This document shows positions 1 through 64,000 of a DNA stretch of 64,000 bases, piece by piece. The stretch covers positions 1,980 through 65,979 of the forward strand of contig JAJCZP010000260.1 of NCBI GenBank assembly GCA_029262315.1, given 5' to 3'. The position numbers and the translations under genes were made by a program. Origin of the DNA: Deltaproteobacteria bacterium (GTDB lineage Bacteria > Desulfobacterota > Binatia > UTPRO1). The stretch's first letter is position 1. Every line of letters starts with the position of its first letter. Below the pieces are notes generated by a model. It saw nothing but the letters and a program-made list of their open reading frames with translations. It was not told the DNA's origin and ran no database searches.

Positions 1-967
1 CGGTGGCTACTGCGCCGGCGGAAGCTTCCGCACCGTCAACGGCGTCAATTTCCGCAAGATCAACGAGGGCGACATCGTCTTCAACAACGGCTGGACCAAC
101 TGCGCGTTCTGGAACAGCAGCAACGTGGCCGAGGTCGCCACGCACGAGGTTGGGCACACCATCGGCCTGGGGCATTCGACCGACGGCTCTGCCACGATGT
201 ACTCGTTCGCGCACTTCGACGGCCGCGGCGCGTCGCTCCGCCCGGACGACGAAGCCGGCGTCGCGTTCATCTACCCAGGATCCGGCGGTGGTGGCGGCGA
301 TCCCACGCCGACACCGACACCAACCGTGACACCACCCCCGACACCGGCGCCGCCAGACGCGGACGGTGACGGCATTCAGGATGCCGCCGACAACTGCCCG
401 ACGACACACAACACGGCGCAGACCGACATCGACAGCGACGGCGTCGGAGACGCCTGTGACAACTGCGCGGCTATCGCCAACGCGGATCAGGATCCGGCCG
501 ATGCCTGCGGGTTGCTGGCGCTGAAACGCATGCGGATCAGCTTCGGCCGTCGAGGCAATGGCGACCGTCTGCAGGTCAAGGGAAGCTTCACCCCGACAGC
601 GGCTGGCGCCACGCTCGGGGAGATTGCCGGGCAACCGGTGAGGATGAGCCTGTTCAACTCGTTCGGTGAGCGGATCCTCGACGTGACCGTCCCGTCGGAC
701 AACTGGAAGGCCAACCGTCGCGGCACGCGCCTTCTATTCAAAGACCGGACCGGGCAGTTGCTTGGTGGCGTGACCCGCGTCACCCTGAGCTCGAAGAAAG
801 GCTCGACCTTCACCTTCTCGGCGGCGGCGAAGAACCTCGATCTGAGCGGCAGCGTCGGCCCCGCGCTCACCATGACCCTCGAAATCGCCGAGGACGCGTA
901 CGTCAGCGCCAACGGCTGCGAAACGAATCGCCGCGCCACCCGCATGCGCTGCAGCCAGCGAGGCTAA
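1..967 (+). CDS. Secreted zinc metalloprotease (metzincin/matrixin-like) with thrombospondin type-3 Ca-binding repeats; 5' end lies upstream of the window
   Basis: The frame is open from position 2 with no start. It has the HEVGHTIGLGH zinc motif (HExxHxxGxxH) and a Met-turn (SATMYSF). TSP3-like repeats follow (DADGDGIQDAADNCP, DIDSDGVGDACDNC) and a Pro/Thr linker. Confidence 0.8.
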   Translation, partial: GGYCAGGSFRTVNGVNFRKINEGDIVFNNGWTNCAFWNSSNVAEVATHEVGHTIGLGHSTDGSATMYSFAHFDGRGASLRPDDEAGVAFIYPGSGGGGGDPTPTPTPTVTPPPTPAPPDADGDGIQDAADNCPTTHNTAQTDIDSDGVGDACDNCAAIANADQDPADACGLLALKRMRISFGRRGNGDRLQVKGSFTPTAAGATLGEIAGQPVRMSLFNSFGERILDVTVPSDNWKANRRGTRLLFKDRTGQLLGGVTRVTLSSKKGSTFTFSAAAKNLDLSGSVGPALTMTLEIAEDAYVSANGCETNRRATRMRCSQRG

Positions 968-984
968 GCGATCAGCCGGCCGTC

Positions 985-1016
985 GTGAGCGCCGGGGCCC
1001 TACGGCCCGCGCTCAC
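985..1016 (+). terminator. GC-rich hairpin (~14-bp stem, 4-nt loop: gtgagcgccggggccc-tacg-ggcccgcgctcac) just after the protease stop
   Basis: The inverted repeat was read directly. There is no T-tract, as expected in a high-GC genome. Confidence 0.45.
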
Positions 1017-1148
1017 AGATGGTTCCGGCGGCCTCCAGAGCGGAGCGCATGCCGCCGAAGTCCGCCCGACTACGGGTGGACCCAGACAAGCCCAGGTCGA
1101 TCCAGCCGTCCCCTGGCCCAGCCCCCCGTCTGTGGTAAGACCCGAGCC

Positions 1149-1586
1149 ATGGAGGCGAGTCTGAAGATCCGCCGTGCGCGGCGTCGAGACTTCGAGCAGG
1201 TGCGAACCCTGCTCGGCGCGAGCGCGCCGGCCGTACGCGCCGAGAAGAAGCGCTTTCGCCGCCTCGTCTCCACGCTACGCGAGGATCTCTACCTTGCCGA
1301 ACGAGAGCGGGACGCCACCGTCGTTGGACTGGCCGTCGTTGCCTACGCGCGTGGCCTCGGCCCGCCCACCGCCGTCATCCGACGGCTGCTGGCCCCATCC
1401 TCCACGGCGACGCAGCTGCTGCTGGACTCCGCCTGCGCCCGGGCCGCCGCTCGCGGATGCGCGCGCATCGAGGTACAGCTCGAGGATGGGAGTCTCGTGG
1501 AACAACTCCGCGAGACGGGCTGGGCGGACGGACCGCGCACCTTGGCTCGCGGCGTACCGGGGCCAGCATTGGAGGAAGCCTCGTGA
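1149..1586 (+). CDS. GNAT-family N-acetyltransferase (putative)
   Basis: 145-aa ORF with a GNAT-like fold signature (IRRARRRDFEQVRTLL ... VGLAVV ... ARGLG ... IEVQL). An overlapping alternative-frame ORF (1174..1671) was judged spurious. Confidence 0.5.
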   Translation: MEASLKIRRARRRDFEQVRTLLGASAPAVRAEKKRFRRLVSTLREDLYLAERERDATVVGLAVVAYARGLGPPTAVIRRLLAPSSTATQLLLDSACARAAARGCARIEVQLEDGSLVEQLRETGWADGPRTLARGVPGPALEEAS

Positions 1587-1951
1587 TCCTGAAGACACTC
1601 GTCGGATTTCTGCTCGGATTCATTCTCGGCGTGAGCGGCACTGTGTTCATGGTGACCTCGGGCGCCGGTAACTACATCGTGGCGGCCAATCCGCGGGTGC
1701 AAGAACTCGAGGAGAAGATCCGGGAAGTCGTCGGCGAACGCGAGTTCGCAACGCGGCGGCTCGAAGACGTCGCGCGCCTGACCGAGCGCATGGCGACGCG
1801 CTTTGAAGATCTCGAGCAGCGCTTCAGCGAGATCCAACGCAACCGCACGGCCTCGCTCACGGCGGACACCGACCAGGCCGCCTCCGATCCACCCCCACCA
1901 TCAGACGCTGACGCGCCCGAAGCGGACCCGCCAGCGGCGCCAGGGACGTAG
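1584..1951 (+). CDS. Hypothetical small membrane protein with a coiled-coil C-terminus
   Basis: A GTG start overlaps the previous stop (GTGA). It has a TM segment (VILKTLVGFLLGFILGVSGTVFMV), then a heptad-like region (ELEEKIREVVGEREFATRRLEDVARLTERM) and a Pro/Asp/Ala tail. Confidence 0.4.
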
Positions 1952-1967
1952 CGCCAGACGACTCCAC

Positions 1968-3281
1968 ATGGGCGCCCCCGAAGACCACGCTCCAACCTCG
2001 AACGACGCCGACCCCGACGAGACGTTCACCCTCGAGATCGCATCACTCTCGAACGGACGCGACGGCCTCGGCCGACACGACGGTAAGGTCATCTTCGTCC
2101 CCGGTGTCGCACCTGGTGATCGCGTGCGGAGTCGGATCACGGAGAGCCACGGCTCCTATGCACGAGCCACCATGGTCGAGCTCCTCGAAGCCGGAGCCGC
2201 GCATCGGACGCCCCCGTGCCCATGGGTCGCTGCGTGCGGCGGTTGCGCATGGCAGCAAGTGGCCTACGCAGCGCAGCTCGAGGCCAAGACGCAAAACGTC
2301 CGCGACGCCCTGGCCCGGATCGGCGGCGTCCACGCCGAACGCGAACTCGCGATCGTCCCTGCCCCGGACGAATGGAGCTATCGCCGCCGGATCCGGCTGC
2401 ACGTCGACGCCGGGCGCGTCGGGTATCGCGCGGCGCGCTCCCGACGTCTGGTGGAGATCGAGACCTGCGGCGTCGCCACCCCCGTCATTGCGGCGCTCAT
2501 CGCGCCCCTGCGAACCCTCGTCCCACAGCTGAGAACCCGGCTGACCTCCGCGGAGCTGATCGCGAACGGGGCCGATGGCGCCGTCCTGCTCCTCACCGCA
2601 CGCGACGCCTTCCGACCCCGCGATGGCAGCACGCTGCGCGCCTTCCTCGCCGAGCATGCGACGGTCGCCGGAGTCAGGCTCCGCGGACACGGCTGGCAGC
2701 GCAGCGTCGGAGATGTCCGCGTCGCCGTGTATCCCGAGCCCACCGAACCACCCATCCTCCAGACCGCCGGCGCGTTCTCGCAGGTGAACGCCGATGCCAA
2801 TCACCAGCTGGTCGCGGCCGTGGTGGCCATGGCCCGTCCGGCCACGACAGCGGTCGACCTGTTCTGCGGCACTGGCAACCTGAGCCTCCCGCTCGCGCGC
2901 GCCGGCCTTGCCGTGCAAGGCTTCGATCGCGATCGCACGGCCATTGCCGCGGCGCGCGGAAGCGCCAAGCACGCGCACCTCGGCGCGCGGACCCGCTTCG
3001 CCGTTCACGATGCCATCGACGCCCTCGGAAAGCTGGAAGGCAGCCCGGATCTCGTCGTACTCGACCCTCCGCGCGGCGGGGCCCCCGACGTCGCCCGCAA
3101 GCTCGGTCGCATGCGTCCACCGCGCGTCCTGTACGTCTCGTGCGACCCGGCCACACTTGCCCGAGACGCCAAAACGTTGGCCGCTGCCGGGTACCGTATC
3201 GATCGGGTGCAACCGATCGATCTCTTCCCGCAAACCGAGCACGTCGAAACCATACTGGAAGCCGCCTTGACTGGCCCCTAA
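1968..3281 (+). CDS. rlmD: 23S rRNA (uracil-C5)-methyltransferase, RlmD/RumA family (TRAM + 4Fe-4S + SAM-MTase)
   Basis: TRAM-like N-terminus (GRDGLGRHDGKVIFVPGVAPGDRV). Cys cluster CPWVAACGGC ... C. MTase motifs DLFCGTGNLSLPLA and VLDPPRGG. Confidence 0.85.
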   Translation: MGAPEDHAPTSNDADPDETFTLEIASLSNGRDGLGRHDGKVIFVPGVAPGDRVRSRITESHGSYARATMVELLEAGAAHRTPPCPWVAACGGCAWQQVAYAAQLEAKTQNVRDALARIGGVHAERELAIVPAPDEWSYRRRIRLHVDAGRVGYRAARSRRLVEIETCGVATPVIAALIAPLRTLVPQLRTRLTSAELIANGADGAVLLLTARDAFRPRDGSTLRAFLAEHATVAGVRLRGHGWQRSVGDVRVAVYPEPTEPPILQTAGAFSQVNADANHQLVAAVVAMARPATTAVDLFCGTGNLSLPLARAGLAVQGFDRDRTAIAAARGSAKHAHLGARTRFAVHDAIDALGKLEGSPDLVVLDPPRGGAPDVARKLGRMRPPRVLYVSCDPATLARDAKTLAAAGYRIDRVQPIDLFPQTEHVETILEAALTGP

Positions 3282-3307
3282 GGCCCTTCTAAGGTCCTCC
3301 CACTGCG

Positions 3308-3553
3308 ATGCCCAAAGGTGACAAAACCGCCCGCGCGAAGGTCACGATCATTTCGGGCAAGGGCGTCTCGCAGACGATCAACTATCTGCTCGAAGACCGC
3401 GACGAGCTCGAATGGTTGGTTGCGGTCGGGCGGAACAAGAGTGGTGAGATTTTCTTCTATGACACCGGTGGGGACATCGTCGAAGATCTCGGTACGCTCG
3501 AGTATCTGAAACAGCGCATCATCCGCGCGCACTTCGGCGAAGAGCCCGAGTAA
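3308..3553 (+). CDS. Hypothetical protein (81 aa)
   Basis: Clean ORF with good codon bias. No recognisable motifs. Confidence 0.45.
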   Translation: MPKGDKTARAKVTIISGKGVSQTINYLLEDRDELEWLVAVGRNKSGEIFFYDTGGDIVEDLGTLEYLKQRIIRAHFGEEPE

Positions 3554-3601
3554 AGACGCACGCACGTCGCGGCCGCTCGCACTCCTGGAGTCTGGCCCGC
3601 G

Positions 3602-3943
3602 CTAGCGAAGCTCCTCGGGAATACGCGCGAGCACCTGCCCGTGCGCGACGCGAATCGGCACCCGGATCAGGCTGCGTCCGAACGCGGGCCCGGCAATGCA
3701 TTCGCCGGTATTGGGCTCGTACATCGCACCATGTGTCGCACACACGATGTGCGTGCCGCTTTCGTCCAGGAAGCGATTCTCGACCCAGTCCATGGTCAAC
3801 GGAACATGCCGGCACCGGTTGACCCACGCGTGCAACTCGCCCTCGAAGTTGACGACGAACGCCTCCACCGGCGCGTCCGGGAGTGGCAGCATGAACTTCT
3901 TGGTGGTTCCGGGCGTGACCTCGTTCGCCTGCGCGACGATCAC
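3602..3943 (-). CDS. Rieske [2Fe-2S] domain ferredoxin-like protein
   Basis: CxH ... CxxH boxes: NRCRHVPL and CATHGAMYEPNTGEC. A GTG start is preferred; the ORF could extend to 4075. Confidence 0.6.
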   Translation of the reverse strand: MIVAQANEVTPGTTKKFMLPLPDAPVEAFVVNFEGELHAWVNRCRHVPLTMDWVENRFLDESGTHIVCATHGAMYEPNTGECIAGPAFGRSLIRVPIRVAHGQVLARIPEELR

Positions 3944-4013
3944 CTCGTCGGGGTCATGCCCTGATTGCTCCGTCACCAGAATCTGCCTAGCATGCGTCCG
4001 CACGCTCGACCAT

Positions 4014-5237
4014 ATGGACACGACGCTCCCCAGGCTGCGTCCGATCGAGGCGCACCCGGTCGAGACGGATGGCAAGCGACTGATCTACGTGCGCGACCCG
4101 CTGGACTACGCCGCGGGCCCGCTGCTCGTCCCACAAGAGGCCTTCTTCGTGCTCGCGCAGCTCGACGGCGCGCACTCCCTGGCGGATATCCAGAGCGCGT
4201 TCAGCGGGCGCTACGGGCAGACGATTGCCGCCGAGCAGATCGAGACGCTGATCGCGACGCTCGACGGGCACCACTATCTCGAGTCTGACGCTTTCGCGGC
4301 CCGCCGTGCGGAGGTCGACGGCGCCTTCCGGCATGCCGACGAGCGCGCCGCCGCTCACGCCGGATCGAGCTACCCGTGCGAAGCGGCCGAGCTGACCGAG
4401 CGTCTCTCCGACTTCTTCGTCGACTTGCCACCCCTTCGCGCCGATGGCTCGCTCACCGGACTGATCGCCCCCCACATCGATCTTCGCGTCGGCGGACGCA
4501 GCTACGGGCACGCGTATCGCACCCTCCGAGAGACCTCGCACGCCGAACGCTACCTCATTTTCGGCACGTCACATCTCGCGGGAACGAGCCTGTTCGCGGC
4601 GACGCGGAAAGATTTCACGACGCCCCTCGGCACGGCAACGACCGATCGCCCCTTCCTCGACCGACTGGCGCCACGTGCGCCTGGGAACCTGTACGACGAC
4701 GAGATCCTGCATCGGATCGAACACGCGATCGAGTTTCAGGTCGTGATGCTCCAACACGTCCTCGGAACGCGACCGTTCACCATCGTCCCTATCCTGGTCA
4801 CGTCCTTCCACGAGTTCGTCCACGGGCAGCGGTCACCGGCGGACGACGCGCGCGTCACAGGCATGGTCGACGCCGTGCGGACCACCCTGGCCGAGGACGA
4901 CATCCCGACCGCGATCATCGCCGGCGTCGACTTCGCGCACGTCGGCGAGAAGTTTGGCGATCGCGGGGGACTCGATGCCGCGCTGCTCGCCACCACAGAA
5001 GCCAAGGATCGACGCCTGCTCGACGCGCTCACCGCGGCTGACGCCGAGCGGTTCTTCGCGGAGGTTGCCGCCGATTTCGATGCGACTCGGGTCTGCGGCC
5101 TTTCGCCTATGTATACCTTCCTGCGCCTGATCGAGGGTCGGGGCCGCCTCTTGCACTACGATCGGAGCGACGAGCCATCGACCCGATCGGCGGTAAGCTA
5201 CGCCAGCCTCGCGTTCGGGCTCGAGGGTGGATCGTGA
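4014..5237 (+). CDS. Memo-like (AmmeMemoRadiSam system protein B / MEMO1 family) with an extra ~100-aa N-terminal domain
   Basis: Memo signatures: GLIAPHIDLRVGG, YLIFGTSH, GVDFAHVG, VCGLSPM. The ATG at 4014 is preferred over the upstream in-frame junk. Confidence 0.75.
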   Translation: MDTTLPRLRPIEAHPVETDGKRLIYVRDPLDYAAGPLLVPQEAFFVLAQLDGAHSLADIQSAFSGRYGQTIAAEQIETLIATLDGHHYLESDAFAARRAEVDGAFRHADERAAAHAGSSYPCEAAELTERLSDFFVDLPPLRADGSLTGLIAPHIDLRVGGRSYGHAYRTLRETSHAERYLIFGTSHLAGTSLFAATRKDFTTPLGTATTDRPFLDRLAPRAPGNLYDDEILHRIEHAIEFQVVMLQHVLGTRPFTIVPILVTSFHEFVHGQRSPADDARVTGMVDAVRTTLAEDDIPTAIIAGVDFAHVGEKFGDRGGLDAALLATTEAKDRRLLDALTAADAERFFAEVAADFDATRVCGLSPMYTFLRLIEGRGRLLHYDRSDEPSTRSAVSYASLAFGLEGGS

Positions 5238-5758
5238 GCGGCATCTTCGTCATCCGTCAGGCGCATCCCTCCGATCTGCCCGCCTTGCCCGATGTCGAAC
5301 GTCGCGCCAACGCGTTGTTCGCCGGTCATGACATCGAGGCCGGCGTGCTGGCCGACGTCACGTCGCTCGCCGACTTCGAGCGGGGGGCGGCCGAGGGCCT
5401 CCTCTGGGTAGCCATCGCCCGCGGCAACGAGGCGATCGGCTTCGCGCTCGCCGAGATCATCGACGGCAATGTCCACCTCGACGAACTCGACGTCGTGCCC
5501 GAGTACGGACGGCGCGGGATCGGCGCCGCACTGGTCCAGGAGGTCTGCGCGAGCGCGGAACGGCGTCGAGTCGACGCCATCACCCTGACGACCTTTCGCG
5601 ACATCCCATGGAACGCGCCCTTCTATGGCAAGCTCGGCTTCGAGCCACTGCCGGAGTCCGCGTGGACACCCGTCCTGGCCCGCACGGTCGCCAAAGAAGC
5701 CGCCGCCGGCCTCGACCCCGCCCGGCGCGTCGTCATGCGCCGTCGGAATTTGGTTTGA
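5234..5758 (+). CDS. GNAT-family N-acetyltransferase
   Basis: The GTG start overlaps the previous stop. Acetyl-CoA-binding motif region: VVPEYGRRGIGAALV. Confidence 0.75.
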   Translation: MSGIFVIRQAHPSDLPALPDVERRANALFAGHDIEAGVLADVTSLADFERGAAEGLLWVAIARGNEAIGFALAEIIDGNVHLDELDVVPEYGRRGIGAALVQEVCASAERRRVDAITLTTFRDIPWNAPFYGKLGFEPLPESAWTPVLARTVAKEAAAGLDPARRVVMRRRNLV

Positions 5759-5990
5759 GATCCGGGACGGCAAGATCGTCCAGCCGAAGGAGTGGCTCGA
5801 TACCCTGCACGCCAACGAGATCCCGTGCGGCCCCGCGGCAGCCATCGACTTCGCAGAGCGCCGCAAGTAGTCGCGCAGGAACGCAACCGAACCACCCCGA
5901 CCTTGCAGATCCGCATGATTCGTTGCCACGTAGACACCTGATTTCATTGACATTCTAGTGGCATCGTGGTTGCTCCCTTAGGAAACCATC

Positions 5991-6278
5991 ATGCTACCCC
6001 TCCTCGTCATACTGAACGTCCTGATGCAGCTTTTTGATGGGGTAGCGACCTACGTCGGCTGGGAGCAACACGGCGAGCTTAACCCGCTTCTCCGCTTGGG
6101 CTTCGAACACCTGGGTGTCCTGACCACGCTCACCACCGCCAAGCTCACCGCCATCATCCTCGTCCTCTCCCTCGCCAGGCTCCCACGCCCGACGTTGGCC
6201 ATCTACGGCCTGACGCTGACTTTCAGCGTCTACACGGCACTGTCGTTCGTTCCTTGGAGCGTTCGGCTCCTGAACTAG
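5991..6278 (+). CDS. Small membrane protein, DUF5658-like (N-x-x-D-G-x-x-T ... E-x-NP ... KL pattern)
   Basis: LNVLMQLFDGVATYVGWEQHGELNPLL ... LTTAKL. An AT-richer upstream region has a TTGACA box and GGAAACC before the ATG. Confidence 0.5.
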   Translation: MLPLLVILNVLMQLFDGVATYVGWEQHGELNPLLRLGFEHLGVLTTLTTAKLTAIILVLSLARLPRPTLAIYGLTLTFSVYTALSFVPWSVRLLN

Positions 6279-6310
6279 TCTCCCGAGCGGGCTTTCGGTT
6301 GGGGTATTGC

Positions 6311-6401
6311 GCCCGTGGGGCGGAGGCATTGCGTAGCGCCTGCGCCCTGGGCTGAGCGCCCGGTCTGCTCCGGCGCTACGCAACGCCTCCGCCCCACGGG
6401 C
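6311..6401. repeat. 30-bp inverted repeat (1 mismatch) with a 31-nt spacer between convergent genes; a second 7-10-bp hairpin lies at ~6415-6447
   Basis: Arm 1 (6311-6340) is gcccgtggggcggaggcattgcgtagcgcc. Arm 2 (6372-6401) is ggcgctacgcaacgcctccgccccacgggc. Confidence 0.8.
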
Positions 6402-6489
6402 GCGATCGCACGGCGACGCTCGCTCCAGAGGCAAGAGCGTCGCGCCAGGAACGGCGCGCGGTCGGGCGGTGTACTCCGCGTGCGGGGGA

Positions 6490-7815
6490 CTAGGGCTGGC
6501 AGTCTGCGGCTATGTTGGCTGGTTCGGCGTCGTCCATGGGGTAGAAGACTAGGCCGGTCAGGAGCTTTGGGTGAAAGAAGGTGGATTTGGCGGGCATGGT
6601 GAGGCCAGCTTCACTGACGTCTCGGATGGCGGTCAGGTCGGTCGGGGGGAGGAGGAAGACACCCTGGACCTCGCCACGCTCGGCGGCAGCGAGCGCAGCA
6701 CATGCGTCTTGCACGTAGCGGATCTCATCGGAACCACCGCGATCGTCGAGTGTGAGCCCAAGCGCTCGCTCGAAGATCACGCGGTGCAGGGCCGTGACGT
6801 CGAGGGCGCGGAGCTCGCTTGGGGTCTCGGCGGCGAATGGGAGCTCGGCGGCTGGTGCGGTGAGGCGCCAGAACGCGGGGCTGCCAGCCATGCCGACGAC
6901 CAGGCGGATGGTGCCAGGCGTGGCGGCCTCGGTCTCGACCCACCTGCTGGCCGCAGCGATGTTGGCTTCGGACCACGGGACGTCCTCGACGCGGAACCAC
7001 TGCGCCAGGGTCCGACGTAGGTCGGCGGCGGATACGGCGATGCGCGGCAACACACGGTGGGTCGGAAAAACGACCAGGCCCGGATCCTCGAGGGTGGTCA
7101 GATACGCCATGATGTAGTCGTAGCTCGCCGCCCCGGGCGCGGGAGCGGCGCCTCCCAACGCGGCGCGCGCTTGCGCTTGATAGTTGAGAGCGGTCTCGTA
7201 CCGATGGTGCCCATCGGCGATGAACACGTGGCGCTTGGCAACGCGTGCACGCACGGCACCAATCACCGCGGGATCGGTGATGCACCATACCCGGTGACGG
7301 ATGCCCCCCTCGTCGACGACGTCGAGGTCGGCGTCGCGCGCGGGAGTGATGCTGGCGAACGTCCAATCCGGATCCGAGACCAGACCCATGATCGGCGACA
7401 AGGTCGCGCGACAGGCCTCGGTCAACCGGAGGCGATCGGCCTTCGCATGCTGGCGGGTCTTCTCGTGGCGGAGGATCTCGCTCCGATCGAGCCGGAGGGC
7501 CACGATCGCGCCAATGCGCTCGCGGGCGTTCCCGTCGGGCATCGGAAACCGTTGCGCGTATAGATAGACCGCGGGGGCCGCGTCACGAACGAGCGCACCG
7601 GACTGCCGCCATCGACCGAGCGTCGATGCCGCGTCCGCGTACGGGTCGGTCGCGGCGCTCAGATCGATCCGGACCGCGTTGAAGTCGCTGCGCGCGTACA
7701 GCTGCCCGCGCGCGGCATCATCGATCACGTCGTACGGAGGCGCCACGACCGCGGTTAGGTCTCCGACGATTGTCGGATCGTATCGAAGTCCACAGAAAGG
7801 AGTGAGCGTTGCCAC
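6490..7815 (-). CDS. DUF1015 family protein
   Basis: N-terminus MATLTPFCGLRYDP ... VVAPPYDVI ... FIADGHHRYETAL is typical of DUF1015. It is co-directional and 20 nt downstream of tsaC. Confidence 0.8.
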   Translation of the reverse strand: MATLTPFCGLRYDPTIVGDLTAVVAPPYDVIDDAARGQLYARSDFNAVRIDLSAATDPYADAASTLGRWRQSGALVRDAAPAVYLYAQRFPMPDGNARERIGAIVALRLDRSEILRHEKTRQHAKADRLRLTEACRATLSPIMGLVSDPDWTFASITPARDADLDVVDEGGIRHRVWCITDPAVIGAVRARVAKRHVFIADGHHRYETALNYQAQARAALGGAAPAPGAASYDYIMAYLTTLEDPGLVVFPTHRVLPRIAVSAADLRRTLAQWFRVEDVPWSEANIAAASRWVETEAATPGTIRLVVGMAGSPAFWRLTAPAAELPFAAETPSELRALDVTALHRVIFERALGLTLDDRGGSDEIRYVQDACAALAAAERGEVQGVFLLPPTDLTAIRDVSEAGLTMPAKSTFFHPKLLTGLVFYPMDDAEPANIAADCQP

Positions 7816-7835
7816 GCGATCCGTCCTCAGCTTGC

Positions 7836-8465
7836 TCAGTCGTGCTCGGGGAGAGTGATTGGCATGGAGCCGAGCGCATCCCGAATCGCTTCGATCGGAA
7901 CGGCCCCCGACCTCACCACGTGTACTGCGTCGGCGCCGATGCTTACCACGGTCGAGGGAGCCCCGCCAGCGAGTATGCCTCCGTCGACATACGCCGACAC
8001 GCCCGTCCCGAAATAGGCCTGTGCGTCCTCGAGCCGGTCGGGTGGGGACGCGCCGGCCGGATTGGCGCTCGTCGCCGTCAACGGCTCGCCGACCGCCGCC
8101 GCAAGCGCCCGTGCGATGGGATGTGCCGACACGCGAACCCCGATCGCGCCCTCGGCCGTCAGCTCGGGAGGCAGCGACGGCCGGGCCGGCAGCACGAGCG
8201 TGAGCGGTCCCGGCCAGAAGAGAGACATCAGCCGACGCGCCGCCAGCGGCGGCGCGAGCAGCAGCCCCTCGGCCATCGCGATGTCGCTCGCTATCACCGC
8301 GATCGGGCTCGACGCATCACGCCCCTTGACGCCTGCGACGCTCGCCACCGCTGCCGCGCTCAGTGCTCGGGCACCAAGCGCGTAGAGCGTCTCGGTGGGA
8401 TACACCACCATGCGCCCCGAGCGGAGGGCCTCGATTGCGGCGCCGAGATCAGCGGTGTCGGTCAC
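7836..8465 (-). CDS. tsaC: L-threonylcarbamoyladenylate synthase TsaC/YrdC
   Basis: [13 protein letters not shown] ... ATSANPAG YrdC/Sua5 motifs. Confidence 0.8.
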
Positions 8466-8471
8466 CCTCGC

Positions 8472-9020
8472 CTATTTGCGAGCGCCGAGTGTAACCTGCA
8501 GGCGCCGATTTTTGTCGGCAACACCACGGGCGAGCCCCCGCTTGAAGTCGTCGACTCGTCCCGCCAACGCCTCGTCCCCGAGTGCAAGAATCTGGGCGGC
8601 CAGGACCGCGGCGTTCTCCGCACCAGCTTTGCCGATGGCCAGCGAAGCAACGGGGATGCCGGAAGGCATCTGCACCGTCGCGAGCAAGGCATCGAGCCCG
8701 CCAAGGCTGCCGGCGTCGAGCGGCACCGCCAGAACGGGGAGCGTCGTCTGCGCCGCGACCGCGCCGGCGAGATGCGCCGCCAGCCCCGCGCCGCAAATGA
8801 TGACTCGGTAACCGGCATCGCGGGCCCCCTCCGCGAACGCGGCCGTCTCCCCCGGCGATCGATGCGCCGACAACACGCGGGCGCTGTACGGAATCGCGAA
8901 GGCGTCCAACCGCTCAGCCGCGCGCGACATGACCGCCCAGTCACTGTCACTCCCCATCATGATCGCGACCAGCGGCTTGCTCTTCTTGCCCGTCCGCGCG
9001 CGCTTCGAACTCTTCTTCAC
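8472..9020 (-). CDS. purE: N5-carboxyaminoimidazole ribonucleotide mutase PurE
   Basis: Motifs [35 protein letters not shown] start with AGGAGA 6 nt upstream is preferred over the ATG at 9038. Confidence 0.85.
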
Positions 9021-9030
9021 ACCAGTTCTC

Positions 9031-10326
9031 CTAACCATCGTCTCCACGCTTCCCGAGCACACGATGCCCAATGTCGCGGCGATAGTGCGCCCCCTCGAAG
9101 GTAATCCGTTCCGTTCCTGCGTACGCATGCGCTACCGCGCCCGTGAAATCGTCGCCGAGTGCGGTCACGGTAAGCACGCGACCGCCACTGGTCACTACCT
9201 GACCGTCCCGGAGCGTCGTGCCGGCGTGGAATACGACTCCGTCGTTCCAGTCGGCCAGCGCCCCTCGATCGTCCAACCCGTAGATCGGCGTCCCCTGTAC
9301 CGGGGCACTGGGGTAACCCGCTGCCGCCATCACGACTCCCGCGCTCGGGCGCGGGTCCCAGCTCGGCTGACAGCCGACGAGAAAACCGTCGAGGACGGCT
9401 TCCACGAGATCGATCAGATCGGAGCGCAAGCGGAGCATCAGCACCTGACACTCCGGGTCGCCGAATCGCACGTTGAACTCGAGCACCTTCGGGACGCCCT
9501 GATCGACCATCAACCCCGCGTACAGGAGGCCACGATACGGAATGCGCTGCGCGGCCAGCCCCTCGACGACGGGATACATGACCTCGTCCATGATCCGCTC
9601 TTCGAGTTCGGGCGTGACCAGTGGCGCGGGCGAGTACGCCCCCATCCCGCCAGTATTCGGGCCGGTATCCCCATCGCCCACACGTTTGTGATCCTGCGAT
9701 GACGCCAGCGGCACGACGGTGCGTCCGTCGGTCAACGCCATGAACGACACTTCGTCGCCGCGCAAGCACTCCTCGATCACGACGCGATTTCCGGCGTCGC
9801 CGAACGCCCCACTGGTCATGGCGGCATCGACCGCCGCATGCGCCTCGGCGAGGTTCGTACACACCGTGACGCCCTTTCCCGCGGCAAGACCGTCGGCCTT
9901 GACCACGATCGGCGCCCCAACGGAGTCGAGATGTCGATGCGCGTCCTGCGCATCGTCGAATGCCGCATAGCTCGCGGTCGGCACCTCGGCGCGATCGAGA
10001 AGGGCCTTCGTAAACGCCTTGCTGCCCTCGAGCTGCGCGGCCGCCCGCGTCGGGCCGAGAATACGAAGTCCCGCGGCCTCAAAGGCGTCGACGATCCCGA
10101 GCACCAGTGGCAACTCGGGACCGACCAGAGTGAAATCGATCTGCTCGGCTCGCGCGAAGTCACGGAGAGCGTCGATGGCATCTACAGGGATATCGACGAG
10201 GCGCGCGAGCGCGGCGATACCGGCATTGCCCGGCGCGCAGAAAATCGTGGGCGCGCGCGGGCTTTGCGCCAGCTTCCACACGAGCGCATGCTCGCGGCCA
10301 CCACCACCGATCACCAGGATTCGCAT
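9031..10326 (-). CDS. purD: Phosphoribosylamine--glycine ligase PurD
   Basis: [15 protein letters not shown] ... ATP-grasp motifs. The start was chosen at the conserved N-terminus. Confidence 0.9.
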
Positions 10327-10395
10327 TCGGGATGCCTTGCCAGGACCTGGGCTTGGTGCCACATCGGGCCCTCGGGGTCCAGCCAATGTCCGCCT

Positions 10396-12027
<1,632 letters not shown>

Positions 12028-12045
12028 ACACCCTCTCCTCGGGAT

Positions 12046-13161
12046 TCAGATAGCAAGCCGCGGCACGCGTGCGCCGACACGCACGAGCAGCTCGTAAGAA
12101 ATTGTCTCAGCCAAGGTCGCCACCTCGTCGATCGGCAGCACGTCGCCCCACAGCTCGACCTGATCCCCGACACTCGCGGCCGGGACATCGGTCACGTCGA
12201 TCATCGTATGATCCATGCACACGCGCCCAGCGATCGGCGCCCGCTGAGCGCGGACAATCATCTGTCCGCGATTGGAAAGTCGCCGCGGGTACCCGTCGGC
12301 ATAACCGACCGGCACTGTCGCGATCCGACTCGGACGCTCCGTCACGAAGGTCGCCCCGTAGCCAACGCCCGTCCCGGAGGGAACCGAGCGGATGGCCACG
12401 ATACCGCTCACGAACCGCATGGCTGGCCGCAGGTCGGCACGAGCGCGCATCGCGGTCGAGGGGTAGACTCCGTACAGCGCCAAGCCGGGACGCACGGAAT
12501 CGAAATGGGCCGCGGGTGTCGAAAGCGTCGCAGCGCTATTGGCGGCGTGCACGAGCGGCGGGCGGAGATCGCGCGCTTCCAGCACACGCACCAGTTCCGT
12601 AAATTTCCCCAGCTGCTGCTGCGTCTCCACCCCCTCGACGCTCTCGGCGTTGCAGAAGTGGGTCAGCAGCCCCTCGGTCGTGACTCCGTCGAGCCCACGC
12701 AGCGTCTCGATCAATTCCGGCGCATCCGCGGGCGCGGCGCCGAGCCGGCTCATCCCCGTGTCGACCTTGACGTGCAGCGGCACCACACGGCCGGCCTCGC
12801 GCGCAATCGCCGCCAACGCCACCGCGGTCTCCGCCTCCCACACGACCGGGGCCAAGCGGGCCTCGACGACGCGCTCGTACTCGGCTGGGTAGACGCCCCC
12901 GAGCACGACAATCGGCCCGGCCACTCCGACGGCCCGGAGATCGAGACCCTCCTGGGTCGTCGCCACACCGAAACGATCGGCGCCGGCCTCGCGCAAGAAT
13001 CGTCCGACGAGTGCGAACCCGTGCCCGTAGGCGTCGGACTTCACGACCGGCAACACCCCAACCTCGGGACCGGCAACGCGCGCCAACTCTTTGAAGTTTG
13101 CGGCGAGCGCACGTCCGTCGATCTCGGCGATCGTCGGCCTTGCTTGGTTCTGCGCGCTCAT
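12046..13161 (-). CDS. alr: Alanine racemase
   Basis: PLP site VVKSDAYGHG and the C-terminal CMDHTMIDV motif. An internal ATG at 13161 gives a 372-aa product. Confidence 0.85.
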   Translation of the reverse strand: MSAQNQARPTIAEIDGRALAANFKELARVAGPEVGVLPVVKSDAYGHGFALVGRFLREAGADRFGVATTQEGLDLRAVGVAGPIVVLGGVYPAEYERVVEARLAPVVWEAETAVALAAIAREAGRVVPLHVKVDTGMSRLGAAPADAPELIETLRGLDGVTTEGLLTHFCNAESVEGVETQQQLGKFTELVRVLEARDLRPPLVHAANSAATLSTPAAHFDSVRPGLALYGVYPSTAMRARADLRPAMRFVSGIVAIRSVPSGTGVGYGATFVTERPSRIATVPVGYADGYPRRLSNRGQMIVRAQRAPIAGRVCMDHTMIDVTDVPAASVGDQVELWGDVLPIDEVATLAETISYELLVRVGARVPRLAI

Positions 13162-13272
13162 GCGTAGGGTGCCGCGTTGGTTGCTGCTTGGGTACCGCGA
13201 AGAGAGGGCAGAATTAGCCCAGAGGGTACTGGTTGTAAAGGAAAGTTGAAGCGAGTAGCGTCCCGCTACGCC

Positions 13273-13473
13273 ATGCAGATCATCGTGAATGGCGAGCCAC
13301 ACGCATCTCCCGATGCCGTCAGTGTCACAGGCCTCCTCGAGAGTCTCGCGGTACCGGACGGCCGAGTCGCGGTCGAAGTCAACGAAGAGATCGTGCCACG
13401 CGACGACTTCGACACCCGGCAGCTGCGCGAGGGTGATCGGATCGAGATCGTACATTTCGTGGGAGGCGGCTGA
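13273..13473 (+). CDS. thiS: Sulfur carrier protein ThiS
   Basis: 66 aa, MQIIVNGEPH ... ending in GG. Sits 4 nt before thiG. Confidence 0.75.
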   Translation: MQIIVNGEPHASPDAVSVTGLLESLAVPDGRVAVEVNEEIVPRDDFDTRQLREGDRIEIVHFVGGG

Positions 13474-13476
13474 ACC

Positions 13477-14268
13477 ATGGGGGAGTCTGTGCAGCCCAGT
13501 GACGGATTCGTTCTCGCCGGGAAGACCTACACGTCCCGACTGATCGTCGGCACCGGCAAGTACCGCGACTTTCGAGAGACCAAAGAGGCGATCGAGCGCT
13601 CGGGCGCCGAGATCGTCACCGTGGCCGTCCGGCGCGTCAACATCACCGACCCGAACACCGAGAATCTGCTCGACTACGTCGACCCGAAGCGCTACACGAT
13701 TCTGCCGAACACCGCCGGCTGCTACACGGCGGACGAGGCCGTCCGCACCTGCCGGCTGGCGCGTGAGGCCGGCATCGGTACGCTGGTCAAGCTCGAGGTC
13801 ATCGGCGACGAGAAGACGCTGTACCCCGACGTCCCAGGCACCCTCGAAGCCGCCGCGACGCTCGTCGCCGAGGGCTTCCAGGTGCTGCCGTACATCACCG
13901 ACGATCCCGTCGCCTGCAAAAGGCTCGAGGACATCGGCTGCGCGGCCGTCATGCCGCTGGCCGCGCCCATCGGCTCAGGACTCGGCGTCCGGAATCCGTA
14001 CAGCATCAAGCTCATCATCGATCAGAGCACGGTCCCGGTCATCGTCGACGCCGGCGTCGGCACCGCCTCCGACGCCGCCGAAGCGATGGAGCTCGGGTGC
14101 GACGCGCTGTTGTTGAACACCGCGATCGCCGGCGCCGACGATCCTCTGATGATGGCCGACGCCATGCGCCTCGGCGTCGAGGCGGGACGGAAAGCCTTCC
14201 GCGCCGGCCGAATTCCCCGAAAGCTGTACGCCACCGCGTCGAGTCCGCTGACCGGCTTGATCGGCTGA
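13477..14268 (+). CDS. thiG: Thiazole synthase ThiG
   Basis: Conserved ThiG sequence throughout: [21 protein letters not shown]. Confidence 0.9.
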
Positions 14269-14282
14269 CGCGAGCCGACGCC

Positions 14283-14903
14283 ATGGCCCGGCGCGCGCCG
14301 CGCTGCATGCTGATCGTGAGTTGCCAGGACGTCGCCCAGCGCGCGCAAGCGATCCGGGCAGCGCTCGACGCTGGCGTCGACACCATCCAACTGCGTGAGC
14401 CGGGTGGCAAGGGTCGCGCGATCTACGATGCCGCAACGCTTCTCCGTGCCTGGACGCGGGCCGCCGACGCCGCGCTCCTCGTCAACGACCGCTTGGACGT
14501 CGCACGCGCCATCGAAGCCGACGGGGTACACCTGCCCGGCACGTCGTTCCCAATCGCGGTCGCGCGGGGGATACTGGGCCCAGGGCCGTGGATCGGACGC
14601 TCGACACACGCCGCCCAGGAGGCGCGGGAGGCCGCGCACGCTGGCGCCGACTACGTCGTCCTGGGGCCCATCTACGACACGCCCTCGAAACGCTCCTATG
14701 GCGCGCCGCTCGGGCCGGGCGTGCTCGACAGCATCGCACTACCGGTGCCGCTGATCGCCATCGGCGGCATCGCGGTGGCAAACGTCGGCGAGGTGCTCAC
14801 GGCGGGCGCCGACGGCATCGCGATCATACGCGAGGTCCTGCACGCGGACGAACCCGCGACCACGGCGGCCCGGCTCCTCGACGCCGTACGTTCCCGGAAC
14901 TAG
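14283..14903 (+). CDS. thiE: Thiamine-phosphate synthase ThiE
   Basis: TMP-TENI family motifs: QLREP, HLPGT, IAIGGI. Confidence 0.8.
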   Translation: MARRAPRCMLIVSCQDVAQRAQAIRAALDAGVDTIQLREPGGKGRAIYDAATLLRAWTRAADAALLVNDRLDVARAIEADGVHLPGTSFPIAVARGILGPGPWIGRSTHAAQEAREAAHAGADYVVLGPIYDTPSKRSYGAPLGPGVLDSIALPVPLIAIGGIAVANVGEVLTAGADGIAIIREVLHADEPATTAARLLDAVRSRN

Positions 14904-14999
14904 CCCAGCAACACGATCCGCCGGCTACGAGCGAACTCACGGCGCGGGTTCACGATGCGACGCCCGTCCCAGACATGCCTGGAGGGGGCGCCCCTGAAA

Positions 15000-16487
15000 T
15001 CAATCCAGGCCGAAAACCGTATCGGTCAGGTCCCCGGCAACCGACAGCGCCGAATCGCCAACGCACCCTACCGAGAACTCAGGATCGAACAGACAGCCAT
15101 CCAGCCCCGTCGTCGAACCACACTTCTGGATGACGCCGTCGACCTTGTCCTTCAGCTTGGCGAGCGCCTCGGCGTGCTCGGTCGCACAATCGACAGCCAC
15201 GGCTGCGGTGATGTTGTCGAGTTCGCAGCGCCCGAGAATCTTCAGTCCCTTGGCGATGGCCTTGCCGCTTTGCTTCAACAACTGACGCTGACACGAAACC
15301 GTCTTCCCAGCGATGACATTCGCGGGCAGATCGGGTGGCGCGGTGCCGAGCGCGGCCGTCAGGGTAGCATCACGCCCCTCGTCCTGGCGGCACACGAGGC
15401 AATCGACGAGGCCCTCGTACGTGTTAGTCTGAATGGCGCCGCACCCGCCCCCACACACATCGGGATACCCGATAAACGAAGGCGACAGGTTGTTCCCGTC
15501 GCAGCGACGATCCTTCGCACCGCCTATCCGCTCGCGCAGCTTCGCTTCGGCGTTCTCGATCTTCAGGTCGCGTCGGGCCGTATCGCAGGCCACGCCCTGC
15601 ACCTCATCGAGGTAGCAACGGTTCCACTCTTTCGAATGCCTCTTGGCGAAGCGTTGAAAGTTCTTGTCGATCTCGCGGAAACAGGTGGACCGGTTTTCGG
15701 CGGATGCCAGCGGCGTTACGACGCCAAACGCCTGAATCGGTACGTCGATGATCGGCTCGTCCGGATCATCCGACACGATGCGGAAATCGTCGTTCAGGAA
15801 GACGAAACCGGCCGGCGTGAATTGGATCTCGACAATGATGCTCGAGTTGATGGGAATCGTGACCGGCAGCGCTGGTCCGCTTACGGCAAGCTCGGGATCG
15901 GTCCCATCGACCAGCCCGTACGACGTCACCTCCAGCGGCACCGAGCTTCCGTTGTTGAAGATCTCGATCCCCGCCGTCGCAAGCTCCCCAGCTTCTCCAA
16001 TGATCGAAAGGTCCGTCGGAGCGACACGGATGTCGTGCGGCACGAGACACGACGCCACCATCGGCGTGATGAACGTGTGCCAGTCGCTCGGCGCACCGTT
16101 GGCCAGCAGGAAGTTGCTGCACGAATATCCCGGCAACGTGAGGTAGGTCATGATCTCATCGCCGTTCGTGAAACCGTCGCTGTCGCTGTCGTCGCCCTCG
16201 ATGTCCAGCAACGACTGCGTCACCGTCTTACCGAGATAGAGCTGCTGCTCCACGGCACCGCCGAACTGATTGCGCGCGCCCGTCCCGGTCCACTTGATGT
16301 GACACACACCACACGCGTTCAAGTTGTCACTGCCACCGATCCCGTAGAGGGTCGTGAACGCATCGAAATAGGTCGGCCGTGCGTGCGCCATCGAAACTGT
16401 CAGAATGAGAGCACCGACGGCGCACCCCGCCAACGCGATCCGCCGCGCCAAAGGCACTCTCGCCGTCGCGCTCATCGTCGTACTCAT
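15000..16487 (-). CDS. Secreted monoheme c-type cytochrome with a DxDxDG Ca-binding loop, a beta-sandwich region and a C-terminal ~225-aa Cys-rich module
   Basis: Signal peptide; one CxxCH (CGVCH); DSDSDGFTNGDE. The C-terminal module is homologous to those in the two upstream genes. Its start overlaps the upstream stop (ATGA). Confidence 0.75.
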   Translation of the reverse strand: MSTTMSATARVPLARRIALAGCAVGALILTVSMAHARPTYFDAFTTLYGIGGSDNLNACGVCHIKWTGTGARNQFGGAVEQQLYLGKTVTQSLLDIEGDDSDSDGFTNGDEIMTYLTLPGYSCSNFLLANGAPSDWHTFITPMVASCLVPHDIRVAPTDLSIIGEAGELATAGIEIFNNGSSVPLEVTSYGLVDGTDPELAVSGPALPVTIPINSSIIVEIQFTPAGFVFLNDDFRIVSDDPDEPIIDVPIQAFGVVTPLASAENRSTCFREIDKNFQRFAKRHSKEWNRCYLDEVQGVACDTARRDLKIENAEAKLRERIGGAKDRRCDGNNLSPSFIGYPDVCGGGCGAIQTNTYEGLVDCLVCRQDEGRDATLTAALGTAPPDLPANVIAGKTVSCQRQLLKQSGKAIAKGLKILGRCELDNITAAVAVDCATEHAEALAKLKDKVDGVIQKCGSTTGLDGCLFDPEFSVGCVGDSALSVAGDLTDTVFGLD

Positions 16488-18904
16488 GGGTACACCACCC
16501 TCGTGTGCTCATCCACAATGTCGCCGATCGCCGCCTCCATACACGCCTGCGTGGTCGGAGCATCGCCACCGATCGCGCACCCCTGGAGACCGCCGAAGTC
16601 CGTACAACGCGCGATCTTGTTGCCGGCCTTGGTCATCGCTTTCGCTATCTTCCCGTCCGGATCGGTCGAGCAATCGAGCGCCGGATTGTTCTTGCCACTC
16701 GCGTTCGCCTGCTCACAACGATCGAGCGCCTTGGTCCAACCGAGAGCCAGACTGCTCGCAGCTTTCGAGAGCGTGCGCTGGCACGTAAGGGCGCTGGCCG
16801 GCAGGCCCCCCGGAACATCTGGCGGCGCGGCCCCGTACGCCGAGTCCAACGCTGCCGCGTCGAGGGCGTCGGCCATACAAATGGCGCAACTCGCAAGATC
16901 CGCCATTTCGAACAGCAGAATGCCGCTGCACGGCGCTGGGCACACGGCATCGTGGCCGAGTGAACCCGGGGTCAAGCTTCGACCGGCACATTTCCGATCC
17001 TTCAAGCCACCGATCTTGTCACGAAGCTTGGCCGCGGCGGCCGCGATCTTCTCATCACGTCCTCCGTCGTCGCACGTGAGGCCTTTGGTCTCGGTGTCGA
17101 AGCAGCGCGTCCACTCCTTGAGGTGACGCTTGCGGTACTTCGCCTGCTGCCGCGCGAGATCCTTGCGGCACCCGTTCACGATCTTGGCGTCCGACTCGAC
17201 GAAGAGGTTCGCCATCTCGACCGGAAGCGATTTGTTGTGCTGCTCCCAGAGATCGAACAGGATGTTGCCGGCCGCGTTCGTGGTGTTCTCGTCCCGCAGA
17301 AACTCGATGTATTCGCGCGATGCCGTTTGGTAGTAGAGCGTCACTTCCGCCTGCACCGCCTCCGGACCCACAGGGTAGACGACGTCGTCCCAGTACTGAC
17401 CGTCGGCGTACGCTTGCCCGACCGGCTCACCATCGAAAGCGTCGAACGCCGCGTTGGTGAACCCGCGGGGCGGGATCCGGTTGTCGAAGAACCGCTTGTT
17501 GTTCAGCACCACATGAAAACTGTTGCCTTCCGGCACACCGGTCGCGGCAGCGGCCGCGGCCGTCAAACCGTAGTCGGCTCTCCAGATGTGCAGATCAGGA
17601 TCATGGCCGGGATCGTTCGGATCGAGACCGGCGCCCTCGATCGTCGAGGTCGCGAAGACATAGCGACCCGATTCGAAGACGACGTTCCGACTGGCGTCGA
17701 GCGCACGCACGTGCAACCACATGCGCCGCCCCTCGGGATACCCCGTGGGAAGCTTGTGGCCGCTCTCGTTCGTGACGCGCACCGTGAGGTTGCCACCCGA
17801 AAAATCGGCGGAGACGCTCGCGGCCTTGCGCAGCATCTTGGTTGCTTCGACGATGCCATCATTCAGGATGTCGGCATCGACTTCAGCGCCGAACGCGGGA
17901 TGATGCGGCAAGACGGCAGGGATGAAGGTATTCCCTCCCACCATCGTATGCAGCGGGATATCGTCCCGGACGAGTCCGACGTTGGCGTCACGCCCAGTGA
18001 CATCGGGAAAGTGGCAGTCCTGACAACTAGAGACGACGTCCTTGTTGCCACCGAACTGGGGCGCGAACACTCCTGTCGCGGCGTACTCGCTTTCCTTCCA
18101 TTCGTCGTACGTAGATTGCTCGGGAAAACCGAGCGCGGGATCGCCAGGGGCATCGAGTGCATTGAAATCGTACTCGTCGGTGATGGCGTTGTACGTATAG
18201 GTGGGGATCCGAACGTTGTGACACGTCCCGCATAGATCGGAACTCTCGTGGAACGGCGAGATCAACACCGAGCGATCTGGCAGGTGCGGATCGGAGCCGA
18301 GATCGCCGATAATGTCGAACGGTCCGCGCATGCGATCCAACGGATCGATCACGAACATCGCATCCGCCAGGACCGGCACTGGCTCCGCAAGGCCGGCCAA
18401 GATTGCAACGTCCTCGGCCGGATGCCCTGGCGCACCGAACGGGTCGACCATGCGGTGACACACGCCGCACTGCACTCCGTGGCGGTCGTCGGCCGTCATC
18501 ATGCTGCCGTCCGTGGCGGCTGATCTGCCCTCGAGCCACCCCTTGGGGAGATGGCATCGCAGGCAGGTCTCGCCGGACTTGCTGGCGTCCTGATTGGCAA
18601 TGGCAAGCCCCGCCCACATCAGCGGGTCGCGACCTGCCTGCGCCATCATTGAACCCTCCCAATTGCGCCATGGCTCAACGTCAGGCTGGCCATAGTCGGC
18701 ATGGCAGGGAGTACAGGTATCGGGTGTTGGTATGTCGTCTGTAATCGTCAGCGGCTGCGTTCCGGGTAACCGGAAGTCGTTGGTCGTCGTCGCCAGCGGG
18801 AGCTGTGCCCGCGCCGGCACGATCGAAACGAGGAACAGCATGGGGAGTGCCAGAAGCACTCCCCATGCCGACCGTATACCCAGTCCGAGTCGCAGTTCGA
18901 TCAT
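16484..18904 (-). CDS. Secreted pentaheme c-type cytochrome with a C-terminal Cys-rich module
   Basis: Signal peptide. Five CxxCH motifs: CTPCH, CLRCH, CGVCH, CGTCH, CQDCH. C-terminal 230 aa are homologous to the C-terminus of gene 15000..16487. Confidence 0.85.
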   Translation of the reverse strand: MIELRLGLGIRSAWGVLLALPMLFLVSIVPARAQLPLATTTNDFRLPGTQPLTITDDIPTPDTCTPCHADYGQPDVEPWRNWEGSMMAQAGRDPLMWAGLAIANQDASKSGETCLRCHLPKGWLEGRSAATDGSMMTADDRHGVQCGVCHRMVDPFGAPGHPAEDVAILAGLAEPVPVLADAMFVIDPLDRMRGPFDIIGDLGSDPHLPDRSVLISPFHESSDLCGTCHNVRIPTYTYNAITDEYDFNALDAPGDPALGFPEQSTYDEWKESEYAATGVFAPQFGGNKDVVSSCQDCHFPDVTGRDANVGLVRDDIPLHTMVGGNTFIPAVLPHHPAFGAEVDADILNDGIVEATKMLRKAASVSADFSGGNLTVRVTNESGHKLPTGYPEGRRMWLHVRALDASRNVVFESGRYVFATSTIEGAGLDPNDPGHDPDLHIWRADYGLTAAAAAATGVPEGNSFHVVLNNKRFFDNRIPPRGFTNAAFDAFDGEPVGQAYADGQYWDDVVYPVGPEAVQAEVTLYYQTASREYIEFLRDENTTNAAGNILFDLWEQHNKSLPVEMANLFVESDAKIVNGCRKDLARQQAKYRKRHLKEWTRCFDTETKGLTCDDGGRDEKIAAAAAKLRDKIGGLKDRKCAGRSLTPGSLGHDAVCPAPCSGILLFEMADLASCAICMADALDAAALDSAYGAAPPDVPGGLPASALTCQRTLSKAASSLALGWTKALDRCEQANASGKNNPALDCSTDPDGKIAKAMTKAGNKIARCTDFGGLQGCAIGGDAPTTQACMEAAIGDIVDEHTRVVYP

Positions 18905-18908
18905 GAAT

Positions 18909-20849
18909 CTATGGCGTTATGTCGCAGTCGTTCTGGCCGTTGCCGAACGGAAAGGCCGTAGTGAAGAGAACACCGTCCGAACCGAGGTTCGCGGTTTGGC
19001 AGTTCTCCTGGTTTCCACCGTCGGTACCGAATGCCATCGCGATGTCCGCGAAGACCGGGATCCCCGCCTGGGGAGCCTGCGCATTCAGCAACAGGAAATT
19101 CCGGCGGATCAAGTTATTGAAAGTGTCCGGGTCGCCACTGAGGACCGGGAACGGGTCTGGGTCGACCAATGTATTCGCCGCCGATTGATCGATCACCAGG
19201 ACGCCGAACGTATCGTTGTCGCGGATGATGTTCGCCTCGAACAGACTGTTGTCGTTCGAGACGATCATGATCCCGGTGCCGCGGGGAACGACCGCAACCG
19301 TACCGGATCCGAAGTTGTCGGTGCTGTTCGACTCGATCACGTTGTTCAGCACCAAATGATCACCGGACTGATCAACGAGAGTCGGATCCTTGAATACCAG
19401 GACACCGCCCGTGTTCTCGGTGATGTAGTTGTTATGCCCGAAGCCGTTGAGGCTATTCTCGAACTCGATCGCGGCCACGCCCCGACGGATGTCGTTGAAC
19501 CGGATCTCAAAACCGTCCGACTGACCGACATAGACGGGCGCATCGTCCTCACGCTCCAGAGTGCAGGCCTCGATGAGAATGCCCGTGCTCAGGATCGGGA
19601 ACACCGCGTAGCGCGTCTCCTCGAGACCGTTGTCGACGATGTCGCGGAAGGTGACGCCAGTCGCCGAGGAGACAAAGATTCCGTTGTCGTCCCAACCCTC
19701 GAAGCGCAAGCTCTGGAACGTCAGTCCGTCGACGCTCACCGCGTTCATGCCGTTGTCGTAAGTCAAGTCCGCGGCTGGGAGGAAGGGCCGATCGTTGGTC
19801 GCAGCACCGCACCCGATGAGACTCAGGTCGTCCGTACCAATCGGGATGTTGACGCCGTGGTTGTCCAAGACAGGGAACGTAGGCTCCTCATCGTAGGTAC
19901 CGGTGCGAATGAGAATCTTGTCGCCCGCGCTTGCCGCCGTCACCGCCGCCTGGATCGCGTTGGCAGCGCCCGGCACGACCACGGCATCGTAATCTTCGCC
20001 GTACGCGGCGTCGACGAGACTGAGAACGCCGTTCCAACCATTGCAGATCACGCATTCCTGCAGATCCGCCTCGGTGGAAGCCCCCGAGCACGCGAAGACC
20101 GATCGAATGAAGCCGAAGGTCGGATCGGTCTGGCCCAACAAGGTGAGTTCACAGCTCTTGGCGATCTTCTCCTCGGTCTTCGTGGTCAGCTTGTCGAGCG
20201 ACTCAGCTGTCTTCACGTCGGTCGGCGGCACGAAGACCCCACCCGAGTATTGCCCGACACATGCGTCCGCAATGTTGCCGGCAGCCTGGTCTTTCATCGC
20301 CTTGTCGATGCACTTGCTCACCGTTTTCAGCTGCCCGAGGACGTACTTCTGACCGAGCTTGCCCAGGTCCTTGACGCACTTGGCGCGCGGCTTCGGCGTC
20401 TCCTGGAAAGGGTCTTCGGTCGCGATGCCGGTAAAATGGCCGACCAGGACTTCGGTCTCGACGGCGTACTGCGACAACCCGCATTCCGAGATGAGGGTGT
20501 CGTCGGCCGAGCCGCCATAGCTCGAAGAAAGACCGGCCTGCACCGAGTCGACACCGCATGCCTTCGTGATCTTCTCTTTCGTCTTCAACGCCGCCTTCTC
20601 CATCTTCTCGGTCGCCTTGGCGGTGGGACACGTGCCCGTGGGCTCCTTGAGCCGACACTTGCTGAGCTCCTTCATCTTGGTCTTGGCGTACTTTCCGAGC
20701 TCTTTCGCGATCGTCTTCTGACACTTCAAGGAGTCCGGGTCGACGGCGGTGATGGCGCTCGGCGCCCGATCGGAACAGGCCTGAGCGGCCATCGAGACCG
20801 TGGGAATGAGAAGCGCGCCAAGGGCGCCAAGGGCGACGAGTGCTTTCAT
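18909..20849 (-). CDS. Secreted right-handed parallel beta-helix (NosD/pectate-lyase-like) protein with an N-terminal Cys-rich module
   Basis: Signal peptide. N-terminal ~255 aa (two KC ... C ... KI ... KxC sub-repeats) form the Cys-rich module. PbH1-type repeats follow (NNYITENTGGVLV, NNVIESNSTDNFG, SNDNSLFEANIIRDND). SD TAGGAGGAT lies before the ATG. Confidence 0.8.
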   Translation of the reverse strand: MKALVALGALGALLIPTVSMAAQACSDRAPSAITAVDPDSLKCQKTIAKELGKYAKTKMKELSKCRLKEPTGTCPTAKATEKMEKAALKTKEKITKACGVDSVQAGLSSSYGGSADDTLISECGLSQYAVETEVLVGHFTGIATEDPFQETPKPRAKCVKDLGKLGQKYVLGQLKTVSKCIDKAMKDQAAGNIADACVGQYSGGVFVPPTDVKTAESLDKLTTKTEEKIAKSCELTLLGQTDPTFGFIRSVFACSGASTEADLQECVICNGWNGVLSLVDAAYGEDYDAVVVPGAANAIQAAVTAASAGDKILIRTGTYDEEPTFPVLDNHGVNIPIGTDDLSLIGCGAATNDRPFLPAADLTYDNGMNAVSVDGLTFQSLRFEGWDDNGIFVSSATGVTFRDIVDNGLEETRYAVFPILSTGILIEACTLEREDDAPVYVGQSDGFEIRFNDIRRGVAAIEFENSLNGFGHNNYITENTGGVLVFKDPTLVDQSGDHLVLNNVIESNSTDNFGSGTVAVVPRGTGIMIVSNDNSLFEANIIRDNDTFGVLVIDQSAANTLVDPDPFPVLSGDPDTFNNLIRRNFLLLNAQAPQAGIPVFADIAMAFGTDGGNQENCQTANLGSDGVLFTTAFPFGNGQNDCDITP

Positions 20850-21155
20850 GGATAATCCTCCTAGAGCATCGAGTGTGGTTTATGGAGGGCCCACCGTCTC
20901 GGCGCACGGGTACACAGAGCGCGCGGGAGTGGCTGTGGAAATTTTACGATCGGCGGCACCATCAGGACGACAGGAAACGACACAGAATACAGAACGTTAG
21001 TACGCATGCCGAAGTGCACCGGGGATGTCAACGGCGCACCGTGTCATAGCAAGTGCGATAGGGCTTCGCCGGACCCTCCTTGTGGGAACCCGTCGAGGAC
21101 CATACGCTGATCCTGCGAGTCCATCGGCTCGGGCCAATCGACGTGTGGAGGATGC

Positions 21156-21938
21156 ATGACGAAGAGTGGGTTCCTTTCATTGGCGACGGCGGTGCTCCTC
21201 ATGGGCCAAGCCGGCACTGCCGTAGGCATGGACAGCGAGTCGCTGCGACTCCTGCTACTCGGCACGCAGGACAACAACACGCCGCGCACGCTGCTACGCG
21301 CCGATGTCGAACTAGCCCTGAAGACACATGCTGGCGAGCGCGCGACCGAGGCAATCGCGCTTTTCGTTCCCGGGAAGGACGCGCGTTGGTACCTCCAAGT
21401 AAAAGACCCGGCTATCTCCGCGTTGATCTTGGGTACCGAGCGCAAGGTCCTTCAACGCACCGAGAACGGCACCGACACGGTCCCGATCAGCGCATCCATC
21501 GGGAATCTCGACATCAGCTATGAGGATCTCAGTCGCTTCATCGAGAGCGACCTCAAGCTCTGGCAGATCACCGATGAGAGCCGAGACAAGGTCCTCATCG
21601 GCGGCCACGCCAAAGCCAAGTCCGCCTACGTCTACCGTGCGTACAGCATCGACAAGGAGCGAAAGGTCATCCTGAAGGCGCAATTCTACTCGGAATCACT
21701 CAGCAACCTGGTCAAGCTCCGCGTCGACGAAGAACACGTCCTCATCGGGAAAAAGTGGCACCCGGGCAAGATCGAGATCCAGAACTTCCCCGAGAACTCG
21801 ACGACGACGCTGCGCCTGCGCTGGAAGCAGGCGGCAACCGCGCCGCCGGAACTGCTCGCGGCCGAGAGTTTCTCATCAACGACGCCGCTACCGTGGCCGC
21901 CCGTCGCGAGTGCCTCCGGCGACACGGCGGGCGAATAG
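21156..21938 (+). CDS. Secreted LolA-like / outer-membrane lipoprotein-sorting-like protein (hypothetical)
   Basis: Signal peptide and GGAGGA RBS. The family assignment is a weak inference from composition and length. Confidence 0.5.
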   Translation: MTKSGFLSLATAVLLMGQAGTAVGMDSESLRLLLLGTQDNNTPRTLLRADVELALKTHAGERATEAIALFVPGKDARWYLQVKDPAISALILGTERKVLQRTENGTDTVPISASIGNLDISYEDLSRFIESDLKLWQITDESRDKVLIGGHAKAKSAYVYRAYSIDKERKVILKAQFYSESLSNLVKLRVDEEHVLIGKKWHPGKIEIQNFPENSTTTLRLRWKQAATAPPELLAAESFSSTTPLPWPPVASASGDTAGE

Positions 21939-21993
21939 ACAGCCTCGTCCGACGCTGGCCGGCGCGCGCCATGCGAGAGCGGGAATCGACTGC

Positions 21994-23487
21994 CTACTCG
22001 ACGTAGCCGAGTGATTTGAGGCGCTCGCGCGCCTCGGCGGACACTCGCGGCGCAACCTTCGGCGCGGTCAACAGCTCCCCTTTCGCGTACTCTGCGGGGC
22101 GGCCGGCCGGATCGGGATCGGTCCTACTGAGTTCGACGAGTCGCGTGGGGATCGGAGCACTCGGGTCCCACGGCTGCGCCCGCAGCTCATCAGGGTCGCC
22201 AACGAGATCATAGCGGCGCTGCTGTGTCGTCGCCCGACTGGGCGCCCACACCTGTGTCATCCACTTCGCATCGCGAGTCACCGCTGCGCGCCACTGCTTC
22301 TTTCTGCCCCACGTAGCCTCGACGAACACAGGCCGGGTCGCAGTCAACCCGGTACCATCGCGAAGATCGACCGGGCGCATGGTCGGCGGCGGCGCCGCCC
22401 CGATGAAGCGAAGGATCGTCGGCGCGATGTCGACCCCCGAGGCCGGTTCCTCGCGTCGCGCGCTCACGATGCCCGGCCCGCGGAGCATCAACGGCACCCG
22501 TACGATCTCGTCATAGACATGGTACCCGTGCGTGAACCAACGCTCGTGTTCCATCATGCTCTCGCCGTGATCGGCGGTGAACACGACGAGCGCATCGTCG
22601 ATCGAACGCAGCGCGGCGAACCGGTCGAGAAGCCGTCCGATCTCCGCGTCGGTATACGCGATCTCTTCGTCGTAGCGATCAACATAGGCGAGACCGTCGG
22701 TCACGCCGGGCTCGCGCTGATAGGCAGGCACGCGAGCGATCTTGATCGGCCGCGCGCCCTCATGCGTGAACGAACGCGGCCGGTCGGCGGGTGGGCGATA
22801 CGGCCCATGCGGATCGATGTAGTGCACCCAAAGAAACACGGGGCGGGCGGGATCCGCGCGGCCCGCAAGCCAGCGAAGCGCCGCATCGGTCGTGCGAACC
22901 GCGTTCCGCTCGTACACGACCCGCGACGATTCCCGCTCGTCGACGAAATCGTCGTAGTGATCGAATCGGTCCGCCAATCCGATGGCCTCGTCGGTCAAGA
23001 CCATGTTCGACACGATGGCGGCGGTCTCGTATCGATCAGGCAGGAGCTCAGGAAGAACGGGCGTCGCCGCCGGGAGCAATTGGTAGAGCAATCGGACGCC
23101 GTGCTCCTGGGGAAGCAATCCTGAAAGAACACTCACGAGGCTCGGCGACGTGTTGGCTTCGGTCGAGTACGCCCGCTCGTAGATTGCGCCGTCCCCGAAC
23201 CAGCGATCGAGTTGCGGCGTCGTCGCGCGCCCGTAACCGTAGAGGCTCAGATGATCGGCCCGCAAGGTATCGACGGTAATGAGGAGCACATCGGCAGGAC
23301 CACGCGCGGGACCGCGCGCGGGGCCGCGACACCCGGTGCCACCGAAAAGACAAGCAATCGCGACGAACGTAGCGATCACTAGACGCGGCAGCGCGCTAGC
23401 TGGACGACCGCGGGCCCGCGTCGATCGTATCGCGGAGAGGATTTCGCCGATCGCCCGCTCGGCAGGCGGTGCGGGTATCGCGGTCAC
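21994..23487 (-). CDS. Sulfatase-like hydrolase/transferase (alkaline-phosphatase superfamily)
   Basis: ITVDTLRADHL metal site and TADHGE. The N-terminal TM/signal region contains a GPARGPARGPA repeat. The canonical C/S-x-P-x-R motif is replaced by S-P-S-L. Confidence 0.8.
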   Translation of the reverse strand: MTAIPAPPAERAIGEILSAIRSTRARGRPASALPRLVIATFVAIACLFGGTGCRGPARGPARGPADVLLITVDTLRADHLSLYGYGRATTPQLDRWFGDGAIYERAYSTEANTSPSLVSVLSGLLPQEHGVRLLYQLLPAATPVLPELLPDRYETAAIVSNMVLTDEAIGLADRFDHYDDFVDERESSRVVYERNAVRTTDAALRWLAGRADPARPVFLWVHYIDPHGPYRPPADRPRSFTHEGARPIKIARVPAYQREPGVTDGLAYVDRYDEEIAYTDAEIGRLLDRFAALRSIDDALVVFTADHGESMMEHERWFTHGYHVYDEIVRVPLMLRGPGIVSARREEPASGVDIAPTILRFIGAAPPPTMRPVDLRDGTGLTATRPVFVEATWGRKKQWRAAVTRDAKWMTQVWAPSRATTQQRRYDLVGDPDELRAQPWDPSAPIPTRLVELSRTDPDPAGRPAEYAKGELLTAPKVAPRVSAEARERLKSLGYVE

Positions 23488-24353
23488 GACGCGCCGTCGA
23501 GCTGACAGATCGCGGTCTGCCGGTACGGTCGCTGGAGCGCGAAGGACAGGCGATCGAGCACCATACCGCCTGCGACCAGATACCAGGGCGCGGGCTCACT
23601 CAACCACCGGCCCAGATACGCGCGATCACCGCGCCAACGTTTTACCGTAAACCCGCTCCCGTCGAGGAGTCGATGCAGGGAGTTCCGCGTGAAGAAGTAG
23701 TTGTGGCGCCCGTCGTACAGCAGCTCGATGGCGCGAACCGCGCGGCGGCCGCTCGCGCGGTAGAGGGCGTCCCCGGCCATGTTGAAGAGGCTCGTCGTAT
23801 CGATGGTGAAGACCAAGAGCGCGCCCCCCGGTGCCAGCAGCTGGCGCGCTTTCTGGAGTACGGCGATAGGATCGACGACATGCTCGAGCAGATCCCACAT
23901 CGTGATGGCGTTGAAGACTCCCGGTTCGAACGGAGCCTGGAGAAAATCCCCCTGCCAGACTTCGAGCGAGTAACGCTCCTTGGCCGCGGCAACATGTCGC
24001 GTCGAGAATTCGACACCTGATCCCTCCCAGCCCGCTTCCCTGGCAAGATCGAGAAAGACGCCGTTGCCACAGCCGACATCCAACAACCGCCCCGGTGCGG
24101 TCATGCGCGCAAGATCGTCCAACCCTCGTCGATAGATCGCGATCTCCGGTCCGACACCACGCGCCGCCGTCCGCCCATCCTGGAAATACGCGCTGGCATG
24201 GTACGCGTCCGCCTCGTACATCGCCGTCAGCTCGGTCGGCGTCGGCAACGGGTGGCGCACTCGAAGGCCGCAGTCACGACACTCGTAGACGTCGAACGGT
24301 CGGAGCGCGTAGCGCCGGACCAGACTCCCCCCACCGCAGCTAGCGCAGGTCAC
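23484..24353 (-). CDS. Class I SAM-dependent methyltransferase with an N-terminal zinc ribbon
   Basis: CASCGG ... CRDCG. MTase motif LLDVGCGNGVF. Confidence 0.8.
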   Translation of the reverse strand: MTCASCGGGSLVRRYALRPFDVYECRDCGLRVRHPLPTPTELTAMYEADAYHASAYFQDGRTAARGVGPEIAIYRRGLDDLARMTAPGRLLDVGCGNGVFLDLAREAGWEGSGVEFSTRHVAAAKERYSLEVWQGDFLQAPFEPGVFNAITMWDLLEHVVDPIAVLQKARQLLAPGGALLVFTIDTTSLFNMAGDALYRASGRRAVRAIELLYDGRHNYFFTRNSLHRLLDGSGFTVKRWRGDRAYLGRWLSEPAPWYLVAGGMVLDRLSFALQRPYRQTAICQLDGAS

Positions 24354-26443
24354 GACGCATCCTGCATGGAATCCACCCGGACCGCTGCATCCACGAGTAT
24401 GAAGTCCGGATCGGCCGCGGGGGCCAGCGTGAGACGATAGGGACCAGCTCCGGCGGGAACCGCCACCGGCATCACCCGTCGCACGGTTTCACCCGCTGCC
24501 ATCGCCAGTGGCAGCAGGACGGAATGCGTCTCCTCCGCGACGAGCACATCGCTGGCATCATACCACCGCGCAACGACCAGTGTCGGCACAATAGGATCGG
24601 CGTGCCGGTAGGTCGCGGCCCCACGATTCGTCAGGGTCACGGCAACCGTGTCCGCGCCCGCCATCGCCACCTCCTCGGTCGGCGCACCGGCATGCCGAAG
24701 GGCCGCGAGACCCTCCACAACCGGAGCGTCGCTCTGCAGGCGGTACAGCGTGTGGGTAAAGGTCCGCCCGATCTCGACCAGGTGCTCCGGCCGCGGCAAT
24801 GGAACGACCGGCGGCGGGCGCCGACGCCCTGGAACGATAACGTGGACGACGACCGTCCGGAAGCCGAGCGCGTAGAGCGCGGCGCCAGCCCCCGGATCGA
24901 TATGCACGCGAGCGGCAAGCGCCTCGATCTCTTCTTGGATGGGAGTCCGAAAAGAATTGTAGCAGGACGCGACCGGTTGTCCGTGGAAGGCACCCAACCA
25001 CACATGCTGGGCCAGATAGGCGAAACTTCCGAACCCCGACTCGAGCGGGATGTCGAGCACCGCCCCCTCGTCGATGCTGTCGTAAAGCGCGAGTAGCTTG
25101 GGATGAGGGCGCACATGGAACGGCACCATCTCCACCGTTTGACCGAAACTCACACGAGCAACGGGCGGCGCCAACACCTCGAGCAACACTCCGACGACGA
25201 GGAGCGCCGTGACAAGGGCTCGCGCTCCTCGCCCGCGATGCTCGACGATCGCCAGGACGCCGTAACCCGCCAGGAAAGCGCCGACCAGTCCGATCCCTGA
25301 CTCGATCGCACCGCCCACACGTACCAGACCCAACCCGGGTATCACGTCGGCGAGCAGCGTCAGCAGATTCGGGACATGCCACCCGAAAACCGAGAACCCC
25401 AACGCGGCGGCCCAGAGCGTGACCACGCCGGCGGTCAAGAGCACGAGCCGAGGATCGTCTCCCCGTTCGGCACGTCGCCCACGAAGCCGATCGAGAAGAC
25501 CGACGGCAAGCAGACCGAGGAGGATCGTACCCAGATACCCCTGCGCGCCCCACAGGTATCGTGTCAGCGGATAGAGGACCTTGCCACGGCCCCCGACTGC
25601 CGGCCAGAGCGCGTGCGTTTGGGCGTAGGGCGCAAGCACCCAAAATGCAATCACGCCGAGAAACACGGCCGACGCGGCGAGCTTGGGCGCAAACGAGGCC
25701 CATCGGTCACGATAGCGGTAGAGCAGGTACGGGCCGTACACTCCTCCCAGCAACCCGATGGTCAACACAGGATACGCGCCCTCGACGAACTGCAGCCCGA
25801 GGAAGACCGTCAATCCGAACGCGTCCCGCCATCGGCAACGTGCACAGACCCGATGCGCGAACAGAAGTACGAGCGGCGCCCACACGATCCCGTAGACGAA
25901 CGGATGGCCGGTATCGGTCAGCCGAATCGGCTGCAGGCCGAAGAGCAGCCCCGCGATCACGGCGGCCGGCACGCTCCGTGTCCAGTAGAGCACGAGGGCG
26001 TACATCGCCATCGCAGCAATCCAGTGCGTCGCGAGCAACACCACGTTGTACGTGAGGATGGGATCTCGAGTGAACGCATAGGGAACGACGGCTCGAATCC
26101 CGGGCCCGATCATATGCTCTCCGAGCGTTGTTGCATTCGCGATCGGGAAGCATTGGGGTCCTTCCATGATCTGCAACGGTTGCGTGACCAGTGCGCGCGC
26201 ATTGTGCGCGGTCAACATCGCAACGAACTTCTGATCGTTGTGGAGGGTCTCCCTCCACCGCGGGGTCACGTCGTCGACGAAGGTGGCATACGGGAAAGCG
26301 GTGGTCGCGACCGGGATGATGGCTCGGAAGGCCCACATGATGGCAGCGAGGTACAGGAGCGCTGCACCGAGTGTCGGACGACGGAACACGTCGGTAGCGG
26401 GCTGTACCACCCGCACTCCTCGCCCGCCAGGTCTCGTGGCCAT
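24350..26443 (-). CDS. Large polytopic membrane protein (>=12 TM), possibly a GT-C-fold glycosyltransferase-like protein
   Basis: Hydrophobic helices run throughout. The start was set at the ATG downstream of the DJ-1 gene, because the upstream in-frame extension overlaps gene 26518..27120. Confidence 0.55.
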   Translation of the reverse strand: MATRPGGRGVRVVQPATDVFRRPTLGAALLYLAAIMWAFRAIIPVATTAFPYATFVDDVTPRWRETLHNDQKFVAMLTAHNARALVTQPLQIMEGPQCFPIANATTLGEHMIGPGIRAVVPYAFTRDPILTYNVVLLATHWIAAMAMYALVLYWTRSVPAAVIAGLLFGLQPIRLTDTGHPFVYGIVWAPLVLLFAHRVCARCRWRDAFGLTVFLGLQFVEGAYPVLTIGLLGGVYGPYLLYRYRDRWASFAPKLAASAVFLGVIAFWVLAPYAQTHALWPAVGGRGKVLYPLTRYLWGAQGYLGTILLGLLAVGLLDRLRGRRAERGDDPRLVLLTAGVVTLWAAALGFSVFGWHVPNLLTLLADVIPGLGLVRVGGAIESGIGLVGAFLAGYGVLAIVEHRGRGARALVTALLVVGVLLEVLAPPVARVSFGQTVEMVPFHVRPHPKLLALYDSIDEGAVLDIPLESGFGSFAYLAQHVWLGAFHGQPVASCYNSFRTPIQEEIEALAARVHIDPGAGAALYALGFRTVVVHVIVPGRRRPPPVVPLPRPEHLVEIGRTFTHTLYRLQSDAPVVEGLAALRHAGAPTEEVAMAGADTVAVTLTNRGAATYRHADPIVPTLVVARWYDASDVLVAEETHSVLLPLAMAAGETVRRVMPVAVPAGAGPYRLTLAPAADPDFILVDAAVRVDSMQDAS

Positions 26444-26517
26444 CGCGGCGCGGAGGCCAACGGTACCCCACCTGGCACGCGCCACACGATCGAGCGCGCC
26501 GCACCAAGCACCCGCGC

Positions 26518-27120
26518 TCAGACGTCGGCGGTATACGGGGGCGCCGGGTCGTACTCCATGTGCCGCTGTACCGTGCGAGCCACATCGACGCCGTGGATCT
26601 GGCCGACGAGCCAGAGCGCCATGTCGATGCCGGCCGACACGCCCGCGGCACTCACGAGATTGCCATCCCGAACGTAGCGCACGCCGTCGAGCACCGTGAC
26701 ATCGCCACGAGCACGGAGGCTCTCGACGAATGCCCAATGCGTCGTGACGCGCCGCCCCCGCGTCGATCCGGCCTCGTGCAGCAGCAACGCACCGGTGCAG
26801 ACACTCGTCACCCAGGTGCAGGAGGACACCACACCGCGCAGCCAATCGACCAGGACGGGGTTGTCGACCTCCCGGCGCGTCCCCTGCCCGCCCGGGACCA
26901 GGACCACGTCGAGCGCCGGCGCATCCGCGAAGCTGTGATCGGGCAGCACACGCAGCGCCTTGGCACACCGAATCGGGCGCACCTCCTCGGCAATGGTGAC
27001 GAGCCGGCCCGCCATCCCAAGCTGGAGCATCACGCCGAACACTTCCCAGGGCCCGGCGAAGTCGAGTTCCTCGACGTCGTCGAACAGCAAAATGCCAATG
27101 GTCGGACCCTGATCGGTCAT
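26518..27120 (-). CDS. DJ-1/PfpI family protein
   Basis: Nucleophile elbow SVCTGALLL. Typical 200-aa length. Overlaps the upstream regulator stop by ATGA. Confidence 0.85.
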   Translation of the reverse strand: MTDQGPTIGILLFDDVEELDFAGPWEVFGVMLQLGMAGRLVTIAEEVRPIRCAKALRVLPDHSFADAPALDVVLVPGGQGTRREVDNPVLVDWLRGVVSSCTWVTSVCTGALLLHEAGSTRGRRVTTHWAFVESLRARGDVTVLDGVRYVRDGNLVSAAGVSAGIDMALWLVGQIHGVDVARTVQRHMEYDPAPPYTADV

Positions 27121-28226
27121 GCTGACGCTCCCTCCCCCAGGTGCGGGCCGCCGCCCGTCTTGAGCCGGCTCGGGTCACCGCCCGTCTTGAACCGGCTGCG
27201 ATAGGCATGCGGCCCGACGCGCACCGTGCGGAGAAAGGCACGCCGCATCGACTCGCTGCTTCCAAAGCCGGCCGACATCGCCACGCCATCGACACCGTCA
27301 GACGAATCCTCGAGCCGCCGACGCGCCGTCTCAACGCGAACGGCCTCCACGTATCGCGCCGGAGTCATCCCCACCTGGTGGGCAAACACTCGCGCGAAGT
27401 TCCGCGGACTCATCCCGGCACGTTTCGCCAACGCGGTGACCGACAAGTCGGCATTGGGATGCTCGCCAATCCACGTCTGGAGATCTCGAATCGGCTCGCG
27501 CTCCGCCGACTGCGCCGCGAGCTGCGCGCTGAACTGCGATTGGCCACCCGGGCGACGAAGAAAGAGCACCAGCTGGCGCGCCACCGCGAGTGCGATCTCC
27601 CGACCCTGATCCTCCTCGAGCAGCGCAAGCGCGAGATCCATTCCAGCGGTCACCCCCGCGGATGTGTAGAGGTTGCCGTCCCGAACGAAAATGGGATCGG
27701 GGTCGACTTCGACCTCCGGATAGTGCGTCGCCAACGCCTGGCACGAGCCCCAATGGGTCGTCACGCGCCGCCCATCGAGAAGCCCGGCCTCGGCCAACAC
27801 GAAGGTGCCGCTACACACGGAACCGATGCGGCGTACACGCGGGGCCATCCGGCGGATCCACGCGAGAAGCTTCGTATCCGCCATCGCCACGGGTGTGCCG
27901 AGGCCGCCCGCGACGAGCAGAGTGTCGATGCCACCTCGCACATCGCGCAACGCGCGGTCTGCGATCAGCTTCAAGCCCGATGACGTTACGAGCGGACCCG
28001 CCCGTGAGGCCAGAATCTCGACCTCGTAGCGGGAATCGTGGCCCGCGCCGCACAACGCCCGACTGGCCGTCGCGAACACCTCGAGCGGCCCGGTGACATC
28101 GAGGATCTGTACGTCGGGATACGCCACGACCGCGATCCTTCTGGCCGTAGCCTCCGGCGGGTGCGGCCGACGCCCACGCGCCTGGTTGGCGGTTCGCTGC
28201 GCGCTCCTGAGTCGCTTGGTCGCCAT
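27117..28226 (-). CDS. GlxA-family transcriptional regulator (DJ-1/PfpI domain + AraC-type HTH)
   Basis: N-terminal DJ-1 domain (SVCSGTFVLAEAG). C-terminal AraC HTH (LAKRAGMSPRNFARVF). Confidence 0.8.
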   Translation of the reverse strand: MATKRLRSAQRTANQARGRRPHPPEATARRIAVVAYPDVQILDVTGPLEVFATASRALCGAGHDSRYEVEILASRAGPLVTSSGLKLIADRALRDVRGGIDTLLVAGGLGTPVAMADTKLLAWIRRMAPRVRRIGSVCSGTFVLAEAGLLDGRRVTTHWGSCQALATHYPEVEVDPDPIFVRDGNLYTSAGVTAGMDLALALLEEDQGREIALAVARQLVLFLRRPGGQSQFSAQLAAQSAEREPIRDLQTWIGEHPNADLSVTALAKRAGMSPRNFARVFAHQVGMTPARYVEAVRVETARRRLEDSSDGVDGVAMSAGFGSSESMRRAFLRTVRVGPHAYRSRFKTGGDPSRLKTGGGPHLGEGASA

Positions 28227-28326
28227 GCCGACAACATCGCATCGAGGGAGCATGGCTGCAATGCCATAGACCCCTCGCTTCCTGCCATCCCGGAGTCTGG
28301 AACCATCCGCGGCCCCTCCCCCGGAA

Positions 28327-29721
28327 CTACCGCCGATGCTTGGTCGCCCGCACCGCATCCGCCACACACTCGCGGAAGAGCCGATGCCAGTTGATGACCG
28401 TCCCGAACTGCTGAACGTACGACTCCATGCCAATCAACGCGCGCACGAGGAACAGGCGATGCCCCGGCGTCTTGAAGATGCGATGCTCGAGCCCGATCGA
28501 GGCGACCTCCATCGCCCGATCGATCGGATGGTAGTCGCGCGGGTCGTAGGGAGCATCGCGAAGCACGGGCTCGAAGATCAGACGCATGATCTCGACCATC
28601 GGCGCCGGATCGTCCTCCGCGTCGAGATAGCCGAGGGTCACGAAGCAGGTGTGCATCGCGAGGGCGTCGTCGGCAAGAATCGCTTGGGCGAGATCGACAT
28701 AGGCCCGCCGGATGACATCGGGAAACTCGCGAACGCTGCCGAGATCGAGCATGCAGAGGTGCGGATGGTGCGTGACGAGGTAGTTGCCGGGATGGGGATC
28801 GGTATGCAGCACGCCGAACTCGAATACCTGGCGCCACAAGACTCGGAAGTACTTCGCGGCCACCCAGTCTTTGATGTCCTGATCGACCCCGGGAGCGAGA
28901 ATGTCGCTCAGCGGGTACCCCTCGACGAACGTCATCGTGAGCACGCGACGCGACGAGAACGCCGGCCTCGGCTCGGGAATGACGACCTCGGGATCATCGG
29001 CGAACAACGCGCCGAACCGGACGAGACTGGCAGCCTCGCGCTCGTAGTCGAGCTCCTCGCGCAAGCGCTCTTCGAGCTCGACGTACAACTCGACCGGATC
29101 GATCTTCTGCCGCATGACGTCGCGCCCGATGTGCGCGAACACCTGCAGGAGCGCGTGCACGTTCTTGAGATCTTGATCGACCGTCTCCTCGACGCCCGGG
29201 TATTGGATCTTGACGACGACCTCCTCGCCGTCCGCCAAGGTGGCACGATGCACCTGCCCGAGCGACGCCGCCGCGAACGCCTCCTCCTCGAAGGTCGCGA
29301 AGAGATCCTCTGGAGGCGCGCCCAACTCACGCGCGAGTTGCGCGCGAATGGCGTCGTACGGCATGGGCGGCACGGAAGATTGGACGGCCGACAGCACCTC
29401 GAGGGCCTCGACCGGCAAGAGATCGCTCCGCATGCTCAACATCTGCGCCAGCTTCATGAAGGCGCCCTTGAGCTCGGTCGAACGATCGACGATCCGCATC
29501 GCCGTCCGGACGTGGGTGTCGAGCAATTCGCGCTCTGTCTCGACCTCCGTCTGAAACGGCCGCTTGAGTGCCTGCCAGAGATAGCTGCCGCCCACCGACG
29601 TCGTCAGTGACCCTACCTTCAAGACGCGGCGCGCGCGCCCGCTGGCAAGTGGAGCGGCCGGAGTCTTCGCGCGCCGTTTCTTGCGCGGCGGGGGACCGGG
29701 TGTGGGGGCGGGCGGCGGCAC
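28327..29721 (-). CDS. ABC1/UbiB-family atypical kinase
   Basis: AAASLGQVH ... VVKIQYPG, HTDPHPGN, MLDLG motifs of the ADCK/UbiB family. Confidence 0.85.
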   Translation of the reverse strand: MPPPAPTPGPPPRKKRRAKTPAAPLASGRARRVLKVGSLTTSVGGSYLWQALKRPFQTEVETERELLDTHVRTAMRIVDRSTELKGAFMKLAQMLSMRSDLLPVEALEVLSAVQSSVPPMPYDAIRAQLARELGAPPEDLFATFEEEAFAAASLGQVHRATLADGEEVVVKIQYPGVEETVDQDLKNVHALLQVFAHIGRDVMRQKIDPVELYVELEERLREELDYEREAASLVRFGALFADDPEVVIPEPRPAFSSRRVLTMTFVEGYPLSDILAPGVDQDIKDWVAAKYFRVLWRQVFEFGVLHTDPHPGNYLVTHHPHLCMLDLGSVREFPDVIRRAYVDLAQAILADDALAMHTCFVTLGYLDAEDDPAPMVEIMRLIFEPVLRDAPYDPRDYHPIDRAMEVASIGLEHRIFKTPGHRLFLVRALIGMESYVQQFGTVINWHRLFRECVADAVRATKHRR

Positions 29722-29727
29722 GATCCC

Positions 29728-30477
29728 TCAGAGATGATTGATGCGACTTGCCGCGATGCCAGCGCCGAAGCCGTTGTCGATGTTGACGACCGTCACACCG
29801 GCCGAGCAGGTATTCAGCATACCCAGTAGCGCGGCGAGGCCGCCGAAGCTTGCGCCGTAACCGACGCTCGTCGGCACAGCGATCACCGGAATCGCCACCA
29901 GTCCGCCCACCACGCTCGGAAGCGCCCCTTCCATGCCAGCGACCACGATCAGAACCCGCGCCGCGTCGAGCCGCGCACGATTCTCGAGCAACCGATGAAT
30001 CCCCGCGACGCCCACGTCGTACAACCGCTCGACGGCGTTGCCGGCCAGGGTCGCTGTCCACGCGGCCTCCTCGCAGACGGCATGATCGGAGGTCCCCGCG
30101 GACACCACGAGCACCGTCCCTTTGCCGGTGACCGTCACCGGAACCACTTCGCGCACCGCGAGCCGAGCCTCCGCCTCGTAGCGAAACTCAGGCGCAGCCT
30201 CGAGCAACGCGCGCGCCTGCTCGGGGCCGAGGCGCGTCACCAGGACGTTGTCGCCCCGGGCGACCAGTCGCTCGGCGATCTCCACGATGTGCACGACCGA
30301 CTTGCCCTCACCGAAGATCACCTCGGGCAACCCGGTCCGAAGACTGCGATGATGGTCGGGCTTTGCGAACGTCAGATCGCTAAACGGAAGGTCCCGCAGC
30401 GCCGCGAGCGCATCGGCGGTCGTCACCTCACCGCGCTGGACGCGGGTAAGCAGGTCTTCGAGCAGGCGCCGGTCCAT
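29728..30477 (-). CDS. larB: LarB-like (PurE-related) nickel-pincer cofactor biosynthesis carboxylase
   Basis: LarB-type N-terminus ([16 protein letters not shown]) plus a PurE-like C-terminal domain ([10 protein letters not shown] ... [12 protein letters not shown]). Confidence 0.7.
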
Positions 30478-30569
30478 GGCGGCCCGACGCTACTCCTCCC
30501 GCGGGACGCGTACAACACACCCCGAGGGGCGCGTAGAACACACGCCGCAGGAACCGCACGACACACACC

Positions 30570-31580
30570 TCACCTTGTACGGAAGTGAAGGTGCCCCAGC
30601 CGCGACGGCGTAGGCACGATCCGCCCCCGATCGTCGACGAGCTGCACGCCACGACCGCGGACGATCTCGCCAATGTGGGTGATCGGACAGCCGAACGTTC
30701 GCCGGGCGCGCGCTAGCGCGTCGAGTCGACTGGTGCGCACGGCAAAGAGCAGCTCGTAGTCCTCTCCGCCCGTCAACACGAGGGTACGCCGAGCGGCTGC
30801 CCCGAGCCCGGCGAGCGCCCGTGCGCGCGGCACGCAGTCGACGTGCACCCTCGCCGCGACGCCGCTCGCAACACAAATCCGATCGCAATCGACCAGCAGC
30901 CCATCGCTGAGATCGATCATGGCGGTTGCGAGTTCGCGCCGGGCCAGAGACTCGCCAGCCCGCAGACGCGCGATCGGACGCCGCCAACGGGCGATGGCCG
31001 AATCGGAGGCACCCCCGCGCCGAAGCCGTCGCACCCCGAGGGCGGCAGCACCGAGCGCGCCCGTGACGAACAGCTGATCGCCAACCCGCGCCGTCTGACG
31101 CCCGATCGAACGCGCCGGCGCTTCGCCGAGAAGCGCCACTGTCAGCGACAACTGGCGACCGTGCGCGAGATTGCCGCCCGCCAACGCAGCCCCCACCGCA
31201 CGCGCCCCGTCGCGCACCCCACGGACGATGTCTCGGAGCTCGGCCGCTGGGAAACGGCTCGACGCGACGACGGATAGCAACGCCGCCACTGGACGCCCCC
31301 CCATGGCGGCGATGTCGCTCGCGTTCACCGCGAATGCCCGCCGACCGAGTGCGCGAGCGCTCAACCACGTCCGCCGGAAGTGCACACCGTCGACCAACGC
31401 GTCGGTCGTCAGCAGCAGGGGTCGCCGACTGGACGCGACGACAGCGGCATCGTCTCCGGGACCGACCAGCACCCGTCCCCCGGACGGCACCAGGCGGCGA
31501 ATCTCGTCGAGCAGTGAGCGTTCGCCGCGGTCGGCGAGCGACTCAGCCAAACATCTCCTTGACCTTGTCGAGAAAGCCAC
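30570..31580 (-). CDS. thiL: Thiamine-monophosphate kinase ThiL
   Basis: GPGDDAAV ... DALVDGVHF ... AIR synthase-related fold. The GTG start overlaps the dnaJ 3' end by ~38 nt, so the start is uncertain. Confidence 0.75.
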
Positions 31581-32655
31581 GACTCAACGGATGGACTTCT
31601 TGACCCGACGTCCGGGCGAACTCTTTCAACAGCTCGCGTTGCTTGGCCGTGAGCTTCCGCGGGGTCTCGACGACGACGCGAACGATATGGTCGCCGCGTC
31701 CGTACCCACGCAAATCAGTGATGCCCTTGTTTCGCATGCGGAAGCGGGTCCCCGACTGCGTGCCGGGGGGAATACGAAGCCGTGCCTTACCCTCGAGCGT
31801 CGGCACCTCGAGATCGGTGCCAAGCGCCGCGAGCGGAAAGCTGAGCGGCATGTCGCAGATGACGTCGTTCTCCTCCCGCTGAAAAAGCGGATGCTCGAGA
31901 ACACGCACGACGACGTACAGGTCGCCGGACGGGCCGCCACCGAAGCCGGCTTCTCCCTCGCCGCGAAGCTTCAAGCGCGACCCCATGTCGACGCCCGCGG
32001 GAATCTTCACGTTCAGATTCTGCGTACGCCGGACGGCACCCTGTCCGCTGCAAGCGTCGCAGGGATCGCCAATCGTCGAGCCCTGACCGTTACACTGACT
32101 GCAGGTCTTCGCGATGCTGAAGAAGCCCTGCTGAAAACGTACCTGCCCCGAGCCGCGGCACCCGCTGCACGTCTTGGAGGTCGTGCCAGGCTTCGCGCCC
32201 TTGCCTCCGCAGGCCTCGCAGGCCTCCATCCGAGGCAACGACACTGCCTTCTCGGTGCCAAACGCCGCCTCCTCGAAACTCAGATCGAGGGTGTATTGCA
32301 GGTCGTCGCCGCGACGTGCACGCGAGCGCCCGCGCTCGGCGCGCGCGCCACCGAAGAACTCCCCGAAGATGCCGCTGAAGATGTCCTCGAAGCCGCCCCC
32401 GAAATCGAACCCACCAGCGCCGCCTTCGAACGCGGCGTGCCCGAAGCGATCGTACTGCGCGCGCCGGTCGGCGTCAGAGAGGACCTGATAGGCGGCCGAG
32501 GCCTCCTTGAACTTCTCCTCGGCGGCTTTGTCGCCTGGATTGCGATCGGGGTGATACTTGAGCGCCTGCTTCCGATAGGCCCGCTTGAGTTGATCCTCGG
32601 AGGCGTCACGCGAGACACCGAGGACTTCGTAGAAATCACGCTGACCGGAAGGCAT
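31543..32655 (-). CDS. dnaJ: Chaperone DnaJ
   Basis: J domain (YKLAMKYHPDRN-like: [14 protein letters not shown]), a G/F region, and four CxxCxGxG zinc-finger repeats. Confidence 0.9.
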
Positions 32656-32742
32656 GGGTGTGCGTTATAGCGGAAGGCCGAGGTCGGTACTATTGAAGAG
32701 GGGTCGAGCGACGGGCTTTACGCCCGCCGCTCCCTGACCGCT

Positions 32743-34695
32743 CTACTCCTTGACCTCTTCAAAATCAGCGTCGACGGCATCGTCGCGCGCAGAACCCGCG
32801 GTGCCATTGCTATCCCCGGCGTCGTCCGATGCTCCCGCCTCAGGACCCGCGTCCGCCCCTGGCCCCGCACCGGCAGCCTCCTGTTTGGCGCTCGCTTGCG
32901 CGTACATCGCCTCGGCGAACTTGTGCGCCGCCTGCTCGAGATCGGTACGGGCCTTCTCCATCGCTGGGCCGTCCTCGGCCTCGAGCACCTTCTTGGCGCC
33001 ATCGACCGCCGTCTGCAGCTCGGCCTTCATCGCCGCATCGGTCTCCGGTGGCGCATCGGCGATCGTCTTCTCCGCCCGATACACGGCCTGATCGAGCTGG
33101 ATGCGATTCTCGACCTCGGCACGCTTCTTCTTGTCGTCCTCGGCGTTGGCTTCCGCCTCGTCGACCATCCGCTTGATTTCCTCTTCCGCGAGGCCGCTCG
33201 ACGCCGTGATCTGGATCGACTGCTCCTTCCCGGTGCCGAGATCCTTCGCGCCGACGTGCACGATACCGTTGGCATCGATGTCAAACGTCACTTCGACCTG
33301 CGGCATGCCGCGCGGTGCGGAGGGAATCCCGACGAGATCGAACTGGGCCAGTAGCTTGTTGTTGGCCGCCATCTCACGCTCGCCCTGGAACACCCGGATC
33401 GTCACCGCACTCTGATTGTCCTGCGCGGTGGAGAACGTCTGGCTCTTTTTCGTGGGAATGGTGGTGTTCTTGTCGATCAGCTTGGTGAACACACCGCCGA
33501 GCGTCTCGATGCCGAGCGACAGTGGCGTGACGTCGAGAAGCAGGACGTCCTTCACCTCGCCCTTCAAGACCGCGCCCTGAATCGCAGCGCCCACGGCCAC
33601 GACCTCGTCCGGATTCACGCCCTTGTGCGGTTCGCGACCGAAGAGCTTCTTCACCCGCTCCTGCACCGCCGGCATACGGGTCATGCCGCCGACGAGAATG
33701 ACTTCCTTCACGTCGCTCGCCGACAATCCGGCATCTTTCAACGCCGTCAGGCACGGCGCATCGAGCCGCTCGAGCAGGTCACCCACGAGCGCTTCGAGCT
33801 TCGAGCGGCTGAGCTTCATGTTGAGGTGCTTCGGACCGCTCTGGTCAGCGGTGACGAACGGGAGATTGATGTCGGTCTCCATCGCCGTCGAGAGCTCGCA
33901 CTTGGCCTTCTCCGCCGCCTCTTTGAGACGCTGGAGGGCCATACGATCCCCACGAAGATCGATACCCTGATCCTTTTTGAACTCGTCCGCGAGGTAGTCG
34001 ATGATGCGCTGGTCGAAATCCTCACCCCCGAGGAAGGTGTCGCCGTGCGTCGCCTTCACCTCGAACACGCCATCGCCGATTTCGAGAATCGAGACGTCGA
34101 AGGTACCGCCACCGAGATCGAAGACGACGATCTTCTCGTCCGTCTTCTTGTCGAGACCATAGGCGAGCGAGGCAGCGGTCGGCTCGTTGATGATCCGCAG
34201 AACCTCCAGCCCCGCGATGCGACCAGCATCTTTGGTCGCCTGGCGCTGGCTGTCGTTGAAGTAGGCCGGAACCGTGATCACGGCCTCGGTCACAGGCTCG
34301 CCCAGATGATCCTCAGCCGTCTGCTTCATCTTCTGCAAGACGAACGCCGAGATCTCTGCCGGACTGTACGTGCGATCGCGCCCCTCGACCCATGCATCGC
34401 CGTTCTCGTTCTTGACGATCTTGAACGGTGAGAGACTAGTTGCCTTCTGCACTTCGGCGTCCTCGAAGCGGCGTCCGATCAGACGCTTCACTGCGAAAAC
34501 CGTGTTCTCGGGATTGGTGATCGCCTGCCGGCGCGCGATCTGGCCAACCAGCCTCTCGCCGCTCTCGGAGAATGCCACCACCGATGGCGTCGTACGCGCG
34601 CCTTCCGCGTTCGTAATGACCACCGGATCTCCTGCGTCCATGATGGCCACGCAAGAATTGGTAGTCCCGAGGTCGATACCGATCACTTTCCCCAT
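32743..34695 (-). CDS. dnaK: Chaperone DnaK (Hsp70)
   Basis: [20 protein letters not shown]; full-length Hsp70. Confidence 0.95.
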
Positions 34696-34734
34696 AATGA
34701 GTGCTCCTTCGTTCTCGTCATCTGTACAGAACGG

Positions 34735-35376
34735 TTAACCATCGTCCTGCGGCTTTTCAACGTCGTCCTGTGCCGAATTCTTCGATGCAACATCCTGGCC
34801 CGCGCTTTGGCTCGGCCCCTTGCCGACGGTCACGAGCGCCGGACGCAACAACCGGCCGTGCAGCGCGTAGCCACGCTGGTGCTCGTCGATCACGGTGTTG
34901 GCGGGCTGCTCGCTCTCGACATGGCCAATGGCCTCGTGCAGCGCCGGATCGAACGCGCCGCCATGCGCGCCAACGACCGTCACGCCATGACGCTCGAGCG
35001 TCTCAACGAATCCCCGACGCACCAACTCGAGGCCCTCGACGACGGCATTGCTGTCCTGGCTGCCGCCCGCGGCCAGCTGCTCCGTCGCTCGATCTAGGTT
35101 GTCGATCACCGTCAGGAGTTCCCGGAGCAGCTTCTCGGAGCCGTAGCGCATCGCGTCCGCCTTCTCACGAGCTGCGCGCTTCTTGTAGTTCTCCAGCTCC
35201 GCGCGCTCGCGGAGCAGCTTGTCTTTGGCTTCGCCCAGCTCGGCCCGCAGCGCCGCCATCTCGTCGATCGGCTCGTCGGGCGGCGAAGGGGTCTCAGCGC
35301 CCCCGTCCGGTGCCGCTTCGGCCGCAGCCGGGCCATTGCCCGTAGACTGCTCCTTCTCGTCGTTGTGGTCGGCCAT
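34735..35376 (-). CDS. grpE: Nucleotide exchange factor GrpE
   Basis: GrpE coiled-coil and C-terminal domain (LRERAELENYKKR ... ). An internal ATG at 35376 was chosen. Confidence 0.85.
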   Translation of the reverse strand: MADHNDEKEQSTGNGPAAAEAAPDGGAETPSPPDEPIDEMAALRAELGEAKDKLLRERAELENYKKRAAREKADAMRYGSEKLLRELLTVIDNLDRATEQLAAGGSQDSNAVVEGLELVRRGFVETLERHGVTVVGAHGGAFDPALHEAIGHVESEQPANTVIDEHQRGYALHGRLLRPALVTVGKGPSQSAGQDVASKNSAQDDVEKPQDDG

Positions 35377-35518
35377 GCTGACCAGGCTACCCCCGCTTTG
35401 TGGCTGGAATCCTTGGAACTCGTCGGACTCAGCGAAGCTAAGGACGATCAGGCCACTGTCAAGGTCGGAGGCGCGGTGGATTTGTCGCTGCTGCTCGCGG
35501 CGGCTAGTAGTCGACGCG

Positions 35519-36292
35519 GTGAGCAGGACCACGATTCCCGCTGAGGAAATCCATACGCCCGCGATCGTTGTGCGCGGGCGAGCGTTCGGAGAATCGGACA
35601 AAATCGTCACATTTCTGACCCGCGACCTCGGCAAGATCACGGGCATCGCCAAGGGGGCCAAGCGATCCAAACGGCGGTTTGTGAACGTGCTTGAACCGTT
35701 CACCGCGGTCGACGTGACGCTCCGGATCCGGCCACACTCCGACCTGGCTTTCATCAATGCCTGTGTCCTTGCCGAGGTCTACTATTCGTTCACCAAGGAT
35801 CTCGAGAAGTTCGGCTACGCAAGCTACGTGCTCGAGCTCACCGATCGTCTGATTCGAGGCCAGGAGGCGGGGGCTGAGACCTACGATCTGGTTCGTGACG
35901 TGTTTCGCTTCCTCGATCGATGCCGCCCGGAGCCTGGGATCCTGCGCGCGTTCGAGCTGCACCTCCTCCGCCAGACGGGATATGAGCCGGTCCTGCACGA
36001 GTGTCAGGCCTGTGGGGCCGCCTATCGCGAGGCGGGCCGGCTGTTCGTCCAGCCGCTCCACGGCGGCGTACGGTGCGGCTCCTGCGTCGGAGAGAGCCGG
36101 GCGCACGAGGCCTCGGCGGACACTATCGCCCGCCTGATCGACTTTCAGGAGAGCGTTTTCGATGAGGCCGATTCCAGCCAGTTCGCCCTCTCCCCTCGAA
36201 ACGCGGACGAGGCACGCACGCTGGTACGGAGCTTCTTTGCCAGCAGCCTGACCAAACCTCTCGCCTCCGAGCGTCTCCTGGACGACCTGTAG
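35519..36292 (+). CDS. recO: DNA repair protein RecO
   Basis: PAIVVRGRAFGESDKIV N-terminal OB fold and a C-terminal CxxC ... CxxC zinc motif. GTG start. Confidence 0.8.
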   Translation: MSRTTIPAEEIHTPAIVVRGRAFGESDKIVTFLTRDLGKITGIAKGAKRSKRRFVNVLEPFTAVDVTLRIRPHSDLAFINACVLAEVYYSFTKDLEKFGYASYVLELTDRLIRGQEAGAETYDLVRDVFRFLDRCRPEPGILRAFELHLLRQTGYEPVLHECQACGAAYREAGRLFVQPLHGGVRCGSCVGESRAHEASADTIARLIDFQESVFDEADSSQFALSPRNADEARTLVRSFFASSLTKPLASERLLDDL

Positions 36293-36401
36293 GGCCGTCC
36301 GGTCCCTCCGCTTGATCCATTGCAAATTGACCGCCTAGGAGTGGGGTGATAGACGCGGCGGTTCGTACTCGCCAATGAATTCCCCCGCCCGCGCGGTCAC
36401 A

Positions 36402-37705
36402 ATGGACAAACTCACGAGCCTCTGTAAGCGGCGCGGGTTCGTCTATCCATCGAGTGAGATCTACGGCGGAATTGCCAGCTGCTGGGACTACGGGCCGCTC
36501 GGCATCGAGCTGAAACGGAACATCACCGAGGCCTGGTGGCGCGACAACATCACCGCGCGCGACGACATGGTCGGCCTCGACAGCTCGATCCTCATGCATC
36601 CGAAGGTGTGGGAGGCCTCAGGCCACATCGAGGGCTTCACCGATCCTCTGGTCGACTGCAAGAAGTGTAAGCAGCGGTTCCGCGCCGATCAGCTCGAGGG
36701 CGACGTCTGCCCGGCATGCGGCGGCGAGCTGACCGAATCACGACAGTTCAACCTGATGTTCCGGACGTTCATGGGGCCGGTCGAGGATTCGGCGAGCACC
36801 GTGTATCTCCGCCCCGAGACGGCGCAGGGCATCTTCGTCAACTTCCAGAACGCGCTCAACTCGTCCCGGATGAAGATCCCCTTCGGTGTGGGTCAGATCG
36901 GCAAGTCGTTCCGAAACGAGATCACTCCCGGCAACTTCCTCTTTCGCACTCGCGAGTTCGAGCAGATGGAGCTCGAGTTCTTCGTGAAGCCCGGCGAGGA
37001 CGAGAAGTGGCATCAGTACTGGAAACAGGAGCGCTTCGACTGGTACCTGCGCTACGGCATCAACCGAGAGCGGCTCCGTCTACGCGAGCACGGCAGCGAC
37101 GAGCTGGCGCACTATGCGAAGGGCTGCGCCGACATTGAGTACGAATTCCCGTTCGGATGGTCCGAGCTCGAGGGCATCGCCAATCGTGCAGACTTCGACC
37201 TCGGGCAACATAAGAAGGTCAGCGGCAAGGATCTCTCCTACTTCGACGAGGAGAACCGCGAGCGCTTCATCCCGTACGTCATCGAGCCATCCGCCGGCGT
37301 CGGGCGGCCGTTGCTCGCGTTCCTCGTCGACGCCTATGACGAAGATGTCGTCGACGGCGACGAGCGTGTCGTGCTTCGGCTCGACCGGAGGCTCGCGCCA
37401 GTCAAGGTCGCCATTTTCCCGCTCTTGCGGAAAGCCGGACAGCCGGAGAAGGCACACGCCGTCCGTGATCTATTGAAGCACCACTTCGCAGTGACGTACG
37501 ACCAGGCGGGTGCGATCGGCCGACGCTACCGACGGCAAGACGAGATCGGCACCCCGTACTGCATCACGGTCGACCATCAGACGATGGACGACGACACGAT
37601 AACGCTTCGCGATCGCGACTCGATGGAGCAGCTCCGTCTGCCGATCGATCGCCTGGTCGAGGAGATTCGAACGCGCCTGGCCGCCCCGACGGCGGCCGCG
37701 GGCGG

Positions 37706-37709
<4 letters not shown>
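36402..37709 (+). CDS. glyQS: Glycine--tRNA ligase (dimeric class II GlyQS)
   Basis: Class II motifs and an anticodon-binding domain. An alternative start lies at 36375. Confidence 0.9.
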
Positions 37710-40741
<3,032 letters not shown>

Positions 40742-40812
40742 CGCGGAAGACAGCGGGGCCAGGGGCTTGATCCACTACTCAGATCCGTCGCGACCAGTGG
40801 GAAGCACCGTGG

Positions 40813-40835
40813 CCCCGAGGAGCCGATCCCTCGGG
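40813..40835 (+). terminator. Candidate hairpin (ccccgagg-agccgat-cctcgggg) downstream of ppdK
   Basis: 8-bp GC stem read directly. No U-tract. Confidence 0.3.
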
Positions 40836-40888
40836 GTAGCGCCGCCCGAGGGATCAGGCGCGCCGTCGTCCGATGCGCGGCAGGCGTA

Positions 40889-41746
40889 GTGGGCCAGCCT
40901 CCCAACACGCTCTCGGGCCGAACACGTGTCTACGGAATCCTCGGCGACCCCGTCGAGCACAGCTGCTCACCCGCGATGCAGAACGCGGCGTTGCGGACCG
41001 TCGGGCTCGATGCGGTGTACGTCCCGTTTCATGTCGTGCCTGAAGAACTGCCCGCGGCGGTGGAGGGCTTGCGTGCGGCCGGCATCGCCGGCCTGAACGT
41101 CACCGTGCCGCACAAAGAAGCGATCCTGGGACTGGTCGACGAGCTCCGACCCAGGGCGCGAGCCTGCGGCGCCGTGAATACGATCGTGCGGACGCGACGC
41201 GGTCTGGCCGGCGACAACACCGACGGCGCCGGCTTCGTCGCCGCACTCGCCGACGCGCGCCGCGATGCACGTGGCGCGCGGGTGCTGTTGATCGGCGCTG
41301 GCGGCGCGGCGCGCGGCGTCGCACACGCGCTCGTCCGCGCCGGCTGCACCCATCTCCACGTCGCCAACCGGACACGTCCACGAGCCGTCACGCTCGTCCG
41401 CGAGCTGAAGAGCCGACGCGCAGAGGCAAGCGGTCTCGACGTCCTCCGCGACCGGACCGCGCTCGGCACGTTCGACATCATCGTCAACTGCACCAGCACG
41501 GGCCTCAAGAACACCGCCCCGCCCCTGCTTTTCCCCGCGACTCGCCGCGATGCGCTGTGCTGTGACCTGCTCTACGGAAAGAAGTCAGCTCCGTTCCTGA
41601 AGCGCGCCCGCACGGCGGGACGCCGCACCATGGACGGGAGCGGTATGTTACTGCACCAGGGCGCCCTCGCGTTCGAATTGTGGACACGACGGCCGGCGCC
41701 GGTGACCGTCATGCGGCGGGCGTTGCAGCGCGCGCTCCGCGCGTAG
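40889..41746 (+). CDS. aroE: Shikimate dehydrogenase AroE
   Basis: GILGDPVEHSCSPAMQNAA ... LNVTVPHK ... GAGGAARG. Confidence 0.85.
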   Translation: MGQPPNTLSGRTRVYGILGDPVEHSCSPAMQNAALRTVGLDAVYVPFHVVPEELPAAVEGLRAAGIAGLNVTVPHKEAILGLVDELRPRARACGAVNTIVRTRRGLAGDNTDGAGFVAALADARRDARGARVLLIGAGGAARGVAHALVRAGCTHLHVANRTRPRAVTLVRELKSRRAEASGLDVLRDRTALGTFDIIVNCTSTGLKNTAPPLLFPATRRDALCCDLLYGKKSAPFLKRARTAGRRTMDGSGMLLHQGALAFELWTRRPAPVTVMRRALQRALRA

Positions 41747-41768
41747 ACCCGCGGCCCCGGATCGCGCG

Positions 41769-42147
41769 TCAGACTCTAGAAGCGCTTCGCTCAAGCACGG
41801 CCACGAACTCCGGATCGGAGATGGTTCGGCGTTCCTCCCACCATACCCGACCGCCGGCGCTGGCGAGCACGGCCAGCACGGTCGTCAGCTGCACATGAAA
41901 GAGCTCCTCGTCGTAGACACCTTGCGACGTACGAATGAACGCCGCCTGATAGGCGAACACAAACTCCTCGACGATCGCGAGCAAACGATTCGATGGTCTT
42001 GTCGAGAGACGCACGCTTCGACGCCCGCGCGGATTCCCGAAGTTGAATCGAGTTCTGACGCACCTGCACGGCGAGGTAGGCCAGAGTTGCAACCGTCGCC
42101 AATGCGCCGATCAGCTCGCCAATACTGCCGAGATCTTGGAGCGTCAC
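41769..42147 (-). pseudogene. Hypothetical small membrane protein apparently split by a frameshift
   Basis: Two overlapping minus ORFs (41791..42147 and 41769..42092). Each looks protein-like only over complementary halves. Confidence 0.3.
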
Positions 42148-42264
42148 CTCCGGCCGCGCATCTGTCTTTGGATCTCAGGCGTTCCGAACAAGTGGCTTCC
42201 GACCCGAGAGGCAAGCGCGGCGCCTCGCACCTCTCGCACCGGAACCCACTCGCGCAAAGGTTCC

Positions 42265-42688
42265 TTAGGCGCCGCCCTGCTTCCGCCAGGTACGGAGGTC
42301 GAAGTAGTCGCGACACACGCTGATCAGACCGTCGCGAGTTTCGAACACACCGCACACGGGCATCACGATCTTCTTACCGCCTGGGAAGAAATGCGTGTCC
42401 ACACGCTCGACCATGAATGTCGTACCGTGACTCACCATGGTCTCGATCTCGGTCTCGACGCGCCCCCAGCTCGGCCCCAGCTGTCGGAACAGAGCCGCAA
42501 TCGCGGCCTTCCCGGAGGAAAAGGCGATCGTGCTCACGGAAACCGGCGACCATGTCCTGGGGACTCGCCTTAGCCAGCGCGGCCGTGCCCTGCGTACCCG
42601 AACGGCGAGGTAGGCCGATGCACGACAACCGCGAGGTCTCCGATGAAATCGTCGAGACGGCCGAGCGCTTCGAGCCTCCCATCCTCAC
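42265..42688 (-). pseudogene. SnoaL/limonene-1,2-epoxide-hydrolase-like protein, apparently frameshifted
   Basis: The C-terminal half (42265..42537) matches the LEH/SnoaL C-terminus (FMVERVDTHFFPGGKKIVMPVCGVFETRDGLISVCRDYFDL). The N-terminal part is found only in other frames. Confidence 0.4.
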
Positions 42689-42690
42689 GA

Positions 42691-43221
42691 CTATTCGACG
42701 TCCGCTACGGTGGCGGTCCGCGCCGTAGACGCATCGTCGCGGAAGGACGTGGCCAGGAGACGTACGAAGAGGACCGCCGCCGCGAAGAGCATGGCGAGGG
42801 CGGCGGCGAGATAGAAGCCGAGCCCATGCGGAGCAGCATGGCCGAGCGCCGCGATCGTCAAGAGCACGATCGCGATCAAGTGCGTCGCTGTCACCACAAC
42901 TGCAACGATCTTACTGAACTCGGCCGGAACGCCGCGGCGATTCACCCAGACCTGAACGAGAAAGAAGACCATCGGGGCTGGGAGGAACACCACGCTCGCA
43001 ACACGCCAAGGGTCAGGAACCCCTAGGTGGTGCACCACGTAGGGAACGAAACATCCGAACACGACCGCCAGGCTGATCGTCGCACTCACGATCAGTCGGC
43101 CCTGATCCGCGGCAGTCCAGACACCTCGTGCGCGATAGCCGAGACCGGTCACGAGCCCGCCGAACCCCGCGAGCGCGATCGCGACTTCAGCGATGCTCAG
43201 CAAAACGCCGTCGGATTCCAT
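42691..43221 (-). CDS. Hypothetical integral membrane protein (5 TM)
   Basis: 176-aa ORF with hydrophobic helices. No motifs recognised. Confidence 0.5.
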   Translation of the reverse strand: MESDGVLLSIAEVAIALAGFGGLVTGLGYRARGVWTAADQGRLIVSATISLAVVFGCFVPYVVHHLGVPDPWRVASVVFLPAPMVFFLVQVWVNRRGVPAEFSKIVAVVVTATHLIAIVLLTIAALGHAAPHGLGFYLAAALAMLFAAAVLFVRLLATSFRDDASTARTATVADVE

Positions 43222-43494
43222 GATCCCGCCGCTCTCTCAGAGTTGGTCTGGCGCGAATAGCGTACCGAGCCCTGCATCGTTGGTTCGCATGAGGTGAGGC
43301 GTTCGGTACCACGGGGCGACGGAAGATCGCCAACGCGCGCTCTGTCCAGGAGCAATCGATGCAGTCGCCAATGAAAACCGAGCTGTCCGCGTGGGTCGCA
43401 GGGAGAAATCTCACAGAGGCGCGGACGTCGCTGGCGACATCCTGCAAACCCTGGGCCTGAACTCTTGTAGGTACCGTCCCGGACCGTTCATTCC

Positions 43495-43523
43495 TTGACA
43501 TACCCCCACGCCATAGCTATGGT
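43495..43523 (+). promoter_or_regulatory. Sigma-70-like promoter (TTGACA-17 nt-TATGGT) overlapping a 12-bp perfect palindrome (ccatagctatgg), immediately upstream of the transposase ATG
   Basis: Hexamers and spacing read directly. The ATG lies ~13 nt after the -10, with no SD. Confidence 0.35.
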
Positions 43524-43535
43524 CGCCCTTTCAAG

Positions 43536-44234
43536 ATGAAGAAGCAAAAGCAAGCGACCCTGAATCTGCCAGATCAACCGCGCTGGGGCGGGCGACGTGC
43601 CGGGGCCGGCCGGAAGCCCGGCCCGCACCCCCGCCTCGCGCATCGCAGTCGACCGAAGTTCTCCTCGCTCCCCGCGCACGTCACGTTGAAAGTTCGGCCG
43701 GGGATCCCTTCATTGCGCACGCTTCGGATGGTCCGGGAGGTCGAGCAGTCGTTCGCGCGCGGATGTTCGCGACCAGGCTTTCGGTTGGTGCACTACTCGC
43801 TGCAGAGCAACCACGTACATCTGATCGTCGAGGCGTCGACCCGTGACGCTCTCGGCCGTGGGATGATGGCCATCGCCGGACGTCTGGGGCGCACCGTCAA
43901 TCGAGTGTGCGAGCGATCTGGCAGGGTGTTAGCGGATCGCTACCACCTCCGCGTCCTGAAAACGCCCCGCGAGGTCCATGCGGCGCTGCGCTACGTACTC
44001 CTGAACGCTCGTCGCCATGCGACACGCCTCACCCGTCGCGCCAAGAGCCCACGACTCGATCCGGCCTCATCGGCTCGGTGGTTTGATGGTTGGCGTGCGA
44101 GAACCCGTCGGTGGATGGTGGTGGACGCCCCCGGCGCGGATGAAACTCCACCGATCGCGCGCGCTCGAACATGGCTCCTGAAAACGGGTTGGCGCCGCTA
44201 CGGCCTCTTCGATCCGGCGGACGTGCCGGGCTGA
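43536..44234 (+). mobile_element. REP-associated tyrosine transposase (RAYT) / IS200-like Y1 HUH transposase CDS
   Basis: HUH motif HVHLIV and catalytic-Tyr region RYVLLN. The N-terminal GRKPGPHPRLAHRSRPKF region is typical of RAYTs. Confidence 0.75.
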
Positions 44235-44257
44235 CGCCAACACGAGGAGCTACCCCA

Positions 44258-44720
44258 ACGCGGCGGCGGCGGCGCGGAATGGGACGGCTCGGGCGGGAGC
44301 GCAAGGCCTCCTTCCTCCTTGACCACACGATGCTGAGATCAAGAGCGGGTGGCGAAGGGGCGAGGACGCCACCGGGTAGCACGGCCGACGCGGCGGCGGG
44401 AAACGGGACGGCTCGGGCGGGAGCGCAGGCCTCCTTCCCTCTTAACCACACGCTTCTGAAATCAAGAGCGGGCGGTTGAGGGGAGTGGCAGCCACCGGGT
44501 AGCACGACCGGCGCGGCGGTGGGGGAACGGGACGGCTCGGGTTGCAGCGCGGGCATCCTCCCCTTAACGACACGCTTCTGAGATCAAGAGCGGGTGGCGA
44601 AGGGGCGCGGAAGCCACCGGGTAGCACGGGCAGCGGGTGCGCGGAATGGACAGGCCGGGCGGGAGCGCAGGCCTCCTTCCTCCTTAACCACCAGCTTCTG
44701 AAACCAAGAGCGCGGAGCGG
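44258..44720. repeat. Tandem array of ~3.7 copies of a ~122-bp repeat (REP/BIME-like), immediately downstream of the RAYT gene
   Basis: Units start at ~44258, 44389, 44511 and 44633. They share the cores gggacggctcgggcgggagcgcaggcctccttcctccttaaccac ... cttctgagatcaagagcgggtggcgaagggg ... gccaccgggtagcacg. Confidence 0.8.
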
Positions 44721-44980
44721 ATGCGATCGGGCACTCGGCGAGCTCCGGGGTGCTTCGCCATGGCTTCGCCTCGGGACGAACGCGGGTTCGTACCTGGGCT
44801 CGCCTCATTCATCCAATTCGCCAAGCGTGCCGATATGCTTCCTGGGAGGTTTCTCGGTGTGCGGGCCTGTGAAGTGCGTGGACAGATCGTGTGCGAGATG
44901 CGGTGCTCGTATCCGTTGTGGGACGGGGTGCGTGATCCGTACGATCGTGGCTGGATGGAGCACGCGCGGTAGCGACAACC

Positions 44981-46675
44981 ATGTCTAGACTTGGAGATCT
45001 TCTCGTCCGCCGAGGCGAGATCGAGGAAGCGCAGCTGGAGCGGGCGCTCGGTGAGCAGCGGACCAACGGGGGCGCGCTTGCGAGCCACCTGGTCAAGCTG
45101 GGACTGATCGCGGAGGACGCACTCCTTTCGTACCTGCAGAAGGAGTACCGGCTGCCGGTCGTCGACCCTTCGAGCCTCGAGATCGAGCCCGAGGTATTGG
45201 CGCTCATTCCAACGCAGATGGCGCACAAGCACCACATGATCCCGGTCAATCTGGTGCGCTCGACCTTGACGATGGCGATGGCGGATCCATCGAACCTGAT
45301 CGCGATCAACGAAGTCAAGTTCCTCACGAGCTACGACGTCAAGATCGCCGTCGCGGGCGCGACGGCGGTTCAACGTGCGATCGACCGCTACTACGACGCC
45401 GGCTCGAGCTACGACGACGTCTTGAACGAGATCGACGGCGGCGACGACGTCCAGCTCGTGCAGAGCGAGGAGGAAGTCAACCTCCAGGAGCTCGAACGCG
45501 CCACCGAGGAGGCGCCTGTCGTCCGCCTCGTGAACGCCCTCATGATGGACGCGATCAAGAAACGGGCGAGTGACATCCACGTCGAGCCCTACGAGAAGAT
45601 CCTCCGCATCCGTTTCCGGATCGATGGCGTATTGCACGAAGTGATGCAGCCACCGATCAAGCTGAAGAACGCGATCACCTCGCGTATCAAGGTCATGGCC
45701 CAGCTCGACATTGCCGAGCGTCGGATGCCGCAGGACGGCCGCATAAAACTGAAGATGACGCGCAACCGCGAGATGGACTTCCGCGTCTCGGTCCTTCCCA
45801 CCATATTTGGCGAGAAGGTGGTGCTCCGCCTCCTCGACAAGTCGAATCTTCAGCTCGACATGACGAAGCTCGGTTTCAGCGAACGTGCCCTCGCCGACTT
45901 CAAGGACGCAATCTACAAACCGTTCGGCATGGTGCTGGTCACCGGCCCGACGGGCAGCGGCAAAACGACCTCGCTCTACTCGGCCCTCTCCGAGCTCAAC
46001 AAGGTGACGTCGAACATCTCGACCGCGGAGGATCCTGTCGAGTTCAACCTCATGGGCATCAACCAAGTACAGGTGCACGAGGAGATCGGCTTGTCGTTCG
46101 CGGCGACGCTGCGATCCTTTCTACGGCAGGATCCGGACATCATCATGGTCGGTGAGATCCGCGACTTCGAAACGGCCGAGATCGGCGTCAAGTCCGCCCT
46201 CACGGGGCACCTCGTGCTCTCGACCCTGCACACCAACGACGCCCCCTCCACCATCAACCGACTCCTGAACATGGGCATCGAACCCTTCCTGGTCGCGTCC
46301 TCCATCAATCTCATCATGGCGCAACGCCTCGTGCGCGTGCTCTGCCCAGGATGCCTTGAAGAAACCGAGATCACGCCCGAGGCGTTGGTCGCCATCGGCA
46401 CGCCGCCCGAAATGGCAGAGACCATGCGCTGCTACCAGGGGGCCGGCTGCTCGTCGTGCAGCGGCACAGGCTACAAAGGTCGCATCGCACTCTACGAGGT
46501 CATGCCGATGACCGACGGCCTGCGCGAGGTCATCCTCGCAGGCGGCTCCAACAGCGAGATCAAGCGTGCGGCCATCGACGCCGGCATGGACTCCCTTCGC
46601 CGAAGCGGCATCGACAAGATCGCCGAGGGCGTCACATCAATTGATGAAGTCCTGCGGATCACCATGCCCGACTGA
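44981..46675 (+). CDS. pilB: Type IV pilus assembly ATPase PilB
   Basis: GSPII N-terminal domain. Walker A GPTGSGKTT. Tetracysteine CPGC ... CSSC. Confidence 0.9.
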   Translation: MSRLGDLLVRRGEIEEAQLERALGEQRTNGGALASHLVKLGLIAEDALLSYLQKEYRLPVVDPSSLEIEPEVLALIPTQMAHKHHMIPVNLVRSTLTMAMADPSNLIAINEVKFLTSYDVKIAVAGATAVQRAIDRYYDAGSSYDDVLNEIDGGDDVQLVQSEEEVNLQELERATEEAPVVRLVNALMMDAIKKRASDIHVEPYEKILRIRFRIDGVLHEVMQPPIKLKNAITSRIKVMAQLDIAERRMPQDGRIKLKMTRNREMDFRVSVLPTIFGEKVVLRLLDKSNLQLDMTKLGFSERALADFKDAIYKPFGMVLVTGPTGSGKTTSLYSALSELNKVTSNISTAEDPVEFNLMGINQVQVHEEIGLSFAATLRSFLRQDPDIIMVGEIRDFETAEIGVKSALTGHLVLSTLHTNDAPSTINRLLNMGIEPFLVASSINLIMAQRLVRVLCPGCLEETEITPEALVAIGTPPEMAETMRCYQGAGCSSCSGTGYKGRIALYEVMPMTDGLREVILAGGSNSEIKRAAIDAGMDSLRRSGIDKIAEGVTSIDEVLRITMPD

Positions 46676-46819
46676 GCGGGCGGTGCGCCACGCTCCGAAC
46701 CGGCAATTTCGTGACGAGACGGCGCCGAATGACGCCGCCAGACGAAAAAGACGCAGCCCCGGCAACGGCGCCCGTGGCATGTCGCTTGCTCTCTGCAGTA
46801 GCCGTCAGGGACCCGTCTC

Positions 46820-47923
46820 ATGGTGAACATTCAAGATTTTCTTCAGCTGATGCTCGAAGCGGGCGCGTCCGATCTGCACATCACCCAGGAGAGCCCGCCC
46901 CTCATTCGCGTACATGGCGAACTGCGTCCGCTAGCGTATCCACCGCTCACCGCCACCGATACGCGAACGCTGTGCTACAGCATTCTGACCGAGGCGCAGA
47001 AGAAGAAGTTCGAGGAAGACAGCGAGCTCGACTTCTCGTTCGCCGCGGCCGGTGTCTCGCGCTTTCGCGGCAATCTCTATCTCCAGAAGGGCGCTGTCGG
47101 CGGGGCCTTTCGCGCGATTCCCTACGAGATTCCCGCCCTCGACACCCTCGGACTCAGCAAGGCGGTTCTCGATCTCGCGGAGCTGCCCCGTGGCCTCGTG
47201 CTGATTACCGGCCCGACGGGCAGCGGCAAGTCGACGACCCTCGCGGCGATCATCGACAAGATCAACGAAACCCGGCCCGAGCACATCATCACCGTCGAGG
47301 ATCCCATCGAGTTCGTGCATACGCACAAGCGCGCGATGGTGAACCAACGCGAGGTTTTCGCCGACACGCAGAGCTTCGCCAAGTCACTGAAACACGTACT
47401 GCGGCAGGATCCGGACATAGTCCTCATCGGTGAGATGCGTGACCTCGAGACAATCGAGGCCGCGCTGGTCGTCGCCGAGACGGGTCACCTCGTGTTCTCG
47501 ACACTACACACCAACTGCGCCGTCCAGACGATCAACCGTGTCATCGACGTGTTCCCGCCGCATCAGCAGGAGCAGGTACGCGCCCAGCTCTCGCTGGTGC
47601 TGCAAGGCGTGGTGTCGCAACAGCTGCTACCGCGTTGGGACGGACGCGGGCGTGTGCTCGCCGCCGAGGTCATGGTCCCGAACCCCGCCATCCGCAACCT
47701 CGTCCGCGAGGCGAAGGTGCACCAGATCTACTCGCAGATGCAGGTCGGCCAACAGAAGTGGCACATGCAAACGATGAGTCAGGCCCTGATCAGCCTGCAT
47801 GAGCGCAAGCTGATTACAGCCGACGAGGCCCTCGCGCACGCCACCGAGCCAGAAGAGATGAAGACGTTGCTGGCGCAGTTCGGTGACGGACCAAGTCCCG
47901 TGCGACGGGCGGCACGACAGTAG
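46820..47923 (+). CDS. pilT: Twitching motility ATPase PilT
   Basis: GPTGSGKSTT, the AIRNLVRE motif; typical 367 aa. Confidence 0.9.
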   Translation: MVNIQDFLQLMLEAGASDLHITQESPPLIRVHGELRPLAYPPLTATDTRTLCYSILTEAQKKKFEEDSELDFSFAAAGVSRFRGNLYLQKGAVGGAFRAIPYEIPALDTLGLSKAVLDLAELPRGLVLITGPTGSGKSTTLAAIIDKINETRPEHIITVEDPIEFVHTHKRAMVNQREVFADTQSFAKSLKHVLRQDPDIVLIGEMRDLETIEAALVVAETGHLVFSTLHTNCAVQTINRVIDVFPPHQQEQVRAQLSLVLQGVVSQQLLPRWDGRGRVLAAEVMVPNPAIRNLVREAKVHQIYSQMQVGQQKWHMQTMSQALISLHERKLITADEALAHATEPEEMKTLLAQFGDGPSPVRRAARQ

Positions 47924-47946
47924 GACCGCGACAGAAGGAGCAGGCG

Positions 47947-49164
<1,218 letters not shown>

Positions 49165-49166
49165 GG

Positions 49167-51188
49167 ATGACGGCTCACGAGGGGACGAACGACGGAAACG
49201 TTGGCCTGCGCCGGCGTCTCGGCTGGCTGCTGATCGTCCGGCTGGGCCTCGTATCGCTCTTTCTCGCCGTTGCGGCAGTCGTCTACCGCCCGCATGCAAC
49301 CGAGACCCTCGATCCTCGCCTCGGACTGCTCGCGCTCGGATACGGCGTCACCGCGATCTCCGGGCTTCTGCTCGGACGTGTACGCAGGATTCTGGCCTTC
49401 GCGGGACTGCAACTCGCCGTCGATCTCGCGCTCGTCAGTCTCGTGATCCTCGTCACGGGCGGGCTCGATAGCCCACTGGCGGTTCTGTACAACGTCGTGA
49501 TCCTGAACGCCGCCCTGCTCGGACTGGGCCCTGGAATCACGGCGACCGCGGCAGCGGCTGCGGCTGTCTACGGCGGATTGATGACGACACTGGCGCTCGA
49601 AGCGCCCGCCAGCCTGCCGATGGGGCCCTACATCTTCAGCCACACGACCATCGTCGCGTCATTCTTGGTGATTGCCGCGCTTGCCCGCTATCTCGGCACA
49701 CAACTCGCCGTCGCCGAGTCACTCCTCGTCGAACGGCAAGCCGAAATCGGACGGATCGAAACGCTGCAGAGTCTGGTCGCCAACACCCTCGACCACGGGC
49801 TCGTGACCACGGACAGCAGCGGTCGGGTCCAGACGTCCAATCCCACCGCGGCCGAGATCCTCGGGACGCACCCCCCCGTGGGAGCCTCGCTCGACGTAAG
49901 CTTGCCGGGAGCCGCGATGCTTCCGATTGGTGGCGCGCCAACGGAGCTGGCCCTCGGCGCAGAGGGCGAGTCGTCGCGGTTGGTCCGCGCGAAAGTCGCC
50001 GAGGTCACCGACACGTTCCAGCGACCAGTCGGCCGCATCTACGTGCTCCAGGACGTGACGACCGTTCGGGAGATGGAGTCCAAGCTCCGCGATCAGGAAA
50101 CGATCGACGCGTATGCTGCCAGGGCCGTCCAAACACACGACGACGCTCCCATCGCGGCGTTCGAAGGCCTCGTCGGTGAGAGCGAGCCGATGCGACGGGT
50201 CTATAGCCTGATCGACAAGGTTGCACCTTCCGATTCCACCGTCCTCATCACGGGGGAAAGCGGCACGGGCAAAGAGCTCGTCGCCCGCGCGATCCATCAG
50301 CGGAGCCCGCGACGCGACCGCGACTTCGTGGCGGTGAACTGTGGAGCCATCCCCGAGTCCCTGATCGAGAGCGAACTCTTCGGCCATGTCCGCGGCGCGT
50401 TTACTGGTGCCGTCGTGGACCGACCTGGCCTCTTCCGCCAAGCGCATGGCGGCACGATCTTCCTGGATGAGATCGGCGAGCTTCCCTTGGCGATGCAGGT
50501 CCGACTCCTGCGGGTACTCCAGGACCAGCAACTCGTTCCCGTCGGAGGTACCGCCACAACGACGGTCGACGTCCGCGTCGTCGCGGCGACCAATCGCAAC
50601 CTCGAACGTTCCGTCAGCGAGGGCGCCTTCCGCGAAGACCTGTACTACCGCTTGAACGTCATCCGCATCGAAACCCCCTCGCTCCGGGAACGCCCCGAGG
50701 ACATACCGCTCTTGCTCACGCACTTGCTACAGACCTGCTCTGCCCGGCACGGCAAGATCGTCGAGCGGGTCTCGCCCCGCACGATGCGAGCGCTCGTGAC
50801 CTACAACTATCCCGGCAACGTTCGCGAGCTCGAGAACGCCGTCGACCACGCGATCACCCTCTGCGAGGGCGACGCCCTGACGGAGCACGACCTGCCGGCG
50901 CAGTTGCACTCCCCGCCCGACACGCCGAGCGGCCCGACTCCGACGACGACTCCGGGGTCAGCCGCGCCGACACCGCCGCGGCTGACCCCGGGACTCGACC
51001 TCGACGACCAGCTCGCCACCTACGAGAAGGACATGATCCTCGCCGCGCTCGATCAAGCGCAGGGCGTCCGGAAACACGCCGCGGAGATCCTTGGCATCAA
51101 GTACCGAAGCCTGCGGCACCGGCTCTCGAAGTACGGACTGGCCATCACTGACGAGGACGACGGGCTCGGATCGAGCACCGCCTCTTAG
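49167..51188 (+). CDS. Membrane-anchored sigma-54-dependent activator: PilS-like 6-TM sensor region + PAS fused directly to a PilR-like AAA+/Fis HTH output (no kinase or receiver domain)
   Basis: Six N-terminal TM helices, a PAS-like segment, then GESGTGKE, GAFTGA and ESELFGH sigma-54 interaction motifs, and a C-terminal HTH. No HisKA/HATPase or D-containing REC is seen. Confidence 0.8.
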   Translation: MTAHEGTNDGNVGLRRRLGWLLIVRLGLVSLFLAVAAVVYRPHATETLDPRLGLLALGYGVTAISGLLLGRVRRILAFAGLQLAVDLALVSLVILVTGGLDSPLAVLYNVVILNAALLGLGPGITATAAAAAAVYGGLMTTLALEAPASLPMGPYIFSHTTIVASFLVIAALARYLGTQLAVAESLLVERQAEIGRIETLQSLVANTLDHGLVTTDSSGRVQTSNPTAAEILGTHPPVGASLDVSLPGAAMLPIGGAPTELALGAEGESSRLVRAKVAEVTDTFQRPVGRIYVLQDVTTVREMESKLRDQETIDAYAARAVQTHDDAPIAAFEGLVGESEPMRRVYSLIDKVAPSDSTVLITGESGTGKELVARAIHQRSPRRDRDFVAVNCGAIPESLIESELFGHVRGAFTGAVVDRPGLFRQAHGGTIFLDEIGELPLAMQVRLLRVLQDQQLVPVGGTATTTVDVRVVAATNRNLERSVSEGAFREDLYYRLNVIRIETPSLRERPEDIPLLLTHLLQTCSARHGKIVERVSPRTMRALVTYNYPGNVRELENAVDHAITLCEGDALTEHDLPAQLHSPPDTPSGPTPTTTPGSAAPTPPRLTPGLDLDDQLATYEKDMILAALDQAQGVRKHAAEILGIKYRSLRHRLSKYGLAITDEDDGLGSSTAS

Positions 51189-51479
51189 GCTGCGACGCAT
51201 GACACAGCGAACACTGCGAGACTCGCATCACACACCCGCGCACGCCAGAGCGCTGACCTGTTCGAGCGGCGCGTTTGTGACGGGCATTTTTTGTCAGTGC
51301 ATCAGAAAGCGTCGGTCGCTAGCGGAGTTGGAGCGCGGGAACAATGCGTTCTGGTACGGGCTGCGCCCCACCGGTCGCATGGTGGCCGCGGCAACAGACC
51401 GCAAAGCTGGCGCGGAAGCACGCGTTCATCCGAGAGTTTTTGTCCGCGGAAATTTACGCCGGTGCCACCGATCCATCCT

Positions 51480-51495
51480 TGGCACCGGCCTTGCT
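51480..51495 (+). promoter_or_regulatory. Sigma-54 (-24/-12) promoter TGGCAC-N5-TTGC upstream of pilA
   Basis: ttGGCACcggccTTGCt read directly, ~62 nt upstream of the pilA ATG. Confidence 0.6.
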
Positions 51496-51556
51496 CCGTC
51501 CCAGCTCAACAAAACCATTCCGGGCGCACCAGCGACCCGAGCAACAGGAGGGAAGC

Positions 51557-51946
51557 ATGACCAAAAGAACCAATGAATCGGGTTTCACACTGATCGAGCT
51601 TCTGGTCGTGGTAGCGATCATCGGAATTCTCGCTGCCATCGCCATTCCACAGTTCGCCGCGTATCGGGCGAAGGGTTTCGACGCGCGCTCCTCGAGTGAC
51701 TGCCGCAATGCGGCGACGGCTCTCGAGGCGTTCTTCGTCGACAACGCTACCTATGCGGGCGCAACAGCAGCCACCCTGCCGGGCTTTGTCCAGTCGGCCG
51801 ACGTTGCCGTGACGATCACGGGTGCCGTTACGAACTTCACGGTCGGGTGTTCGAGCACCAAGGGCACGACAGGCTACACGTGCAATTGGAACAGCGCCCC
51901 AGCCGCGGGCAACCCGAACATGGTCTGTGGTGTCGCTGCACCGTAA
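51557..51946 (+). CDS. pilA: Type IV major pilin PilA
   Basis: Prepilin leader MTKRTNESG|FTLIELLVVVAIIGILAAIA with Glu+5. 129 aa with a C-terminal Cys pair. SD AGGAGGGAAG. Confidence 0.9.
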   Translation: MTKRTNESGFTLIELLVVVAIIGILAAIAIPQFAAYRAKGFDARSSSDCRNAATALEAFFVDNATYAGATAATLPGFVQSADVAVTITGAVTNFTVGCSSTKGTTGYTCNWNSAPAAGNPNMVCGVAAP

Positions 51947-51966
51947 GTAACGCGACGCAACCGTAC

Positions 51967-52008
51967 CGGCGCGGGCGGGCCTTCGGGCTCGCCCGCGCCT
52001 TTCTTTCT
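51967..52008 (+). terminator. Rho-independent terminator after pilA (ggcgcgggcgggcc-ttcg-ggctcgcccgcgcc followed by tttctttct)
   Basis: Perfect ~13-bp GC stem plus a T-rich tract, read directly. Confidence 0.75.
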
Positions 52009-52021
52009 GGGAGGAAGTGCC

Positions 52022-53614
52022 GTGCCCGTCCGTCTCATCTTTCATATGCTCTGGGTAGCCACGGCACTCCGCGTACTCGTCCCGTCCTTCGCGGACCCAG
52101 ACCTCTGGGGTCATGTGCTCTTCGGCTCCATTCTTCTTGGCGGAGCACTCCCCGCCGTCAACGGATTCGCCTACACCGCGGCCGATCATCCGTGGGTGAA
52201 CCACGAACTACTCGCCGAGATCTCGATGGCCGCCGTCTTCAACGCCGGCGGTGCCGGCGGGCTGATCGCGTTCAAGGTCGGCCTCGGGCTCGCCACCCTT
52301 TTCTTGGTCTGGCGCGCGGCGTTCCATCGGACGCACAATCACGTCGCGAGCGGCATCGCGACCGCCGTCGTCGCCATCGCCATGACGCCGGGCTTCATGA
52401 TCCGACCACAGATCTTCACCCTGCTCTTCCTCGCGGCGACGCTCGCCGAACTCGCCAAGGTCGACTATCGCCCACGAGGCATGGTCTGGGGGTTGCCCCT
52501 TCTCTTCGTCGTATGGATCAATACCCACGGCGGCGTGCTGGCGGGCCTCGGGCTCGCCGGCGTCGGCGTCGTCGCGGCGCTCGCGGGACGCTGGCGGAGC
52601 GGCGAGCGCCGACTGCCTGACGTAGTCACGAGCGGCCTGTTCCTCGCGACGCTCGCCTTGGCCTTGCTCCTGAACCCCTGGGGTGTCGGACTCCTGGACT
52701 TCCTCGCGACCGACGTCACGCCACAAGTGGCCATCACCGAGTGGGCGCCCGTCTCACTGACGGACGCCTCGTTCCCGATGTTCAAGGTGCTCCTGATCCT
52801 GGTCGCGGCATACTGCCTGCTCGGCCGGAACATTCGCCTTCCTGAAGCGGCCATCGCGGTCGCCGCGGGGATCGTCGCCATCATGCACCAACGCCACATC
52901 CCGTTGTTCGCGATCGCCGCGACGCCGATCATCGCGACCGCGGTCGCGCAGTGGTGGGACGCGCCGACACGAGAACCCTTGCGACGCTTGGCCTACGGCC
53001 TGTGCGCTGTGCTTGCCGTCGTGCAGCTCGGAATTGCCACAACCGCGGGCATCGCGGCCCGCGGCCAGATCTTCGTCAATCCATGGCACTACCCGGTGCA
53101 AGCTGTCCGGTTCCTCGCCCAGAACGACATCGCGGGCAACGTCGCCCTGCCCTTCCAGTGGGGCGAATACGCGATCTGGGCGCTCCCCTCAGGATCGCGT
53201 GTCGCCGTCGATGGTCGATTCACGACCGCCTATCCGCAGACGCTGCTGAGCTCCGTCTGGCGCTTCATGAGCGGAGAGCCACAGTGGGATACCCTCCTGA
53301 CCGACTATCCGACCGACATCGTCATCAGCGACCGCAATCACGCGCCGGCGACGCTCCTGCGCGATCATGAGGAATGGGAGTACGTCTACTCCGATCCAGT
53401 CAGCGTGGTGTTCATCCGGCATGTAGACTCGCAGGCGGACACGCTCGCGCGCTTCCACGGCGGCTCGCTACGCTACGACAACAGCCCGCTCGATACGTCG
53501 TTCCCTGGCCCGTACCAGGGAAACACCGACGCCGAAGCCCCGTTCGTGCCCACGGCGGACTGCCGACTCACGGCGGACACCCCCCCTGGCGCAGAGCGCC
53601 CAGACTTCTGCTAA
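52022..53614 (+). CDS. Polytopic membrane protein (GT-C-fold-like) immediately downstream of pilA; possible pilin-modifying glycosyltransferase
   Basis: ~11 TM helices and a large periplasmic C-terminal domain. RBS GGGAGGAAG. An alternative ATG lies at 52046. Confidence 0.6.
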   Translation: MPVRLIFHMLWVATALRVLVPSFADPDLWGHVLFGSILLGGALPAVNGFAYTAADHPWVNHELLAEISMAAVFNAGGAGGLIAFKVGLGLATLFLVWRAAFHRTHNHVASGIATAVVAIAMTPGFMIRPQIFTLLFLAATLAELAKVDYRPRGMVWGLPLLFVVWINTHGGVLAGLGLAGVGVVAALAGRWRSGERRLPDVVTSGLFLATLALALLLNPWGVGLLDFLATDVTPQVAITEWAPVSLTDASFPMFKVLLILVAAYCLLGRNIRLPEAAIAVAAGIVAIMHQRHIPLFAIAATPIIATAVAQWWDAPTREPLRRLAYGLCAVLAVVQLGIATTAGIAARGQIFVNPWHYPVQAVRFLAQNDIAGNVALPFQWGEYAIWALPSGSRVAVDGRFTTAYPQTLLSSVWRFMSGEPQWDTLLTDYPTDIVISDRNHAPATLLRDHEEWEYVYSDPVSVVFIRHVDSQADTLARFHGGSLRYDNSPLDTSFPGPYQGNTDAEAPFVPTADCRLTADTPPGAERPDFC

Positions 53615-53627
53615 AGTTGGACTTACG

Positions 53628-54389
53628 ATGGACGTGACGGCGATCACGACGGTCTTCGTATTCGGAACGATCGTTGGTAGCTTTCTGAACGTATGCATTG
53701 CCCGCCTGCCCGAAGGCCAGTCGGTGGTCGCGCCACGCTCGCGGTGCCCCGGCTGTAAGACGACCATCGCCTGGTACGACAACCTCCCGGTGCTCAGCTA
53801 TGTCGCGCTCGGTGGACACTGCCGGGCCTGCGGCATCGACATCTCGGCGGTCTATCCAATGGTGGAGGTCGTCACTGGCGCTCTCGCGGTGGCCTTGTGG
53901 ATGGAACTCGGGCCGACGCTCGCCTTCGCCGGGTACTCCGTGTTCGCCGCCGCCCTGATCACGATTACTTTCATCGACCTCGACCACCAGATCATCCCCG
54001 ACGTCATCTCGCTTCCGGGTATTGCCCTCGGCCTGGCGTTCTCGTTGGTCTCGCCACTCGTAACGCCGCTGGACTCGCTGTTCGGGGTTCTCGCCGGGGG
54101 AGGCTCCCTCCTCGCCGTCGCCTGGAGCTATCGCCTCATCCGCGGCCAGGACGGCATGGGAGGCGGAGACATCAAGCTCCTGGCAATGATCGGCGCCTTC
54201 CTGGGGTGGCAGAGCATTTTCGTCACCGTCATGGCCGCGTCGATCGTCGGCTCGGTCATCGGCCTGGCAACGATGCTCTACCGTCGCGCCGACACCCGCC
54301 TCGCCATCCCCTTTGGTCCGTTCCTCGCGGGCGGGGCGCTGATTCATCTGTTCTTCGGCGAGCAGATCCTCCGTTTCTACTTCCCCTAA
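53628..54389 (+). CDS. pilD: Prepilin peptidase PilD (A24 family)
   Basis: Zn-finger CPGC ... CRAC, with catalytic Asp motifs in DGMGGGDIKL. Confidence 0.88.
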   Translation: MDVTAITTVFVFGTIVGSFLNVCIARLPEGQSVVAPRSRCPGCKTTIAWYDNLPVLSYVALGGHCRACGIDISAVYPMVEVVTGALAVALWMELGPTLAFAGYSVFAAALITITFIDLDHQIIPDVISLPGIALGLAFSLVSPLVTPLDSLFGVLAGGGSLLAVAWSYRLIRGQDGMGGGDIKLLAMIGAFLGWQSIFVTVMAASIVGSVIGLATMLYRRADTRLAIPFGPFLAGGALIHLFFGEQILRFYFP

Positions 54390-54590
54390 CGGGAACGTCA
54401 CCTCGACCGCGTCGGGAATGCCCCGATACGCGCGCTGCCCGGACCCCAGGCAACGCCCGCCGTCGGAGCTGCCACACGCGCGTAGGGTGATGCTCTGCGC
54501 CGGTCGCGCCGGAACGTGAGCCGGCGCGAGACGCCGGGTACTCGTAGGGCTGCGGGGCTCGCGGCTAGCGAGTAGGCAGAGTGCATCTCG

Positions 54591-55040
54591 ATGCGTGGGG
54601 GACGACGATGGTGTTCCGGGGTTACGATGGTGGAGTTGCTGGTCGTCATGGGTCTGGCGGGAATCGTTGCCGGCGGCTCGGTGCTGATCGCCCCTCGAAT
54701 CGATGGGGCGATACGACTCGAGACAGCCGTGCATCTCCTTGCAGCGGACCTCCGCCAGGCACGAACGTTGGCCGTCGCCTCGGCGCGCCGGATACGTCTC
54801 GTACTCCGCGAGGGAGGGGTCGGCTACGTGCGGCAGGCGTCCGAGGGGAGCGCCTACCTGATCGACCAGACGCGCCTCCTGCCGGTGGGCGTCGCGATCG
54901 CCCGCGTCGGCTCCGGAGGTACGCTCACGTTCTCGCCGCTCGGCAATGGAGAGAACGCGACGATCGTTCTCGAGCATCGCTCCGGAATTCAGCGGGCGCT
55001 CGTCATCAATCAACGCGGCCGCATACGCATCGGCAAGTAG
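54591..55040 (+). CDS. Minor pilin / pseudopilin (GspH/FimT-like) with a prepilin N-terminal methylation motif
   Basis: G|VTMVELLVVMGLAGIVA with Glu+5. Confidence 0.7.
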   Translation: MRGGRRWCSGVTMVELLVVMGLAGIVAGGSVLIAPRIDGAIRLETAVHLLAADLRQARTLAVASARRIRLVLREGGVGYVRQASEGSAYLIDQTRLLPVGVAIARVGSGGTLTFSPLGNGENATIVLEHRSGIQRALVINQRGRIRIGK

Positions 55041-55060
55041 ACGTCAGCCACGCGAGCGGA

Positions 55061-55420
55061 ATGACGCGGTCTCGGGAGCGAGGACACGCCCTCATCGAGG
55101 TCCTCGCGGCGCTGATCCTCTTCGCGCTAGCCGGCGCGGTCGTGGCCAGCGCTGCCACGACCAATCTTCGAAGCCTGCGCGCGGCGGAGGTACGGGGACG
55201 GCTGGTGGCGCTGGCGGCCCGCGAGCTCTCGCGGCTCCAGGTCCTGGCGGAGCCAGGTACACGCACTCAGCCCCTTGCGGACGACGCGATCAGCGGAACC
55301 ATCACGGGAGAGACCATCGTCAACGAGGAGGCAACGCTGGCGACACATACGGCGACGGTCGCGACCGTGCCGCCCGGTCCGCGGGTGCGTCTGGTCACGC
55401 GGACGCGTCTGCCATGGTAG
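55061..55420 (+). CDS. Minor pilin (PilV/GspI-like)
   Basis: G|HALIEVLAALILFALAG with Glu+5. Confidence 0.65.
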   Translation: MTRSRERGHALIEVLAALILFALAGAVVASAATTNLRSLRAAEVRGRLVALAARELSRLQVLAEPGTRTQPLADDAISGTITGETIVNEEATLATHTATVATVPPGPRVRLVTRTRLPW

Positions 55421-56094
55421 CGGCGGAGCGGCAGCTGGGAGGCCAGGCCCTGACGACGGGCGCGGTCCCGACGACGGGCGCGGTTAGCCACCGCGTCGCA
55501 CGGTGCCGACGGCGGGCGGTGCCTCTTTCGGGCCTGACCTTGGTCGAACTGCTGATCGGGCTCGCCATGACGTCGATCATGCTCGGCGCCCTGACCTCCT
55601 TGGTCACGGTGACCCTCGGAACCTGGCGGCGGTCGATCGCGGCCGCCGAAGCAGCGGACGAGGCCCTCGCCGCCCTCGACCAAATCACACGAGACATCAG
55701 GGTGGCCGGCTACGACCCTCGCCAGCAGGGCCTCCCCGGCCTCGTCAAGGCCACCACGCGCCGTATCGCGATGGCAGCCGATCTCGACGCCGACGGCCGC
55801 GTCGATTCCCGCTCGAAGGAACTGATCGCGTACCGACGATCGCGTCGGGGTGATCTCGTGCGCGTCGTCGGACGGCAGGCGATGCCTCTGCTCTCGGGGC
55901 TCGCCGTAGACGGGCTCGAATTCACGTACCGCGACGACCAAGCGCGACGGGTCGATCCCAGAAGACACGGCGCCCAGAACAAGATCAGCCTGGTCGGGGT
56001 CACGCTCGCCACCCGCGCAGCCCTGGATGGCAGCCAGGATCGCGCAGCAACCCGTGTCACGGGAGGAGCGCGGATCCTGAGTCGCCAACCATGA
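55414..56094 (+). CDS. Minor pilin (PilW/GspJ-like)
   Basis: G|LTLVELLIGLAMTSIMLGAL with Glu+5. Overlaps the previous stop (ATGGTAG). Confidence 0.65.
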   Translation: MVAAERQLGGQALTTGAVPTTGAVSHRVARCRRRAVPLSGLTLVELLIGLAMTSIMLGALTSLVTVTLGTWRRSIAAAEAADEALAALDQITRDIRVAGYDPRQQGLPGLVKATTRRIAMAADLDADGRVDSRSKELIAYRRSRRGDLVRVVGRQAMPLLSGLAVDGLEFTYRDDQARRVDPRRHGAQNKISLVGVTLATRAALDGSQDRAATRVTGGARILSRQP

Positions 56095-57149
56095 GGGCCG
56101 AACGCGCCGCGCACGGCCGAGACAACACGAATGGAAGCGCGTTGGTCGCGGCGATACTCGCGCTCGCGCTCGGCGGCGCCGTCGCGACCGCGCTCTCCGA
56201 AGTCGCACGCCTGTCGGTGGTCCGGGGCCGCCTGCAGGAACAGGGGATACGGGCATGGTTCCTGGCAGAGGCGGGACTGGCTGAGGCCGTGGCGGCGATC
56301 CCCCCCGGAAGGAGCTTTGACGCCGCCCTCGCCGTGCCGGCTCGATCCGGCGGCGCGGCGCCGTGGACCTGGACCGGCACCTTCAGCGACGATACCGATG
56401 ACATGCCGAACGACCGAGCGACCGACACCAACGAGCGGGTAATCCTCGCTGTCGAGGCCTCCGGGCCAGCACCGGTGCGGCGCCGCCTCTCAGCCGTAGT
56501 TGGCCGTGAACCCGAGCCTTTTCTTCCGGGAACCGCCACACTAGGCGGCGGAGTCAGAGAATTGGCTCGAGATTTTCTCCTAGATGGCCGAGACTTCGAC
56601 ATGGACAGTCGCTGCACACGTGCCGGGGACGGCCCCCCCCGCGCCGGTCTCGCGCTAATCAATGAGGCACCGCTCTCCCTCATCGATCCGGCGCAGGTCG
56701 TGGGCGGCACCCGGCGAACAGGCCTCGTCCCAGACCTCACCACGCTAGCGCACGACCCGACGGCAACCCCGCACGCTGCCGGGGCTCTGACGGGGCCCCT
56801 GGGCCACCACGACGCGCCACGCTTTACGGTCGTCCACGGCGATGCCGTCGCGGCGAGTCCGATCAGCGGCGCCGGCCTGTTGTACGTCGACGGGCGTCTC
56901 TCGATCCGCCGAGCGCTCGATTTCACAGGCGTCCTGGCGGCCGCCGAGGGCATCGAGGTAACCGCCGAAGGATCGCTCACCGTGTGCGGGGCCATCTGGG
57001 CTGGGGGCGACCCAGCCCTCGCCGTTCGGGGCCGAGGGGCACTGCGACGTAGCGCCGAAGCGATCCGCACGGCGCACCGGCTCTCTCCCCTGCCGGCGCG
57101 TGCGAAGGTCCATGCGACCCGGGAGCTATTTGGAGGAATCGATGGCTGA
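56091..57149 (+). CDS. PilX-like pilus assembly protein (PilX N-terminal hydrophobic domain)
   Basis: The N-terminal GSALVAAILALALGGAV segment is followed by a non-globular region. Its position after the minor pilins supports the call. Confidence 0.5.
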   Translation: MRAERAAHGRDNTNGSALVAAILALALGGAVATALSEVARLSVVRGRLQEQGIRAWFLAEAGLAEAVAAIPPGRSFDAALAVPARSGGAAPWTWTGTFSDDTDDMPNDRATDTNERVILAVEASGPAPVRRRLSAVVGREPEPFLPGTATLGGGVRELARDFLLDGRDFDMDSRCTRAGDGPPRAGLALINEAPLSLIDPAQVVGGTRRTGLVPDLTTLAHDPTATPHAAGALTGPLGHHDAPRFTVVHGDAVAASPISGAGLLYVDGRLSIRRALDFTGVLAAAEGIEVTAEGSLTVCGAIWAGGDPALAVRGRGALRRSAEAIRTAHRLSPLPARAKVHATRELFGGIDG

Positions 57150-57549
57150 GAAGATTCTCGTAGTGGACGACAACGAGGACGTACGGCGCATCACTGGCAA
57201 GATCCTGAGCGCCCGGGGTTTCGAGGTCCTGACCGCATCCGACGGCGTCCAAGCACTCGAGGTCGCCCAGACCGCGCTACCACATTGCATCCTTCTCGAC
57301 GTCATGATGCCGCAGATGAGCGGGCTCGATGTACTGAGCGGGCTCAGGAACGACCCCCGAACTCAGCGCATCCCGGTCATTCTGATCACGGCTCGTGTTC
57401 GCGACGAGGACGTGCTCGAAGGCTACAAGGAAGGGGCCGACTACTACATCACGAAACCCTTCTCCGCCGACCAACTCGTGTACGGCGTGCGGCTGGTGCT
57501 CGGCCAGCGGGCCGAGCCCGCAACCGAAGCCCCACCCGCCGAGGAGTAG
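57142..57549 (+). CDS. Single-domain response regulator receiver (CheY-like)
   Basis: KILVVDDNEDV ... LLDVMMP ... with phospho-acceptor Asp and the K in YYITKPF. Confidence 0.85.
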   Translation: MAEKILVVDDNEDVRRITGKILSARGFEVLTASDGVQALEVAQTALPHCILLDVMMPQMSGLDVLSGLRNDPRTQRIPVILITARVRDEDVLEGYKEGADYYITKPFSADQLVYGVRLVLGQRAEPATEAPPAEE

Positions 57550-57612
57550 CGGCCTCCTTCACCTGGACCATCCGCTCCGCGCAGGCTAGATTCCGCTCCC
57601 GGAGTCATTGCG

Positions 57613-58251
57613 GTGGGTCGCGGACTACTGATCAGCTTCGAAGGCATTGACGGCGCGGGCAAGAGCACGCAAGCGCGAGCGCTCGCGGACGACTTGAGCG
57701 CGCGCGGACTCCCCGTCGTCACAACCTACGAACCCGGCGCGACAAGGCTCGGCGCGGCGCTGCGGCCGATTCTCCTGTCGGGGGATCTGCCGCTGGGTGC
57801 CGACGCGGAGCTACTGCTCTTCCTCGCCGATCGCGCAGACCATGTCGCACAGGTCATCGAGCCGGCGCTCACCGCGGGCCACATCGTCCTGTGCGATCGC
57901 TTCGTCGACTCGACGCTGGCGTACCAGGGCTACGGAAGAAGGGCCGAACTCGACCGCCTCGTACGTTGGAATGCCGAATGCTCCGGCGGACTCCTCCCCG
58001 ACCTCACCCTGCTGCTCGACTGCCCCGTCGGCGAGGGCGCGCGACGCCGGCAACGCGCGGCCGATCGGTACCAGTCCCGCGATGTCGACTACCACGAGCG
58101 CGTACGCGACGGATTCCTCAGGTTAGCCGCCGCGGAACCCGATCGTATCCATGTCCTCGACTCCTCTGTCGGCCTCGCGGCGCTCACGGCCACCGTGACC
58201 GACACGGTCGTCTCCTGGTTGGTGGCCCGTGGCCACGAGATTCGAGGCTGA
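57613..58251 (+). CDS. tmk: Thymidylate kinase
   Basis: FEGIDGAGKST P-loop. DRF/DRY region. Confidence 0.88.
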   Translation: MGRGLLISFEGIDGAGKSTQARALADDLSARGLPVVTTYEPGATRLGAALRPILLSGDLPLGADAELLLFLADRADHVAQVIEPALTAGHIVLCDRFVDSTLAYQGYGRRAELDRLVRWNAECSGGLLPDLTLLLDCPVGEGARRRQRAADRYQSRDVDYHERVRDGFLRLAAAEPDRIHVLDSSVGLAALTATVTDTVVSWLVARGHEIRG

Positions 58252-58252
58252 C

Positions 58253-59281
58253 GTGGCAGCACGCAAGAGCAACCCGAGGCCCCCGACGACCAACGCGCCT
58301 CCAGCACCACCCCTGCGGTTCGGGGAGATTCGTGGACACGACGAGCCGATCGCGTTTCTGCGCCGCGCGTGGAAAGGCGGGCGACTCGCGCACGCGTACT
58401 TCTTCACAGGGCCCGCCGGTATCGGCAAGCTCGCCACGGCGCGCGCACTCGCACTCGGCACGCACTGCATCGACGCACCGTTCGAGGCCTGCGGGCGCTG
58501 CGAGTCATGCCGTACGATCGCAGTGGGAACACATGCCGACGTGCGCGTCGTCCTCGGGCCGCTCAAGGACAAGCGCGACATCTCGATCGAGCAAGTCCGG
58601 AGCTTCCAACGGGAGCTCGGATTCCGCTCTTTGTCAGACCATCCGAAGGTCGGCATCATCAACGATGCGCACCTGCTGACCAACCAGGCGCAGAACGCCC
58701 TTCTGAAAATGCTGGAGGAGCCATCCGGCGATAGCCTGCTGATCCTCGTCGGCGTCAATGCGGCCACTCTGACGCCGACAATCCTCTCGCGCTGCCAACG
58801 CGTTCGCTTCGGCCCGATACCGTCGGACGATGTCGCCGCCATCCTCGAAGCCCACGGCCACAAGCGCGCCGAGGCCACCGCCCTCGCGGCCTACGCCGAC
58901 GGCAGCCCCGGACGCGCCCTGACGCTCGATCGGGAGTTTTTCACGACGGGACGCCCCGCGATCCTGCAACGACTGGCATCGCTGCGGGGCGCGGGGTTCA
59001 AGCAACTGGCCGACGTTGCCCAAGAGCTGGCCACAGGAGACCAGGAACTCGGTCTCGTCATGGCTGTGATCGCCTCCTGGTACCGCGACGGCCTGCGTCG
59101 CCAGCTGCTCGGCGCGGACGAGCCCATCCAAAACGCCGACCTCGCCGACGCGCTCCCGAGCATCGACGTCGACAGCAGTCTTCGCAATCTCGAGACGACT
59201 TATGCTACGATGATTGCCTTGCGTCAGAATGCGAACCGCAATCTTGCACTCACCAAGCTGCTGCTGACGCTCGCGCGCTGA
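58253..59281 (+). CDS. holB: DNA polymerase III delta-prime subunit HolB
   Basis: HAYFFTGPAGIGK, a Zn module (C ... CGRCESC), and SRCQ sensor motifs. GTG start just after the tmk stop. Confidence 0.8.
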   Translation: MAARKSNPRPPTTNAPPAPPLRFGEIRGHDEPIAFLRRAWKGGRLAHAYFFTGPAGIGKLATARALALGTHCIDAPFEACGRCESCRTIAVGTHADVRVVLGPLKDKRDISIEQVRSFQRELGFRSLSDHPKVGIINDAHLLTNQAQNALLKMLEEPSGDSLLILVGVNAATLTPTILSRCQRVRFGPIPSDDVAAILEAHGHKRAEATALAAYADGSPGRALTLDREFFTTGRPAILQRLASLRGAGFKQLADVAQELATGDQELGLVMAVIASWYRDGLRRQLLGADEPIQNADLADALPSIDVDSSLRNLETTYATMIALRQNANRNLALTKLLLTLAR

Positions 59282-59306
59282 GGCAAAGCCCGCCTCGTCG
59301 AACAAC

Positions 59307-60857
59307 GTGCCGACTGACGACACAGCCGCTCCGGGACGCGTCTACATCACGACGCCGCTCTATTACGTCAATGCCGAGCCTCATCTCGGATCGGCGTACA
59401 CAATCATCATCTGCGACATGATGGCCCGCTACTACCGACAGCGCGGCTACGACACTTTCTTTCTGACCGGCACCGACGAGCATGGCGACAAGATCGCACA
59501 GGCCGCGGAGGCCGCCGGTGAGGAGCCGCAACAGTACGCCGACCGAATCAGCGCGGCGTTCCGCGACACGTGGGAGCAAAGCGGCCTCACCTACGACCGC
59601 TTCATCCGCACGACCGATGCCGACCATGTGCGAACGGTCCGCGAGGTCTTGACCCGCGTCCACGCCGCCGGCGACATCTACTTCGGCAGCTACGGCGGGC
59701 ACTACTGCACTGGCTGCGAACGCTTCTACACCGAAAAGGAGCTCACCGGCGGCACCTGCCCCGATCACCGCACCGTGCCCGAGTGGATCGAGGAAGAGAA
59801 CTACTTCTTCAAGATGGGCAAGTACCAAGAGCGACTCCTGGCGGAGATCGAGTCACGGCCCGACATGATTCGCCCGGAACGCTACCGGAACGAGGTGCTC
59901 GCGATGCTGCGCGAACCCCTCGAAGACCTCTGCATCTCGCGCCCGAAGAGCCGGCTCACGTGGGGTATCGAGCTCCCCTTCGACGAAAATTTCGTCACCT
60001 ATGTCTGGTTCGACGCTCTCATCAACTATGTCACCGCGGTCAAAGAATTGGGCGAGGAGCGCTTCGAGGCCCTCTGGCCGACGGCAAACCATTTCATCGC
60101 CAAGGACATCCTGAAGCCGCACGCCATCTTCTGGCCGACAATGCTGATGGCAGCAGGCCTTCCGTCCTATCAACACCTGAACGTCCACGGATATTGGACC
60201 GTCGACGGCGCGAAGATGTCCAAGAGCCTGGGCAATGTCGTACGCCCGCTCGACATGCGCGATCGCTACGGCATGGACTCCTTCCGGTACATGCTTTTGC
60301 GCGAGAGCGTCTTCGGTCTCGACGCGGACTTCCGTGAGGAGGCGCTGATCACACGCGTCAACGCGGATCTCGCCAACAATGTCGGCAACCTCGTGAGCCG
60401 CACGCTTTCTATGCAACAGAAGTACTTTCAGGGGGAGGTACAGCCCCGCCTCGACACCCGGCCCGAGGACGCCGCCCTCGAGCAGGCTTTCGCCGACGCC
60501 GCGCGCGCGGTCGACGTGCACATCGCTGGTCTCATGCCATCACGGGCACTCGAGGCGATCTGGCGGGCTGCCGACCATGCCAACAAATACATCGTCGAGA
60601 CGGCACCGTTCACGCTCGCGAAGGACCCTGCATCCCGACCGCGTGTCGGAACGATCCTCCACAATCTCGTCGAGGTCCTCCGGGCCATCGCCCAGCTGAC
60701 GCTCCCTTTCATTCCGGAGAGCGCGGACCGGATCGCGGCCATGCTGAATCTCCCAGACGACGGGCTCCGGCTGCCCAGCGCGCCGTGGGGCGATGCCTTC
60801 GCGGCGGGGCATCGGGTGGAGAAACCCACAACCCTGTTCCCCCGCATCGAGACCTGA
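59307..60857 (+). CDS. metG: Methionine--tRNA ligase (short form, no C-terminal EMAP domain)
   Basis: HLG variant of HIGH (AEPHLGSAYT), a Zn knuckle (CTGCERF ... CPDH), and KMSKS. Confidence 0.9.
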   Translation: MPTDDTAAPGRVYITTPLYYVNAEPHLGSAYTIIICDMMARYYRQRGYDTFFLTGTDEHGDKIAQAAEAAGEEPQQYADRISAAFRDTWEQSGLTYDRFIRTTDADHVRTVREVLTRVHAAGDIYFGSYGGHYCTGCERFYTEKELTGGTCPDHRTVPEWIEEENYFFKMGKYQERLLAEIESRPDMIRPERYRNEVLAMLREPLEDLCISRPKSRLTWGIELPFDENFVTYVWFDALINYVTAVKELGEERFEALWPTANHFIAKDILKPHAIFWPTMLMAAGLPSYQHLNVHGYWTVDGAKMSKSLGNVVRPLDMRDRYGMDSFRYMLLRESVFGLDADFREEALITRVNADLANNVGNLVSRTLSMQQKYFQGEVQPRLDTRPEDAALEQAFADAARAVDVHIAGLMPSRALEAIWRAADHANKYIVETAPFTLAKDPASRPRVGTILHNLVEVLRAIAQLTLPFIPESADRIAAMLNLPDDGLRLPSAPWGDAFAAGHRVEKPTTLFPRIET

Positions 60858-60861
60858 GCCT

Positions 60862-61737
60862 GTGGCCCGCGAGGGCGACAAGCCCCAATCCGACGTCGTT
60901 GACCGGCGCATCCTCGCAACGGTACCGGTACCCGACCCGCTCGTTCCTCTGATCGACTCGCACTGCCACCTCGACCAGCCGGCCTACGCCTCCGATCGCC
61001 ACGCCGCGATCGCGCGTGCGCGCGCCTGCGGCGTGGGCCGCATGGTGACGGTCGGGGCAGGAGGCACACTGACGAGCAATCGAGCCGCCGTCGCACTTGC
61101 CGAAGCCGACGACGATATCTTCGCCGCCGTGGCCGTGCACCCACACGACGCGAGCGAGATCACCGATGAGACGTATCCAGACCTCCGACTGCTCTGGGAG
61201 CACCCGAAAGTCGTGGCCGTCGGTGAGACCGGCCTCGACTACTACTACAACCATTCGACACCGGACGTGCAGCGCCACCACCTCCGATGCTTCGTGCGCG
61301 AGGCCGGGCGCGCGAACCTCCCGCTGGTGATTCATTGTCGGGACGCGTTCGACGACCTTCTCCCGATCCTGCGCGAGGAAGATGCCGCCGCAATCGGCGG
61401 TGTCCTGCATTGCTTCAGCGGCACACAGGCTGAGGCCGACGCATGCCTCGCACTCGGCTTCTACCTGTCGTTCTCTGGCATCGTCACTTTCAAGACTGCG
61501 GCCGTGTTGCGAAGCGTCGCCCAACACACACCGCCGGACCGACTGCTCATCGAGACGGACGCGCCCTTCCTCGCCCCGACACCGTACCGTGGCAAGCGCA
61601 ACGAGCCCGCGCTACTTCGTCAGGTGGCAGAAGAGATTGCGCAGGCGACTGGACGAGAGCTCGCCGAAGTTGCCCGCCTCACGAGCGAGAACGCCTGCCG
61701 CCTGTTCCGTCTTCCGCCGGCCCAACAGCGCAGCTGA
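60862..61737 (+). CDS. tatD: TatD-family metal-dependent DNase/hydrolase
   Basis: LIDSHCHLD ... GETGLDYY ... HCF ... ETDAPF motifs. GTG start after the metG stop; the ORF extends upstream to 60793. Confidence 0.8.
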   Translation: MAREGDKPQSDVVDRRILATVPVPDPLVPLIDSHCHLDQPAYASDRHAAIARARACGVGRMVTVGAGGTLTSNRAAVALAEADDDIFAAVAVHPHDASEITDETYPDLRLLWEHPKVVAVGETGLDYYYNHSTPDVQRHHLRCFVREAGRANLPLVIHCRDAFDDLLPILREEDAAAIGGVLHCFSGTQAEADACLALGFYLSFSGIVTFKTAAVLRSVAQHTPPDRLLIETDAPFLAPTPYRGKRNEPALLRQVAEEIAQATGRELAEVARLTSENACRLFRLPPAQQRS

Positions 61738-61745
61738 CACGGCGA

Positions 61746-62267
61746 TCAGAACTCCTCGTCGTCGTCCGGGGCGCTACTCCGATAGTCGTTCGGTTGGGCC
61801 GTCATGAGCGCCCAGAGCACGGCGCCGACCATGAACGCGAGCGTCGTTTGCAACACGACGAACCCACCGATCTTCAGGTAGGCGAAGGCAGGCGAGACGT
61901 ACCGAATGAGCCATCCGGCGCCCTCGTCCGCAAGTGCGGACGCGAAGGCGAGGCTCACGATCCATGCCTTCGCGCGATTCGCCAACGGCACGAAGAGGAC
62001 GAGGTGGGTCATGGTAAGCACGAGGATGCCCATCGCGAACAAATGAAAGTGCGTGATCTCCAGCAGCACCTTGAAGCTTCGCGGCGGCAGGAACTCTCCC
62101 TCGCTCCCGAGATAGTGCCGTACGACCGACGCCGGCGTGAGCCCCATATGGGAAAAGTAGAGCAGGCCGTTGGTCAGCCAAAGCAGGCCGACAAACACGA
62201 GAAACCATACCAGCACCAATTGAAGGAGCTGGTTGTTCTTCCAATCAGTAGAGACGGTAAAGCGCAC
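61746..62267 (-). CDS. Hypothetical integral membrane protein (4-5 TM)
   Basis: 173-aa hydrophobic ORF, directly downstream of the FMN-binding gene (adjacent stop/start). Confidence 0.5.
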   Translation of the reverse strand: MRFTVSTDWKNNQLLQLVLVWFLVFVGLLWLTNGLLYFSHMGLTPASVVRHYLGSEGEFLPPRSFKVLLEITHFHLFAMGILVLTMTHLVLFVPLANRAKAWIVSLAFASALADEGAGWLIRYVSPAFAYLKIGGFVVLQTTLAFMVGAVLWALMTAQPNDYRSSAPDDDEEF

Positions 62268-62927
62268 TCAGCCCTCGCCACCCGGCGCCCCGGGTCGGAC
62301 TCGTTCCGCCGGGGGCTCTACCGCACCCGGGGTGTCAGCGCTCTCGGTGTCGAGCACGACCTCGTGAAAGATCGCCAACACCCGTCGCACGCCAGCGGTC
62401 AGTGCCACCGCGCTCAACGTGGCACCCGTGAGCCCCTGAATCCCGTGCCGAAGCGCGAGATCGTCATCGAGCTTCCGGTTGTCAAATTGGCCGACCCATT
62501 GCTCCGTGGGCATGTACTCCGCGGGCTCGTAGAAGGCCAGGATCTCGACACGGCGAACCGTACCGTCGGGCGCGAGGCGCACCATGAAGGCCGCGGGTAG
62601 CGTCCGGACGACGGGGTGATCGATGATCGCATACCCGAGAATCTCCGTACCACGCCAGCCGACGAAAATCGTCCAGAGCTGCGACTCCAGCGCGGTGCCG
62701 GCCTGCCGCTCCACGCTGGCCTTCTGCGCCGCGGTCAAGAAGACCGCCCTCTCCTCGATCCGGTCGGCATCGGGGAACGCCTTCGCAAGGGCCTCGTCCT
62801 TGGCGAGCAGCACCTTGGCGCCGACGACGCTCGACATCATCACCGCGCCTATCGCACCGGCGACGGCGGCAAACCAGCGAGATCTCCGCACGACCAGCGT
62901 CCTCCTAGAAGATGAAGCCGGCGCCAA
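62268..62927 (-). CDS. FMN-binding domain protein (membrane-anchored)
   Basis: N-terminal TM region, then an FMN_bind-like segment (ILGYAIIDH ... IQGLTGATLSAVALTAGV). Confidence 0.55.
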   Translation of the reverse strand: MAPASSSRRTLVVRRSRWFAAVAGAIGAVMMSSVVGAKVLLAKDEALAKAFPDADRIEERAVFLTAAQKASVERQAGTALESQLWTIFVGWRGTEILGYAIIDHPVVRTLPAAFMVRLAPDGTVRRVEILAFYEPAEYMPTEQWVGQFDNRKLDDDLALRHGIQGLTGATLSAVALTAGVRRVLAIFHEVVLDTESADTPGAVEPPAERVRPGAPGGEG

Positions 62928-64000
62928 TGTTCAGCTCGTCGGCGATGGCGTTCCGGCTACCATTCTGAAAGTTCCGATAGTCGAACTTCAGCACGACCTG
63001 CGGGTGCGGCTTGTACGAGAACCCGACGGTGTAGACCATGGGGTCGCGGCCGGGGACGCGCTCGAATCCGCTCGGCACCCGATCCTGCGTGTCGAAGATC
63101 TCGTACCGAAAAAACGGGGCCAGATACTGCGTGGTCCCCGGCAAAACCAACGGCAGCAGGTCGTACGCCACCTCCGCGTAGAAGCCGAACATCTTGCTGG
63201 CAACCGTGTCATCGAGGGCCGCGCTCAGCACGTCCGCATCGTCGAGGTCGACGAGCACACCGAGCATTCGGAACCAGAAGCCGCGCCACTCGACCTGCGT
63301 GTGGGCTTCCCACATGGTGAGGAACGCACTGGGCTTCTCGCCCCCGAAATCCTCGTTCTGCCCCGTATTGCCCATCCAGACCGAGGTGCCGATCGAGGTA
63401 CCAACCCAGGGCGTGTAGTCGAGCCGAATGGCGCCGGCGACGTCGTCGAAGTCAGCGCGGTTGCCCTTCTGACGACCGCCGCGCACGCCCTTCGAGCTGA
63501 AGCCCTCGGCGCTCAAACTATTCATCAAGTATGCGCGATACTCCAAGCCCGGGAGGAGGGTTCCGAAGAAACCGACGCCACCTTCGCGCCATGTTGTCGG
63601 AATGATCTCGCGCTCCACCGACGGCCGAATGTTGCCGAAGAAGGTGGTTGGCTCGTGCAGCTCGTTCACGAAACCTACGGGCACCAAGAGGAGCCCGGCA
63701 CGCACGTTCAATGGCTCCCACAGAAAGAAATCGAGCGCCGCGAACTCCACCGAGACGGAGCCGTCACCTGAGGTGACCGTCGAACTCGAGGTGGCGTGCT
63801 CGAACTCGATCTCCGTGTTCAAGAGAATACGGTCGCTGAACTTGTAGCCGGTGTAGAGAACGAAGCGCAGGAAATCGAACTGGTCGCTCTTGCCGCCCTC
63901 GTTCTTGACGAAATTCTGGTAGTTGAACTCACCGTAGCCACCGATCGAGAGACCACGATCGACCTGGTACACCTTCGACGCCGCGGGACCGAGCCCGTAG
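62905..64000 (-). CDS. Outer-membrane beta-barrel porin-like protein; the 5' end lies beyond the window edge
   Basis: C-terminal aromatic signature (IGAGFIF) and alternating amphipathic beta-strands. The frame stays open past 63972 to the window end. Confidence 0.7.
   Translation of the reverse strand, partial: YGLGPAASKVYQVDRGLSIGGYGEFNYQNFVKNEGGKSDQFDFLRFVLYTGYKFSDRILLNTEIEFEHATSSSTVTSGDGSVSVEFAALDFFLWEPLNVRAGLLLVPVGFVNELHEPTTFFGNIRPSVEREIIPTTWREGGVGFFGTLLPGLEYRAYLMNSLSAEGFSSKGVRGGRQKGNRADFDDVAGAIRLDYTPWVGTSIGTSVWMGNTGQNEDFGGEKPSAFLTMWEAHTQVEWRGFWFRMLGVLVDLDDADVLSAALDDTVASKMFGFYAEVAYDLLPLVLPGTTQYLAPFFRYEIFDTQDRVPSGFERVPGRDPMVYTVGFSYKPHPQVVLKFDYRNFQNGSRNAIADELNIGAGFIF

Follow-up and report, generated by a model that had tools for sequence, protein, structure and literature searches.

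Beta-helix proteins of the TIGR03805 type are paired gene by gene with exported, heme-motif proteins of the TIGR03806 (SO_2930-type) family, and this pairing defines the family. Among pentaheme cytochromes, the PHC family has been described, and the prototype c552 has no catalytic role assigned (PMC11976967). MccSep/ExtKL (GSU2937-2936; PDB 9wt8) is a multiheme selenoprotein polysulfide reductase (bioRxiv 10.1101/2025.11.18.688581).

The locus analyzed here lies in a 64-kb window (the whole stretch of DNA under study) and comprises three genes, A, B and C, whose products share a Cys-rich module. The features are as follows, all on the minus strand:

18909-20849, minus strand: gene A, 646 aa, signal peptide, N-terminal Cys-rich module and parallel beta-helix domain
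19980-20777, minus strand: module copy in A, residues 25-290, 13 Cys, CVIC at 266-269 (BLASTP and HMM)
19164-19955, minus strand: parallel beta-helix domain of A, residues 299-562 (TIGR03805 at 299-558, Pfam Beta_helix at 390-561)
16484-18904, minus strand: gene B, 806 aa, exported pentaheme c-type cytochrome with heme domain, Ig-like beta domain and C-terminal module
17822-18799, minus strand: pentaheme domain of B, residues 36-361, CxxCH at 64, 114, 146, 225 and 294
17195-17821, minus strand: Ig-like beta-sandwich domain of B, residues 362-570 (DSSP strands in the AF2 model)
17717-17770, minus strand: B family signature N379-ESGHKLPTGYPEGRRMW-396 (profile alignment to 9wt8 and conservation)
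16487-17188, minus strand: module copy in B, residues 573-806, 14 Cys, CAIC at 673-676, two three-helix units (AF2 helices)
15000-16487, minus strand: gene C, 495 aa, exported, monoheme/Ca-binding domain, beta-sandwich-like region and C-terminal module
16038-16379, minus strand: monoheme domain of C, residues 37-150, with CGVCH59-63, G-x-G-x-R-N and the D100-x-D-x-D-G...E111 loop
16155-16196, minus strand: calcium-type loop of C, DSDSDG...E (D100-x-D102-x-D104-G105...E111)
15759-16016, minus strand: beta-sandwich-like region of C, residues 158-243, sub-threshold matches only
15003-15701, minus strand: module copy in C, residues 263-495, 14 Cys, CLVC at 363-366 (BLASTP and HMM)

As described in the first-pass annotation of this DNA, A, B and C were located as three consecutive, tightly packed open reading frames, and both of the junctions it reported were found: a gap of 4 nt between A and B (18905-18908), and an ATGA overlap of the B stop with the C start (16484-16487). 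The same 4-nt B/C overlap occurs in two relatives, L001 and L003. The signal peptides of all three products were judged by eye from a hydrophobic core followed by an AxA-type site. Among all ORFs of 100 aa or more in the window, CxxCH motifs were confined to B and C, with exactly the five sites noted earlier in B (CTPCH64, CLRCH114, CGVCH146, CGTCH225, CQDCH294) and one in C. A promoter scan of the DNA returned no promoter-like sites, terminator-like sites were at chance level, and no Rfam family matched in the window.

The trio, earlier regarded as one assembly, was conserved as a unit in relatives. The 5' flank of B is included in 18 of the Binatia-type loci, and 16 of these retain the A-B-C order, architecture and heme counts; two further loci (L019 and L020) start inside B and are uninformative for A. 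The B-C pair was present in all 20 Binatia-type loci, with C as a separate downstream gene in each. Orthologues of A in L001 and L003 were 43-45% identical, orthologues of C were 46-47% identical, and those of B were 55-79% identical across the lineage. All of the best 120 B homologues carried the module and exactly five CxxCH motifs. Flanking genes differed among the independent Binatia-type genomes retaining the trio. A link to sulfatases was also considered, as a sulfatase lies near the trio in the window and in L001, but the two are not orthologous and the association did not recur.

B-C is the invariant core of the operon, and A is not universally linked to it. The participation of A is less certain, because it is absent upstream of B at two loci (L016 and L018) and was never found beside the B core outside the Binatia-type lineage.

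The explanation towards which we lean, with modest confidence, is that of a conserved Binatia-type (Binatota/UBP10) operon whose three Sec-exported proteins form an extracytoplasmic electron-transfer unit, with the module as tether. The three products would associate and act outside the cytoplasm, B supplying five hemes and C adding a sixth on a small Ca-binding domain. A, recruited only in this lineage, would most likely be the substrate-binding or catalytic partner of the heme chain. The module, present once per protein, would most likely keep the three proteins attached to one another, or to a shared component of the envelope, and take no part in the redox chemistry.

B and C are also linked outside the lineage. 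The heme/Ca domain of C is fused N-terminally to the B core, giving six CxxCH motifs, in 21-24 of 64 loci outside Binatia (from Planctomycetota, Verrucomicrobiota, Eisenbacteria and other groups), and the CxxCH and DxDxDG of this domain are conserved in both fused and separate arrangements. Since the two genes are translationally coupled, and since loci of other phyla encode both parts in one polypeptide, B and C probably work as one hexaheme unit.

For C itself, the single CxxCH and the calcium-type loop of the first-pass annotation were recovered, the acidic positions of the putative Ca-binding loop being 100% conserved in 43 homologues, whereas the proposed beta-sandwich found sub-threshold matches only. 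These were choice-of-anchor D, at 20.8 bits where the cut-off is 45 (E = 4e-4), and a weak ASH match in the L001 orthologue. The GEGP-motif diheme model NF041762 (25.7 bits against 300) and Temptin_C (22.1 against 27) both remained below cut-off on C and matched its first heme/Ca-loop region only.

A belongs to the right-handed parallel beta-helix superfamily, as had been proposed: it scored above the gathering thresholds of PF13229 Beta_helix (47 bits against 25.9) and PF05048 NosD (38 bits against 23.6). Against TIGR03805, the score was 128.5 bits, close to but under the cut-off of 141.5, with E = 2.7e-37 and 255 of the 314 model positions covered. Neither B nor C matched TIGR03806 at E <= 1. 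An identity of A with the NosD N2O-reductase maturation protein (TIGR04247) was rejected at 15.9 bits against 300, with no nos genes in the flanks.

The AF2 model of full-length B reached pLDDT 92.5 and pTM 0.90, with pLDDT above 90 in the Ig-like strands (362-570). Foldseek returned a single significant PDB match, 5ZE8 (E = 1.6e-12), on which B superposed over the whole domain; 5ZE8 was not found by sequence with phmmer or hmmsearch, and phmmer searches of the PDB sequences with A, B and C gave nothing meaningful. The Ig-like part of B also aligns to the Ig-like domain of MccSep. As judged from its model, B falls within the penta-heme cytochrome c552/PHC fold family. The first-pass annotation had assigned neither the module nor the trio to any named system; for B this no longer holds, whereas the module still has no counterpart in Pfam or NCBIfam.

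The B core was found in at least 593 species, among Binatia, Planctomycetota, Chloroflexota, Verrucomicrobiota and Eisenbacteria. Across 81 sequences from several phyla, the five CxxCH motifs and the signature N379-396 were at least 95% conserved. No conserved neighbors of the family were detected outside Binatia beyond small subsets, with shadow ORFs of the high-GC DNA adding noise.

It was considered whether the trio is a device for extracellular electron transfer to or from insoluble minerals, or a polymerizing cytochrome "nanowire", like MtrC/OmcA or the c552-related archaeal ECN filaments. In favor of this, a kinship of PHC proteins with the AvECN nanowire, and with ExtKL in a porin-cytochrome cluster, has been discussed (PMC11976967), pentaheme proteins of the PtdA type adjoin porins (bioRxiv 10.1101/2023.11.21.568154), and the Pfam MtrC/MtrF domain II/IV model (PF22113) fell just under threshold on B (28.1 against 30). 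However, neither the window nor the relatives encode a porin, a decaheme protein or an inner-membrane quinol oxidase close to the trio, and no quinol dehydrogenase or other electron entry point lies nearby. Foldseek comparison to OmcA and MtrC (4LMH, 6QYC) was not significant (E 0.2-0.6), and aerobic methylotrophy and alkane degradation are given as the main lifestyles of Binatota (PMC8262859). Such a device is, in our judgment, very unlikely. Assignment of B to the MtrC/OmcA decaheme type was likewise rejected, as the PF22113 score is below threshold and B has five hemes and not the ten-heme, four-domain fold.

Another question was whether B itself is an enzyme. In the profile alignment to 9wt8, "tnesGhklPtGyPeGrr" of B stands against "TNHAGHSIPDGXPTPNR", and the invariant Tyr389 of B (17738-17740; at least 95% conserved) occupies the position of the catalytic Sec325 of MccSep. 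The Sec325 loop aligns to the most conserved signature of the B family, G-H-K-L-P-T-G-Y-P-x-G-R-R. For the five hemes, only four His outside the motifs (H219, H319, H383, H464), together with M87, show conservation of at least 95%, so one heme may have unusual ligation. B could accordingly be pictured as a catalytic MccSep-type enzyme, with a non-bis-His heme 2 facing the Ig loop, an active site of Tyr389/R393/R394, a small inorganic or organic substrate, C as the electron-entry heme and A as an accessory. The fold family shared with MccSep and c552 agrees with this picture, as does the occurrence of B as a stand-alone gene with no conserved neighbor in its many host species, which is expected of a self-contained enzyme.

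Against a catalytic B, Tyr replaces Sec/Cys, and all 10 Cys of residues 1-578 sit in CxxCH motifs. The ExtKL model NF040886 gave only 18.8 bits against a cut-off of 250, over residues 368-419, and the c552 prototype itself lacks an assigned catalytic role (PMC11976967). We regard a catalytic B as rather doubtful. Membership of B in MccSep proper, raised by the same ExtKL match, was rejected on the Tyr in place of Sec/Cys, the missing counterpart of C239 and the sub-cut-off score. Since Tyr stands at the Sec position and the heme-ligating Cys is lacking, B is judged from sequence to differ from MccSep in its chemistry.

A broader proposal is that the B family and the C-type heme domain form a new class of multiheme enzymes, with a Tyr and Arg-pair active site at the Sec position of MccSep and a cytochrome c reaction not yet known. 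In Binatia, this enzyme would be joined to a beta-helix subunit by the module, acting as a six-helix docking domain that also organizes much of the secreted proteome of the lineage. This proposal is considered unlikely.

The electron-transfer unit that we favor would rely on the module as its tether. As the first-pass annotation had suggested, all three proteins carry the same module, with BLASTP similarities well beyond chance, over a length of about 235-265 aa compared with the ~225 aa given earlier. B 579-776 and C 269-465 were 38% identical (E = 2.7e-38), A 43-180 and B 579-730 were 25% identical (E = 2.9e-8), and A 43-137 and C 269-359 were 32% identical (E = 1.2e-7). The B module modeled alone with AF2 was all-helical (pLDDT 96.4, pTM 0.92), and its two halves were homologous (hhalign probability 96.4%, E = 1.2e-9). 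As modeled, the module is a disulfide-rich, duplicated three-helix bundle. Its description as unrecognized held in the profile check; the fold search gave a generic helical bundle and no specific solved-structure homologue. No known family with an assigned role was matched, and the trio bearing the module is syntenic in relatives.

Contrary to what had been implied, the module does not single out the trio. An exhaustive profile search found it in at least 1,157 representative clusters (50% identity), 526 of them at E <= 1e-10, in proteins of many sizes and many unrelated architectures, with one to five copies in N-terminal, central or C-terminal placement. It often lies directly behind the signal peptide, ahead of typical extracellular domains, and its partners include lectin, FG-GAP, amidohydrolase, ice-binding-like, Laminin_G and DUF4215 domains. 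An initial impression that the module is very rare (5-6 word-indexed matches) was recognized as a word-index artefact from this search and from the B-homologue set. Such a broad spread over unrelated proteins is as compatible with a generic domain for surface retention or stability as with one for mutual docking.

It is therefore a real, if less probable, possibility that A, B and C are co-regulated with no assembly through the module, which would then be a general, lineage-expanded extracellular domain serving disulfide stability or envelope retention. Besides the number of clusters and the variety of partners and positions, this is consistent with the B core and the B+C fusion working without the module in other phyla, and with the A copy being only 21-25% identical to those of B and C, with a different Cys pattern. 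However, an HMM built from the three copies matched only the A, B and C ORFs in the six-frame translation of the 64-kb window, and no further module ORF was present in the 5.8-18 kb examined per Binatia-type locus. The B and C copies also form their own subfamily, with shared CPxPC and CxxC spacing in addition to their 38% identity, which suggests co-evolution.

The module was absent from every non-Binatia B homologue and from 660 kb of non-Binatia flanks. Among orthologues, identity was lower in the module than in the heme domain, at 38-57% versus 60-72% for B and 35-51% versus 52-70% for C. Because the cytochrome core works without it elsewhere, because it is placed at either end of the protein, and because it evolves faster, the module would most likely be a structural tether and not a redox part; a role in tethering or assembly is plausible. 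The pTM of 0.90 for full-length B, on the other side, suggests a module held rigidly against its own cytochrome and not free to dock.

A redox-active module, with a thiol-disulfide relay through CxxC feeding or draining the hemes, appears highly improbable. Every copy contains a CxxC (CVIC in A, CAIC in B, CLVC in C), and the broader family consensus keeps C-L-x-C. However, the even Cys count of 14 in B and C, nearly all conserved, fits structural disulfides, the module occurs in many non-redox proteins (lectins, amidohydrolases, FG-GAP proteins), and neither the AF2 module model nor the fold search revealed a thioredoxin-like fold.

Binatota are abundant uncultured bacteria, and the literature found does not deal with their redox biology outside the cytoplasm. 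B is strongly conserved across the lineage; its family is widespread and close to the newly characterized MccSep enzymes in fold space, with a different residue at the catalytic position; if the enzyme reading is true, its reaction would take place in mostly aerobic, uncultured lineages. The module stands for a large family of extracellular domains that neither Pfam nor NCBIfam covers, and a model for it would improve the annotation of many "hypothetical" secreted proteins. Current understanding is not overturned by the operon, the cytochrome family or the module.

When the locus is compared with known systems, the module shares a duplicated three-helix bundle with PhoU-like and Pfg27-type proteins at 4-9% identity, a generic helical similarity that does not indicate homology; those proteins are cytoplasmic and free of disulfides, whereas the module is extracellular with 13-14 conserved Cys. 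A resembles the TIGR03805 proteins as an exported beta-helix protein encoded beside c-type cytochromes, and differs by its N-terminal module, its sub-cut-off score and its neighbors with no TIGR03806 match. With MccSep, B shares the fold family, five CxxCH motifs and the Ig-domain loop T-N-x-x-G-H-x-x-P-x-G-[U/Y]-P. In contrast, MccSep is a homotetramer from anaerobic sulfur reducers, without module or beta-helix partner, and its heme-ligating C239 (the distal ligand of heme 2) has no equivalent in B.

The sPHC and lPHC of cable bacteria, Gsu2801 and PtdA, compared here by their descriptions, join a pentaheme domain to a beta-sandwich at the C-terminus, as B does, and occur in many phyla. Their partners are truncated hemoglobin domains, or porin and tetra/decaheme operons, and none has been reported with a Cys-rich module or a beta-helix protein (PMC11976967; bioRxiv 10.1101/2023.11.21.568154). 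Cytochrome c552 of Thermochromatium tepidum (5ZE8), of 385 aa compared with ~530 aa for the B core, is exported and soluble like B. As in B, its N-terminal helical domain bears five CxxCH motifs and precedes an Ig-like beta domain; B further has a C-terminal module of 234 aa and lies in a three-gene operon.

Among window ORFs of at least 100 aa, the search for CxxCH motifs located all heme-binding sites in two adjacent minus-strand genes, B and C, which together with the gene preceding them, A, form a closely spaced trio. The features considered are listed below.

Features of the window (coordinates, strand where assigned, description)
15000..16487, minus strand: gene C, monoheme protein, ORF of 495 aa
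16484..18904, minus strand: gene B, pentaheme cytochrome, ORF of 806 aa
18909..20849, minus strand: gene A, beta-helix protein, ORF of 646 aa
21156-21938, plus strand: LolA-like lipoprotein-sorting protein (PF17131, 38.7 bits), divergent, upstream of A
44981-51188: type IV pilus-type gene set, unrelated to the trio
44981-46675: T2SSE/MshEN ATPase, part of the type IV pilus-type set
49167-51188: sigma-54 activator with a PilS-like 6-TM domain, part of the same set
52022-53614, plus strand: 530-aa ORF, no Pfam match at E ≤ 1e-5, which may be a shadow ORF of high-GC DNA

The gene arrangement described in the first-pass annotation was confirmed by an ORF and motif check. A and B are separated by 4 nt, and the stop codon of B overlaps the start codon of C as ATGA. 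Five CxxCH motifs were found in B (residues 64, 114, 146, 225 and 294) and one in C (residue 59), while every other window ORF of at least 100 aa lacked the motif. The proposed beta-helix character of A was borne out by Pfam, with both Beta_helix and NosD above threshold; the closest family to this domain was TIGR03805 (128.5 bits, just under the cut-off). A hydrophobic leader with an AxA-type site at its end was recognized by eye at the start of all three proteins. The operon is flanked by a convergent thiS-thiG-thiE block on one side and the divergent LolA-like gene on the other, with housekeeping genes farther out. In 16001-22000, across the operon and the gene upstream of it, G+C content was 0.61-0.63, compared to 0.66-0.68 on both sides.

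Conservation was examined with the first 572 residues of B as the query, which returned more than 4277 homologues. The best 120 of these were mostly 770-860 aa long, with a few truncated, and 60-79% identical to B; where names were given, they were "Candidatus Binatia" or MAGs of Myxococcota, Thermodesulfobacteriota and Deltaproteobacteria. All 120 carried the C-terminal Cys-rich module, and exactly five CxxCH motifs were present in each of the 118 longer than 700 aa. On two homologue contigs, the order of beta-helix gene, cytochrome gene and a gene for 484-489 aa was retained together with the 4-nt B/C overlap, with differing flanks. Domain layout and heme counts were unchanged among orthologues of the trio proteins.

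With one genome scanned per species, relatives of B were found in at least 593 species, and 20 of the loci were of the Binatia type. C lies directly downstream of B in all 20 of them. A is the immediate upstream neighbour in L001-L015 and L017, ftsH and folP take its place in L016 and L018, and L019 and L020, which end before the position of A, were not counted for A. What is conserved is therefore the B-C pair, in most cases with A, so that the notion of the trio as a syntenic block stands for B and C and requires correction for A. The LolA-like and thi neighbours are common only to the four closest relatives, L006-L009, in which the LolA-like gene occupies the same place (56-61% identity). 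Overall, the trio constitutes a conserved, tightly packed operon encoding three exported-looking proteins.

Two local arrangements were also observed. In one Binatia lineage, represented by L001 (1111-5952) and L002, a methylamine dehydrogenase cluster (Me-amine-dh_H, MauE, an AhpC-TSA-like gene and Me-amine-dh_L) and a gene for a small c-type cytochrome of 151 aa stand directly upstream of the trio. This arrangement, seen in that lineage only, may point to a connection with the oxidation of methylamine in the periplasm. In L003 (11908-13317) and L004, a 112-aa ORF and a DsbA/Thioredoxin_4-type protein immediately follow the trio, and an FGE-sulfatase gene comes next; a dedicated disulfide oxidoreductase would suit modules with 13-14 cysteines.

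Beyond the Binatia group, identity over the B core (residues ~37-565) was 43-51%, and the core lacked the module in loci of Planctomycetota/Phycisphaerae, Chloroflexota, Verrucomicrobiota, Eisenbacteria and Latescibacteria. In 21-24 of the 64 non-Binatia loci, a single ORF encoded a C-type heme domain followed by the B core, yielding a protein with six CxxCH motifs and ~860-1100 aa. The domain occurred as a separate upstream ORF in one locus and was undetected in 39 (six of these without upstream sequence). Such hexaheme fusions, whose lengths were measured stop to stop, were noted in L022, L026, L042, L049, L064 and about 20 other non-Binatia loci, and the fusion proteins also have additional C-terminal extensions of at least 100 aa past the B core. 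Neither another conserved neighbour of the B family nor a nearby A-like beta-helix gene was found outside Binatia.

The heme domain of C is thus a recurrent fusion partner of the B-type pentaheme core, and whether fused or separate it keeps the same hallmarks (Y48, CxxCH, G-x-G-x-R-N and D-x-D-x-D-G...E). That B and C act as a single heme chain is best supported by fusion in other phyla and conserved translational coupling. Among 43 sequences of the C heme domain (16038-16379, residues 37-150), Y48, R72 and N73 were nearly invariant, and no second His or Met reached 85% conservation. Judging from this alignment, the heme of C may be unusually ligated or completed by a partner protein.

The presence of a common Cys-rich module in all three proteins was also upheld. 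The copies in B (579-776) and C (269-465) were 38% identical (E = 2.7e-38), the N-terminal region of A matched them with E = 3e-8 and 1e-7, respectively, and an HMM of the three copies matched only the A, B and C ORFs in a six-frame translation of the window. Modelled alone, the module yielded two three-helix units (pLDDT 96.4, pTM 0.92). Comparison with hhalign showed its halves to be homologous (probability 96.4%, E = 1.2e-9), and in each a C-x21-C helix pair comes first. There are 14 cysteines in the copies of B and C and 13 in that of A, with a CxxC in every copy, for which a redox-active role is a less likely reading. The module is a disulfide-rich helical domain and, at the B core, an addition confined to the Binatia-type lineage.

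The module is not specific to the trio. When 1.84 billion representative proteins were searched exhaustively with its profile, it was found in 1157 clusters at E ≤ 1e-3 and 526 at E ≤ 1e-10, with up to five matched stretches per protein. Among the best 150 of the 1157, it was located near the N-terminus in 79 (typically after the leader), at the C-terminus in 29 and in the middle in 7, and it spanned both ends of the remaining 35, which were short proteins or fragments. The majority of 62 module-bearing proteins scanned had no Pfam domain; partners in the others were DUF4215, beta-helix, amidohydrolase, FG-GAP, ice-binding-like, Laminin_G_3, Lcl_C, Big_5, legume-lectin, TSP_3 and lactonase, a set of domains typical of extracellular proteins. 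The module thus represents an undescribed extracellular domain, promiscuous in its partners, and does not mark out the trio. A DUF4215/Myxococcus-type cysteine-rich repeat stands beside it in the protein P0005 (residues 290-330) and in 5 of the 62 aligned proteins; this set of proteins therefore combines two distinct kinds of Cys-rich extracellular element.

The interpretation as a redox assembly is supported in part. B and C together would form a six-heme electron path, for which minerals are a less likely destination, and A would be the partner peculiar to this lineage, binding or transforming the substrate. The module may tether the three proteins mutually or to a common envelope component. 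The main rival is that it is merely a generic secreted-protein domain, as its many partners would allow. On the side of tethering, it is confined to the trio in the window and in the 5.8-18 kb inspected per Binatia-type locus. Sequence conservation between orthologues is lower in the module than in the heme domains.

B was identified through its modelled structure. Sequence comparison gave only sub-threshold or short matches to cytochrome c7, MtrC domain II/IV, c554 and the ExtKL model, and nothing useful among PDB sequences. The full-length AF2 model, built on 82 homologues, is confident (pLDDT 92.5, pTM 0.90) and comprises a helical heme domain (~40-361), a beta domain (362-570) and the all-helical C-terminal module. 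Its single significant Foldseek match in the PDB was the penta-heme cytochrome c552 of Thermochromatium tepidum (5ZE8, E = 1.6e-12). B is therefore placed in the pentaheme PHC family, treated previously for cable bacteria and Geobacter (ExtKL, Gsu2801) (PMC11976967), as a c552-type pentaheme cytochrome. Conserved candidate distal heme ligands are H219, H319, H383, H464 and M87.

None of the papers found describes the operon, the B subfamily or the module. As a domain family the module is not catalogued, and the operon has a lineage-specific architecture.

MccSep (ExtKL), a PHC member, has lately been identified as a polysulfide reductase that works with a Cys-ligated heme 2 (C239) and selenocysteine U325 on a D-G-U-P loop of an Ig-like domain (bioRxiv 10.1101/2025.11.18.688581). 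In the B-family profile, this loop falls on the most conserved signature of B ("TNESGHKLPTGYPEGRR" against "TNHAGHSIPDGUPTPNR"), so Sec325 corresponds to Tyr389. This tyrosine and the surrounding G-H-K-L-P-T-G-Y...G-R-R-x-W were at least 95% conserved in 81 sequences from several phyla. B may itself be a catalytic enzyme, with Tyr389, R393 and R394 at the heme-2 site, an alternative compatible with the other readings. Assignment of B as MccSep was rejected: the PHC fold is common to both, but B has tyrosine in place of selenocysteine and no cysteine outside CxxCH before residue 579. B belongs to a known fold family, within which it makes up a new subfamily.

Follow-up and report, generated by a model that had tools for sequence, protein, structure and literature searches.

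RAYT/REPIN systems serve as the chief model of how transposases settle in bacterial genomes for the long term and come to be inherited vertically, and to our knowledge nearly all work on them concerns Gammaproteobacteria. In E. coli, the W of the RAYT 'WQ' motif has been implicated in GTAG recognition (PMC6006769). TIRYT proteins and TIRtrons were described by Di Nocera et al. in 2013 (PMC3733652) and largely equal TnpAY1 subclass 2.1 of Quentin et al. in 2018 (PMC6006769). The latter survey also covers IS200-type elements, whose copies are ~99% identical (PMC6006769 Table 1), and TnpAY1 class 3, which has Y----Q, a W[TA] motif, a length of ~178 aa and hairpins in up to ~600 copies per genome (PMC6006769).

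Here we compare with these systems a gene and its neighbouring tandem array, both located in a 64-kb stretch of DNA (the window). We regard the locus as a variant on the "REPtron" theme of RAYTs and TIRYTs, which is a known kind of system. Judged by profile alignment, the closest described relatives of the protein are TIRYT/TnpAY1 subclass 2.1 proteins, e.g. Geobacter sulfurreducens GSU2396. The open reading frame, HuH motif, RYVLLN, promoter, palindrome and tandem array that an earlier note had read from this DNA were all recovered at the positions in Table 1.

Table 1. Positions of the features of the locus in the window
Feature	Position	Strand	Basis or remark
Sigma-70-type promoter: TTGACA (43495-43500), 17-nt spacer, TATGGT (43518-43523)	43495-43523	+	10/12 positions match
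12-bp perfect palindrome CCATAGCTATGG	43511-43522	.	Chance feature, not part of the system
Conserved segment between -10 element and ATG (CGCCCTTTCAAG)	43524-43535	+	Conservation at 12 loci
CDS, 232-aa HUH/Y1 (RAYT/TIRYT-like) protein	43536-44234	+	ORF call, profile and fold matches
N-terminal basic motif W17-P28 (WGGRRAGAGRKP)	43584-43619	+	Subfamily-specific, conserved in 30 homologues
HuH motif N92-H93-V94-H95 (codons 92-95)	43809-43820	+	Invariant residues, GSU2396 alignment
Putative catalytic Tyr153 within RYVLLNARRH	43992-43994	+	Invariant residues, GSU2396 alignment
Tandem array, ~3.7 units of 123 bp	44260-44712	+	TRF: period 123, 79% matches
Decayed cores of bulged palindrome	44313-44364, 44436-44487, 44558-44609, partial 44678-44712		One per unit

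The protein compared with described HUH/Y1 families

Residues N92, H93 and H95 are invariant in an alignment of 30 homologues, as are Y153, V154, L155, L156, N157, R159 and H161. Alignment with hhalign pairs the NHVH of the window protein with the NHVH of GSU2396, and the Tyr153 motif with the RYVEMNP tyrosine motif of the same protein. In the AlphaFold model, Tyr153 lies within a predicted helix (residues 144-168) and is the putative single catalytic tyrosine on the C-terminal helix. The core of the model (residues 45-168) has a block-mean pLDDT of ~74-90, while the C-terminal 60 residues fall below 50, so no fold was inferred for them. The best Foldseek match was 4er8_A (E 4.5e-5), an E. coli RAYT in complex with a REP hairpin, followed by 2f4f, 2xm3, 2vih and others, which are TnpA proteins of IS200/IS608/ISDra2, all with a probability of 1.00. 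Sequence searches of the PDB with the single protein and with the family profile returned no match, the fold search alone succeeding, and the E. coli RAYT b228 gave no sequence-level match to the window protein.

With its HuH motif, the tyrosine on the C-terminal helix, the fold and a Pfam score above threshold, the protein belongs to the HUH/Y1 superfamily, as the earlier note had proposed. The Pfam match is marginal (Y1_Tnp, PF01797, 23.1 bits against a cutoff of 23), and no more than 12 of the 30 family members have E <= 1e-3 with this model. No other Pfam domain was found in the family, and searches of PADLOC and PHROGs with the window protein gave no match. The NCBIfam model REP_Tyr_transpos (NF047646) aligns to residues 49-162 and scores 32.8 bits, far under its cutoff of 80. 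It is matched weakly by all 30 members tested (best E 5e-10), the IS200 model by 2 of 30; because of these counts and the best fold match, the comparisons support a position nearer to RAYTs than to IS200. The gene is intact and conserved, and is related to the "domesticated" HUH tyrosine transposases. Its original identification as a RAYT holds as regards HUH/Y1 and the greater nearness to RAYTs than to IS200; canonical membership does not hold, given the score, the lack of WQ and NP, the several paralogues and the undispersed repeats.

Motif signatures were compared with Table 1 of PMC6006769 and with the alignment in Additional file 5 of PMC3733652. Canonical RAYTs, which correspond to subclasses 2.2, 2.4 and 2.5 of Quentin et al., have W[QE] and Y---NP where the family has (L/F)-A-D-R-Y-H and Y-V-L-L-N-A. 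The W of 'WQ' is absent in the family, and recognition may therefore work differently. Against GSU2396, hhalign gave a probability of 95.3% (E 2.1e-8, 135 columns, from residue 41), with a match that starts at the first conserved strand and reaches the 'SS' motif of the tail, and against the Acidobacterial aca645 it gave E 7e-4. In common with TIRYTs, the family has the NHVH HuH motif, a length of ~230-240 aa and, following the Tyr helix, an 'SS' motif; there are several diverged copies in each genome, inverted repeats flank the gene at some loci (L004, L006 and L007), and the repeats are sometimes dimers or clusters. It differs from them in having G-x-V-[LF]-A-D-R-Y-H instead of G-x-L-W-[QE]-G-R and Y---NA instead of Y---NP, and a conserved but unrelated Trp-rich C-terminal tail ending DVPG instead of an HTH-like distal domain (DnaA_C/HTH_23/HTH_28). 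Furthermore, the family flanking motif does not fit the TIRYT flank consensus GGGGWSAS, and its flanks, in the lineage of the window, consist of long tandem arrays, unlike those of TIRYTs. On these alignments, the protein is better described as a TIRYT/subclass-2.1-like offshoot than as a canonical RAYT.

The N-terminal region GRKPGPHPR had been regarded as typical of RAYTs. This was not borne out, as the matches to the RAYT model and to GSU2396 both begin after it, and the W17-P28 motif falls outside the region that aligns to RAYT models. W17, G18, G19, R21, A24, G25, R26 and K27 within it are invariant in the 30 homologues, and the motif may have a role in DNA binding. The arginine-rich GRKP motif is N-terminal in the family and C-terminal in TIRYTs.

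With the TnpA proteins of IS200/IS605 elements (IS608, ISDra2 and IS200) the family shares the HUH/Y1 fold and, presumably, the chemistry of single-stranded hairpin recognition and a tyrosine-linked intermediate. Unlike these elements, it lacks a Y---Q motif, tnpB and near-identical copies; its position is syntenic, it is under purifying selection, and no plasmid or phage copies were found. Like the Solibacter usitatus type of TnpAY1 class 3, it has NHVH, several related genes per genome and atypical flanking secondary structures, and both come from little-studied soil and sediment phyla (PMC6006769). None of the class 3 features Y----Q, W[TA], ~178 aa and ~600 hairpin copies is present in the family.

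Conservation of the gene and its promoter

The family comprises 1,669 clusters at 50% identity (E <= 1e-30), is very large, and is named by neither Pfam nor NCBIfam. At least six paralogues, 70-79% identical, lie on one 6,995,498-bp contig, and at least seven family genes are present in a related metagenome sample; the counts describe that contig and that sample. Canonical RAYTs, in contrast, occur at about one copy per genome. Synonymous sites are saturated between paralogue pairs (dS ~1-1.26). A syntenic orthologue is found in a relative at dS 0.43, with a dN/dS of 0.12 (range, 0.09-0.12), and window and relative have in common the order shikimate DH, SnoaL, 176-aa membrane protein, gene, array and pilB. 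A tblastn search of 72,556 plasmid and 50,697 phage records found no family copies, and no tnpB gene is present at any family locus inspected. Judged from these comparisons, the gene is under purifying selection, chromosomally fixed and vertically inherited, chromosomal position and vertical inheritance being features in common with E. coli RAYT/REP. The surroundings had been described as a decayed islet next to a repeat array; the neighbours are syntenic in the relative and show no islet decay, while the array is present and is itself decayed.

The promoter TTGACA-N17-TATGGT, which the earlier note had assigned to the gene, is the lone sigma-70-like site in 43150-45050, where 0.2 would be expected by chance. 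Across 12 family loci with 62-90% protein identity, little or no variation is seen in TTGAC or in the A-AGGT portion of the -10 element. This sequence conservation, at 12/12 loci examined, indicates that the promoter is real. No terminator-like sites were found in a scan of 43150-45050. So short a distance from the -10 element to the ATG leaves room for a very short leader at most, and the mRNA is probably leaderless or near-leaderless, with a start predicted at about 43530-43536. In the segment between the -10 element and the ATG, the GC of (A/C)GCC is invariant and TTCAAG is strongly conserved at 12/12 loci, despite the saturated dS of the paralogues. As the segment has GGTAGC and TCAAGAG in common with the repeat core of relatives, it could be an operator. 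At some loci (L039, L040, L034 and L035), gene and promoter are intact and the flanking motif is either single and degenerate or missing, which suggests that acting on adjoining repeats is not, or not the only, reason why the protein is kept.

The 12-bp palindrome overlapping the promoter had been proposed as an autoregulatory or recognition site. The window contains CCATAGCTATGG a single time, and none of the 11 orthologous and paralogous promoters has it, that of L001 reading TCATACATAAGG at the equivalent place. It is unrelated to the repeats, and perfect 12-bp palindromes are as frequent in the window as chance would have it (33 observed against 36 +/- 5.5 expected in first-order Markov simulations). 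We therefore rejected this role for it. For a genome scan, the lesson is that the signal lay in the neighbouring array, the palindrome being noise.

The downstream array and its association with the gene

The array begins 26 nt past the stop codon of the gene. Its motif is 20 nt long (AAGAGCGGGTRGYKAAGGGG; consensus, AAGAGCGGGT(G/A)G(T/C)(T/G)AAGGGG) and occurs in inverted pairs that give a bulged hairpin, folding as stem, internal loop and stem; the L001-type core reads CCCCTTAACCACCCGCTCTTCGAATCAAGAGCGGGTAGCGAAGGGG. An nhmmer search of the whole 64 kb with the core profile found just the four copies listed in Table 1 and none outside the array. The hairpins of the window are weak, at -6.9 to -9.6 kcal/mol (z, -1 to -2.3), whereas the core of relatives folds at -13.5 to -15.4 kcal/mol (z ~ -5), with 0 of 200 shuffles equally stable. 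The array in the window is thus degenerating while the gene is intact.

Three other identities for the array were considered and rejected. A structured RNA finds no match in Rfam, either at gathering thresholds over the whole window or at E <= 1 in 43200-45000. A period of 123, being divisible by 3, would allow a coding function, but the periods of related arrays are 112, 113, 118, 119 and 130. In a CRISPR reading, it counts against the array that the entire 123-bp unit repeats (79-92% identity), that no cas genes lie nearby and that PADLOC returned no match for the protein.

Arrays of 108-132-bp units with the same motif adjoin paralogues at L001, L004, L008, L010, L017, L030 and L031, and in a related organism such arrays flank at least six paralogues. 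The core of these arrays accompanies paralogues in at least five genomic settings unrelated to one another, including RuvABC/YebC, arginine biosynthesis and recA/cinA. The arrangement varies: the gene is bracketed by motifs in inverted orientation at L004, L006 and L007, arrays on both sides being inverted at L004 and direct, not inverted, at L008, so polarity is not uniform; in the window and L001, repeats lie on the downstream side only, and L040 has none. The motif is near-identical between paralogues despite their saturated synonymous sites and shifts stepwise with protein distance, from GGGTAGCGAAGGGG at 76-90% identity through GGGTGGTTAAGGGG at 69-70% to GGTTGGTAAGGGAAG at 62-64%. Near-invariance together with this co-variation speaks for an interaction that still continues, at least in the lineage of the window, and these sequence relationships support a functional link between the array and the gene that it adjoins.

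In JGI metagenomes, an exact 19-mer scan gave convincing matches in one sample alone, namely four gene-adjacent arrays and one orphan. Single matches at 17 further metagenome loci (L012-L016, L018, L020, L021, L023-L029, L032 and L033), with no family gene and weak profile matches, were treated as chance, since by a rough estimate about that many are expected for a 19-mer in the collection. A 20-mer core scan of 185,579 GTDB species genomes gave one match, at Haloferula L005, with no associated gene, which is most likely due to chance. Judged from the window, the related metagenome sample and the GTDB species genomes, the motif is not dispersed. The one apparent copy-number polymorphism lies between the arrays of L001 and L002, which differ by exactly one 123-bp unit in contigs that are otherwise identical; the two are probably assemblies of the same or near-identical DNA, and the difference, which may be an assembly artefact, was downgraded as evidence of mobility.

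Several of these properties recall E. coli. As in the TnpA(REP)/RAYT 'REPtron' (PDB 4ER8), the gene is flanked by GT[AG]G-containing imperfect palindromes; as in BIME-2, orientation alternates and the clusters are regular and tandem; and the hairpin-bulge-hairpin architecture is common to both. However, GT[AG]G lies at the 5' foot of canonical REPs and inside the 3' arm of the family motif, and E. coli has ~35-40-bp REPs with short linkers where the family has units of 108-132 bp. Canonical REPs are also dispersed, intergenic and high in copy number, in contrast to the five loci, 4 of them gene-adjacent, in the related sample.

Discussion

We consider it probable, with room for doubt, that the locus is a chromosomally fixed, vertically inherited unit of the 'REPtron/TIRtron' type, made up of an HUH/Y1 nuclease-ligase and its cognate array; this grade applies to the explanation as a whole, including the reading of the array as the enzyme's cognate hairpin repeat. 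On this explanation, the conserved promoter would drive a gene for a nuclease-ligase acting on single-strand DNA, from a large RAYT/TIRYT-like subfamily that had not been classified before. Inverted pairs of the 20-nt motif, when single-stranded, would fold into a recognition hairpin. If the protein acts as TnpA(REP) and IS608 TnpA do, it would bind the hairpin in single-stranded DNA at the replication fork and cleave and rejoin the DNA beside it. Repeated action, or recombination between units, could then create, expand and homogenise arrays at the flanks of the gene, and arrays might occasionally be seeded elsewhere. Binding and cleavage of single-stranded DNA, the way in which arrays grow and any benefit to the host are the parts of this scheme that we infer. 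Tandem arrays can also expand by slippage without a dedicated enzyme, a point that counts against it. So do the missing W of 'WQ', the place of GT[AG]G inside the 3' arm, the loci that combine an intact gene with a degenerate motif or none, the weak hairpins of the window, the doubtful status of the L001/L002 difference and the mixed polarity of the arrays.

That the protein is a fully domesticated host factor, e.g. a regulator or an enzyme processing single-stranded DNA or replication forks, with flanking motifs that are relics and arrays that are by-products without current interaction, is unlikely but carries some weight. Gene and promoter are strongly conserved where flanking motifs have been lost (L034, L035, L039 and L040), there are many diverged paralogues per genome under purifying selection, and the array decays beside an intact gene; against this stands a motif that is almost invariant at saturated dS and co-varies with protein distance. 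An array unrelated to the gene, and beside it by coincidence, might be a regulatory or structural repeat upstream of pilB, where the array lies in both the window and L001, or a slippage minisatellite; slippage can explain tandem growth, and the hairpins of the window are weak. As the core accompanies paralogues in at least five unrelated contexts, with no Rfam family match and no terminator-like sites, we regard this as very improbable.

That the gene is a canonical RAYT, present once per genome and mobilising REPs/REPINs throughout it, is likewise improbable, if less so than an unrelated array. The weak REP_Tyr_transpos matches of 30/30 members, the E. coli RAYT as best fold and palindromic flanking repeats with GT[AG]G all agree with it, and the one orphan array amounts to some dispersal. 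However, the score of 32.8 bits lies well below 80, no sequence match to b228 or any PDB chain was found, and the family has Y---NA, no WQ and at least six paralogues on one contig. Its repeats are equally out of keeping, as 64 kb hold no core outside the array, a well-assembled related metagenome holds 5 exact-core loci, and 185,579 species genomes hold 1 chance-like match. Least probable of all is an autonomous, currently mobile IS200/IS605-type insertion sequence with the repeats as its ends. The Y1_Tnp fold, the inverted flanking motifs at L004, L006 and L007 and the several copies per genome would fit, but the copies are 70-79% and not ~99% identical, the position is orthologous at dS 0.43 with a dN/dS of 0.12, tnpB and plasmid or phage copies were not found at the loci and in the records searched, and the IS200 model is touched by 2/30 members.

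A bolder reading is tentative and rather doubtful: a distinct, widespread branch of Y1 HUH enzymes with at least six specialised, host-retained paralogues, whose hairpins would be amplified only locally, in tandem at their own flanks, and not dispersed as REPINs are, and for which the box GGTAGCC..TTCAAGAG would act as an operator for self-sensing or self-regulation. If true, HUH enzymes and repeats would here be associated in a way that neither the RAYT/REPIN nor the IS200 paradigm covers. The family itself has lost the canonical WQ/NP signatures and kept the catalytic residues, and each paralogue in the lineage of the window is flanked by arrays of its own, built on a strongly conserved 20-nt motif. 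These are natural enzyme-substrate pairs for testing HUH/Y1 DNA recognition without the GTAG/W94 mechanism, and they permit a test of whether BIME-type tandem clusters are made by the enzyme itself. The family is known from uncultured Binatia and 'Deltaproteobacteria'-type genomes.

Enzyme class of the 232-aa protein

The ORF, promoter, palindrome and repeat array that the earlier note had read from the sequence are all present in the window (see the table). The call of the gene as an HUH/Y1 enzyme was also right, with the Pfam Y1_Tnp model barely reached in the HMM search (23.1 bits; cutoff, 23). The protein scored 32.8 bits with the NCBIfam REP_Tyr_transpos model, far under its cutoff of 80, and 17.7 bits with the IS200 model; all 30 of the aligned homologues matched the RAYT model weakly, while 2 of the 30 touched the IS200 model. 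Sequence searches of the PDB with the single protein and with the family profile gave no match. The AlphaFold model contains a confident beta-alpha-beta-beta-alpha-beta-alpha core (residues 45-168; block-mean pLDDT, ~74-90), for which the top Foldseek match was 4er8_A, the E. coli RAYT with its REP hairpin (E 4.5e-5), followed by the IS200, ISDra2 and IS608 transposases.

In the family alignment, the HuH motif N92-H93-x-H95, Y153 within RYVLLNARRH, the N-terminal WGGRRxGAGRKP, LDPASSxxWFxGW and the C-terminal end TWLLxxGWRxxGxxxPxxVPG are invariant, and the window gene is intact and possesses every invariant residue. These motifs were set against PMC6006769 Table 1 and the alignment in PMC3733652 Additional file 5. 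Compared with the published tables for canonical RAYTs, the family has (L/F)ADRYH in place of the WQ motif, so that the W is missing, and Y---NA instead of Y---NP. Profile-profile comparison matched the Geobacter TIRYT GSU2396 over 135 columns that begin at the first strand and end at the SS motif (95% probability, E 2e-8), and the Acidobacterial TIRYT aca645 (E 7e-4), while nothing was found with the E. coli RAYT b228. Collectively, the model scores, fold match, motifs and profile comparisons indicate that the protein, an HUH/Y1 enzyme, falls with the RAYTs within the superfamily and is closest to TIRYT/subclass 2.1. By sequence the family is a divergent relative of that group, from which the window protein departs in altered signature residues, a different C-terminal tail and a basic N-terminal extension; this extension, GRKPGPHPR in the earlier note, had been considered typical of RAYTs and is not.

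The architecture of window-type loci is similar to that of a REPtron with BIME-2-like clusters and to that of a TIRtron. A canonical RAYT was rejected on four tests (the cutoff of the model, the WQ/NP motifs, occurrence as a single copy, and the presence of REPs dispersed at high copy number), and an IS200-type insertion sequence and CRISPR were rejected on their defining tests.

Positions of the gene, its flanking elements and related repeats
Feature	Position	Strand	Description
Sigma-70-like promoter	window 43495-43500 (TTGACA), 43518-43523 (TATGGT)	+	17-nt spacing; 10/12 positions match
Palindrome CCATAGCTATGG	window 43511-43522		perfect, 12 bp; overlaps promoter
(A/C)GCC..TTCAAG segment	window 43524-43535		between -10 and ATG
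CDS	window 43536-44234	+	232-aa protein
Tandem array	window ~44260-44712		starts 26 nt after stop codon; period 123, 3.7 copies
Second CGGGT(A/G)GC box	window 44346-44625		in each unit, ~27 nt after the core's box
Long inverted repeat	window 6306-6406		intergenic; 40-nt arms, 90% complementary, 21-nt spacer
48-nt repeats	window 37877-38038		in frame, ~3 copies; Lys/Arg/Thr-rich segment inside long ORF 37706-40741
L001 (syntenic orthologue)			protein 90% identical to window; 4.1 units of 123 bp, plus solo core directly after stop codon
L001 membrane-protein gene	L001 5859-6293	-	144 aa; within L001 5772-6906, between solo core and main array
L004 (relative)			protein 81% identical; downstream 9.5 units of 119 bp; upstream 3.8 units of 118 bp, inverted
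L008 (relative)			protein 69% identical; 130- and 132-bp arrays, both sides
L010 (relative)			protein 70% identical; 108-bp array downstream
L019 (Ga0315338)			same locus as L001
L030 (Ga0315338)			79% paralogue; array downstream
L017 (Ga0315338)			80% paralogue; upstream array, inverted
L031 (Ga0315338)			76% paralogue; array downstream
L022 (Ga0315338)	L022 575-849		orphan 113-bp array, 2.4 units; between cupin-like and polyprenyl synthetase genes

Inheritance and selection

A word-indexed search retrieved 6,314 homologues at E <= 1e-3, and 1.84 billion representatives were searched exhaustively with a profile. This gave 8,314 clusters at E <= 1e-3, of which 4,579 remained at E <= 1e-10 and 1,669 at E <= 1e-30; the majority matched over their full length. 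At least six paralogues with a mutual identity of 70-79% lie on one 6,995,498-bp contig, and tblastn found zero copies in 72,556 plasmid and 50,697 phage records. A 129-kb metagenomic contig carries an orthologue with 90% identity, whose neighbourhood is that of the window gene (shikimate dehydrogenase, SnoaL-like, 176-aa membrane protein, the orthologue itself, the array and pilB-pilT-pilC). The dS between the two genes is 0.43 and dN/dS is 0.12; comparisons of paralogues gave dN/dS values of 0.09-0.12. The diverged paralogues, the lack of copies in these plasmids and phages, the synteny and the low dN/dS are features of a vertically inherited, selected host gene and not of an active insertion sequence. 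The window PilT is 99% identical to that of the 129-kb contig, and its closest named relatives are from 'Deltaproteobacteria bacterium' MAGs (86%) and Candidatus Binatia (81%); within the family, P0095 has a Binatia MAG as its annotated source.

Promoter and palindrome

The gene was proposed to have its own promoter, and the TTGACA/TATGGT pair is the sole promoter-like site in 43150-45050 (chance expectation, 0.2). Upstream regions of 12 family loci (protein identity, 62-90%) were aligned; TTGAC and the GC of (A/C)GCC were invariant, and so were most positions of the -10 element (A-AGGT) and a large part of the TTCAAG immediately 5' of the ATG. Conservation across these loci makes this predicted promoter well supported. 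The conserved stretch from the -10 element to the ATG is only 12 nt in the window, which implies that the transcript would be leaderless or near-leaderless; in the distant members L035 and L038, ~18-20 nt with a purine-rich SD-like sequence lie between the two.

The palindrome, put forward as a possible regulatory or recognition site, did not hold up. It occurs once in the window even with two mismatches tolerated, and perfect 12-bp palindromes are present at chance frequency (33 observed versus 36 +/- 5.5 in first-order Markov simulations). Furthermore, it is missing from every other upstream region in the 12-locus alignment, with the syntenic orthologue having TCATACATAAGG in its place. Since it is absent from all other loci while the promoter is conserved, the palindrome is a lineage-specific accident, that is, noise, and was ruled out as a functional site.

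Between the -10 element and the ATG lies a segment that, judged against its equivalents in L001, L004, L006-L008, L010, L017, L030, L034, L035 and L038, is more conserved than a promoter would require. It is lengthened to GATTCAAGAG in distant members and has GGTAGC and (A)TCAAGAG in common with the repeat core GATCAAGAGCGGGTAGCGAAGG. The segment may be an operator; alternatively, its likeness to the core may be coincidental.

Repeat arrays

The adjacent array, mentioned in passing in the earlier note, is the biologically meaningful partner of the gene. A profile search of the 64-kb window matched only the four array copies, and no repeat lies upstream of the gene in the window or in L001. The window array is degenerating: its units match at only 79%, with mismatches accumulated in the left hairpin arms, its hairpins fold at -6.9 to -9.6 kcal/mol (z, -1 to -2.3), and the last, partial unit has no fold.

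The arrays of L001, L004, L008 and L010 have in common a 20-nt motif, AAGAGCGGGT(G/A)G(T/C)(T/G)AAGGGG, arranged as inverted pairs. In most arrays a 6-nt loop lies between the two members of a pair; the spacing is 21-40 nt in L008 and 92 nt in L010. As single-stranded DNA, the L001 and L004 cores are predicted to form a stem-internal loop-stem hairpin of -13.5 to -15.4 kcal/mol (z-score, ~ -5; 0/200 shuffles equally stable). Scanning JGI metagenomes for an exact 19-mer yielded 22 stretches, of which the convincing ones came solely from sample Ga0315338; the remaining 17 single matches, lacking a family gene and with weak profile scores, were dismissed as chance. The motif is near-identical between paralogues with saturated synonymous sites (dS, ~1-1.26) and shifts stepwise as protein distance grows. 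Among four paralogues examined in the 7-Mb genome (62-64% identity), two have one inverted pair of AAGAnGGTTGGTAAGGgAAG around the gene, the first copy lying ~160-170 nt before the ATG and the second 30-60 nt beyond the stop codon; of the other two, one has a degenerate upstream copy only and one has none. In L038, which is from Binatia, a GTAG-stem-CTAC hairpin follows the stop codon at a distance of a few tens of nucleotides. The constraint on the motif, its co-variation with the protein and its adjacency to the gene across unrelated contexts are the main evidence suggesting that the repeats are the recognition element of the enzyme.

The orphan L022 array is 87% identical to the L030 array and lies on the same 226-kb contig, with no family gene within the 3.6-kb L022 locus; it is the sole sign that the repeats can be seeded elsewhere than beside the gene.

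The enzyme class, catalytic residues, selection, promoter and gene-repeat association are directly supported. By analogy with what is established for IS608 TnpA and E. coli TnpA(REP) (PDB 2VJV, 4ER8; PMC6006769), the protein would bind the hairpin on single-stranded DNA and cleave and religate beside it, and tandem arrays could form when units are repeatedly excised and reinserted locally, or when they recombine with one another. Some members keep the gene and promoter without flanking repeats, suggesting that the protein may do something for the host in addition to acting on its own flanks.

Array variation and other repeats

L001 and L002 come from two assemblies (JGI 3300032138 and ENA ERZ27248688) of what looks like one population. 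No difference was seen in the first 5.6 kb or in the 1.7-kb alignment around the array, apart from a single clean 123-bp unit (L001 6529-6651). The two are probably assemblies of the same or near-identical DNA, and the difference was therefore discounted as evidence of mobility; it reflects either true heterogeneity or repeat collapse in assembly. Given this discrepancy, copy numbers of arrays assembled from short reads are best regarded as uncertain. The 144-aa membrane-protein gene of L001 is absent from the window, where the array directly follows the stop codon (compare 44235-44712); this suggests an indel inside a repeat unit or between units.

The second box of the window units sits in GCCACCGGGTAGCACG, which is exactly conserved in three units. 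CGGGTRGC has 16 matches in the window (7 +/- 2.5 expected), 5 of them in the array, all on the + strand. Elsewhere in the window, the long inverted repeat includes GCGTAGCGCC, is single-copy and is unrelated to the array motif, and the 48-nt repeats lie within a long ORF.

Follow-up and report, generated by a model that had tools for sequence, protein, structure and literature searches.

The 64-kb stretch of DNA that was analysed as a whole, here called the window, has a G+C content of 65.5% and carries a prominent array of direct repeats between a transposase-like gene and a group of pil genes. The transposase-like gene (43536–44234, plus strand) encodes a divergent RAYT-like Y1 HUH protein of 232 amino acids and ends 24 nt upstream of the array. 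By unit alignment the array extends from 44258 to 44729 and occupies a 750-bp intergenic region upstream of pilB (44981–46675; 774 bits against TIGR02538), which is followed by pilT and pilC. In the wider gene order, PPDK, aroE, a SnoaL-like gene and a membrane ORF precede the RAYT-like gene, and a pilS/pilR-like regulator and a prepilin (N_methyl) gene come after pilC. The best named relatives of the PilB protein belong to MAGs labelled 'Candidatus Binatia bacterium' and 'Deltaproteobacteria bacterium', which makes it probable that the source organism is a member of the Binatia. The closest relative encodes P0136, a PilB 98% identical to that of the window, and an exact-protein look-up with the RAYT-like protein, PilB and PilT returned no record.

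The RAYT-like gene appears to have a promoter and a short leader of its own (43495–43535, plus strand), with TTGACA, a spacer of 17 nt and TATGGT, followed by CGCCCTTTCAAG and the ATG. It is the sole sigma-70-like match between 43200 and 45200, and the block TTGAC[AT]-N17-TA.AAGGTAGCCCTTTCAAGATG is conserved ahead of the gene in each of the ten family members inspected, some of them paralogues with no more than 62–70% identity. The 232-residue protein scores 23.1 bits against Pfam Y1_Tnp (cut-off 23), 17.7 bits against the NCBIfam IS200 model (cut-off 55) and 32.8 bits against NCBIfam REP_Tyr_transpos (NF047646; cut-off 80), the last placing it below the curated RAYT threshold. The protein collection holds 6314 homologues, several of which carry the JGI label 'REP element-mobilizing transposase RayT'. 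In an alignment of 14 homologues, H93-x-H95 (H93-V-H95 here) and Y153-V-L-L-N157 are invariant, as are an N-terminal WGGRRxGAGRKP block and a C-terminal block, LDPASSARWFDGW...ARTWLL..GWRRHGLLDP.DVPG. Searches of PDB sequences with the protein and with the 14-sequence profile gave no match. The AF2 model has a core at residues 45–168 (pLDDT 70–83) with a beta-alpha-beta-beta-alpha-beta-alpha fold, and the best PDB matches in Foldseek are all Y1 HUH transposases, namely 2xm3 (ISDra2 TnpA), 4er8, IS200 and IS608, with 2f4f and 2vju also among the structural matches. The 4er8 entry is E. coli TnpA_REP bound to a REP hairpin. The weak sequence scores, taken with the Y1 HUH structural matches, justify the label RAYT-like but not, in the curated sense, the name RAYT that the sequence-only reading had given to this neighbour. 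Judged from the invariant HUH and tyrosine residues, the modelled Y1 fold and the conserved promoter and leader, the enzyme looks functional.

TRF reports a single array at 44266–44712 (period 123, 3.7 copies, 79% matches, score 566), which is far stronger than any other tandem repeat of the 64-kb window and agrees with the array of about 122 bp and 3.7 copies first noticed from the sequence alone. Alignment resolves it into four direct units of 118–124 bp on the plus strand, the fourth truncated. Unit 1 (44258–44384) is nearest to the RAYT-like gene and is followed by unit 2 (44385–44508) and unit 3 (44509–44630), all three recognized by TRF, alignment and blastn. Unit 4 (44631 to about 44729), recognized by alignment and blastn, is truncated and degenerate and forms the pilB-proximal edge. 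The spacings between unit starts are 123, 122–124 and 118. Pairwise blastn among units 1–3 gives identities of 84.7%, 84.0% and 82.9% over 118–125 nt (E = 1e-30 to 1e-33), and unit 4 aligns with the others at 75–88% over 65–86 nt only. The units are thus less alike than the 85–90% proposed earlier, with 83–85% among the first three and a decayed fourth. Of three motifs that had been assigned to every unit, the first is degraded in unit 3 and gccaccgggtagcacg is missing from the truncated unit 4. Since the units diverge by 15–20%, the array is unlikely to be a product of assembly collapse, and an orthologous array is found at the same locus of a relative (L018/L019).

The element that this array has in common with arrays at other loci is a 46-nt imperfect palindrome, CCCCTTAACCACCCGCTCTT-CAGATC-AAGAGCGGGTAGCGAAGGGG. 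The consensus of 30 aligned cores is CCCCTTAACC-ACCCGCTCTT-CAGATC-AAGAGCGGGT-AGCGAAGGGG, in which ACCCGCTCTT and AAGAGCGGGT form an inner stem of 10 bp, the loop is 6 nt long and includes GATC, and an outer stem of CCCCTT/AAGGGG is set off by a small internal loop. The 'partially palindromic' segment cttctgagatcaagag singled out in the sequence-only reading is the loop with the inner arms of this core, and its 'anti-SD-like CCTCCTT' proves to be something else, namely the left foot of the palindrome, a C-rich stretch that base-pairs with the G-rich tail AAGGGG. There is one palindrome per unit of about 120 bp; the remaining 75 nt or so are lineage-specific and in some lineages contain a second hairpin, itself lineage-specific and unrelated to the core. 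The tails of the cores (GGGGAGCG, GGGGAGTG or GGGGCGAG) match GGGGWSAS at 6–7 of 8 positions. The inner stem carries GTAG or GTGG at its 3' end on both strands, and this tetranucleotide is base-paired within the extended palindrome. Cores within any one array share the same orientation, with a spacing of 108–132 bp.

The cores of the window are all on the plus strand and are readily detected by the core HMM, at 44314–44364 in unit 1 (CCTCCTTGACCACACGATGCTGAGATCAAGAGCGGGTGGCGAAGGGG; E = 2e-13), 44437–44487 in unit 2 (E = 4e-13), 44559–44609 in unit 3 (E = 6e-16) and 44679–44729 in unit 4 (E = 4e-10), where a remnant that has lost its right arm is left. As single-stranded DNA they are predicted to fold at −7.0 kcal/mol (z = −0.6), −9.6 kcal/mol (z = −2.2), −10.1 kcal/mol (z = −1.7) and −3.8 kcal/mol (z = +0.7), respectively, and no hairpin is predicted for the core of unit 4. 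This weak folding, from −3.8 to −10.1 kcal/mol, results from mutation of the left arm, where CACGCTTCT replaces CCCGCTCTT. Intact cores, such as those at 11640–11690 of L018 and 8462–8512 of L021, reach −13.5 to −15.4 kcal/mol (z = −4.2 to −4.9). Whole units of the window fold with z of about 0, those of L018 and L021 with z = −2.7 to −3.8, and weak folding is likewise seen in units of L025, L026, L029 and L034. Among the 30 cores, 81% of cells are paired, compared with 43–60% in slid controls, so the palindrome is real. The same 30 cores show no covariation, none of the five measures exceeding its shuffled mean. Drift in the left arm is not matched by compensating changes in the right arm and tail, ATCAAGAGCGGGT[A/G]GCGAAGGGG, which hardly vary, and selection for pairing is therefore not demonstrated. 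The conservation of the right arm points to sequence-specific recognition rather than to selection for pairing as such.

Arrays of this kind recur beside related genes. At no fewer than seven other loci, relatives that are 67–90% identical to the RAYT-like protein have tandem arrays with units of 108–132 bp beside the gene, in unrelated neighbourhoods. A homologue with 90% identity (P0002) is encoded on the contigs L018 and L019, where the gene order is as in the window and arrays of 123 bp, in 4.1 and 3.1 copies with 91% identity, lie between the gene and pilB. At the ruvCAB/DUF8575 locus L021, which encodes an 81% homologue (P0003), an array of 118 bp in 3.8 copies is upstream and one of 119 bp in 9.5 copies is downstream of the gene; the orthologous locus L022/L032 has 113 bp in 3.0 copies upstream and 112 bp in 2.5 copies downstream. 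The argB/argD locus L034 is similarly flanked, by 130 bp in 4.8 copies upstream and 132 bp in 2.4 copies downstream. Downstream arrays are found at L025 (113 bp, 3.2 copies), at L026 (112 bp, 4.3 copies) and at the recA/cinA locus L029 (108 bp, 2.9 copies), the last with a diverged core and with half-cores on both sides. The array upstream of the gene in L033 (86 bp, 3.0 copies) has no related core by the core HMM. In a genome of 7.0 Mb, a 62% paralogue (L027) has no array and is flanked by 33-nt inverted repeats without GGGGWSAS. Two pairs of paralogues each share a contig (L026 with L033, and P0008 with P0013), which implies that one genome carries at least seven diverged copies. No tnpB was found at any locus examined. 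The idea that REP-like elements are tied to the neighbouring RAYT-like gene is thereby strongly supported, for arrays of the same core stand beside most sampled homologues in unrelated contexts, and the core is not confined to the window.

One array, L024 (113 bp, 2.4 copies), has a cupin-like ORF on one side and a polyprenyl synthetase gene on the other, and the 3.6 kb of sequence available there include no RAYT-like gene. This array is 87% identical to that of L025, on the same contig, which is consistent with dissemination. An unbiased metagenome scan with the 21-nt right arm retrieved five loci, all from one sample, the same as that of L018, and in four of the five a RAYT-like gene 76–90% identical to that of the window lies within a few hundred bp. 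Neither the 64 kb of the window nor about 65 kb from related loci contained dispersed copies of the core. In the window, blastn with a word size of 7 and the unfiltered HMM found no copy of the unit or core outside the array, and over 129 kb (the window and the loci) the unfiltered core HMM had significant matches solely inside arrays. The 19-nt pattern GCTTCTGARAYCAAGAGCG had 17 single matches in species-representative genomes, a set without the source genome; they fall in unrelated phyla, equal the chance expectation and do not extend past the pattern. A dispersed, high-copy REP family is accordingly not what the 64 kb contain.

The orientation of the arrays differs among loci. At L021 and at L032, the arrays on either side of the gene are mutually inverted over the whole unit with 70–80% identity. 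In L034 they are direct, with 76–79% identity over 300 nt. In the window, L018 and L025 the array is on the 3' side only, and no inverted copy of the unit was found 5' of the gene in the window by repeat search, blastn or HMM. An inverted layout is therefore frequent and not a rule, and a universal rule of inverted flanks was dropped on account of the direct flanks of L034. The BIME-type arrangement that had been suggested does not hold either, since the cores of one array all point in the same direction, with no alternation.

Comparison of the window with L018 provides some insight into how the array has evolved. Nucleotide identity is 85–86% in the flanking genes, 78% in the RAYT-like region and 66–70% in the array, while units within one array are 83–85% identical in the window and 91% identical in L018. 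The core of unit 1 has its orthologue in L018 in the solitary core next to the gene (10772–10822), and the blastn block from the gene extends through it. Unit 4 aligns with the equally degenerate, pilB-proximal last unit of L018, and is thus an old edge unit common to both lineages. The orthologous edge units and the homogenized interiors indicate that the array was present in the common ancestor and has undergone internal turnover since, a pattern of concerted evolution. In L018, a hydrophobic ORF of 144 amino acids is inserted after the first core and separates it from the remainder of the array. L018 and L019 are exactly one unit apart, with 19.9 kb of identical flanks. This difference was considered as proof of copy-number polymorphism and then downgraded because the flanks are 100% identical; it could be real, or it may reflect collapse of a short-read assembly from the same sample, and is not counted as evidence.

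Taken together, the array is a REPtron-like cis-element array, and not a BIME, a CRISPR array or an array of small RNAs. Judged by its core, it belongs to a family of palindrome-bearing arrays that stand beside one HUH transposase-like gene in uncultured Binatia-type bacteria. With moderate confidence, the array and the adjacent RAYT-like Y1 HUH gene are probably partners in an arrangement of the REPtron type, the array serving as the cis-element. The proposed mechanism would begin with extrusion of the palindrome as a hairpin on single-stranded DNA. The neighbouring enzyme would then bind the hairpin through the conserved right arm and tail. Cleavage and rejoining, aided by slippage or unequal recombination between units, would multiply the module into tandem arrays, and this amplification may occasionally seed an array elsewhere. 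Observed directly are the repeat, the shared core, its close association with the gene family, the catalytic motifs and the fold; binding, cleavage and amplification by the enzyme are inferred. In the window, only a downstream array with decayed left arms survives, probably an old remnant with little or no activity that recombination keeps homogenized. More speculatively, the hairpins, which separate the RAYT-like gene from pilB, may serve as an incidental 3'-end stabilizer or terminator. Several observations weigh against the partnership of array and enzyme: the lack of covariation, the weak hairpins of the window (z = +0.7 to −2.2), the non-universal orientation, the absence of dispersal, the sub-threshold score of the protein, its YVLLNA motif and the placement of GT[A/G]G.

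The arrays could instead be passive satellites, in which a terminator-like palindrome has been amplified by slippage or unequal recombination alone and is inherited or moved with the gene, the enzyme not acting. This is rather unlikely and still carries some weight. The left arms erode without covariation, hairpins are weak in several arrays including that of the window, arrays driven by recombination typically show concerted evolution and keep old edge units, and the period varies among loci (86, 108, 112–113, 118–119, 123 and 130–132 bp). Recombination alone, however, accounts poorly for a right arm and tail of 24 nt that are nearly unchanged across paralogues whose proteins are 73–80% identical and whose units have otherwise diverged past recognition. 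It fits equally poorly with the 5'-side arrays of L021, L032 and L034, where a terminator role makes no sense, and with the orphan copy at a distinct site in L024.

Some insertion sequences target REPs, and the arrays might likewise be the target of the gene and not its product, with pre-existing arrays or palindromes into which a mobile RAYT-like cassette inserts preferentially. Such a preference would explain genes embedded between direct arrays, as in L034, where the gene lies between two direct arrays of 76–79% identity as if inserted into one; an array exists without a gene in L024, and an unrelated ORF of 144 amino acids also sits within the L018 array. The prospects of this reading are nevertheless slim. 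Only one of the eight core-bearing array loci is without a gene in the available sequence, and about 130 kb contain no intergenic region with an array alone. Recent insertion is not evident either, given that the paralogues are old (67–80% amino acid identity) and orthologous positions are conserved, in the window with L018 and in L021 with L032.

It is very improbable that the units are small structured RNA genes in tandem or a cis-regulatory RNA, acting for example on pilB with CCUCCU as an anti-Shine-Dalgarno sequence. The position in a 750-bp intergenic region upstream of pilB and units with hairpins and a C-rich motif would suit such a role, and a tandem structured RNA had been offered as an alternative in the sequence-only reading. 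Against it, Rfam gave only chance-level miRNA and lncRNA matches for the array at the gathering threshold and even at E = 10. For the whole array the fold z-score is −0.02 (plus strand) and −1.03 (minus strand), with units about 0; a promoter and terminator scan found neither inside the array, and covariation is absent. Moreover, loci that have nothing to do with pilB carry the element too, in both orientations with respect to their neighbours, and the C-rich motif base-pairs with the G-rich tail. A coding repeat or a degenerate CRISPR array has a negligible chance of being correct: ORFs of 102–175 amino acids do overlap the array on both strands, but they have no Pfam match and any reading frame is broken by 1- and 2-nt indels and by spacings of 118 and 122–124 bp, which makes the array non-coding, and the units abut, with alignments that span the whole unit (118–125 nt) and leave no unique spacers, as had been noted at the outset.

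REPtrons consist of RAYT/TnpA_REP genes flanked by REPs or BIMEs, and the E. coli enzyme binds and cleaves single-stranded REPs by means of the hairpin and a 5' GTAG (PMC3333891, PMC3479197, PMC8266576). The system described here resembles the REPtrons of E. coli yafM, Stenotrophomonas and Marinomonas (PMC3333891, PMC8266576) in having a Y1 HUH gene with clustered, imperfect-palindromic repeats, in the inverted flanks at one locus and its orthologue, and in the vertical inheritance of the gene at a fixed locus between related genomes. REPs of Marinomonas are concentrated around their tnpA_REP genes (PMC8266576), as the repeats are concentrated near the gene here, and REPtrons also occur in species without dispersed REP families (PMC3733652). 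The differences are substantial. Head-to-tail modules of about 110–130 bp take the place of REPs of 20–40 nt in alternating orientation, no genome-wide dispersal is seen in the available sequence, and several old paralogues share one core in place of one REP type per RAYT. The core itself is an imperfect palindrome in extragenic DNA, as a REP is, but at 46 nt it is longer than the usual 20–40 nt, and its GT[A/G]G is at the 3' foot inside the stem and not 5' of the hairpin as in a canonical REP. The protein, below the curated RAYT threshold, has YVLLNA in place of the Y---NP that is the class-2 tyrosine signature (PMC6006769, Table 1).

In Pseudomonas fluorescens SBW25, tandem REPIN clusters lie beside each of three RAYTs (Bertels and Rainey 2011, PMC3116915). 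These clusters share with the present arrays an ordered tandem repetition of palindrome and flanking sequence beside a RAYT, and their formation has been ascribed to a second, local mechanism (PMC3116915). The REPIN doublet of SBW25, however, is also present hundreds-fold genome-wide, whereas a single palindrome without detected dispersed copies is found here; each unit has one palindrome and not the two inverted REPs of a REPIN.

The TIRYTs, or TIRtrons (TnpAY1 subclass 2.1, Bertels group 1; PMC3733652, PMC6006769), are also close. TIRYTs are RAYT-like genes, some of them flanked by inverted repeats with GGGGWSAS (PMC3733652), and proteins of subclass 2.1 have about 238 amino acids, NHVH, a C-terminal tail with the SS motif and 'no REP' (PMC6006769). 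The protein family described here is comparable in its length of about 230–240 amino acids and in NHVH and LDPASSARWF, and a G-rich GGGG motif occurs in the flanking inverted repeats, with plain 33-nt inverted repeats in L027. Some TIRs have been reported to be self-complementary and clustered (PMC3733652, PMC6006769). In contrast with subclass 2.1, which is reported without REP-like structures, a palindromic core in long tandem arrays is found here; the tyrosine motif is YVLLNA and not Y[IV]xLNP, and the likeness is one of motif inspection and not of a tree. The match to GGGGWSAS is approximate (GGGGAGCG or GGGGAGTG). The IS200/IS605 elements share the Y1 HUH fold, being among the best structural matches, and the use of subterminal hairpins, and the same-strand repeats that flank L034 are reminiscent of the left and right ends of those elements. 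They differ in that the present protein has 232 amino acids with long N- and C-terminal extensions, compared with about 150, that its tyrosine motif is not Y---Q, that tnpB is absent, and that the paralogues are 67–80% identical and not near-identical copies.

The array of the window thus represents a variant of the known REP/RAYT partnership that forms arrays locally, in a copy that is eroded and one-sided. The repeat is a relic of a mobile element rather than a new RNA gene or a regulatory array of pilB. The source phylum is uncultured, and such elements are not known to have been described there. Among domesticated transposases that replicate small non-coding elements within bacterial genomes, the RAYTs with their REPs have been studied most. 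The core and enzyme family may bear on how REPs multiply and why their clusters form. A more far-reaching proposal, which is tentative and on balance doubtful, is that a distinct array-forming branch of Y1 HUH/RAYT proteins exists in Binatia-type bacteria, in which ancient paralogues of one TIRYT/subclass-2.1-like gene each keep private arrays of modules of about 110–130 bp without dispersal. If true, this would imply a local 'copy next door' reaction, or a host function such as structural or transcriptional insulation, and the family may then supply the missing cis-element of a RAYT-like subclass that has been reported as REP-less. With strong hairpins in L018 and L021, eroded ones in the window, inverted flanks, direct flanks and an orphan array, the family forms a natural series that could help to separate enzyme-driven from recombination-driven amplification.

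The promoter-like block and very short leader of the RAYT-like gene (window 43495-43535) read TTGAC[AT]-N17-TA.AAGGTAGCC(C)TTTCAAGATG, and the same block lies 5' of the RAYT-like genes at L018, the corresponding contig of a relative with the gene order of the window, and at the other compared loci L021, L025, L027, L028, L029, L032, L033 and L034. It is kept, together with the leader, in every family member compared, down to paralogues of 62% identity. The words GTAGC and TCAAGA are found both in the leader and in the array core (TCAAGAGCGGGTAGCG), in reversed order, and the leader carrying these shared words may be an autoregulatory site.

In the relative's two contigs the array occupies L018 11401-11906 and L019 11401-11783, exactly one 123-bp unit apart within identical flanks of 19.9 kb, and the contig of a third assembly, L020, breaks within the array; the one-unit difference is either a copy-number polymorphism or an assembly collapse. 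The gene-proximal core is separated from the remaining array by a hydrophobic ORF of 144 aa (L018 10859-11293, minus strand), for which Pfam gave no hit. This ORF is present in all three assemblies and absent from the window, implying either an insertion into the array of the relative or a deletion in the window. An orphan array of 113 bp × 2.4 (L024 575-849) is bordered by a cupin-like ORF on one side and a polyprenyl synthetase gene on the other. The surrounding 3.6 kb contain no RAYT-like gene, and the orphan array is 87% identical to the array of L025 on the same contig. At L033, a tandem array of 86 bp × 3.0 (2777-3037) is positioned 5' of the RAYT-like paralogue P0010; the core HMM did not recognise it, though CGAGCGGGTTCGC is present there.

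Two further features were observed in the window. The pyruvate phosphate dikinase ORF (37706-40741) has a histone-H1-like N-terminal tail rich in Lys, Ala, Thr and Arg, which is encoded by tandem repeats of 9, 15 and 48 bp (37706-38040) and in the relative by a 54-bp × 3.9 version (L018 4470-4802). A 97-nt near-perfect hairpin at 6308-6404, which includes GCGTAGCGCC, has 40-nt arms (90% complementary), a 21-nt spacer and a single-stranded DNA fold of -56 kcal/mol (z = -8.1). It resembles a REPIN in shape, but no family of copies was found, the hairpin being single copy across the window and the related loci.

Immediately 5' of pilB, a non-coding stretch of ~215 nt (window 44765-44980) that starts with the hairpin GACGAACGCGGGTTCGTAC is ~95% identical to its counterpart at L018 11975-12199, compared with 85-86% for the flanking coding genes. 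An Rfam search of the stretch gave no match, its RNA fold z-score is +0.87, and the overlapping 83-aa ORF (44721-44972) has no Pfam hit. The stretch is possibly a conserved pilB promoter, operator or leader.

In the PilB homologues P0196 and P0226 (750 and 838 aa), shikimate dehydrogenase domains precede PilB. This arrangement hints that in other relatives aroE directly adjoins pilB, and that window ~42265-44730, comprising the SnoaL-like gene, membrane ORF, RAYT-like gene and array, is a lineage-specific insertion.

Follow-up and report, generated by a model that had tools for sequence, protein, structure and literature searches.

A PilS-type membrane sensor module joined to a PilR-like sigma-54 activator in a single protein encoded beside pilA

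The pil gene cluster and the regulator gene

We analyzed a 64-kb stretch of DNA, here called the window, which carries a type IV pilus (T4P) gene cluster in the order pilB-pilT-pilC-X-pilA, where X denotes a fused regulator gene. All features given below lie on the forward (+) strand. The cluster begins with pilB (44981..46675), encoding the T4P extension ATPase, which was identified from its open reading frame (ORF) and from the equivalent gene of a related locus (L001) with MshEN and T2SSE domains. The following ORF, pilT (46820..47923), encodes the retraction ATPase, and its equivalents in relatives contain T2SSE; pilC (47947..49164) encodes the platform protein (Pfam T2SSF, E 2e-70). The junction sequence shows that 2 nt separate the pilC stop codon from the ATG of X (49167..51188). 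In the ORF list, X is an unbroken reading frame of 673 aa, and its identity was drawn from the ORF, Pfam, relatives and an AlphaFold model. The type IVa major pilin gene pilA (51557..51946) encodes the leader MTKRTNESG followed by FTLIELL. In Myxococcus and Geobacter, pilS-pilR lie between pilC and pilA; the earlier note had assigned the regulator gene to this same slot, and the coordinates agree.

An intrinsic terminator lies 3′ of pilA (51968..52009; a 14-bp stem in which 13 pairs are G-C, followed by a run of T residues), so that pilA would form a monocistronic sigma-54 unit. Further downstream are a conserved gene for a 530-aa polytopic membrane protein without family match, a candidate pilin-modifying enzyme (52022..53614), and the prepilin peptidase gene pilD (53628..54389; Pfam A24_N_bact and Peptidase_A24). 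Rfam returned no match in the window. A crude six-frame motif scan of the 64 kb, which is blind to receiver-only proteins, detected no second GAFTGA protein, kinase H-box or G2-box, and no separate pilS or pilR came to light within the window.

Architecture of the fused protein

From the letters of the sequence, the gene had been described earlier as a PilS-like 6-TM sensor and a PAS segment running straight into a sigma-54 activator module and a Fis-type helix-turn-helix (HTH), with no kinase or receiver domain between them. Every part of this description stood up to the domain analysis: the protein joins a PilS-type sensor module to a PilR-like output. The AlphaFold model (pLDDT 88.6) arranges it as six TM helices, PAS, a helix, AAA+ and HTH.

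The PilS-type six-helix membrane domain (aa 15-186; 49209..49724) was defined by Pfam, the model and residue conservation. The window protein matched 6TM_PilS (PF25323) above the Pfam cut-off over aa 15-186 (E 1.5e-8; 35 bits versus 27), and the same domain was found in 26/26 homologues. In the model, the helices of the TM region span aa 10-39, 50-68, 75-96, 103-117, 123-145 and 152-207, and the Arg clusters on the cytoplasmic side (RRR15-17 and RVRR71-74) point to an N-in/C-in topology. The TM1 residue Arg25 does not vary among the fusions (37/37) and is kept in 102/103 kinases, and the fusion clade has a near-invariant T-G-G-x-x-S-P motif (aa 97-103) in the periplasmic loop between TM3 and TM4. 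Performing a Foldseek search with the whole model, we found no PDB relative for the TM module; since all matches were to AAA+ domains, the search is uninformative on that module.

A cytoplasmic PAS domain follows (about aa 197-300; 49755..50066), with a D296-V-T298 motif at its end. The Pfam signal on the window protein alone was weak (E 0.071), but PAS-family matches appeared in 19-22 of the 26 homologues, the family profile matched the WalK PAS domain (1.2e-11) and the model has a five-stranded sheet at aa 211-296. In the homologue alignment, no Cys or His suited to a redox cofactor is conserved within PAS.

The fusion junction (50059..50168) consists of a signaling helix (aa 298-322) and a linker of ~10 residues (aa 323-334) that varies among homologues and has lower model confidence; it was located by the model, phmmer and the HisKA starts of related kinases. 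In phmmer searches, aa 1-333 showed 25-38% identity over aa 13-320 to kinases of PilS architecture (6TM-PAS-HisKA-HATPase). The match stops at query aa ~310-325, and HisKA of the kinases starts at 317-344. By alignment, the fusion join thus falls at the point where PilS kinases begin their phosphotransfer (HisKA) domain.

Pfam, alignments and a fold match assigned aa 335-585 (50169..50921) to a sigma-54 AAA+ activator with its lid (Sigma54_activat, aa 335-502, E 2.6e-73; AAA_lid_14, aa 507-585). The motif scan placed the Walker A sequence GESGTGKE at aa 363-370 and GAFTGA at aa 410-415; Walker B is D434-E435. The AAA+ domain superposes with those of NtrC1, ZraR and FleQ (rmsd 1.5-2 Å). A disordered Pro/Thr-rich linker leads to a Fis-type HTH_8 (aa 616-656; 51012..51134; Pfam E 7.7e-11, and the model). 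We aligned 116 full-length homologues (39-90% identity) found among the best 120 matches. Walker A/B, the arginine fingers and the HTH residues are conserved in this alignment, with Walker A and D434-E435 invariant or near-invariant. GAFTGA is fully invariant in 26 diverse homologues, and each of its positions is invariant or at least 90% conserved in all 116. As a putative sigma-54 activator, the regulator would act on sigma-54 RNA polymerase in an ATP-dependent manner.

The output half is 53-57% identical to REC-AAA+-HTH proteins labeled PilR by JGI, although a closest match to PilR is a weak indication, given the strong conservation of AAA+ domains among enhancer-binding proteins (EBPs). 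Of two such PilR-labeled relatives examined, one adjoins pilin genes and the other lies away from pilus genes. NCBIfam did not settle orthology: it lacks models for PilS and PilR, and its models for NifA and NtrC scored alike, all below cut-off.

Performing Pfam scans, we detected no Response_reg, HisKA or HATPase_c at E<=1 in the whole protein, none at E<=10 on aa 180-345 alone, and no HisKA, HATPase or receiver in the 26 homologues. The AlphaFold model has no (beta-alpha)5 receiver fold either. The gap between PAS and AAA+ amounts to a 25-residue helix and ~10 flexible residues, which is too short for a receiver or kinase domain, and this disposes of a cryptic domain in the linker. Genes of this kind are currently labeled "response regulator PilR", although they lack a receiver domain.

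The pilA promoter region and the spread of the fusion

We found the sigma-54 -24/-12 promoter of pilA (TGGCAC-N5-TTGC) by motif scan at 51480..51494, where TGGCACCGGCCTTGC lies 62 nt 5′ of the pilA ATG. It is the sole zero-mismatch match to this pattern in 64 kb, and a -24/-12 element scoring at least 8/10 is present in 19/19 X-pilA intergenic regions (perfect in 11/19). The canonical sigma-54 promoter claimed earlier in front of pilA is therefore upheld. The X-pilA spacer has no sigma-70-like promoter. A candidate upstream activating sequence (UAS), GTGACGGGCATTTTTTGTCAGTGCATC, lies ~200 nt 5′ of the -24 element (51277..51303). This predicted site is a conserved block that keeps the same distance from the promoter (-204 to -177) in 7 loci, and it has no other zero-mismatch match in the window. 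A UAS-promoter distance of ~200 bp is longer than typical. Aligning the 7 intergenic regions, we found a second conserved block at 51333..51367.

A second, weaker sigma-54-like -24/-12 element, TGGCATGTCGCTTGC (46775..46789; one mismatch), lies 31 nt 5′ of the pilT ATG, with a GTGACG motif ~60 nt upstream of it. Elements of this type occur at the same offset in two related loci (L013 and L015) and are absent from the others. Judged by its position, TGGCATGTCGCTTGC could drive pilT-pilC-X and hence autoregulation of the regulator.

The same architecture was found in >110 protein clusters at 41-90% identity, mostly from Candidatus Binatia metagenome-assembled genomes (MAGs). Related loci were found with a 5-sequence N-terminal alignment. 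The pilC-X-pilA order with the sigma-54 promoter is kept in ~20 loci, and every locus, that of a separately branching lineage included, is linked to pilC/pilA or pilMNOPQ. As far as sequence goes, the fusion is a conserved design in uncultured Binatia bacteria. All fusion members come from uncultured MAGs.

A first neighbor-joining (NJ) tree had all fusions monophyletic, and this result was discarded; its alignment had included ~45 residues of the output domains. In the unbootstrapped NJ tree on aa 10-320, 36/37 fusions form one clade and one protein (P0228, locus L028) falls outside, branching with kinases and not with the main fusion clade. The fusion design may thus have arisen more than once.

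Proposed control of pilA and competing readings

Textbooks present sigma-54 activators as soluble ring ATPases and PilS-PilR as a phosphorelay. Control of the pilin gene usually requires the two proteins of this relay; here, it appears to run through one. The anatomy of the protein and its conserved context suggest that the phosphorelay is bypassed and that pilA is the regulated gene. We consider it probable that X encodes an integral-membrane, one-component sigma-54 EBP which activates pilA without phosphotransfer and may be gated by pilin. The regulator would bind the candidate site, which lies ~200 bp from the sigma-54 promoter of neighboring pilA, and open that promoter by ATP hydrolysis. 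If P. aeruginosa PilS is a guide, inner-membrane pilin that is not yet assembled would touch the TM domain, with the TM1 arginine and pilin Glu5 as contact residues, and this contact would keep the regulator inactive, probably as a dimer. Upon pilin depletion, the AAA+ domains would assemble into the active ring. The expected outcome is pilin homeostasis without phosphotransfer.

According to an account citing Kilmury and Burrows 2016, PilS Arg24 and pilin Glu5 and Pro22 are reported to be needed for the PilS-PilA interaction (PMC6528607). Arg25 is the putative counterpart of PilS Arg24, and given its invariance, the regulator may be gated by pilin in the membrane. The mature window PilA carries Glu5 and Pro22, which says little because both residues are near-universal in type IVa pilins. 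The regulator gene lies directly 5′ of its target and its product would be inserted into the membrane co-translationally, so the promoter may be kept close to the membrane-bound activator. In the fullest, tentative picture, pilin in the bilayer directly gates a membrane-embedded ATPase ring through a kinase-type TM/PAS/helix module, and pilA transcription begins at the membrane, where the locus would be tethered as its products are inserted co-translationally; we lean somewhat against this picture as a whole. Six subunits with six TM helices each would have to form a ring and reach the DNA, a geometry that we count against the proposed membrane-bound activator.

We considered whether the gene is an artefact of assembly, annotation or decay, namely a frameshifted or deleted pilS-pilR pair without function. 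Such a thing has a precedent in Neisseria gonorrhoeae Rsp, in which pilS-like nps and pilR-like npa are fused; published accounts regard it as what is left of a decayed system in a single species and report that pilE is not under its control (PMC10269533, PMC6528607). Two related loci, L010 and L023, do contain frameshifts, but these fall inside a domain and away from the pilS/pilR boundary, and sequencing error is a plausible cause. The same unbroken architecture recurs in the >110 clusters and ~20 independent loci, down to 39% identity, with one open frame and conserved catalytic motifs; no remnant of HisKA, HATPase or REC is left and the sigma-54 promoter is conserved. We therefore regard an artefact as very improbable.

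The architecture and target could also be as proposed while the signal is another one, a membrane or redox cue such as the quinone pool, the membrane state or a small molecule. PF25323 also takes in RegB and the ammonia sensor GrtK, so that the TM domain alone does not imply pilin sensing; the PAS domain could bind a ligand; and the near-invariant T-G-G-x-x-S-P loop may resemble the GGXXNPF quinone site of RegB. Still, each locus shows the fusion strictly linked to pilC/pilA or pilMNOPQ, which argues for a pilus-specific role, the arginine implicated in pilin sensing is invariant, and the PAS domain lacks conserved residues for a redox cofactor, all of which make this reading unlikely. Less likely again is proteolytic release, in which the membrane form would be a tethered, inactive precursor and cleavage of the linker would free a soluble AAA+-HTH activator. 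The variable, less confidently modeled linker would suit cleavage, and a soluble hexamer avoids the geometric problem of a membrane-embedded ring. However, the examined loci share no conserved protease gene or cleavage motif, the short AAA+-HTH-only database entries stem from short contigs or frameshifted assemblies, and there are well-documented transcription factors that work while still bound to the membrane (PMC10269533).

The fused regulator has the genomic slot, the 6-TM and PAS sensor fold, the AAA+/Fis-HTH output and the TM1 arginine in common with the PilS-PilR system of P. aeruginosa, Myxococcus and Geobacter, and presumably a sigma-54 pilA promoter as target. It differs in lacking the DHp/HisKA and HATPase of PilS and the receiver of PilR, and in being one polypeptide instead of two; PilR is cytoplasmic (PMC6058289), whereas the fused activator is integral to the membrane. 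By its published description, gonococcal Rsp likewise is a single protein whose membrane N-terminus is PilS-type and whose C-terminus is PilR-type, so the idea of a fused PilS-PilR is not wholly new; in contrast to Rsp as described, the present family is ancient (39-90% identity) and conserved, and an intact sigma-54 promoter goes with it. Besides Rsp, the literature searched, which included few subscription journals, described no TM-anchored sigma-54 activator.

A conserved family that dispenses with the phosphorelay and has six TM helices as anchor for the activator suggests that the sensor module of a histidine kinase can drive a very different output, AAA+ assembly. If this holds, the protein would offer a minimal system, made up of one protein, in which to study how a signal is read by the PilS membrane domain and relayed through PAS and helix, and membrane-bound transcription factors, a poorly understood class, would gain a sigma-54 member. 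Soluble PAS/GAF-AAA+-HTH EBPs also have a sensor, with PAS before AAA+, fused straight to the ATPase without a phosphorelay; they are cytoplasmic, whereas the fusion also carries a membrane domain of six helices that belongs to a histidine-kinase family. In D. vulgaris, 15/37 EBPs are of this soluble one-component type (PMC4641369). The fusion falls within the definition of transmembrane transcription regulators, proteins that combine one or more TM regions with a DNA-binding domain; like the ToxR, CadC and TcpP class, it would work on DNA from the membrane (PMC10269533). Members of that class are mostly single-pass proteins with winged-helix output acting at sigma-70 promoters, whereas the fusion is six-pass, needs AAA+ oligomerization and is of the sigma-54 type. 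In the census of such regulators, HTH_8 accounts for 72 of 50,302 (PMC10269533).

A PilS-like sensor joined directly to a sigma-54 activator

The fused regulator gene X (49167-51188, plus strand) is one unbroken frame of 673 codons, and its ATG follows the pilC stop after 2 bases. Performing Pfam searches, we found a PilS-like six-TM domain (PF25323, aa 15-186; 35 bits, above the curated threshold of 27), a sigma-54 interaction domain (aa 335-502; E 2.6e-73) containing GESGTGKE (aa 363-370) and GAFTGA (aa 410-415), an AAA+ lid (aa 507-585) and a Fis-type HTH (aa 616-656). The AlphaFold2 model, built from 116 homologues (mean pLDDT 88.6), predicts membrane helices at 10-39, 50-68, 75-96, 103-117, 123-145 and 152-207, the sixth extending into the cytoplasm. 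A five-stranded PAS-type sheet (aa 211-296), a helix (298-322), a short low-confidence segment (~323-334), the AAA+ domain, a Pro/Thr-rich disordered linker (590-605) and the HTH follow. The modelled AAA+ domain superposes on NtrC1, ZraR, FleQ and FlrC at 1.5-2 Å. Basic residues read from the sequence (RRR15-17, RVRR71-74 and a stretch past TM6) lie on one side, giving an N-in/C-in topology with the PAS, AAA+ and HTH domains cytoplasmic.

The PAS domain is confirmed indirectly. Scanning aa 180-345 alone at E<=10, Pfam gave weak PAS matches (E 0.071 and 0.2). PAS families were matched by 19-22 of 26 diverse X homologues, the X family profile matched the cytoplasmic PAS of WalK (1.2e-11), and the predicted fold agrees.

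The earlier note had proposed a one-component PilS/PilR hybrid that bypasses the phosphorelay step. Receiver, HisKA and HATPase_c domains were absent from the whole protein at E<=1, from aa 180-345 scanned separately at E<=10, and from every one of the 26 homologues. Only 37 residues separate the PAS end (D296-V-T298) from the first AAA+ strand, an insufficient length for a receiver or a HisKA/HATPase_c domain. Among the best 120 database matches, 116 were full-length with the same architecture (39-90% identity), and their catalytic and DNA-binding residues were invariant or nearly so; thus, X is not a frameshift artefact. The fused gene is confirmed, and the ORF order and domain assignments bear out its slot between pilC and pilA. 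Support for the phosphorelay-free PilS-PilR reading extends to architecture and context, and X is a conserved, membrane-integral fusion of this kind that appears functional.

Two X orthologues from MAG isolates MFD09212 (locus L010, 5932-7966) and MFD04944 (L023, ~5960-7982) are broken by frameshifts, which fall within domains, away from any pilS/pilR boundary. These are either sequencing errors or true pseudogenes.

Origin of the sensor and output halves

Searching 1.84 billion cluster representatives with X aa 1-333 (phmmer), we obtained 1308 matches at E<=0.001. The best 150 of these included 11 fusions of the X kind, which scored highest among full-length matches, and 115 histidine kinases. 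Nine kinases sampled by Pfam all carried 6TM_PilS, PAS and HisKA, with HATPase_c in seven; this is the PilS architecture. The X sensor is 25-38% identical to the kinases over aa 13-320. The kinase matches stop at X residues ~310-325, and HisKA starts at aa 317-344 in the kinases. Therefore, the fusion retained the entire sensing module with the signalling helix next to the PAS domain, and the H-box and everything beyond it were replaced.

Comparing 37 fusions with 103 kinases, we found that Arg25, the sole charged TM1 residue, is kept in 37/37 and 102/103, respectively. Both groups also share Q82 and D86 in TM3, T97-G98-G99 and S102 in the TM3-TM4 loop, and N225, D296 and T298 in the PAS domain; S65, P103, E184, R274 and T283 are peculiar to the fusion clade. 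A neighbour-joining tree restricted to aa 10-320 placed 36 of the 37 fusions in one clade. The protein P0228 (encoded at L028 403-2385, 660 aa) has the full 6TM-PAS-AAA+-HTH architecture and fell nearest to the kinases (43% identity); its gene lies directly upstream of pilMNOPQ, not pilA. This one sequence in one simple tree hints at a second, independent fusion event.

The output half (aa 325-673) shows 53-57% identity to REC-AAA+-HTH proteins of ~465 aa labelled PilR by JGI, one of which adjoins two pilin genes and another of which is without pilin neighbours. It is likely PilR-derived, a grade we hold short of shown because the AAA+ domain of this family is highly conserved in general. Many X-family members are labelled 'response regulator PilR' in databases despite the absent receiver, and pipelines already detect the domains. 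Another protein matched by the sensor half, P0146 (751 aa), carries 6TM_PilS, PAS and ~20 HisKA residues, then a beta-lactamase-fold PF00144 domain and DUF3471; either the gene call is chimeric or the sensor module has another unusual output here.

The pil locus and the sigma-54 promoter of pilA

X follows pilB (44981-46675), pilT (46820-47923) and pilC (47947-49164) and precedes pilA (51557-51946), after which come a 530-aa membrane protein, pilD and a GspH-like minor pilin. As the earlier note had claimed, a sigma-54 promoter precedes pilA: TGGCACCGGCCTTGC (51480-51494), 62 nt before the ATG, is the single site matching TGGCAC-N5-TTGC without mismatch in the 64-kb window. No sigma-70-like promoter was found in the X-pilA spacer of the window, and a strong terminator (51968-52009) follows pilA, so pilA reads as a monocistronic sigma-54 unit.

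In ~20 independent loci, the X-type sensor match continues into a GAFTGA protein, and a pilin gene with a nearly identical N-terminus (GFTLIELLVVVAIIGILAAIAIPQF) lies 250-700 nt after the fusion. These loci are mostly Candidatus Binatia, some under older labels (Deltaproteobacteria, Polyangiaceae UTPRO1), with one Acidiferrales. A -24/-12 element scoring at least 8/10 occurs in 19/19 X-pilA spacers and is perfect in 11. Phylogenetic footprinting of seven spacers revealed a block, GTGACGG(T/G)CA-(A/T)5-6-TGTCAC, at a constant distance from the -24 element (177-204 nt on its upstream side); at 51277-51303 stands its sole exact match in the 64-kb window, and distant loci retain an A/T-run followed by TGTCAC. 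We regard this block as a candidate enhancer for pilA. A second conserved block (51333-51367, ~130 nt upstream of -24; consensus in relatives GCGC.CGCAATGCG.TCTCGTACACGAAGCGGCG) might be an IHF site or the site of a second regulator.

Elsewhere in the locus, a one-mismatch sigma-54 element, TGGCATGTCGCTTGC (46775-46789), precedes the pilT ATG by 31 nt, and ~60 nt upstream of it is a GTGACG motif (46709-46720) resembling the candidate enhancer. This sigma-54 element recurs at the identical offset in loci L013 and L015 only; judged by sequence, it could allow sigma-54-dependent expression of pilT-pilC-X, hence autoregulation, in one subclade. The 530-aa polytopic protein directly 3' of pilA (52022-53614) had no Pfam or NCBIfam match and may be a pilin-modifying enzyme; close relatives (L001, L005) have a similar-sized gene there, and distant ones (L003, L006) a YfhO-family protein. 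In L001, a UTPRO1-type locus, two neighbouring stand-alone receiver-domain genes (15995-16838) follow the minor-pilin genes. Just upstream of pilB, 43536-44712 holds a 232-aa IS200-like Y1 transposase homologue (Pfam Y1_Tnp, E 8.7e-5) and, directly after it, four tandem ~123-bp repeat copies (44261-44712), which together resemble a tyrosine transposase of the REP-associated kind and the repeat array belonging to it.

A proposed mechanism and its alternatives

X lacks the phosphorelay domains, keeps intact ATPase and sigma-54-contact motifs and occupies a conserved slot upstream of the sigma-54 pilA promoter. We infer that it would activate pilA directly, from the membrane, with pilin in the membrane as its probable signal. 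PilS Arg24 and pilin Glu5 and Pro22 are reported as important for pilin sensing (PMC6528607, citing Kilmury and Burrows 2016). In the X family, TM1 carries an invariant arginine, and PilA of this window carries both Glu5 and Pro22; the equivalence of Arg25 and P. aeruginosa Arg24 is presumed. Nearly all pilins of this type have Glu5 and Pro22, however. N-terminal domains keep AAA+ inactive in other enhancer-binding proteins. By analogy, abundant pilin would let the TM/PAS/helix module hold X inactive, probably as a dimer, and depleted pilin would free X for ring assembly; the sign of this regulation is a guess. Access of membrane-bound X to DNA is plausible, since transcription factors bound to the membrane occur widely (PMC10269533) and only ~290 nt separate the promoter from the X gene.

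A rival to pilin sensing is that X responds to another cue, such as the state of the membrane, redox or quinone. RegB and GrtK likewise belong to PF25323, and the fusion clade carries a T-G-G-x-x-S-P loop motif, which may resemble the RegB quinone site. Liberation of a soluble activator from X by proteolysis is unsupported, and the conservation of the fusion family disfavours a decay artefact.

Soluble PAS- or GAF-AAA+-HTH proteins that act as one-component activators are common (PMC4641369), as are membrane-anchored transcription factors, but HTH_8 makes up only 72/50,302 in a published census, and the portion of its supplement text that we searched does not contain the string 'Sigma54' (PMC10269533). 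Our search of largely open-access literature revealed no description of a sigma-54 activator family anchored by TM helices. Closest among published proteins is gonococcal Rsp, which by its published description is a PilS-like/PilR-like fusion (pilS-like nps and pilR-like npa); it is described as a two-component-system remnant and reportedly does not control pilE (PMC10269533, PMC6528607).
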